Origin: a virus
Taxonomy: Duplodnaviria > Heunggongvirae > Uroviricota > Caudoviricetes
Strand: one strand, 5' to 3'
Virus record (IMG/VR): IMGVR_UViG_3300029080_000078
Length of the DNA: 15,570 bases
Made by a program: the position numbers and the translations under genes. The notes below the pieces were generated by a model. The model was not told the origin of the DNA. It saw only the letters and a list, made by a program, of their open reading frames with translations, and ran no database searches. Below are positions 1 through 15,570 of the stretch, in pieces. The stretch's first letter is position 1. Each line of letters starts with the position of its first letter.

Positions 1-1284
1 TTACAGACTTCTGGAAGGTTGCGCAGCTCTTACAACACGCGGTTGATCTTCCGCAGCGTCTTCCAGCGCACTTAAATCACGGTCTTTCACCTCTGGCATT
101 TTCAGCGCAGAGATTAAACCAATTACTGAATATGCCATGATCATAATGGCGATCGGATACCAGGATTCCGTCATGGTGCAGAAAATACCCGCCAGGATAG
201 GACCAAAACCGGAAGCGATAAGACCACCAATTTCTTTAGAAATAGCCATCCGGGTAAAGCGGTTTTTACAGCCGAACATTTCTGCCATGGTAATGTTTTC
301 CAGAGCAAATAATCCCAGCACCGCACAGTTATGAATCACAATCAGTGCAACCATAATGGTGCTCGGGGCATAGCTTTTATCTACAATGATAGAAAGCATT
401 GGCCATGCCAGCACAATCGCGGAGGTATTCATAATAATATACGGGATCCGGCGACCAATTTTATCGGATAACCAACCAAGGAACGGAATGGTCATAAAGC
501 CGAGAATCGAACTAATCATCAATGCATCTGTTGGAATTGCTTTGTTAAACAATAACGTCTGCACTAAATAGCCTGCAAGGAAAGTCTGAATTAACCCGGA
601 GTTACCCGCCTGACCAAAACGCAGCCCTGTTGCCAGCCAGAAGGATTTGCTCTGGAACATGCTACCAGCAGGTGCAGGTTTTGCTGTGGGTTGGTTGCTG
701 TCATTAACCTTCTCAAAGACCGGGCTTTCTTTCAGATTCATACGTAACCAGATAGCAAAGACCATCACGACAACGCTCGCCAGGAACGGTATACGCCATC
801 CCCACGCCAGCAGTTCCTCTTTACTGAGAATGAAGAACATAAAGGCCCAGATTGCCGTTGCGCTCAAGGTTCCGCAGTTAGTTCCCATAGCTACAAATGA
901 GGAGATAATTCCGCGCTTACCTTTTGGTGCATATTCCGCCAGCATCGTACCGGCACCGGAAATTTCCGCACCTGCACCCAACCCCTGAATAATACGCAGC
1001 GTCACCAGCAAGATGGGGGCAAAAACACCAATCTGTGCATAGGTCGGTAACACACCAATTAAGGTGGTACAGATCCCCATCATGGTGATGGTAATAAAGA
1101 GCACTTTTTTACGCCCTATTCTGTCGCCCATTTTGCCGAAAATAAATGCTCCGACAATACGCGCCACATAACCTGCACCGTAGGTTCCCATTGCCAAAAT
1201 TAACGCCATTGCCGTTGATGATTCAGGAAAAAATATTTCATGAAACACTAACGCTGCGCCGAGCGAATATAACTGGAAATCCAT
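1..1284 (-). CDS. ydfJ: MFS-family metabolite:H+ symporter, apparently N-terminally truncated at the prophage boundary
   Basis: 427-aa ORF with multiple hydrophobic helices and the MFS loop motif G-x-x-x-D-R-x-G-R-K after the first complete helix (GKMGDRIGRKK). Only part of a first helix precedes it, and a stop lies directly upstream of the ATG at 1282-1284, so the N-terminus looks cut. Name from recall of K-12 YdfJ (427 aa). Confidence 0.85.
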   Translation of the reverse strand: MDFQLYSLGAALVFHEIFFPESSTAMALILAMGTYGAGYVARIVGAFIFGKMGDRIGRKKVLFITITMMGICTTLIGVLPTYAQIGVFAPILLVTLRIIQGLGAGAEISGAGTMLAEYAPKGKRGIISSFVAMGTNCGTLSATAIWAFMFFILSKEELLAWGWRIPFLASVVVMVFAIWLRMNLKESPVFEKVNDSNQPTAKPAPAGSMFQSKSFWLATGLRFGQAGNSGLIQTFLAGYLVQTLLFNKAIPTDALMISSILGFMTIPFLGWLSDKIGRRIPYIIMNTSAIVLAWPMLSIIVDKSYAPSTIMVALIVIHNCAVLGLFALENITMAEMFGCKNRFTRMAISKEIGGLIASGFGPILAGIFCTMTESWYPIAIMIMAYSVIGLISALKMPEVKDRDLSALEDAAEDQPRVVRAAQPSRSL

Positions 1285-1885
1285 AATTCACAGGTGTTTT
1301 TTCCCATCCTGTGGTTTCCTTGGCGTTTTCTAGGTTTTTTCAGATAGTTGCATTTTTTAAAAAGCATCCTAAGTTCGATCTCAGTGTCTATCTGGGGCCT
1401 ATTTCTGTCCCATATATGCCCCAAAAAGACTCCCAACAGATAAGTAGTTTTTCATGGATTTACGCGTAAAATCAATAACGGCTGGAAATCATTCAATACT
1501 CGCACTATCGAAAAATTTACCAGCCAACCGCAGCACGTTCTTGCATAAGGCGTGTCTGCGGTTTTTCAACTATTCAGATACATCACTCCCATCACATTCA
1601 TTCCTCCGCATCAAAGGCATATAGGCTATATCACCTTGATATTTTTCTTCTTCAGATAAAAATTGTTATCTATGTATACTTTTAAACCCAATCCGTGTAG
1701 AGTCTCTGCATAAGATAGTTTGCAGTTGCCGCTTCAGCTTGCGCCATAAACCGCCTGATTTTTGCTGCCACCTGTTAGCATTCCTGTATACCTGAAACGA
1801 CAATGTTTATCTACGAACTTTAAGAACACCCAAGATAAAAATTGTCAACTATATCATATATAACACATTACTAATTCGAGGCTAT

Positions 1886-1999
1886 ATGAACAGCATACTG
1901 ATAATCACTTCTCTCCTTATCATATTCAGCATTTTTAGTCATGCCCTAATAAAATTAGGGATTGGCATATCCAATAACCCAGACAAAACCGATGTATAA
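1886..1999 (+). CDS. candidate small hydrophobic ORF (37 aa, [37 protein letters not shown])
   Basis: ATG at 1886 preceded by a GAGG Shine-Dalgarno-like motif; strongly hydrophobic N-terminal 20 residues. AT-rich context makes a chance ORF plausible; no homology known to me. Confidence 0.2.
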
Positions 2000-2067
2000 G
2001 CCAACATATCCTGAATCAGACATACAATATCGCAATGAAAATCAATAATATTTTAAGGAATATCTTC

Positions 2068-2301
2068 ATGAAATCAAAAGACACCCTAAAGTGGTTCCCT
2101 GCGCAGCTTCCTGAAGTAAGAATTATCCTAGGGGATGCTGTAGTGGAAGTAGCAAAACAGGGAAGACCTATCAATACCAGAACATTGCTTGATTACATTG
2201 AAGGAAACATAAAGAAAAAATCATGGCTGGATAACAAAGAATTATTACAAACAGCGATATCAGTTCTTAAAGACAACCAAAATTTAAATGGTAAAATGTA
2301 A
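2068..2301 (+). CDS. ydfK: small prophage protein of the YdfK/YnaE family (77 aa), reported as cold-shock inducible
   Basis: ATG at 2068 with AAGGAA 7 nt upstream; 77 codons, matching the recalled length of K-12 YdfK; sits next to the pin invertase as ynaE does next to pinR in Rac. Confidence 0.8.
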   Translation: MKSKDTLKWFPAQLPEVRIILGDAVVEVAKQGRPINTRTLLDYIEGNIKKKSWLDNKELLQTAISVLKDNQNLNGKM

Positions 2302-2617
2302 TATAATAAACTTACTTTTTTATCATTTTTCCACTTTAACAACATTTTGCTCCACTTTTCCACGACCAAACAACTTGAAATCTGGTTAAAATAACACGCA
2401 ACACTATTCTTCTTCCTTGAGTCCGCCCGGAACTCGAAAAACAAACCGAGTTAAAGCCATTTTTCACAAAATCGATTTTGGGTCTCACCAAAATTACGGG
2501 GTTGCATACGCATTCGTTTATTTTCGAACGTGTACATACAAATATGCACAAAAATAATCAAAATTATTTTCTGAGATGCATTATGATATGAACACCAATT
2601 TCGTATAGAGTCTCACT

Positions 2618-3208
2618 ATGTCTCGAATTTTTGCTTACTGTCGGATATCAACGCTGGATCAGACCACCGAAAATCAACGCCGGGAAATCGAAAGTGCAGG
2701 TTTTAAAATCAAACCTCAGCAAATAATCGAAGAACACATTAGCGGCTCAGCAGCAACCAGTGAGCGTCCTGGTTTTAACCGGTTGCTTGCTCGCCTGAAA
2801 TGTGGTGATCAATTGATTGTGACAAAACTGGATCGCCTTGGTTGTAATGCAATGGATATCAGGAAAACAGTGGAACAACTGACCGAAACAGGTATCAGAG
2901 TGCATTGCTTAGCATTGGGGGGCATTGACCTGACCAGTCCAACAGGAAAAATGATGATGCAAGTAATTTCAGCAGTCGCTGAATTTGAACGAGACCTTTT
3001 ACTTGAACGCACTCATTCCGGGATAGTAAGAGCCCGCGGCGCAGGGAAACGTTTTGGTCGACCACCTGTGTTAAATGAAGAACAGAAACAGGTGGTATTC
3101 GAACGAATTAAGTCAGGTGTAAGTATAAGTGCCATTGCCCGGGAATTCAAAACCTCGCGGCAAACCATTTTAAGAGCCAAAGCAAAACTTCAGACACCTG
3201 ACATATAA
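2618..3208 (+). CDS. pinQ: serine recombinase, Hin/Gin/Cin/Pin-family DNA invertase
   Basis: 196 aa; N-terminal catalytic motif YCRISTLDQ (active-site Ser), resolvase core domain, C-terminal helix-turn-helix ([21 protein letters not shown]). Adjacent to tail-fibre genes as expected for this family. Confidence 0.92.
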
Positions 3209-3305
3209 AAAATAATCTCGGTGTGAGATGCTTTACGTCTTCCAAGCCCCCTTCCTTGCCGTAAATGGAAAGATACATCTAATTATAGAATTTATATGTT
3301 TTACC

Positions 3306-3881
3306 CTACGGCAGTGCTGGCCATTCAATATCCTGTGCAGTTGACGTATCAACACGGTTCAGCAATACCCGATACTTTTTCCATGCTTCCAGCAACGAGA
3401 TTTCTTCCTCCGTTGCAATTTCCAGATCTGCAGCATCCTGAAGCGGCGCAATATGCTCACTGGCTACCTGCATCAGGTTGTTTTTTGTTTCTTCCGCCTC
3501 CCGGATCCGGAACAGTTTTTCTGCTTCCGTATCCTTCACCCAGGCTGTGCCGTTCCACTTCTGAAACTCCCCTTCCGGGGATAACCAGGTGACATTTTCC
3601 GGTAATGGGCCAAGTTCAGAAATAAATAACGCGTCGCCGGAAGCCACGTCATAGACGGTTTTACCCCGATGATCTTCAACGAGATGCCACGATGCCTCAT
3701 CACTGTTGAAAACAGCCACGAAGCCAGCCGGAATATCTGGCGGTGCAATATAGGAACTGTTTGCTGGCAGACCTGTATGAGGCGGAATATATGCGTCACC
3801 TTCACCAATAAATTCATTAGTTCCGGCCAGCAGATTATAAATTTTTATGGTCCGTGGTTGTTCACTCATTCTGAATGCCAT
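3306..3881 (-). CDS. tfaQ: tail fibre assembly protein (Tfa)
   Basis: 191-aa ORF immediately downstream of the side-tail-fibre ORF; its ATG overlaps the stf stop (TAATG); length matches recalled TfaQ. Confidence 0.85.
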
Positions 3882-4735
3882 TATGCAAGCCTCACAATGT
3901 AGTTAAATGCGATGTTTTTGACGGTGTTTTCCGCGTTACCAGCAGCGTTAACGGTGATGGTGTGTCCATGTGAGCCAATCGCAACAGAGTGCGTATGAGC
4001 ACCAATACCGACAGTATGTGCGTGAGCACCTGCAGATGCAGCTGTGCCGCTGACACTATGAGTGTGCGCTCCTGCAGCACTTGTATTCACACTGGCCGCA
4101 GACACTACCTTATGTACTGACCCATTTTGTGACCACTGGCTGATTGCTGATGCGCCTGTGACACTATGAGTATGGTTTCCGGCACTTGCGGCTGTACCGC
4201 TCACACTGTGCGTATGCGCCCCGGTGTTATTCGTGGATTTAGTGCCGTAATCAAACGACGATGTGGTTTTCGTCCCCAAATCCGTACTGGATGCGCTGGC
4301 GCTGTGGGTGTGCGATTTAATGCCGTCCTGTTCCTGAGACAATACGGCCCGACCACTGGCAGGTTTGCCCTTAATCGTCCAGCCACGCATATCAGGGATC
4401 ACGCCTGACGGATAAGCGGCTGCAAGTTTCGGGTAAGCAGATTTGTCAAAAGTCTGCCCCTGCATCAGGGCATAACCAGACGGAACGGTATCTGATGGCC
4501 ACGGGATTGGTGCACCGACTGGATAAAACTCTGCAGGAGGATGAGCCGAGGTGTAAAGCTGCGCCCACGGCGACCAGTTTGCGTCGGTCGTATCCCGTCG
4601 TGAACGAATAAATGCCGGAGCATGAGCACCGCTTGTACCACTCCAGCCGATGAGTAACTCACCTTCGCCAACGGCTGTCATCCCTTTCAGGTGAATGATA
4701 TTTCCATACGCTGTTGGATATCCGTTGTTATACAC
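3881..4735 (-). CDS. stfQ: side tail fibre protein, C-terminal fragment (N-terminus deleted)
   Basis: 284-aa ORF rich in G/S/T/A with repeated [15 protein letters not shown] motifs typical of phage fibre C-terminal domains; upstream reading frame closed at 4736, where it abuts an unrelated protease fragment. Confidence 0.75.
3950..4320 (-). repeat. tandem His-rich repeats (HTHS / [14 protein letters not shown]) inside the stfQ coding region
   Basis: Peptide motif HTHS occurs at least five times; the nucleotide sequence shows direct repeats such as gacactatgagt and gctgt(g/a)ccgct. Confidence 0.55.
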
Positions 4736-4785
4736 CTCGTATAACTCAAGACCTGCTGCCCCCTGCGTATTGTCTGTCAGCGCGG

Positions 4786-5547
4786 CTAACGCCCGCCAAA
4801 CATGGCAAACAGATCATTAATACCGTTTGCACGCGCTTTTTGCTCTGCCAGTACCTGCGCACGGATACTGTTTTCATCCACCACGGGTGCTGCTGCCTGC
4901 ACTGGCGTCCGGGAGGCTGCAGGTTCATCATCCTGTACGCGTGGAGCACTGTTGCGTGGCGGAGTAATCATGTTTCGAATGGATTCCGGCATCTTTTTAA
5001 ATTCCTCTGTACGTTTTGACTGAATACATGCCATTGCCTTAACGGCTGGTGTCACCTGATCAGCAAATCCCTGTGCCAGACATTCGGCACCGGACATCCA
5101 GGTCTCATCCGCCAGCATGGCAGCAATTTCATCGGTGGTTTTCCCGGTTTTCTGTGCATAAGCGGGTAACAGAACCGCCTCAACTTTATCGAGCAGGTCG
5201 GCATAGGTGCGCATGTCCTCCGCATCACCGCCCGTAAATCCAAATGGTTTATGAATCATCATGAAGGAGTTTTCCGGCATAATGACCGGGTTTCCCACCA
5301 TCGCAATGACCGACGCCATTGACGCCGCCACACCGTCGACATAAACGGTAATGGACGCACCATGTGTTTTCAGTGCATTAAAAATGGCGATGCCTTCAAA
5401 GACATCGCCACCCGGTGAATTAATATGGAGATTAATGTGGGTGATAGCTGGCCGGATCAATTCGCTGGCTCTCCCCGTCGCAGTCACTGCGCAATGACTG
5501 CGTGATGTTGTAACGATCAATAATCCAGCGTTCGCCACGACTGCCAT
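4786..5547 (-). pseudogene. prohead protease fragment (ClpP/S49-like serine peptidase), lacking native start and C-terminal part
   Basis: Translation contains the protease core (RPAITHINLHINSPGGDVFEGIAIFNALK ... ASMASVIAMVG). The 5' end of the ORF overlaps the terminase fragment in another frame, and the ORF ends just before the stf fragment. Confidence 0.65.
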
Positions 5548-6832
5548 AGCCCGTTACCTGAACCACAAAACGGCGATGACGTCCCGCCTGCACATCCACT
5601 GTCGCCACAAGGAAATTAATGCCATCCGGCACACTGCGGGAAGGAACTGGCTCTGCCCGCTGCTCAAGCAGTTCACTTTTTCGTTGCTCCATGCTGGCAC
5701 GAGGAAGATAAGGCAATCCCCAGTCGGTGTTGATAACCGCCCTGAGTGTTTCTTCGCTTCCTGTCGCTTCATACTCCTGTTCTGCAGTCAGTAATTTGTA
5801 AACCAGTTGCGCCCAGGTCTGATACGCAGCAGCTGGCCCTTCCATCCAGAAACTGGCGATACGGGAGCGGCGCGGTTCACCGGAAACGTTGCCGTTACGA
5901 TCAATGACCTGACCTTCACGCAACCAGACTCCAGCACTATTGAGCTCACGCTTTTTCTCCGCAGTGATAATGCCGCTGCAGTGCGGGCAAAGTAGATACG
6001 CCGCCTCACTGGCTTTAAAGGGATCCGGTTCATTACGGTAGCCGGTCATGGCATCCATGGCTGGCTGAAAATATTCACCGCAGTGCGGACATGACCAGTA
6101 CCAGCGGCGGCGGTCACCACGATTGTAAAGGGAAAGAATACCAGTCGTCGGTGGCGCTTCATGAGGCGACTTACGTCGCCATTTGCTGTCGCAGATGTCA
6201 CGTCCCGGCGAGCTCTCCACCAGAGTCATCCCGGCGGACATAAATGTGGTGGTACGTTTTGAGGCCAGGGAGAAACCATCACCCTCGCTGTCGATATTCT
6301 CCGGAAAACGGTCGTAATCGGTTAAGGCGACAAACCGGTAATCCGACGACGACATAATGTTGACCGAGGGCCAACCAATTTTAAGGAACGAGCCATCCCT
6401 GAACGTCTTATCATGGACATTATTGTCGTTACGACGTGGACTCATTCTTTTCTTTACCGCCGCACTGCTTCTGAACGTTCTGTCGAGGCGCTTTTTAGAA
6501 TGCTCGCGGGCCTTATCTTCGGTCATCTGCACAACGAGCATGTCCGAAGGATCGCAAACGATGGTATAGACAATCCATCCATCGATCAGACCAATGGTCT
6601 TCCCTGTTCGCGCAGGACCAACAAAAATCACCGCATCGTATTCACGCGATGCCAGGCAGTTCATGGGCTCAATGATGTAGGGTGTCAGTTCAGGATCCCA
6701 TGGCACCGAGTTACCAGCCCCCTTGGGAACACGCATGAATTTTTTAACAGCCTCCGAAATCGGCATGCGACGTGGTGGGGAAAATCCTGCCGATATGTCC
6801 CTTCCCAAATTTCGGGCTGATGAAAAACCCAT
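5432..6832 (-). pseudogene. terminase large subunit (GpA-like), N-terminal ATPase portion only
   Basis: ATG at 6832 with AGGAGG 4-5 nt upstream, overlapping the stop of the small-subunit gene; Walker A motif GPARTGKT; Cys motifs CPHCGEYF and CPHCSG resembling lambda gpA; length 466 aa versus about 640 aa for intact GpA, so the nuclease domain is missing. Confidence 0.7.
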
Positions 6833-6840
6833 TATTCCTC

Positions 6841-7368
6841 CTAGAGACTCTCTCCTTCCTCATCAGGAATTAATTCAGCAGCACAAGCCTCGTAGGATTT
6901 TTCCTGAAGAGTGTATCGCAGGTCATCAATTGCCTGCTGTACAACGCCGACGGCCTGAGGAGTCAGGGCGCAATCGCGTTCAAGAACATCCGGAATTGTC
7001 TCCAGAACCTGGACGACAGCCTTTCTCATGGACGAATAGACGATGACTACTTCATCAACGGGGATGAGTTTTCGCTGCTCCTTTTCCAGCTTGATCCTTT
7101 CATTTTCAGACTGGTACCAGTCCTTTCTCTCTTTCGGCTCCATACGGGATGGATCATGAACAGAGTCTGCTGCCTCATGCTTCACACTAAACAGGGCTGG
7201 CCCGACATGCTGCAGGGCGTAAACGGGGTTCCCCCTGACAGTCGCAGCCACAGGAGTGTTGGCCGCGAGAAGCCGTTTTTTTACTGTGTCCCGGTGAAGC
7301 CCAAAGGCCTCAGCGATTTTAAAAACACTCCAGTAATAAGCATCACCGATCCCGCTCACATTTGACAT
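6841..7368 (-). CDS. nohQ: terminase small subunit, Nu1-like DNA packaging protein
   Basis: ORF directly upstream of and coupled to the large-subunit fragment. ATG at 7368 (MSNVSGIGDAYYW...) has GGAG 6 nt upstream; in-frame ATGs at 7380 and 7398 lack a Shine-Dalgarno. Placed downstream of a cos-like site as in lambda. Confidence 0.8.
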   Translation of the reverse strand: MSNVSGIGDAYYWSVFKIAEAFGLHRDTVKKRLLAANTPVAATVRGNPVYALQHVGPALFSVKHEAADSVHDPSRMEPKERKDWYQSENERIKLEKEQRKLIPVDEVVIVYSSMRKAVVQVLETIPDVLERDCALTPQAVGVVQQAIDDLRYTLQEKSYEACAAELIPDEEGESL

Positions 7369-7547
7369 AAGCAACTCCATCTGGCAGGTGAAAATCATGT
7401 TTATTTATATATTTCAATTAATTGTAAACTGGTCTAATGACAGGGAGAAAAAAATATTGTACAGGTAAAAAGAGAAATAACTTTTAATTATCAATAAATT
7501 ACCAAACATGCTGCCGCCGCCATGGAAATGCAAAAACTAGCCTTTTT

Positions 7548-7564
7548 CCGCGACGCTCCCGCCC
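7548..7564 (-). other. cos-like site (putative cosN region) upstream of the terminase genes
   Basis: Minus-strand sequence GGGCGGGAGCGTCGCGG lies about 185 bp upstream of the Nu1-like start and resembles the lambda left cohesive-end region (GGGCGGCGACCTCGCGGG, from memory). Locally GC-rich island in an AT-rich intergenic region. Confidence 0.35.
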
Positions 7565-7744
7565 CGTGGCAGGGGCCCCCACCGGGAGGACCCGACAGCC
7601 TGACAGCCGTGACGAGCATCTGATACAGCGCTTTACATAATGGCATAGGAATAATTCAGAAGGACATCACAGCATGCCCACACAAATTAGTGTGAGTGTC
7701 CTGTTTCTTCCTACGCACAGGACTGACGAGCATGAGGGGAAAAT

Positions 7745-7912
7745 ATGCGAACCATAAATGCCTCATCTTCAGCAATGCAGCCGGCATCCGAACAGGACGA
7801 TATTGTAAATTCACCTAATTACGAGGACATTGCAGTAGTTGAATTGCAGCTCTGTATTAGCCTGACAGTGACAGAATGCGATATTGACTCTGTCACAGGT
7901 GAAATAGTTTGA
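7745..7912 (+). CDS. candidate small acidic protein (55 aa, MRTINASSSAMQPASEQDDIVNSPNYEDIAVVELQLCISLTVTECDIDSVTGEIV)
   Basis: ATG at 7745 with GAGGGG 5 nt upstream; the frame is closed by a stop 10 nt before the ATG; below the ORF-track length cutoff. Confidence 0.3.
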   Translation: MRTINASSSAMQPASEQDDIVNSPNYEDIAVVELQLCISLTVTECDIDSVTGEIV

Positions 7913-7932
7913 ATGATTAGCAGTTATGGTGC

Positions 7933-8139
7933 TCAGTCAACCACCAGGGAATAATCCTTCGAATTCTTATCGTGCTTCACCAACGCTGCCTCAATTGCCC
8001 TGAATGCTTCCAGAGACACCTGATGTTCTATACATGCAATTACAACATCCGGGTAACTCATAGAAATGGTGCTATTAAGCATATTTTTTACACGAATCAG
8101 ATCCAACGAGAGTTCATCAGCAGATTGTTCTTTATTCAT
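7933..8139 (-). CDS. small hypothetical prophage protein (68 aa)
   Basis: ATG at 8139 with GGAG 7 nt upstream; convergent with the 55-aa ORF. May correspond to K-12 ynfO, but I cannot confirm this. Confidence 0.5.
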
Positions 8140-8439
8140 TTTGTCGCTCCATGCGTTTGCTCGTCATCTAGCGGTTAAAATATTACTTCAAATCTTACTG
8201 CATAAAAGAGGAAAAGTATGAAAGTTTGAGTACATCGACCTTACATACATCTGTCGGTTGCATATCCCTCCTGGATGCCAGCAAGGCTCAATTTTGTTAC
8301 GCAATCAACACTATTCATTAAAAACAGGCTTAATATTTGACATAAATCATCAACAAAACACAAAGAGGTCAGACCAGATTGAAACAATAAACACGATAAT
8401 GAAAACTACGCGCCATCGTATCACATGGAAGGTTTACCA

Positions 8440-8850
8440 ATGGCTCAGGCTGCCATTTTTAAAGAAATATTCGATCAAGTGCGTAAAAATTTAAACTGTG
8501 AATTATTTTATTCTGAGCTAAAACGTCACAATATCTCACTTTATATTTACTATTTAGCCACAGATAATATTCACATTGTGTTAGAAAACGACAACATAGT
8601 GTTAGTAAAAGGACTCAAAAAGGTTGTAAATGTTATATTCTCCAGAAACAAACATCTTATAGAGACCTCCTATAATAAGTTGAAATCAAACGAAATCACA
8701 TTTCAACAATACAGGGAAAATCTTGCTAAAGCAGGAGTTTTCCGATGGGTTACAAATATCCAGGAACACCAAAGATATTACTATGCCTTTGATAACTCAT
8801 TACTATTTACTGAAAGCATCCAGAAAACTACACAGATCTTACCACGCTAA
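8440..8850 (+). CDS. ydfO: DUF1398-family prophage protein
   Basis: ATG at 8440 ([11 protein letters not shown]...) with GGAAGG 7 nt upstream; 136 codons, matching the recalled YdfO length. Confidence 0.8.
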
Positions 8851-8944
8851 ACCATAACGTCCGGCTTCTCTCACTCCTGAGCCGGACTGCATTGGTTTAA
8901 TAAAAACCATCAACAATTGTGATTTAGATATTCGGAACCATTCA

Positions 8945-8975
8945 AATATAACAAAACCCCGTAAAAACGAGGTTT
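8945..8975 (-). terminator. putative intrinsic terminator downstream of gnsB
   Basis: Imperfect 8-bp stem (aaaccccg / cgaggttt, one mismatch) with a 6-nt loop, followed on the minus strand by a U-rich tract (UGUUAUAUUU); 27-50 nt past the gnsB stop. Confidence 0.35.
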
Positions 8976-9001
8976 ATGGATAAATTTTATTATTGAATAC
9001 A

Positions 9002-9175
9002 TCAGATTAAATTAACCTTGACATCATAGCTTTCAAGACCCGTCATTTTTTCCCGTGCGGTAAACTGAATACTGGTAACTTCTTTCCCGGTCTTTTTCTT
9101 AAGTTCAATAATTTTTTTTGTTATATATTCAGAAATATCTGCTTCTGCTTTTGTTTTTAAGTTTTCAATATTCAT
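9002..9175 (-). CDS. gnsB: GnsA/GnsB-family small protein (57 aa)
   Basis: Translation MNIENLKTKAEADISEYITKKIIELKKKTGKEVTSIQFTAREKMTGLESYDVKVNLI, recognisable as the Gns family (conserved FTAREKMTGLESYDVK). Not in the ORF track because it is under 60 aa. Confidence 0.9.
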   Translation of the reverse strand: MNIENLKTKAEADISEYITKKIIELKKKTGKEVTSIQFTAREKMTGLESYDVKVNLI

Positions 9176-9346
9176 CATTTCCTCTTTTAGTCTGTTATGA
9201 CTTTCCAGTTACACAGTAAGTCGATTATATGGTGCAAACGTGTAAAAGATAAGATGAAACATCGCAATAATCAACATACGATAGTCTAAATTTTACACAA
9301 ACAGACAAAGAGAATTTTCCTGAATTATCAATACAATAGCATCAAA

Positions 9347-9502
9347 TCAACTCAAGAGCCTTATTGCTGCTTCCAGAATTTCTTCTGAAGTAACATGTCG
9401 ATCCGCGGCTACATAAATGACTTTATGATCTCCGGTCAGAGATGGAAACCCTGCGGCCATTACAGTAAGGTGTGTTTTTTCGCCATTTGGATATTCACGC
9501 AT
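9347..9502 (-). CDS. ynfN: small prophage protein YnfN (51 aa as recalled; reading frame stays open to an upstream ATG at 9577, giving 76 aa)
   Basis: A 51-aa ORF from MREYPNGEK... matches the recalled annotation length; the same frame continues upstream to MKKIIVFFNSEPAVVVPAMTGVNTI. Neither start has a strong Shine-Dalgarno. Confidence 0.65.
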   Translation of the reverse strand: MREYPNGEKTHLTVMAAGFPSLTGDHKVIYVAADRHVTSEEILEAAIRLLS

Positions 9503-9620
9503 GATGGTGTTAACTCCAGTCATCGCTGGCACTACCACTGCTGGTTCAGAGTTAAAAAAAACTATGATTTTTTTCATGATGTTACCGTAGTATGTGAGTA
9601 TCCATCGAATAGATACCAAG

Positions 9621-9642
9621 CAAAAAAGCTCCCGAAGGAGCC
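9621..9642 (-). terminator. intrinsic terminator (minus strand), about 210 nt downstream of cspI
   Basis: Stem GCTCC / GGAGC with loop CGAA, followed immediately on the minus strand by UUUUUU (plus-strand A run at 9622-9627). Confidence 0.5.
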
Positions 9643-9848
9643 TTCATTTTCACTTTTTTAAATCCAACGACAGACGGCTGGCATTTAAGTATTGTGAAAT
9701 ATTATCAAATGTAATCATCATTGATTTACAAAAGATACATTTTGCCCCGAAAGGATTCATGTCAGAAACATCAAAAGATGATGTTCTATACTGGGAACCA
9801 TGACAACACGGGCATCTAAAGTGAATATGGTTTGTAATATTGTCTACC

Positions 9849-10061
9849 TCAAAGCGCCACTACATGAACAGCGGCAGGACCTTTAGGTCCGTTCTCAATA
9901 CCAAATTCAACTTCCTGATTCTCAGTTAATGTTTTGAAATCGTTGCTCTGAATTGCTGAGAAATGGACAAACACATCTTTGCTGCCATCTTTCGGCGTGA
10001 TGAAACCAAAACCTTTTTCAGGGTTAAACCATTTCACTAAACCAGTCATTTTGTTAGACAT
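9849..10061 (-). CDS. cspI: cold-shock protein, CspA family
   Basis: 70 aa, [21 protein letters not shown]... with RNP1/RNP2-like motifs (KGFGFI, VFVHF). Confidence 0.95.
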
Positions 10062-10424
10062 AATTATTACCTTTTGAAGAAATTAGCCCTTGGGCAGAAT
10101 GGTCCGAAAAAAAATATCAGAGAGAAAAACCAACAAGGAAATCTCAAGAGGTACAAATAATAAAATTATAACAATGACTGCTTCAGATAAATTTGTAACA
10201 AACCAGAACACCATTAACGCATGATTAACCACCCATAGCAAGGATTACTTTTGTAAAGAAAAACACAGCAATGAAAGAATAGCTTTATTTATTAATAATA
10301 ACGTGTCATTCTGATTAAGACCTTTTATCTTACCCTTAAGATTTCAGGAATTTTGGCTCATGGAAGAGTCCTTTTTATTTAAATTTTACATTCCGCGATG
10401 TAAATGTTCCGATTTAATATTACC

Positions 10425-11448
<1,024 letters not shown>

Positions 11449-11452
<4 letters not shown>

Positions 11453-11736
11453 ATATATTTATGATGAGGACGCTCGTGCTTATTGGCAGGATTTTCAATC
11501 TTAAAGGAGTACTGATGCTGCAGATAAGACTCAACTTTTTCTGACAATTTTTCTGCTACTTCCAGGAAGACTTGCCGGACGCTCCTTCTGGCTGCTGCCT
11601 CATAAAACTCCAGCGCAGCTCCTTCAACACGGTCCATGGCGACATCCAGGTCAAAAATTTCACCGTCAAAGCGTTCTTTGTCCTGTAAGGCTACAGTTAC
11701 CGTAACTTTATTCTCAAAATTACGGACTCCTTTCAC
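11449..11736 (-). CDS. ydfR: hypothetical protein sitting between holin and endolysin (DUF1327-like as recalled)
   Basis: 95-codon ORF with an apparent GTG start; its stop overlaps the rrrQ start (ATGA), suggesting translational coupling. Start codon uncertain. Confidence 0.7.
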
Positions 11737-11764
11737 AACCAGTTCATAGTCTTGAGTCGTTGGA

Positions 11765-11980
11765 TTACTCTCCTCTCGCAGCCTTACGCCTGTCTTCTTT
11801 AATCTTGAAATAAAGATTTGTCAGATACGTCAGCAGGCCAAAAACCAGGCTACCCAGCACACCGATTGCAGCCCACTGTGACGGAGTTACTTTATCGAGT
11901 AACTGCAATGCCCAGAAACCAGCATTACCCGCCGATGTGCCATAGGCAACACCTGTTGTTAACTTATCCATTGATTTCAT
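11765..11980 (-). CDS. essQ: class II holin, phage-21 S (pinholin)-like, with dual-start motif
   Basis: 71 aa, [71 protein letters not shown]: two transmembrane segments, a Met1-Lys-Ser-Met4 dual start and a charged C-terminus; closely resembles the S21 pinholin as I recall it. Confidence 0.9.
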
Positions 11981-12199
11981 ATCCTCACCCCGATGTACAC
12001 GGATGGTGCAATATGTTTGAAAAGATCGGAGTCTACGGGGTAGTTTTGACAGCACACGCTGTTCTCAACGGCGCTAAAGAAACATACACATTAAAAATGT
12101 GAGTAATTATTTTGAAAGAAAGTCATATATAAAATAATAATACGAGAAATGTTTTCATATTTAGTGTACTGTATACGGCCATTTATACAGGAAAAGCCT

Positions 12200-12370
12200 A
12201 TGTCAGAACGTAAAGACTCAAAATCACGCCGTAATTATCTCGTTAAATGTTCCTGCCCAAACTGCACCCAAGAGTCAGAACACAGTTTTTCAAGAGTACA
12301 AAAAGGTGCCCTTTTGATCTGCCCTCATTGCAACAAAGTATTCCAGACAAATCTTAAAGCTGTAGCCTGA
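12200..12370 (+). CDS. candidate small zinc-ribbon protein (56 aa, C-x-C-x2-C ... C-x2-C)
   Basis: ATG at 12200 with AGGA 7 nt upstream; MSERKDSKSRRNYLVKCSCPNCTQESEHSFSRVQKGALLICPHCNKVFQTNLKAVA has four or five Cys in a ribbon-like arrangement. May correspond to a small protein found in K-12 by ribosome profiling (uncertain recall). Confidence 0.5.
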   Translation: MSERKDSKSRRNYLVKCSCPNCTQESEHSFSRVQKGALLICPHCNKVFQTNLKAVA

Positions 12371-12424
12371 TTGATTTTATTAGTAACAAGTATTTTTTAT
12401 ATTTTAATAATATATTTAAAGCAG

Positions 12425-12452
12425 ATAATAAAAAACCCGCCTGAGCGGGTTT
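12425..12452 (-). terminator. intrinsic terminator (minus strand), about 280 nt downstream of cspB
   Basis: 8-bp stem aaacccgc / gcgggttt with loop ctga, followed on the minus strand by UUUUUUAUUA; nearly the same stem sequence as the hairpin at 13755-13778. Confidence 0.55.
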
Positions 12453-12733
12453 GAGATTGTGGTGCTTTTTGTGGGAGTCATCCACTTACGCACTTTGTTT
12501 TGCCATGCCAGCAGTTAGCTTCTGCTGTAAAACTATTCATGCAGCAAACCTGCACTTCACCACAATGGTTAGCATACTTTTCCTGATTAAGATTTTGCCA
12601 AATATGCTGGCCATTGTTTCATGTATTGGACCTCCTTAATTTTTATTAAAGAAATCCAATATTCACTACTCTGTCCGTATCTCTACTCAGGCATCAGCCT
12701 TCTTCGTTATCGTATACAGACGAGCGATGAATT

Positions 12734-12949
12734 TTAATCAGTAATGATGACATTTGCTGCTGCAGGACCTTTAGCACCACTCTCTATAGAGAAGGTAACC
12801 TTTTGACCTTCAAATAAGGTTCGATAATTATCATTCTGAATCGCAGAAAAATGCACAAACACATCTTTACTACCATCAACAGGAGAAATAAAGCCGAAAC
12901 CTTTATCAGCGTTAAACCATTTTACTAAACCAGTCATTTTATTTGACAT
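12734..12949 (-). CDS. cspB: cold-shock protein, CspA family
   Basis: 71 aa, [38 protein letters not shown]... Confidence 0.95.
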
Positions 12950-13249
12950 TCTACATTCCTTAACTTGAGCCTTTCGGCATAAATGGTTTGCATAACAGAA
13001 ACGACTTCGTACTTAATTGGAGAGACTCAAAGAAGGAATAAGTGAATAACACCTGAAATGAGAACTGCTTTAGTAAACTACTTCGTATATCGTCTGTTCT
13101 TCAAACCGACGCAATCATTAACGCATAGTTGAACATATGAAGCAATGTTTATTTTAGACATCCAGCCATCTTCAACCCCATCAAAAAACTATAGCTTTCT
13201 TCAGGAACGTGTGTATAGTGCGCCAAGTTATCAGTATTAAGGAATTTTT

Positions 13250-13462
13250 TTGTCCCGTAAAATGACAGGAATTGTCAAAACCTTTGACGGCAAAAGCGGC
13301 AAGGGTCTTATCACCCCATCCGATGGTCGTATCGATGTCCAGCTTCATGTTTCAGCGCTCAATCTCCGCGATGCAGAAGAAATTACCACCGGATTACGCG
13401 TGGAATTTTGCCGGATAAATGGTCTGCGTGGCCCTTCAGCTGCCAATGTTTACCTTTCATGA
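13250..13462 (+). CDS. cspF: CspA-family protein, divergent member
   Basis: 70 aa from a TTG start at 13250 ([13 protein letters not shown]...); AAGGAA 6 nt upstream; cold-shock-domain fold with a degenerate RNP1 motif. Confidence 0.9.
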
Positions 13463-13516
13463 GCTATATTAAAGCTTTAATTTCAGGCCCCATCGGATCA
13501 CACATGGAGAGTTTTT

Positions 13517-13606
13517 ATGAATAACCCCGTCTGTCTTGATGACTGGTTGATTGGCTTTAAAAGCTTATGCTGTACTTTGGCCGTAATAGCTCTGCTAATA
13601 ATATAA
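13517..13606 (+). CDS. candidate small ORF (29 aa, [29 protein letters not shown])
   Basis: ATG at 13517 with GGAG 7 nt upstream; hydrophobic C-terminal half; lies in the long 3' region of cspF ahead of the terminator hairpin. Could be chance. Confidence 0.2.
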
Positions 13607-13754
13607 TAAGCAGACTCATTGTGTTTAGGGACATTGTACTGGAAGAAAACATTTTAAACATCAGGCAAATAACCAAGTCACCAGCTAAATAATAAGTTAA
13701 CAGACATGAGTCCCGGGATGAGATTCAACATTACCATTGCCCCATTTAAAGCAC

Positions 13755-13790
13755 AAAACCCGCTCATCAGCGGGTTTTCTACTTTTTCTT
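13755..13790. terminator. strong hairpin, likely a bidirectional intrinsic terminator between cspF and quuQ
   Basis: Perfect 10-bp stem aaaacccgct / agcgggtttt with loop catc (13755-13778); followed on + by CUACUUUUUCUU and on - by GUGCUUUAAAU. Confidence 0.55.
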
Positions 13791-13823
13791 AACGTCGGGT
13801 ATACAAAGCCCATCGTTGAAAAA

Positions 13824-13852
13824 ATTTTATCCATATTTTTTGAAAAATGCAA
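13824..13852 (-). promoter_or_regulatory. candidate sigma-70 promoter immediately downstream of quuQ (pR'-like position)
   Basis: Minus strand: -35 TTGCAT (13852-13847), 17-bp spacer, -10 TAAAAT (13829-13824). It sits between the Q stop and the hairpin at 13755-13778, where a lambdoid late promoter and Q-utilisation site would be expected. Confidence 0.3.
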
Positions 13853-13883
13853 ACATCATGTCGCCATCTTCAGCAAAAATCAT

Positions 13884-14636
13884 TTATCTCGTCACCTTCC
13901 TCAATTGTGCTTCCGCGTATGCTTCTTCCTGCCAGCACTTTGTTACCAGTTTACCAATGACGTCCGCATACCCCTTATACCACTGATAATCGGTCAGGTC
14001 TGGTACCAGCTTCTGGACATGACGTCGTGCCAGCGTGGTCGGTAAACGACTAAACCGGTTTCCATTACAACGCCCACAAATCTTATATACCGGTACGCCA
14101 TGAAACCGGGTTCTTTTTTCATCCAGAACAATCCCTTTACCCTTACACCCTCTGCACGCTGTGCTGGCTTCGCCCTTACCATGGCAATGCTGACATAGTT
14201 CCTTCACCCATTCTTCCTTGATTACAGATTCCCCGCGTCTGTAGTGTTTCACCACTTCGCGCAATACATTATAAAATCCCGTACCTGAACAATGCTCACA
14301 GCGAGCTTTACTTGCCGCAGACCTGGAGTAATCAGCAAAGGCAAAACTCACGAGGTAAGGAATAATCTGTAACCGGATTTCTTCACTCAATTTGTTCAAT
14401 GTCGGGTTATCCAGTGCCATCGCGTAATTTAGCAGGCCTTCAATCGCAAACTGAGGGTCCTGAACACCAACTTTTGCCAGAAATAAGGCCAACCCAAGTG
14501 GTGCTTTCGACTGCACCATCCCCTGCGCTGCCATTACATCCGTAATTGTTAAACAACCGGTGCCTGTCGCTGGAGCGTCATCGCTCAATTTTGGAGATTT
14601 TGGGGAGTAATATTTTGGTAAGGCTTCAAGGTTCAT
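13884..14636 (-). CDS. quuQ: Q-family late-gene antiterminator
   Basis: 250 aa from the ATG at 14636 (GGAG 7 nt upstream); Cys/His-rich zinc-binding region (CEHCSGTG ... CQHCHGKG ... CRGCKGKG ... CGRCNG) typical of Q antiterminators; positioned upstream of the lysis genes. Confidence 0.9.
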   Translation of the reverse strand: MNLEALPKYYSPKSPKLSDDAPATGTGCLTITDVMAAQGMVQSKAPLGLALFLAKVGVQDPQFAIEGLLNYAMALDNPTLNKLSEEIRLQIIPYLVSFAFADYSRSAASKARCEHCSGTGFYNVLREVVKHYRRGESVIKEEWVKELCQHCHGKGEASTACRGCKGKGIVLDEKRTRFHGVPVYKICGRCNGNRFSRLPTTLARRHVQKLVPDLTDYQWYKGYADVIGKLVTKCWQEEAYAEAQLRKVTR

Positions 14637-15570
14637 GCTCGTTCTCCACTTACGCCAGTACGCCAATTGCCAGCGCGCGATCGATAAAACGAAATATCAG
14701 CTCCAGTTGGGAGCCATACTTCTCTTCAAATGCCACTGTAAACCCGGTATACCCCGCCCTGCCCTCGATTCCTGGGATGCTGAATATATGCAGGAAAACC
14801 GCTGGGATGAGGCGTCTGCTTCCTTTGTCCCGGTCGAGACTGAATCCGATCCGATGAACGTCACTTTTGACAACCTAGCCCCTGAAGTACAGAACGCTGT
14901 CATGGTTAAGTTCCACACATGTGAAAACATCACTGTTGATATGGTGATTAGCGCACAGGAATTGTTGCAGGAAGACATGGCAACATTCGACGGCCATATC
15001 GTTGAAGCGTTGATGAAAATGCCAGAAGTTAACGCTATGTATCCGGAGCTTAAGCTGCATGCCATCGGGTGGGTTAAGCATAAATGTAAGCCTGGTGCCA
15101 AATGGCCCGAAATTCAGGCAGAGATGCGCATCTGGAAAAAACGTCGCGAAGGTGAACGCAAGGAAGCCGGAAAATACACGTCTGTTGTTGATCTCGCCCG
15201 CGCCAGAACCAATCAACAGCACACTGAAAATTCAACAGGAAAAATCAACCCGGTCATTGCTGCCATTCATCGCGAATACAAGCAGACATGGAAAATACTG
15301 GATGACGAACTGGCCTACGCTCTCTGGCCTGGTGATGTGGATGCCGGAAACATTGACGGCAGCATCCATCGCTGGGCAAAAAATGAAGTTATCGACAACG
15401 ACCGCGAAGACTGGAAGCGTATCTCGGCATCAATGCGCAAACAGCCTGATGCCCTTCGCTACGACCGCCAGACTATTTTTGGCCTTGTCCGTGAACGTCC
15501 GATCGACATTCACAAAGACCCTGTGGCACTGAACAAATACATTACTGAATACCTGACTACAAAGGGCGTG
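14635..15570 (+). CDS. ydfU: long ORF of unknown function, divergent from quuQ, 3' end beyond the window (partial)
   Basis: Plus frame 1 is open from 14611 to the window end (at least 312 codons from the ATG at 14635, 261 from the ATG at 14788) and codon usage is E. coli-like from about 14788 onward. All three minus frames have stops here. Missing from the ORF track only because it has no in-window stop. The gene symbol is by synteny with K-12 Qin only (gene next to quuQ), not by sequence recognition. Confidence 0.6.
   Translation, partial: MLVLHLRQYANCQRAIDKTKYQLQLGAILLFKCHCKPGIPRPALDSWDAEYMQENRWDEASASFVPVETESDPMNVTFDNLAPEVQNAVMVKFHTCENITVDMVISAQELLQEDMATFDGHIVEALMKMPEVNAMYPELKLHAIGWVKHKCKPGAKWPEIQAEMRIWKKRREGERKEAGKYTSVVDLARARTNQQHTENSTGKINPVIAAIHREYKQTWKILDDELAYALWPGDVDAGNIDGSIHRWAKNEVIDNDREDWKRISASMRKQPDALRYDRQTIFGLVRERPIDIHKDPVALNKYITEYLTTKGV

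What the first reader, a model, noticed from the sequence alone, without database searches (positions are those of the whole stretch)
12425..13790. cspB-cspF divergent module bracketed by near-identical terminator hairpins, each about 290 nt past the gene
The hairpins at 12433-12452 (aaacccgc/gcgggttt) and 13755-13778 (aaaacccgct/agcgggtttt) share the same stem core and sit symmetrically about 280-290 nt downstream of cspB and cspF respectively. The module is inserted exactly where a lambdoid genome has its late promoter between Q and the holin. This looks like a self-contained moron cassette with unusually long 3' regions that could carry 3'UTR-derived small RNAs or small ORFs (see the next finding). 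cspI likewise has a terminator about 210 nt past its stop (9621-9642).
Basis: seen in the sequence. Interest (0 to 1): 0.45.

Follow-up and report, generated by a model that had tools for sequence, protein, structure and literature searches.

The report
Two unrelated terminators flank csp genes
The two look-alike hairpins are real but are not a matched pair: one is the prophage's own late-gene terminator, the other ends the cspB/ynfU gene pair, and the long stretch after cspB holds a conserved folded RNA that appears to be undescribed.

Summary
The window is the late region of a Qin-type lambdoid prophage, 99.6% identical to E. coli K-12.

- **T2 (13755-13778)** belongs to the Q antiterminator module, not to cspF. 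Phages without csp genes (SfV, Ayreon, mEp460, Stx2c) are homologous from exactly 13755 through Q. An intact late promoter lies upstream with a lambda-identical AACGATGGG pause element. Published K-12 Term-seq places a 3' end at 13751 on the late strand and none in the cspF direction.
- **T1 (12433-12452)** lies between the convergent genes cspB and ynfU. It travels with csp genes in unrelated phages.
- **In K-12**, cspB transcripts end mainly at 12619-12621, after a different hairpin.
- **The shared CCCGC/GCGGG stem** is the commonest terminator stem in the DNA sampled.
- **The two 3' regions are unlike.** The one after cspF carries the known small protein gene ynfS. The one after cspB carries a five-helix element (12455-12620), always 3' of a cspB-type gene where that flank is intact. 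It has 11 covarying base pairs and no Rfam match.

The hairpins are ordinary. The element is the new lead.

The parts
13755..13778 (-). T2 hairpin. It is tR', the intrinsic terminator of the late-promoter leader. It is probably bidirectional and also closes the cspF-ynfS unit on the + strand.
   Evidence: Homology with csp-less phages starts at 13755. SfV and Ayreon annotate a terminator at this position on the late strand. K-12 Term-seq places a 3' end at window 13751 on the - strand in all three growth conditions. The hairpin with its flanks (13742-13792) folds at -23.9 kcal/mol on the - strand. In the csp-carrying lineage the 5' flank is A-rich, which supplies a U-tract on the + strand.
13824..13853 (-). 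Late promoter pR' of the Qin-type Q module: -35 TTGCAT (the scan matched TTTGCA) and -10 TAAAAT.
   Evidence: The promoter scan finds it. It is conserved in all Q-module relatives. Its layout matches lambda pR' when the two are compared directly.
13809..13817 (-). AACGATGGG, a -10-like element for sigma70-dependent promoter-proximal pausing, at the predicted +1 to +9.
   Evidence: It is 9/9 identical to lambda pR' and sits at the same distance, 6 nt after the -10 hexamer. The core CAAYGATGRGC is conserved across Q-module relatives. Its function rests on established lambda work, not on a test here.
13751..13817 (-). Predicted 67-nt pR'-tR' leader RNA: a 5' hairpin, an A-rich linker and the terminator.
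   Evidence: The 3' end is mapped in K-12 as an 'orphan' Term-seq end. The 5' end is inferred from the promoter. The fold is -26.2 kcal/mol, z -5.6.
13884..14636 (-). Antiterminator Q gene (quuQ/ydfT).
   Evidence: Pfam PF03589 Antiterm, E = 3.6e-54. RefSeq annotation of K-12 agrees.
12433..12452 (.). T1 hairpin. It is the intrinsic terminator between the convergent genes cspB (-) and ynfU (+). The U6 tract is on the - strand.
   Evidence: The terminator scan calls it. Folds are -12.8 kcal/mol (- strand) and -15.3 kcal/mol (+ strand). A T1-like hairpin follows the csp 3' element in Cyrano, L111, L138 and L153. In L138 it scores as terminator-like on both strands, between csp and ynfU. K-12 Term-seq shows only a weak + strand end at window 12455.
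12455..12620 (-). Conserved structured element of the cspB 3' UTR. P1 12617-12604/12575-12562; P2 12561-12558/12464-12461; P3 12555-12550/12544-12539; P4 12527-12522/12514-12509 with the invariant loop AAGCUAA; P5 12485-12481/12475-12471; invariant stretch AAAGUGCGUAAG at 12496-12485.
   Evidence: Covariance model R1 scores 144.8 bits, and this is the only copy in the window. Across 44 distinct sequences, 96% of cells are paired and 11 pairs show compensatory changes, with 0 of 500 shuffles reaching this. There is no conserved ORF and no codon periodicity. Rfam gives no hit.
12624..12661 (-). AU-rich 17-bp hairpin B, whose 3' arm contains AAGGAGG. The dominant 3' end on the cspB strand in K-12 lies just after it, at 12619-12621.
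   Evidence: Inverted repeat I6. Fold -18.0 kcal/mol. Term-seq ends at K-12 1641224 and 1641226 on the - strand, the highest read counts in this neighbourhood.
12734..12949 (-). cspB coding sequence. Its 5' UTR and CDS match the cspA thermoregulator family over 12718-13110.
   Evidence: RefSeq annotation. Rfam RF01766, 158.8 bits.
13250..13462 (+). cspF coding sequence.
   Evidence: RefSeq annotation. The cspB-cspF pair is about 77% identical to the chromosomal cspG-cspH pair.
13517..13606 (+). ynfS, a known 29-aa small protein gene inside the cspF 3' region.
   Evidence: Validated by SPA tagging in VanOrsdel et al. 2018, PMC6001520. Pfam PF23697, E = 4.7e-23.
12200..12370 (+). ynfU, a 56-aa zinc-ribbon protein gene convergent with cspB.
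   Evidence: RefSeq annotation. Pfam PF23499. It is also convergent with csp after a T1-like hairpin in L138.
12007..13754 (.). Variable cargo between the conserved tR' and the conserved holin module. It holds ynfU, T1, the cspB 3' element, cspB, cspF and ynfS.
   Evidence: The right edge is set by csp-less Q-module phages. The left edge is set by holin-only matches, query 1-307, which is window 11700-12006.
11765..11980 (-). Class II holin (essQ), the first lysis gene of the late operon.
   Evidence: Pfam PF04971. RefSeq annotation.

Best explanation
The two hairpins are two independent, ordinary intrinsic terminators with different histories and different jobs.

**T2 is tR'.** The late operon of this Qin-type prophage runs on the - strand. 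Q is followed by a constitutive sigma70 promoter, pR'. That promoter has a lambda-type AACGATGGG pause element. About 67 nt downstream lies T2, where unmodified RNA polymerase stops. Q-modified polymerase would read through T2, through the csp cargo and through T1, into the holin and lysis genes. The csp cargo was inserted immediately 3' of tR', the classic moron site. In the csp-carrying lineage the hairpin's upstream flank has become A-rich. The same hairpin can therefore also terminate the convergent cspF-ynfS transcript, making it a bidirectional terminator.

**T1 is the cspB/ynfU terminator.** It sits at the end of a long, highly structured cspB 3' UTR and faces the convergent gene ynfU. 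It is inherited with the csp gene and its 3' element, not with Q.

**The similarity is convergence.** The shared stem core reflects repeated use of the commonest enterobacterial terminator stem. The roughly 290-nt symmetry is coincidence.

**What is shown and what is inferred.** Shown here or in published data: the positions, the folds, the homology boundaries, the K-12 3' ends and the covariation. Inferred: that pR' is the source of the T2 3' end, that Q causes read-through, that T2 works on the + strand, and that the 12619-12621 end arises by cleavage.
For: **T2**
- Homology of SfV, Ayreon, Stx2c and mEp460 to the window begins exactly at 13755 and runs through Q at about 91% identity.
- SfV and Ayreon annotate a rho-independent terminator there on the late strand.
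- The promoter, leader and hairpin are conserved, and similarity stops right after the U-tract.
- Tritos and MSB1_9D delete 13453-13710 but keep T2.
- The layout matches lambda pR': the -10 hexamer, 6 nt, then AACGATGGG, 9/9 identical.
- Q belongs to PF03589.
- Term-seq 3' end at K-12 1642356 (-), which is window 13751, in all three conditions. No + strand end at T2.

**T1**
- A csp gene, the element and a T1-like hairpin occur together in the phage-plasmid Cyrano, in L111, and in L138. L138 has a lambda-type Q (PF06530), and ynfU is again convergent there.

**Shared core**
- The core is common among unrelated hairpins.
- A true terminator duplication looks different. In Ayreon the tR' hairpin recurs with 26/26 identity, loop and tail included.

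**Asymmetry of the two 3' regions**
- cspB 3' region: z -6.2. cspF 3' region: z -1.1.
Against: - No - strand 3' end was called at T1 in K-12 at 37 C. Its role as the cspB terminator is therefore predicted and supported by conservation, not observed. Cold shock, when cspB is induced, was not sampled.
- No + strand 3' end was called at T2, so its bidirectional use is inferred from sequence only.
- The 3' end at 13751 could come from read-through of Q-operon transcripts rather than from pR'. No transcription start data could be consulted.
- T1-type hairpins occur only in the phage-borne lineages of the csp element, not in the chromosomal umuC-linked ones. A phage origin of T1, even as an old copy of a tR'-type hairpin, cannot be ruled out.
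- The estimate of how common the core is comes from a sample enriched for relatives of this locus.
Confidence: 0.72

Rival explanations
1. T1 and T2 are the matched terminators of cspB and cspF and mark the two ends of one self-contained moron cassette that moved as a unit into the site of the late promoter.
For: Each hairpin has a U-tract in the direction of its csp gene. The spacing is symmetric and there is an 11-nt perfect inverted match. Both hairpins are present in all csp-carrying relatives. The divergent cspB-cspF pair is an old unit, also seen as cspG-cspH and in PHB10-type loci.
Against: T2 is present, with its flanks and promoter, in phages with no csp genes. The late promoter is intact. 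The cargo extends past T1 to include ynfU. Other members of the csp pair family (cspG-cspH, PHB10, Kosakonia) have neither hairpin at those positions. Term-seq shows use on the opposite strand at T2 and a different dominant cspB-strand 3' end.
Confidence: 0.08
2. T1 is an old, diverged copy of a tR'-type hairpin. It would have been created when cargo was stacked downstream of tR' by recombination at or duplication of the terminator. On this reading the two hairpins are related, but as phage late-operon punctuation rather than as csp terminators.
For: In Ayreon, and also in Stx2c, the tR' hairpin is exactly duplicated about 680 nt downstream. In Ayreon the two copies bracket a lipoprotein-like late-strand moron. 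This shows the mechanism exists in sister phages. T1 has its strong U-tract on the late strand. T1-type hairpins are found only in phage-borne csp lineages.
Against: T1-like hairpins follow the csp element in roughly 108-kb phage-plasmid contigs with no Q or late operon nearby. Identity between T1 and T2 is limited to the generic stem plus 3 nt. That stem is common.
Confidence: 0.13
3. The conservation of the cspB 3' region comes from a small protein gene, on either strand, and not from RNA structure. The apparent stems would be incidental.
For: The Qin-type sequence has AAGGAGG followed 8 nt later by an ATG and an 11-codon ORF, and also a Cys-rich open frame. PHB10 annotates a 41-aa ORF here. 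Antisense open stretches of 43-54 aa occur in many members.
Against: The open frames differ between lineages: Cyrano is frame-shifted and PHB10 stops early, and the antisense stretches fall in different frames. Column variability shows no 3-nt periodicity, at 0.113, 0.103 and 0.107 for the three phases. The AAGGAGG is one arm of hairpin B. Eleven pairs covary, with many G-U pairs on the csp strand only.
Confidence: 0.05

Closest known systems
Lambda pR'-tR' and its short leader transcript: lambda 6S RNA, and StxS of Stx phages (Sy et al. 2020, PMC7547250)
   Same: T2 sits just downstream of Q and of a constitutive-type sigma70 promoter with the lambda AACGATGGG pause element. It is an intrinsic terminator on the late strand. 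A discrete 3' end is seen there in an uninduced K-12 lysogen. The predicted leader has an A-rich linker followed by the terminator, a general shape also seen in Hfq-dependent small RNAs.
   Different: The leader is only about 67 nt, against 194 nt for lambda (my recollection) and 258 nt between pR' and tR' for Stx phages, with a 74-nt processed StxS. Q belongs to PF03589, whereas Pfam's other Q family, PF06530, is the one found in L138. The U-tract is short (UUUUGUGC). No Hfq binding, target or function is known for it. The prophage is cryptic.
Bidirectional intrinsic terminators between convergent genes
   Same: T1 lies between the convergent genes cspB and ynfU. T2 lies between the convergent late leader and cspF-ynfS. 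Both have A-tract/stem/T-tract symmetry. The L138 homologue of T1 scores as terminator-like on both strands.
   Different: In the K-12 data only one direction is detected at each: - at T2, and a weak + at T1.
Lambdoid morons, that is, independently transcribed cargo between Q/tR' and the lysis genes, such as stx
   Same: The position is immediately 3' of tR'. Presence varies among phages that share the same Q and holin modules. cspB has its own cold-shock 5' UTR (Rfam RF01766) and its own terminator.
   Different: The cargo consists of at least three separate transcription units on both strands, not a single promoter-gene-terminator unit.
Chromosomal cspG-cspH pair with ymcF-ymcE-gnsA, and the Qin set cspI-ynfQ-ynfR-ynfN-gnsB
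   Same: cspB-cspF is a divergent paralogue of cspG-cspH, about 77% identical over 12835-13452. All of these have long stretches 3' of the cold-shock gene that carry something.
   Different: cspG and cspI are followed by protein-coding small genes (the ymcF type). cspB is followed by a non-coding structured element that R1 does not find after cspI or cspG.
3' UTR-derived small RNAs that share the mRNA terminator (CpxQ and MalH type)
   Same: The cspB element lies between a mapped internal 3' end, which may be a cleavage site, and the terminator T1. It contains invariant unpaired stretches that could act as seeds.
   Different: No stable RNA ending at T1 was called in K-12 Term-seq at 37 C. No Hfq or ProQ data were available. 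About 190 nt with five helices is large for this class.

Membership tests
Lambdoid late terminator tR' (Q-pR'-tR' module) | Lies within a few hundred nt downstream of the Q gene, on the late strand, after a sigma70 promoter. | tested here: met
   The Q stop is at 13884, the promoter at 13853-13824, and the hairpin at 13778-13755.
Lambdoid late terminator tR' (Q-pR'-tR' module) | A promoter-proximal -10-like pause element in the initial transcribed region. | tested here: met
   AACGATGGG at the predicted +1 to +9 is identical to lambda and equally spaced from the -10 hexamer. Pausing itself was not assayed.
Lambdoid late terminator tR' (Q-pR'-tR' module) | Inherited with Q whatever the downstream cargo. 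| tested here: met
   SfV, Ayreon, mEp460, Stx2c and F1055 carry the promoter, leader and hairpin but different cargo.
Lambdoid late terminator tR' (Q-pR'-tR' module) | Terminates transcription in vivo in the lysogen. | tested here: met
   Published K-12 Term-seq shows a 3' end at 1642356 (-), window 13751, in three conditions. The promoter of origin is not shown.
Lambdoid late terminator tR' (Q-pR'-tR' module) | Read through by Q-modified RNA polymerase. | not testable with these tools
   This needs in vitro transcription or reporter assays with QuuQ.
Intrinsic terminator of cspB (T1) | A GC-rich hairpin followed by a U-tract on the gene's strand. | tested here: met
   An 8-bp stem with 5 GC pairs, then UUUUUUAUUAU, on the - strand.
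Intrinsic terminator of cspB (T1) | A transcript 3' end at the U-tract in vivo. | tested here: not met
   No - strand 3' end near K-12 1641030-1641037 in the three 37 C conditions. Only a weak + strand end at 1641060. The dominant cspB-strand end is at 1641224 and 1641226. Cold shock was not sampled and the - strand calling threshold is high.
Intrinsic terminator of cspF (T2, + strand) | A transcript 3' end after the hairpin on the + strand. | tested here: not met
   No + strand end at K-12 16423xx-16424xx. cspF and ynfS may be too weakly expressed. The sequence itself is suitable: UUUUCUACUUUUUCU.
Moron (independent cargo in a phage late region) | Variable presence between otherwise homologous phage modules, with its own promoter or regulatory leader and its own terminator. 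| tested here: met
   Cargo at 12007-13754 lies between the conserved tR' and holin. The cspB 5' UTR matches RF01766 at 158.8 bits. T1 is present.
Any described RNA family (Rfam 15) | A covariance-model match for the cspB 3' element. | tested here: not met
   No hit at E <= 1 in the window, and none at E <= 10 that reaches its family's threshold on the best-scoring member, L137. ARAGORN finds no tRNA or tmRNA.
3' UTR-derived Hfq-dependent small RNA | A stable fragment sharing the mRNA's terminator, Hfq binding, and a conserved seed. | tested here: inconclusive
   Invariant unpaired stretches exist, and an internal 3' end lies just upstream. No T1 3' end was called, and no Hfq or RIL-seq tables were available.

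The most novel reading that the evidence does not exclude
The roughly 165-nt element at 12455-12620 may be a previously undescribed family of structured RNA specific to cspB-type cold-shock genes. It was found in chromosomal umuC-linked loci (Kosakonia), in genome contigs of Kluyvera, Enterobacter and Phytobacter whose gene context I did not examine, in lambdoid prophages with two different Q types, and in roughly 108-kb phage-plasmids. It would be released from, or act on, the cspB mRNA through the cut mapped at 12619-12621. It might then work as a cis regulator of csp mRNA fate in the cold or as a trans-acting RNA. Separately, the 67-nt pR'-tR' leader that K-12 makes from its cryptic Qin prophage could be an StxS-like regulatory RNA.
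Probability: 0.5. Interest if true: 0.6.

Novelty: new member of a known kind. Interest (0 to 1): 0.35.

Why it matters
For the finding as written, the result is mainly a correction. A hairpin that looks like a gene's terminator can belong to the neighbouring phage regulatory module. Stem similarity between terminators is weak evidence of a shared origin.

The re-reading also explains an 'orphan' Term-seq 3' end in E. coli K-12. It is the tR' stop of the cryptic Qin late promoter, the same kind of transcript that yields the regulatory small RNA StxS in Stx phages.

The most useful product is the covarying structured element in the cspB 3' UTR. Cold-shock gene regulation has been studied mostly through 5' UTRs. 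A conserved 3' domain that is kept as well as the coding sequence, and that moves between chromosomes and phages with the gene, is a concrete object for testing how csp mRNA stability or processing is controlled.

Tried and rejected
- **Decayed ymcF/ynfQ-type gene after cspB.** Rejected. No nucleotide or protein similarity, and R1 finds no copy after cspI or cspG.
- **Small ORFs in the cspB 3' region.** These were the SD plus 11-codon ORF, the Cys-rich frame, the 62-aa antisense ORF at 12451-12639 and the 41-aa ORF annotated in PHB10. Rejected because the frames are not conserved and there is no codon periodicity.
- **Known RNA families.** Rfam gives nothing on the window or on the best-scoring member. 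ARAGORN finds no tRNA or tmRNA. The P2-closed three-hairpin shape resembles a cloverleaf, but the junction lengths and loops do not fit a tRNA.
- **An intramolecular partner for the invariant stretches.** No complement to AAAGUGCGUAAG or to the P4 loop occurs elsewhere in the window.
- **tRNA genes in the 1.55-kb extra segment of HannyBb.** None found.
- **Literature and data that gave nothing.** TERMITe supplements have no entries for this locus. The supplements of the RIL-seq paper PMC5145812 are not held. The dRNA-seq transcription start paper is not held. Full-text searches for a cspB 3' UTR RNA found nothing.
- **A longer inverted repeat around the hairpins, as a cassette boundary.** Only the hairpin cores match.
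Full report
**Where the window comes from.** Positions 11601-14740 are 99.6% identical to the Qin cryptic prophage of E. coli K-12. The late operon runs on the - strand.
- Antiterminator Q (quuQ/ydfT): 13884-14636, Pfam PF03589, E = 3.6e-54.
- Class II holin essQ: 11765-11980.
- Between them: ynfU (12200-12370, +), cspB (12734-12949, -), cspF (13250-13462, +) and a 29-aa ORF (13517-13606, +).
- Window coordinate plus 1,628,605 gives the K-12 NC_000913.3 coordinate. The anchor is ynfS at 1642122.

**Checking the observation.** Both hairpins are exactly where stated, and the distances are 281 and 292 nt. Each folds far better than shuffled sequence. The terminator scan calls T1 on the - strand and T2 on the + strand. 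The two are 74% identical over 23 nt, with one perfect 11-nt inverted match. The loops and flanks differ. The shared A-CCCGC...GCGGG-T core was the commonest GC-rich stem among terminator-like hairpins in the roughly 0.64 Mb of non-redundant DNA gathered here. By my reading it occurs in about 16 hairpins unrelated to T1 or T2. That sample is biased towards relatives of this locus.

**T2 is the phage late terminator tR'.**
- A search of 50,697 phage records found six with the whole Q-csp-holin region. Many more (SfV, mEp460, Ayreon, 17 Stx2c phages and others) match only from query base 2056, which is window 13755, through Q.
- Re-alignment confirms the boundary at 13755.
- SfV and Ayreon annotate a rho-independent terminator at that spot on the late strand.
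- Aligned on the late strand, all of these share TTGCAT, 17 nt, TAARAT, CAACGATGGGC, a short leader, the hairpin and TTTTGTGC. Similarity ends immediately afterwards.
- Direct comparison with lambda shows the same layout: the -10 hexamer, 6 nt, then AACGATGGG, 9/9 identical. In lambda that sequence is the sigma70-dependent pause element through which Q loads. This is established knowledge and was not tested here.
- The late promoter is therefore intact. The csp cargo sits just 3' of its terminator.
- Tritos and strain MSB1_9D have lost 13453-13710 but keep T2.

**In vivo evidence.** Supplementary file 1 of Adams et al. 2021 (PMC7815308) is held complete. It lists an 'orphan' 3' end at 1642356 (-), which is window 13751 (...GGGUUUUGUGC), in all three growth conditions. 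It lists no + strand end at T2. At T1 it lists only a weak + strand end at 1641060, which is window 12455, in the ynfU direction. It lists no - strand end at T1. The dominant end on the cspB strand is at 1641224 and 1641226, window 12619-12621, with the highest read counts in the neighbourhood. That is 113 nt past the cspB stop, just after an AU-rich 17-bp hairpin at 12661-12624. These data are from 37 C only, and the - strand calling threshold is high.

**T2 as a bidirectional terminator.** csp-less phages have GATAAGATTTAAGAACCCGCC..GAGCGGGTTTTTTTGTGCC. All csp-carrying relatives have AAGAAAAAGTAGAAAACCCGCT....AGCGGGTTTT(T)GTGCTTT. The csp lineage thus has an A-rich upstream flank, which supplies a U-tract for the convergent cspF-ynfS transcript. 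It also has a shorter U-tract on the late strand. I infer adaptation to two-way use. This was not observed directly.

**T1 belongs to the csp unit.**
- A distant search with the cspB 3' region hit Cyrano, a 108-kb phage, and PHB10.
- In each, a CspB-like gene is followed on the same strand by a homologous 3' region. In Cyrano a T1-like hairpin then follows.
- In Superficieibacter (L138) the order is a lambda-type Q (PF06530), csp, the element, a T1-like hairpin that scores as a terminator on both strands, and a convergent ynfU.
- T1 is therefore internal to a unit of csp, element, T1 and ynfU that occurs behind different Q types. It is not a cassette edge.
- The left edge of the cargo, judged from holin-only matches, is near 12006.

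**What a real terminator duplication looks like.** In Ayreon the tR' hairpin recurs about 680 nt downstream with 26/26 identity, loop and tail included. The two copies bracket a lipoprotein-like late-strand ORF. The same duplicated hairpin is present in Stx2c. T1 and T2 share much less. I keep 'T1 is an old tR' copy' as a minor rival, because T1-type hairpins were seen only in phage-borne lineages.

**The two 3' regions are unlike.**
- The cspF 3' region is not unusually structured, z -1.1. It carries ynfS, a protein validated by SPA tagging with its own Pfam family.
- The cspB 3' region folds at -102.8 kcal/mol, z -6.2.

**The cspB 3' element.**
- Pattern scans of viral, genome and metagenome collections and a covariance model, R1, recovered 83 loci with 44 distinct sequences from Escherichia, Kosakonia, Enterobacter, Kluyvera, Phytobacter, Superficieibacter and others.
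- In ten of the eleven representative loci first examined the element lay about 160-220 nt downstream of a CspB-like gene of 65-87% amino-acid identity, on the same strand. The exception, L087, has a replaced upstream flank, and L153 later showed no csp gene within 900 nt.
- The proposed structure has five helices: P1, then P2 enclosing P3, P4 and P5. It is 96-97% paired. Eleven pairs show compensatory changes. None of 500 shuffles reaches this, and slid controls give 0-4 such pairs.
- Many G-U pairs place the structure on the csp strand.
- No reading frame is conserved on either strand, and variability shows no 3-nt periodicity.
- The core is as conserved at the nucleotide level (74-83%, excluding the near-identical phage 2H10) as the adjacent coding sequence (71-84%).
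- Rfam 15 has no match. The window has a single copy, with none after cspI and none in the cspG-cspH locus.
- The element begins exactly at the dominant K-12 3' end.

**Most likely mechanism for the element (inferred).** The cspB primary transcript runs to T1 and is cut in the short single-stranded linker between hairpin B and P1. The upstream mRNA, capped by hairpin B, is stable. At 37 C the downstream element is not seen as a stable species. My estimates are about 0.45 for a cis-acting role in processing or stability, about 0.25 for a trans-acting RNA, and the rest for other roles or none.

**The cspI remark.** The hairpin at 9621-9642 lies inside the ynfR ORF (9647-9585), after the ymcF-like ORF at 9838-9653. 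YnfR was reported as cold-induced. This '3' region' is coding.

**Verdict.** The hairpins are real and conserved, but they are two ordinary terminators of different origin. The 'bracketed cassette' reading is not supported. The guess that the 3' regions carry small ORFs or RNAs is borne out. The structured cspB 3' UTR element and the Qin pR'-tR' leader RNA are the leads worth following.

Noticed in passing
window 13751-13817 (-): K-12 makes a discrete 'orphan' RNA 3' end at tR' of the cryptic Qin prophage. The predicted 67-nt leader has a 5' hairpin, an A-rich linker (AAGAAAAAGUAGAAAA) and the terminator. This general shape is also seen in Hfq-dependent small RNAs such as StxS.
   Followed up: partly
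window 12619-12661 (-): A very abundant Term-seq 3' end lies just after an AU-rich 17-bp hairpin whose 3' arm contains a perfect AAGGAGG. The apparent Shine-Dalgarno plus 11-codon ORF (MKQWPAYLAKS) is probably sequestered in the hairpin and is confined to the Qin lineage.
   Followed up: partly
L004 (Ayreon) 1816-1854 and 2490-2533; L010 (Stx2c) hairpins starting at 1822 and 2498: The tR' hairpin is duplicated about 680 nt downstream in both phages. In Ayreon, where the sequence was read, the identity is 26/26 and the two copies bracket a lipoprotein-like late-strand ORF. This is a true case of a moron flanked by identical terminators.
   Followed up: partly
L005 (HannyBb) 2742-4295; L008 (PhiR63_1) 2736-4289: These phages carry a Qin-type 3' fragment of Q with pR' and tR', then about 1.55 kb of extra DNA annotated as many 30-aa ORFs, then a second, 89%-identical Q module with a different terminator. 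No tRNA genes are present.
   Followed up: partly
window 9585-9838 (-): cspI is followed by a ymcF-like ORF that starts with ATT and so is missing from the ORF list, and then by ynfR. A GC hairpin with a UUCG loop and a U6 tract lies inside ynfR. RefSeq names the ymcF-like gene ynfQ, whereas the 2018 paper uses ynfQ for a different 37-aa ORF.
   Followed up: partly
window 13583 (-), K-12 1642188: A Term-seq 3' end antisense to ynfS appears in only one of the three conditions listed. This implies transcription past tR' or from a - strand promoter-like site at 13627-13598.
   Followed up: no
L145 (Raoultella) 4422-4625: In this member of the csp 3' element, an 8-nt unit (CCTGAAAG) is expanded about seven times around the 3' side of helix P3 and the junction before P4.
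   Followed up: no
L087 3008 region; L041: These are Qin-type elements with one flank replaced. In L087 the sequence upstream of helix P2 is unrelated, so P1 is lost. In L041 the sequence after T1 differs.
   Followed up: no
L158: A contig binned as a Veillonella parvula MAG carries a Qin-type csp 3' element at 142.9 bits. This is most likely a binning error that placed an Escherichia contig in the MAG.
   Followed up: no
window 3340-3538 (-): A full-length Rfam IS009 match (220.9 bits) lies elsewhere in the window and is unrelated to this finding.
   Followed up: no
L134 (Kosakonia) 1388-7997: This is a chromosomal arrangement: umuC, the csp 3' element, csp (-), a divergent cspF-like gene (+), then an AcrB-family gene. 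PHB10 also has a umuC gene close to its csp pair.
   Followed up: partly

What the first reader, a model, noticed from the sequence alone, without database searches (positions are those of the whole stretch)
14611..15570. Large divergent ORF whose start codon overlaps the Q-antiterminator start, absent from the ORF track
A + strand frame is open for more than 300 codons up to the window edge. Its first ATG (14635-14637) and the quuQ ATG on the opposite strand (14634-14636) share a single CATG tetranucleotide, so the two genes would start back to back with no intergenic promoter space. Codon usage looks truly coding from the ATG at 14788 onward; the first roughly 50 codons contain rare codons (ata, ccc, cta) and may be non-coding overlap. 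In lambdoid phages the nin-region genes directly upstream of Q are normally co-directional with Q, so a long gene in the opposite orientation is atypical and suggests a moron or mosaic junction. I could not assign a family or catalytic motif by eye.
Basis: partly seen in the sequence, partly recalled or inferred. Interest (0 to 1): 0.55.

Follow-up and report, generated by a model that had tools for sequence, protein, structure and literature searches.

The report
Truncated prophage exonuclease gene at deletion scar
The long "divergent ORF" next to the Q antiterminator is the beheaded remnant of a well-known prophage exonuclease gene, brought next to Q when a 7-10 kb deletion removed the middle of a decaying Qin-like prophage of E. 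coli; it is ordinary prophage decay, not a new gene.

Summary
The + frame is open from 14611 to the window end (320 codons), and ATG 14635-14637 shares a CATG with the quuQ start. The interpretation needs correcting. From 14740 on, the ORF is codons 64-340 of the 823-aa "exonuclease" of Qin/mEp460-type lambdoid prophages (277/277 residues and 832/832 nt identical to E. coli APEC O78). K-12 ydfE is the same gene. A deletion with a 2-nt TA microhomology (14739-14740) removed most of ydfU, the replication and immunity region, dicB, ydfD, and the exonuclease's promoters, ribosome-binding site and first 63 codons. It is 9,871 bp relative to APEC O78 and 6,920 bp relative to K-12. The 35 codons from ATG 14635 are the antisense of the ydfU tail, where the same ATG already opens a 121-codon shadow ORF in undeleted genomes. 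The two genes are divergent because they sit on the two divergent early arms of the intact phage. The ORF was missing from the ORF track because it runs off the window. The window is identical to an ENA metagenome contig that ends 44 nt further on. The most likely status is a promoterless pseudogene remnant. Interest is low.

The parts
13884..14636 (-). quuQ (ydfT), the Q-family antiterminator, 250 aa, intact
   Evidence: The ORF is. Pfam Antiterm matches at 3.6e-54. The exact protein is very widespread, and ydfU lies upstream of it in 10 of 10 contexts. It is 99.8% identical at DNA level to K-12.
14637..14649 (-). Native 13-nt spacer between the ydfU stop and the quuQ ATG
   Evidence: K-12 and APEC O78 show the same spacing in their annotation.
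14650..14740 (-). Remnant of ydfU (DUF968): the last 29 codons plus the stop. The rest of the 349-codon gene is deleted.
   Evidence: 29/29 residues are identical to YdfU 321-349. BLASTN of window 5443-14740 matches L003 8863-18160.
14739..14740 (.). Deletion junction with the TA dinucleotide shared by both parental flanks
   Evidence: Comparison of the parental flanks is. The two BLAST segments overlap at 14739-14740.
14611..14739 (+). Non-native open leader of the ORF, including ATG 14635. It is the antisense of the quuQ start, the spacer and the ydfU tail.
   Evidence: The same ATG opens a 121-codon antisense ORF in undeleted K-12 and APEC O78. The chance of 43 stop-free codons is about 0.13. 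The Shine-Dalgarno-like pairing is only 2 nt from the ATG.
14740..15570 (+). Codons 64-340 of the 823-aa Qin/mEp460-type prophage exonuclease (K-12 ydfE homologue). It is 5'-truncated and runs off the window.
   Evidence: 277/277 aa are identical to WP_000048464.1. 832/832 nt are identical. phrog_2082 matches at 4.9e-216 over positions 58-340 of 823. It is 95.9% identical at DNA level to K-12 ydfE.
14788..14790 (+). ATG of native Met80, the start chosen by the gene caller on the source contig
   Evidence: The L015 gene 3..827 is 275 aa and partial. There is a weak GGGA about 9 nt upstream, at -4.0 kcal/mol, against -6.9 for the native start.
13755..13778 (.). G+C-rich palindromic hairpin with T runs on both sides, between cspF/ynfS and the 3' end of quuQ. 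It would stop + strand read-through before it reaches the ORF.
   Evidence: It appears in the terminator-like scan.

Best explanation
The ORF is a 5'-truncated remnant of the early-left-operon exonuclease gene of a Qin-like cryptic prophage. This gene is the homologue of K-12 ydfE, and related genomes encode an 823-aa protein with a C-terminal DEDDh 3'-5' exonuclease domain. In the intact phage, the exonuclease (operon dicB-ydfD-exo-xis-int) and Q (operon ...rem-ydfU-Q) lie on the two divergent early arms either side of the immunity region. One illegitimate-recombination deletion, with its crossover in a TA dinucleotide at 14739-14740, removed everything between ydfU codon 320 and exonuclease codon 63. 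That deletion placed the two genes back to back. The frame stays open upstream of the junction only because the antisense of the ydfU tail happens to be stop-free in that register. ATG 14635 is therefore an accidental start, not a real one. The deletion removed the gene's promoters (the DicA-repressed dicB operon promoters), its ribosome-binding site and its first 63 codons. I infer that it is now a silent or at most weakly expressed pseudogene remnant. quuQ is likewise cut off from its upstream promoter. Shown: the identity of the gene, the junction, the deleted content and the loss of native signals. Inferred: the lack of expression and function.
For: Breakpoints against APEC O78: window 1-5446, 5443-14740 and 14739-15570 match L003 869-6315, 8863-18160 and 28032-28863 at 99.9-100%. 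The flanks show a TA microhomology. The protein is 277/277 identical to exonuclease residues 64-340 and is in frame. The ydfU tail is 29/29 identical. APEC O78 annotation shows that the deleted interval holds ydfU, hokD, replication genes, IS2, the repressor region, ydfABC, dicB and ydfD. Functional phage mEp460 has Q<-rusA<-DUF968 ... cro|cI->dicB->ydfD-like->exonuclease->xis->int. According to PMC11430063, a promoter upstream of dicB transcribes dicB, ydfD and ydfE and is repressed by DicA. Only one 9/12 promoter-like + site lies upstream, within the number expected by chance, and a hairpin terminator lies at 13755-13778. Candidate starts have weak or badly spaced Shine-Dalgarno pairing compared with the native starts. 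An independent deletion of the same kind exists in five complete genomes, where a 105-nt DUF968 remnant abuts dicB. The same contig carries a second microhomology deletion (GATA, 2,547 bp) in the packaging and head genes, which shows ongoing decay. G+C does not shift across the junction.
Against: The remnant has no frameshift or stop in the 277 native codons seen. With only about 0.05% divergence from APEC O78, this says nothing either way. Gene callers do predict a product from Met80. The exact 744-aa Met80-823 protein is deposited from 22 contigs as 'exonuclease', so a truncated product is not excluded. The 3' part of the gene, which holds the catalytic domain, lies beyond the contig end and was not seen. 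Expression was not measured.
Confidence: 0.88

Rival explanations
1. The gene is a functional, N-terminally shortened exonuclease translated from native Met80 (ATG 14788). It has been freed from DicA repression and is driven by a fortuitous promoter inside antisense quuQ or at the junction. This would be loosely comparable to sbcA mutations that switch on recE in the Rac prophage.
For: Prodigal on the source contig starts the gene at 14788. The exact Met80-823 744-aa protein is on 22 contigs and is named exonuclease. [quoted passage not shown]
Against: No convincing promoter was found. There is one 9/12 site at 14248-14277, where 6 sites were found against 4.2 +/- 2.0 expected. A terminator hairpin blocks read-through from cspF. 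Shine-Dalgarno pairing is weak at -4.0 kcal/mol. A gene-caller start is a prediction, not evidence of expression. The 3' end of the gene was not seen.
Confidence: 0.1
2. The gene encodes a chimeric 795-aa protein that starts at ATG 14635, with its start codon overlapping the quuQ start.
For: The frame is open, and AAGG lies just upstream with pairing of -5.8 kcal/mol.
Against: The 35 leading codons are the antisense of the ydfU tail, and the same ATG heads a 121-codon shadow ORF in undeleted genomes. The Shine-Dalgarno spacing is only about 2 nt. The exact 795-aa fusion is absent from the 15-billion-protein collection. No promoter was found.
Confidence: 0.02
3. The junction is an assembly artefact of a metagenome contig and does not exist in any cell.
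For: The window is identical to a MEGAHIT-style metagenome contig, ERZ27239369 k119_22534. The junction 32-mer is absent from 5,426 complete E. coli genomes, the GTDB representatives, JGI metagenomes and IMG/VR.
Against: By inference from how such assemblers work, a de Bruijn assembler at k=119 cannot join two sequences that share only 2 nt unless reads span the joint. A second contig carries the companion deletion. Both junctions show the microhomology typical of real deletions. Similar independent deletions exist in finished genomes. Met80-start exonuclease calls exist in isolate assemblies, which is only suggestive.
Confidence: 0.05
4. The gene is a moron or a horizontally inserted foreign gene placed upstream of Q.
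For: Only the atypical orientation supports this.
Against: The gene is a standard early gene of related functional phages, at its usual place before xis-int. The arrangement arose by loss of DNA, not insertion. There is no G+C shift, and the gene has no promoter or terminator of its own.
Confidence: 0.01

Closest known systems
823-aa 'exonuclease' / '3'-5' exonuclease' of Qin-like prophages and phages mEp460, Tritos and HannyBb (WP_000048464.1; phrog_2082)
   Same: The gene is the same. Residues 64-340 are 100% identical to the APEC O78 protein and 98.9% identical to phage mEp460.
   Different: The first 63 codons, the ribosome-binding site and the upstream operon (dicB, ydfD and their promoters) are missing here. 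The C-terminal DEDDh domain lies outside the window and contig.
E. coli K-12 ydfE pseudogene (b1577, Qin prophage)
   Same: It is orthologous, at 95.9% DNA identity over window 14739-15317. Both are decayed copies of the same exonuclease gene.
   Different: K-12 ydfE keeps its 5' end and the dicB-ydfD context but is cut at its 3' side by IS2E. The window copy is cut at its 5' side by a deletion.
RecE (exodeoxyribonuclease VIII, Rac prophage) and sbcA activation
   Same: The central region of the full-length relative matches the RecE model positions 273-603. It occupies the same place in the early left operon. Rearrangements in a cryptic prophage can change its expression (PMC9504249).
   Different: The scores are far below the RecE cut-off: 271 bits for the full-length relative and 44 bits for the window ORF, against 1269. 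The nuclease domain is Rv2179c-like DEDDh rather than the RecE nuclease domain. No activating promoter is evident here.
Deletion variant in E. coli 2017-03-3CC and four other complete genomes (Q - DUF968 remnant - dicB - ydfD - exonuclease)
   Same: This is an independent loss of the region between the DUF968 tail and the left operon. It leaves a DUF968 3' stub of about 100 nt next to Q.
   Different: The deletion there ends upstream of dicB, so the exonuclease gene stays complete with its operon. The Q gene is also of another type (378 nt).

Membership tests
Qin/mEp460-type prophage exonuclease (phrog_2082; K-12 ydfE orthologue) | Sequence match along the N-terminal region | tested here: met
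   277/277 aa are identical to residues 64-340. phrog_2082 matches at E=4.9e-216.
Qin/mEp460-type prophage exonuclease (phrog_2082; K-12 ydfE orthologue) | Native start codon, ribosome-binding site and residues 1-63 | tested here: not met
   They are deleted. The match to L003 begins 188 nt into the CDS.
Qin/mEp460-type prophage exonuclease (phrog_2082; K-12 ydfE orthologue) | C-terminal DEDDh (Rv2179c-like, PF16473) exonuclease domain | not testable with these tools
   The domain lies at residues 642-813 of the full-length protein. The window ends at codon 340 and the source contig at about codon 355.
Qin/mEp460-type prophage exonuclease (phrog_2082; K-12 ydfE orthologue) | Position in the dicB-ydfD-exo-xis-int operon | tested here: not met
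   dicB, ydfD and their promoters are absent upstream. The downstream side was not seen.
RecE / exodeoxyribonuclease VIII (NCBIfam NF007259) | Score above the curated cut-off over the whole model, including the C-terminal RecE nuclease domain | tested here: not met
   The window ORF scores 44 bits and the full-length relative 271 bits, against a cut-off of 1269. Only model positions 273-603 are matched. Pfam finds Rv2179c-like instead.
Phage moron | An inserted extra gene with its own promoter and terminator between conserved phage genes, often with deviant composition | tested here: not met
   The arrangement arose by deletion. The gene is a regular early gene of related phages. No promoter or terminator was found, and G+C stays at 0.47-0.51 across the junction.
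YdfU / DUF968 (minus strand, 14650-14740) | DUF968 domain over about 349 aa | tested here: not met
   Only the last 29 codons remain.
Lambdoid Q antiterminator (quuQ) | Antiterm domain (PF03589), full length | tested here: met
   PF03589 matches at 3.6e-54 over the 250-aa protein. The exact sequence is shared with many E. coli.

The most novel reading that the evidence does not exclude
The deletion may have uncoupled the exonuclease from DicA repression. A Met80-start protein that retains the DEDDh domain would then be made constitutively from a fortuitous promoter. That would be a domesticated, N-terminally trimmed prophage 3'-5' exonuclease, comparable in spirit to sbcA activation of RecE. 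It could be present in a small clade, since 22 contigs carry the exact 744-aa product.
Probability: 0.08. Interest if true: 0.3.

Novelty: already known. Interest (0 to 1): 0.08.

Why it matters
It matters little beyond annotation. It shows that a long ORF with no visible family next to Q can simply be a beheaded known gene at a prophage deletion scar, and that the apparent start-codon overlap is accidental. It also documents one more route of Qin-prophage decay. That route loses the immunity and replication region and the toxic genes hokD, dicB and ydfD, while the cold-shock genes, the lysis cassette and Q are kept. This fits the general picture of prophage domestication by deletion.

Tried and rejected
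- **Structure prediction:** a single-sequence AlphaFold2 model of residues 64-340 gave mean pLDDT 39.4 and pTM 0.24. That is too poor to use, so no fold search was run.
- **Homologue alignment:** I ran no further search on building an alignment, because the identity of the ORF was already settled at 100% identity.
- **Exact junction search:** the junction 32-mer gave 0 hits in GTDB representative genomes, JGI metagenomes and IMG/VR.
- **Complete genomes:** none of the 5,426 complete E. coli genomes covers the junction.
- **Contigs of the 744-aa product:** Whether those 22 contigs share this junction is therefore unknown.
- **Literature:** a first search with 'ydfE, Qin, exonuclease' was swamped by the surname Qin.
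- **Pfam:** the window ORF matches nothing, because the only Pfam domain of the family lies beyond the window.
- **Rfam and tRNA scans:** they found nothing in 13111-15570.
- **Minus strand:** a continuous minus-strand gene across the interval is excluded. The minus frames hold 5-17 stops, and the longest open stretch is 138 codons, antisense to the exonuclease.
- **Junction promoter:** TTCAAA-17-TATACC (14725-14753) spans the junction but matches only 8 of 12 positions and lacks the final T of the -10 hexamer, so I did not count it.

Full report
**1. The observation**

The + strand frame that begins after TAA 14608-14610 is open to the last base of the window, which is 320 codons. Over the same stretch the other five frames hold 5-28 stops. 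At 3 stops per 64 codons, 320 open codons have a chance of about 2e-7. The minus-strand ORF 13884-14636 is QuuQ/YdfT: 250 aa, Pfam Antiterm 3.6e-54, and an exact sequence found in very many E. coli assemblies. The ORF was absent from the ORF track because ORFs that run off an end of the source are not listed (tool description).

**2. What the ORF is**

Megablast against 5,426 complete E. coli genomes found no record that covers the region around the quuQ start contiguously. Window 14739-15570 is 100% identical to the interior of a gene annotated 'exonuclease' or '3'-5' exonuclease'. Against E. coli APEC O78 (NC_020163.1, locus L003) the window breaks into three collinear blocks:

| Window | L003 | Identity |
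|---|---|---|
| 1-5446 | 869-6315 | 99.9% |
| 5443-14740 | 8863-18160 | 99.96% |
| 14739-15570 | 28032-28863 | 100% |

ORF residues from codon 14740 on equal exonuclease residues 64-340, 277/277 identical. On the minus strand, 14650-14739 encodes the last 29 residues of YdfU (DUF968) plus the stop, 29/29 identical.

The two parental flanks share only TA at the crossover:

- Left parent: ...GCCACTGTA|TCCGT...
- Right parent: ...GCGAGGATA|AACCCGG...
- Window: ...GCCACTGTAAACCCGG...

This is an illegitimate-recombination deletion of 9,871 bp relative to APEC O78, or 6,920 bp relative to K-12 MG1655. In K-12 the window's right-hand block matches the ydfE pseudogene at 95.9%.

**3. What was lost, and why the genes are divergent**

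The APEC O78 interval that is missing holds ydfU, a small hypothetical gene, hokD, DUF5677 and DUF977 genes, an IS2, replication and YdaT genes, the repressor/cro region, ydfA-B-C, dicB and ydfD. In K-12 the equivalent interval holds ydfU, rem, hokD, relBE, ydfV, flxA, ydfWX, dicC, dicA, ydfABC, dicF, dicB and ydfD.

In the functional lambdoid phage mEp460 (98.9% protein identity over the window part) the order is Q <- rusA <- DUF968 <- rem ... cro-like | repressor -> dicB -> ydfD-like -> exonuclease -> xis -> int. Q and the exonuclease therefore belong to the two divergent early arms. Deleting what lies between them leaves them back to back.

This explains the atypical orientation without any insertion. 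G+C is flat across the joint at 0.47-0.51. In all 10 sampled contexts of the identical QuuQ, ydfU lies co-directionally upstream.

**4. The leader and the 'shared start'**

The 35 codons from ATG 14635 to 14739 are the antisense of the 13-nt spacer and the ydfU tail. In undeleted APEC O78 and K-12 the very same ATG opens a 121-codon antisense shadow ORF inside ydfU. The CATG and the open register therefore pre-date the deletion and are incidental. The chance of 43 stop-free codons is about 0.13.

The pairing energies with the anti-Shine-Dalgarno sequence are as follows:

| Start | Energy (kcal/mol) | Spacing |
|---|---|---|
| ATG 14635 | -5.8 | about 2 nt, too short |
| ATG 14788 (native Met80) | -4.0 | about 9 nt |
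| Native exonuclease start | -6.9 | normal |
| quuQ start | -6.4 | normal |

The exact 795-aa fusion product is not in the 15-billion-protein collection.

**5. Expression signals**

In K-12 a promoter upstream of dicB transcribes dicB, ydfD and ydfE and is repressed by DicA (PMC11430063). All of this region is deleted here.

Upstream on the + strand lies antisense quuQ. The consensus scan finds a single 9/12 promoter-like site there (14248-14277). The total number of sites is at chance level: 6 found against 4.2 +/- 2.0 expected. A strong palindromic hairpin with T runs (13755-13778) lies between cspF/ynfS and the quuQ 3' end, and would stop read-through from cspF.

No minus-strand promoter-like site lies upstream of quuQ within the window either, so quuQ has also lost its feeding promoter. 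I therefore infer a promoterless remnant. This is an inference from sequence, not a measurement.

**6. Provenance**

The first deletion, 2,547 bp with GATA microhomology, removes part of the head protease, the portal and the C-terminal part of the terminase. It creates a 466-aa fusion ORF at window 5432-6832 on the minus strand.

An exact look-up of that protein found two contigs. The one shown, ENA metagenome assembly ERZ27239369 contig k119_22534 (61,970 bp), is 100% identical to the whole window (L015 45-15614) and ends only 44 nt beyond it. The ORF is still open at the contig end, and those 44 nt continue the native sequence to about residue 355. The stop cannot be reached.

The gene caller on that contig starts the partial gene at ATG 14788. 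The junction 32-mer is absent from GTDB representative genomes, JGI metagenomes and IMG/VR.

A k=119 de Bruijn assembly cannot create a joint on 2 nt of homology without spanning reads. That is an inference from how such assemblers work, and it makes an artefact unlikely. The exact Met80-823 744-aa protein is deposited from 22 contigs, including NCBI isolate assemblies (EEV7660578.1 and others). This hints that the same or a similar 5' truncation exists in isolates.

**7. Comparison with known families**

The full-length relative has a Rv2179c-like DEDDh 3'-5' exonuclease domain at residues 642-813 (PF16473, 1e-66). Its central region resembles RecE model positions 273-603, at 271 bits against the RecE cut-off of 1269. 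It is therefore RecE-related in its non-catalytic part, but it is not a RecE equivalog.

The window part (residues 64-340) has no Pfam domain. PDB sequence matches of the full-length protein fall only in the DEDDh domain (8kel and 8ken). A single-sequence AlphaFold model of the window part was unusable at pLDDT 39.4.

Independent deletions of the same region occur in finished genomes. One example is strain 2017-03-3CC, where a 105-nt DUF968 stub abuts dicB. sbcA mutations that activate the recET pathway in the Rac prophage (PMC9504249) are the nearest precedent for the only mildly interesting alternative, in which the truncated gene has become expressed.

**8. Verdict**

The finding is a real ORF with an ordinary explanation: a beheaded copy of a known prophage exonuclease gene at a deletion scar in a decaying Qin-like prophage.

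- The moron idea, the 'unknown family' and the overlapping genuine start codons are not supported.
- Novelty: already known.
- Interest: about 0.08.

Noticed in passing
window 5443-5446 (junction); ORF 5432-6832 minus strand: A second microhomology deletion (GATA, 2,547 bp relative to APEC O78) removes part of the ClpP-like head protease, the portal gene and the 3' part of the large terminase gene. It leaves a 466-aa terminase-fusion ORF. Only two public contigs carry this exact protein, and that is how the source contig was identified.
   Followed up: partly
window 13824-13853 (minus strand) and 13755-13778: A promoter-like site, TTTGCA-18-TAAAAT, lies directly downstream of the quuQ stop and is followed about 40 nt later by a strong hairpin terminator. 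The layout resembles the PR'-qut-tR' late-promoter unit on which lambdoid Q proteins act.
   Followed up: no
window 12718-13110 and 9822-10207 (minus strand): Two Rfam cspA thermoregulator matches (158.8 and 112.8 bits) lie upstream of the prophage cold-shock genes cspB and cspI.
   Followed up: no
window 3340-3538 (minus strand): An Rfam IS009 RNA match (220.9 bits) lies inside the tail-fibre assembly gene tfaQ, next to the pinQ invertase.
   Followed up: no
window 1-1284 (minus strand): The window starts exactly at the stop codon of ydfJ, the host transporter gene that the Qin prophage insertion truncates (annotated as missing its N-terminus in APEC O78).
   Followed up: no
L003 18055 and L014 1741 (undeleted APEC O78 and K-12): A 121-codon antisense shadow ORF inside ydfU starts at the same CATG as quuQ in undeleted genomes. 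It is presumably non-coding.
   Followed up: partly
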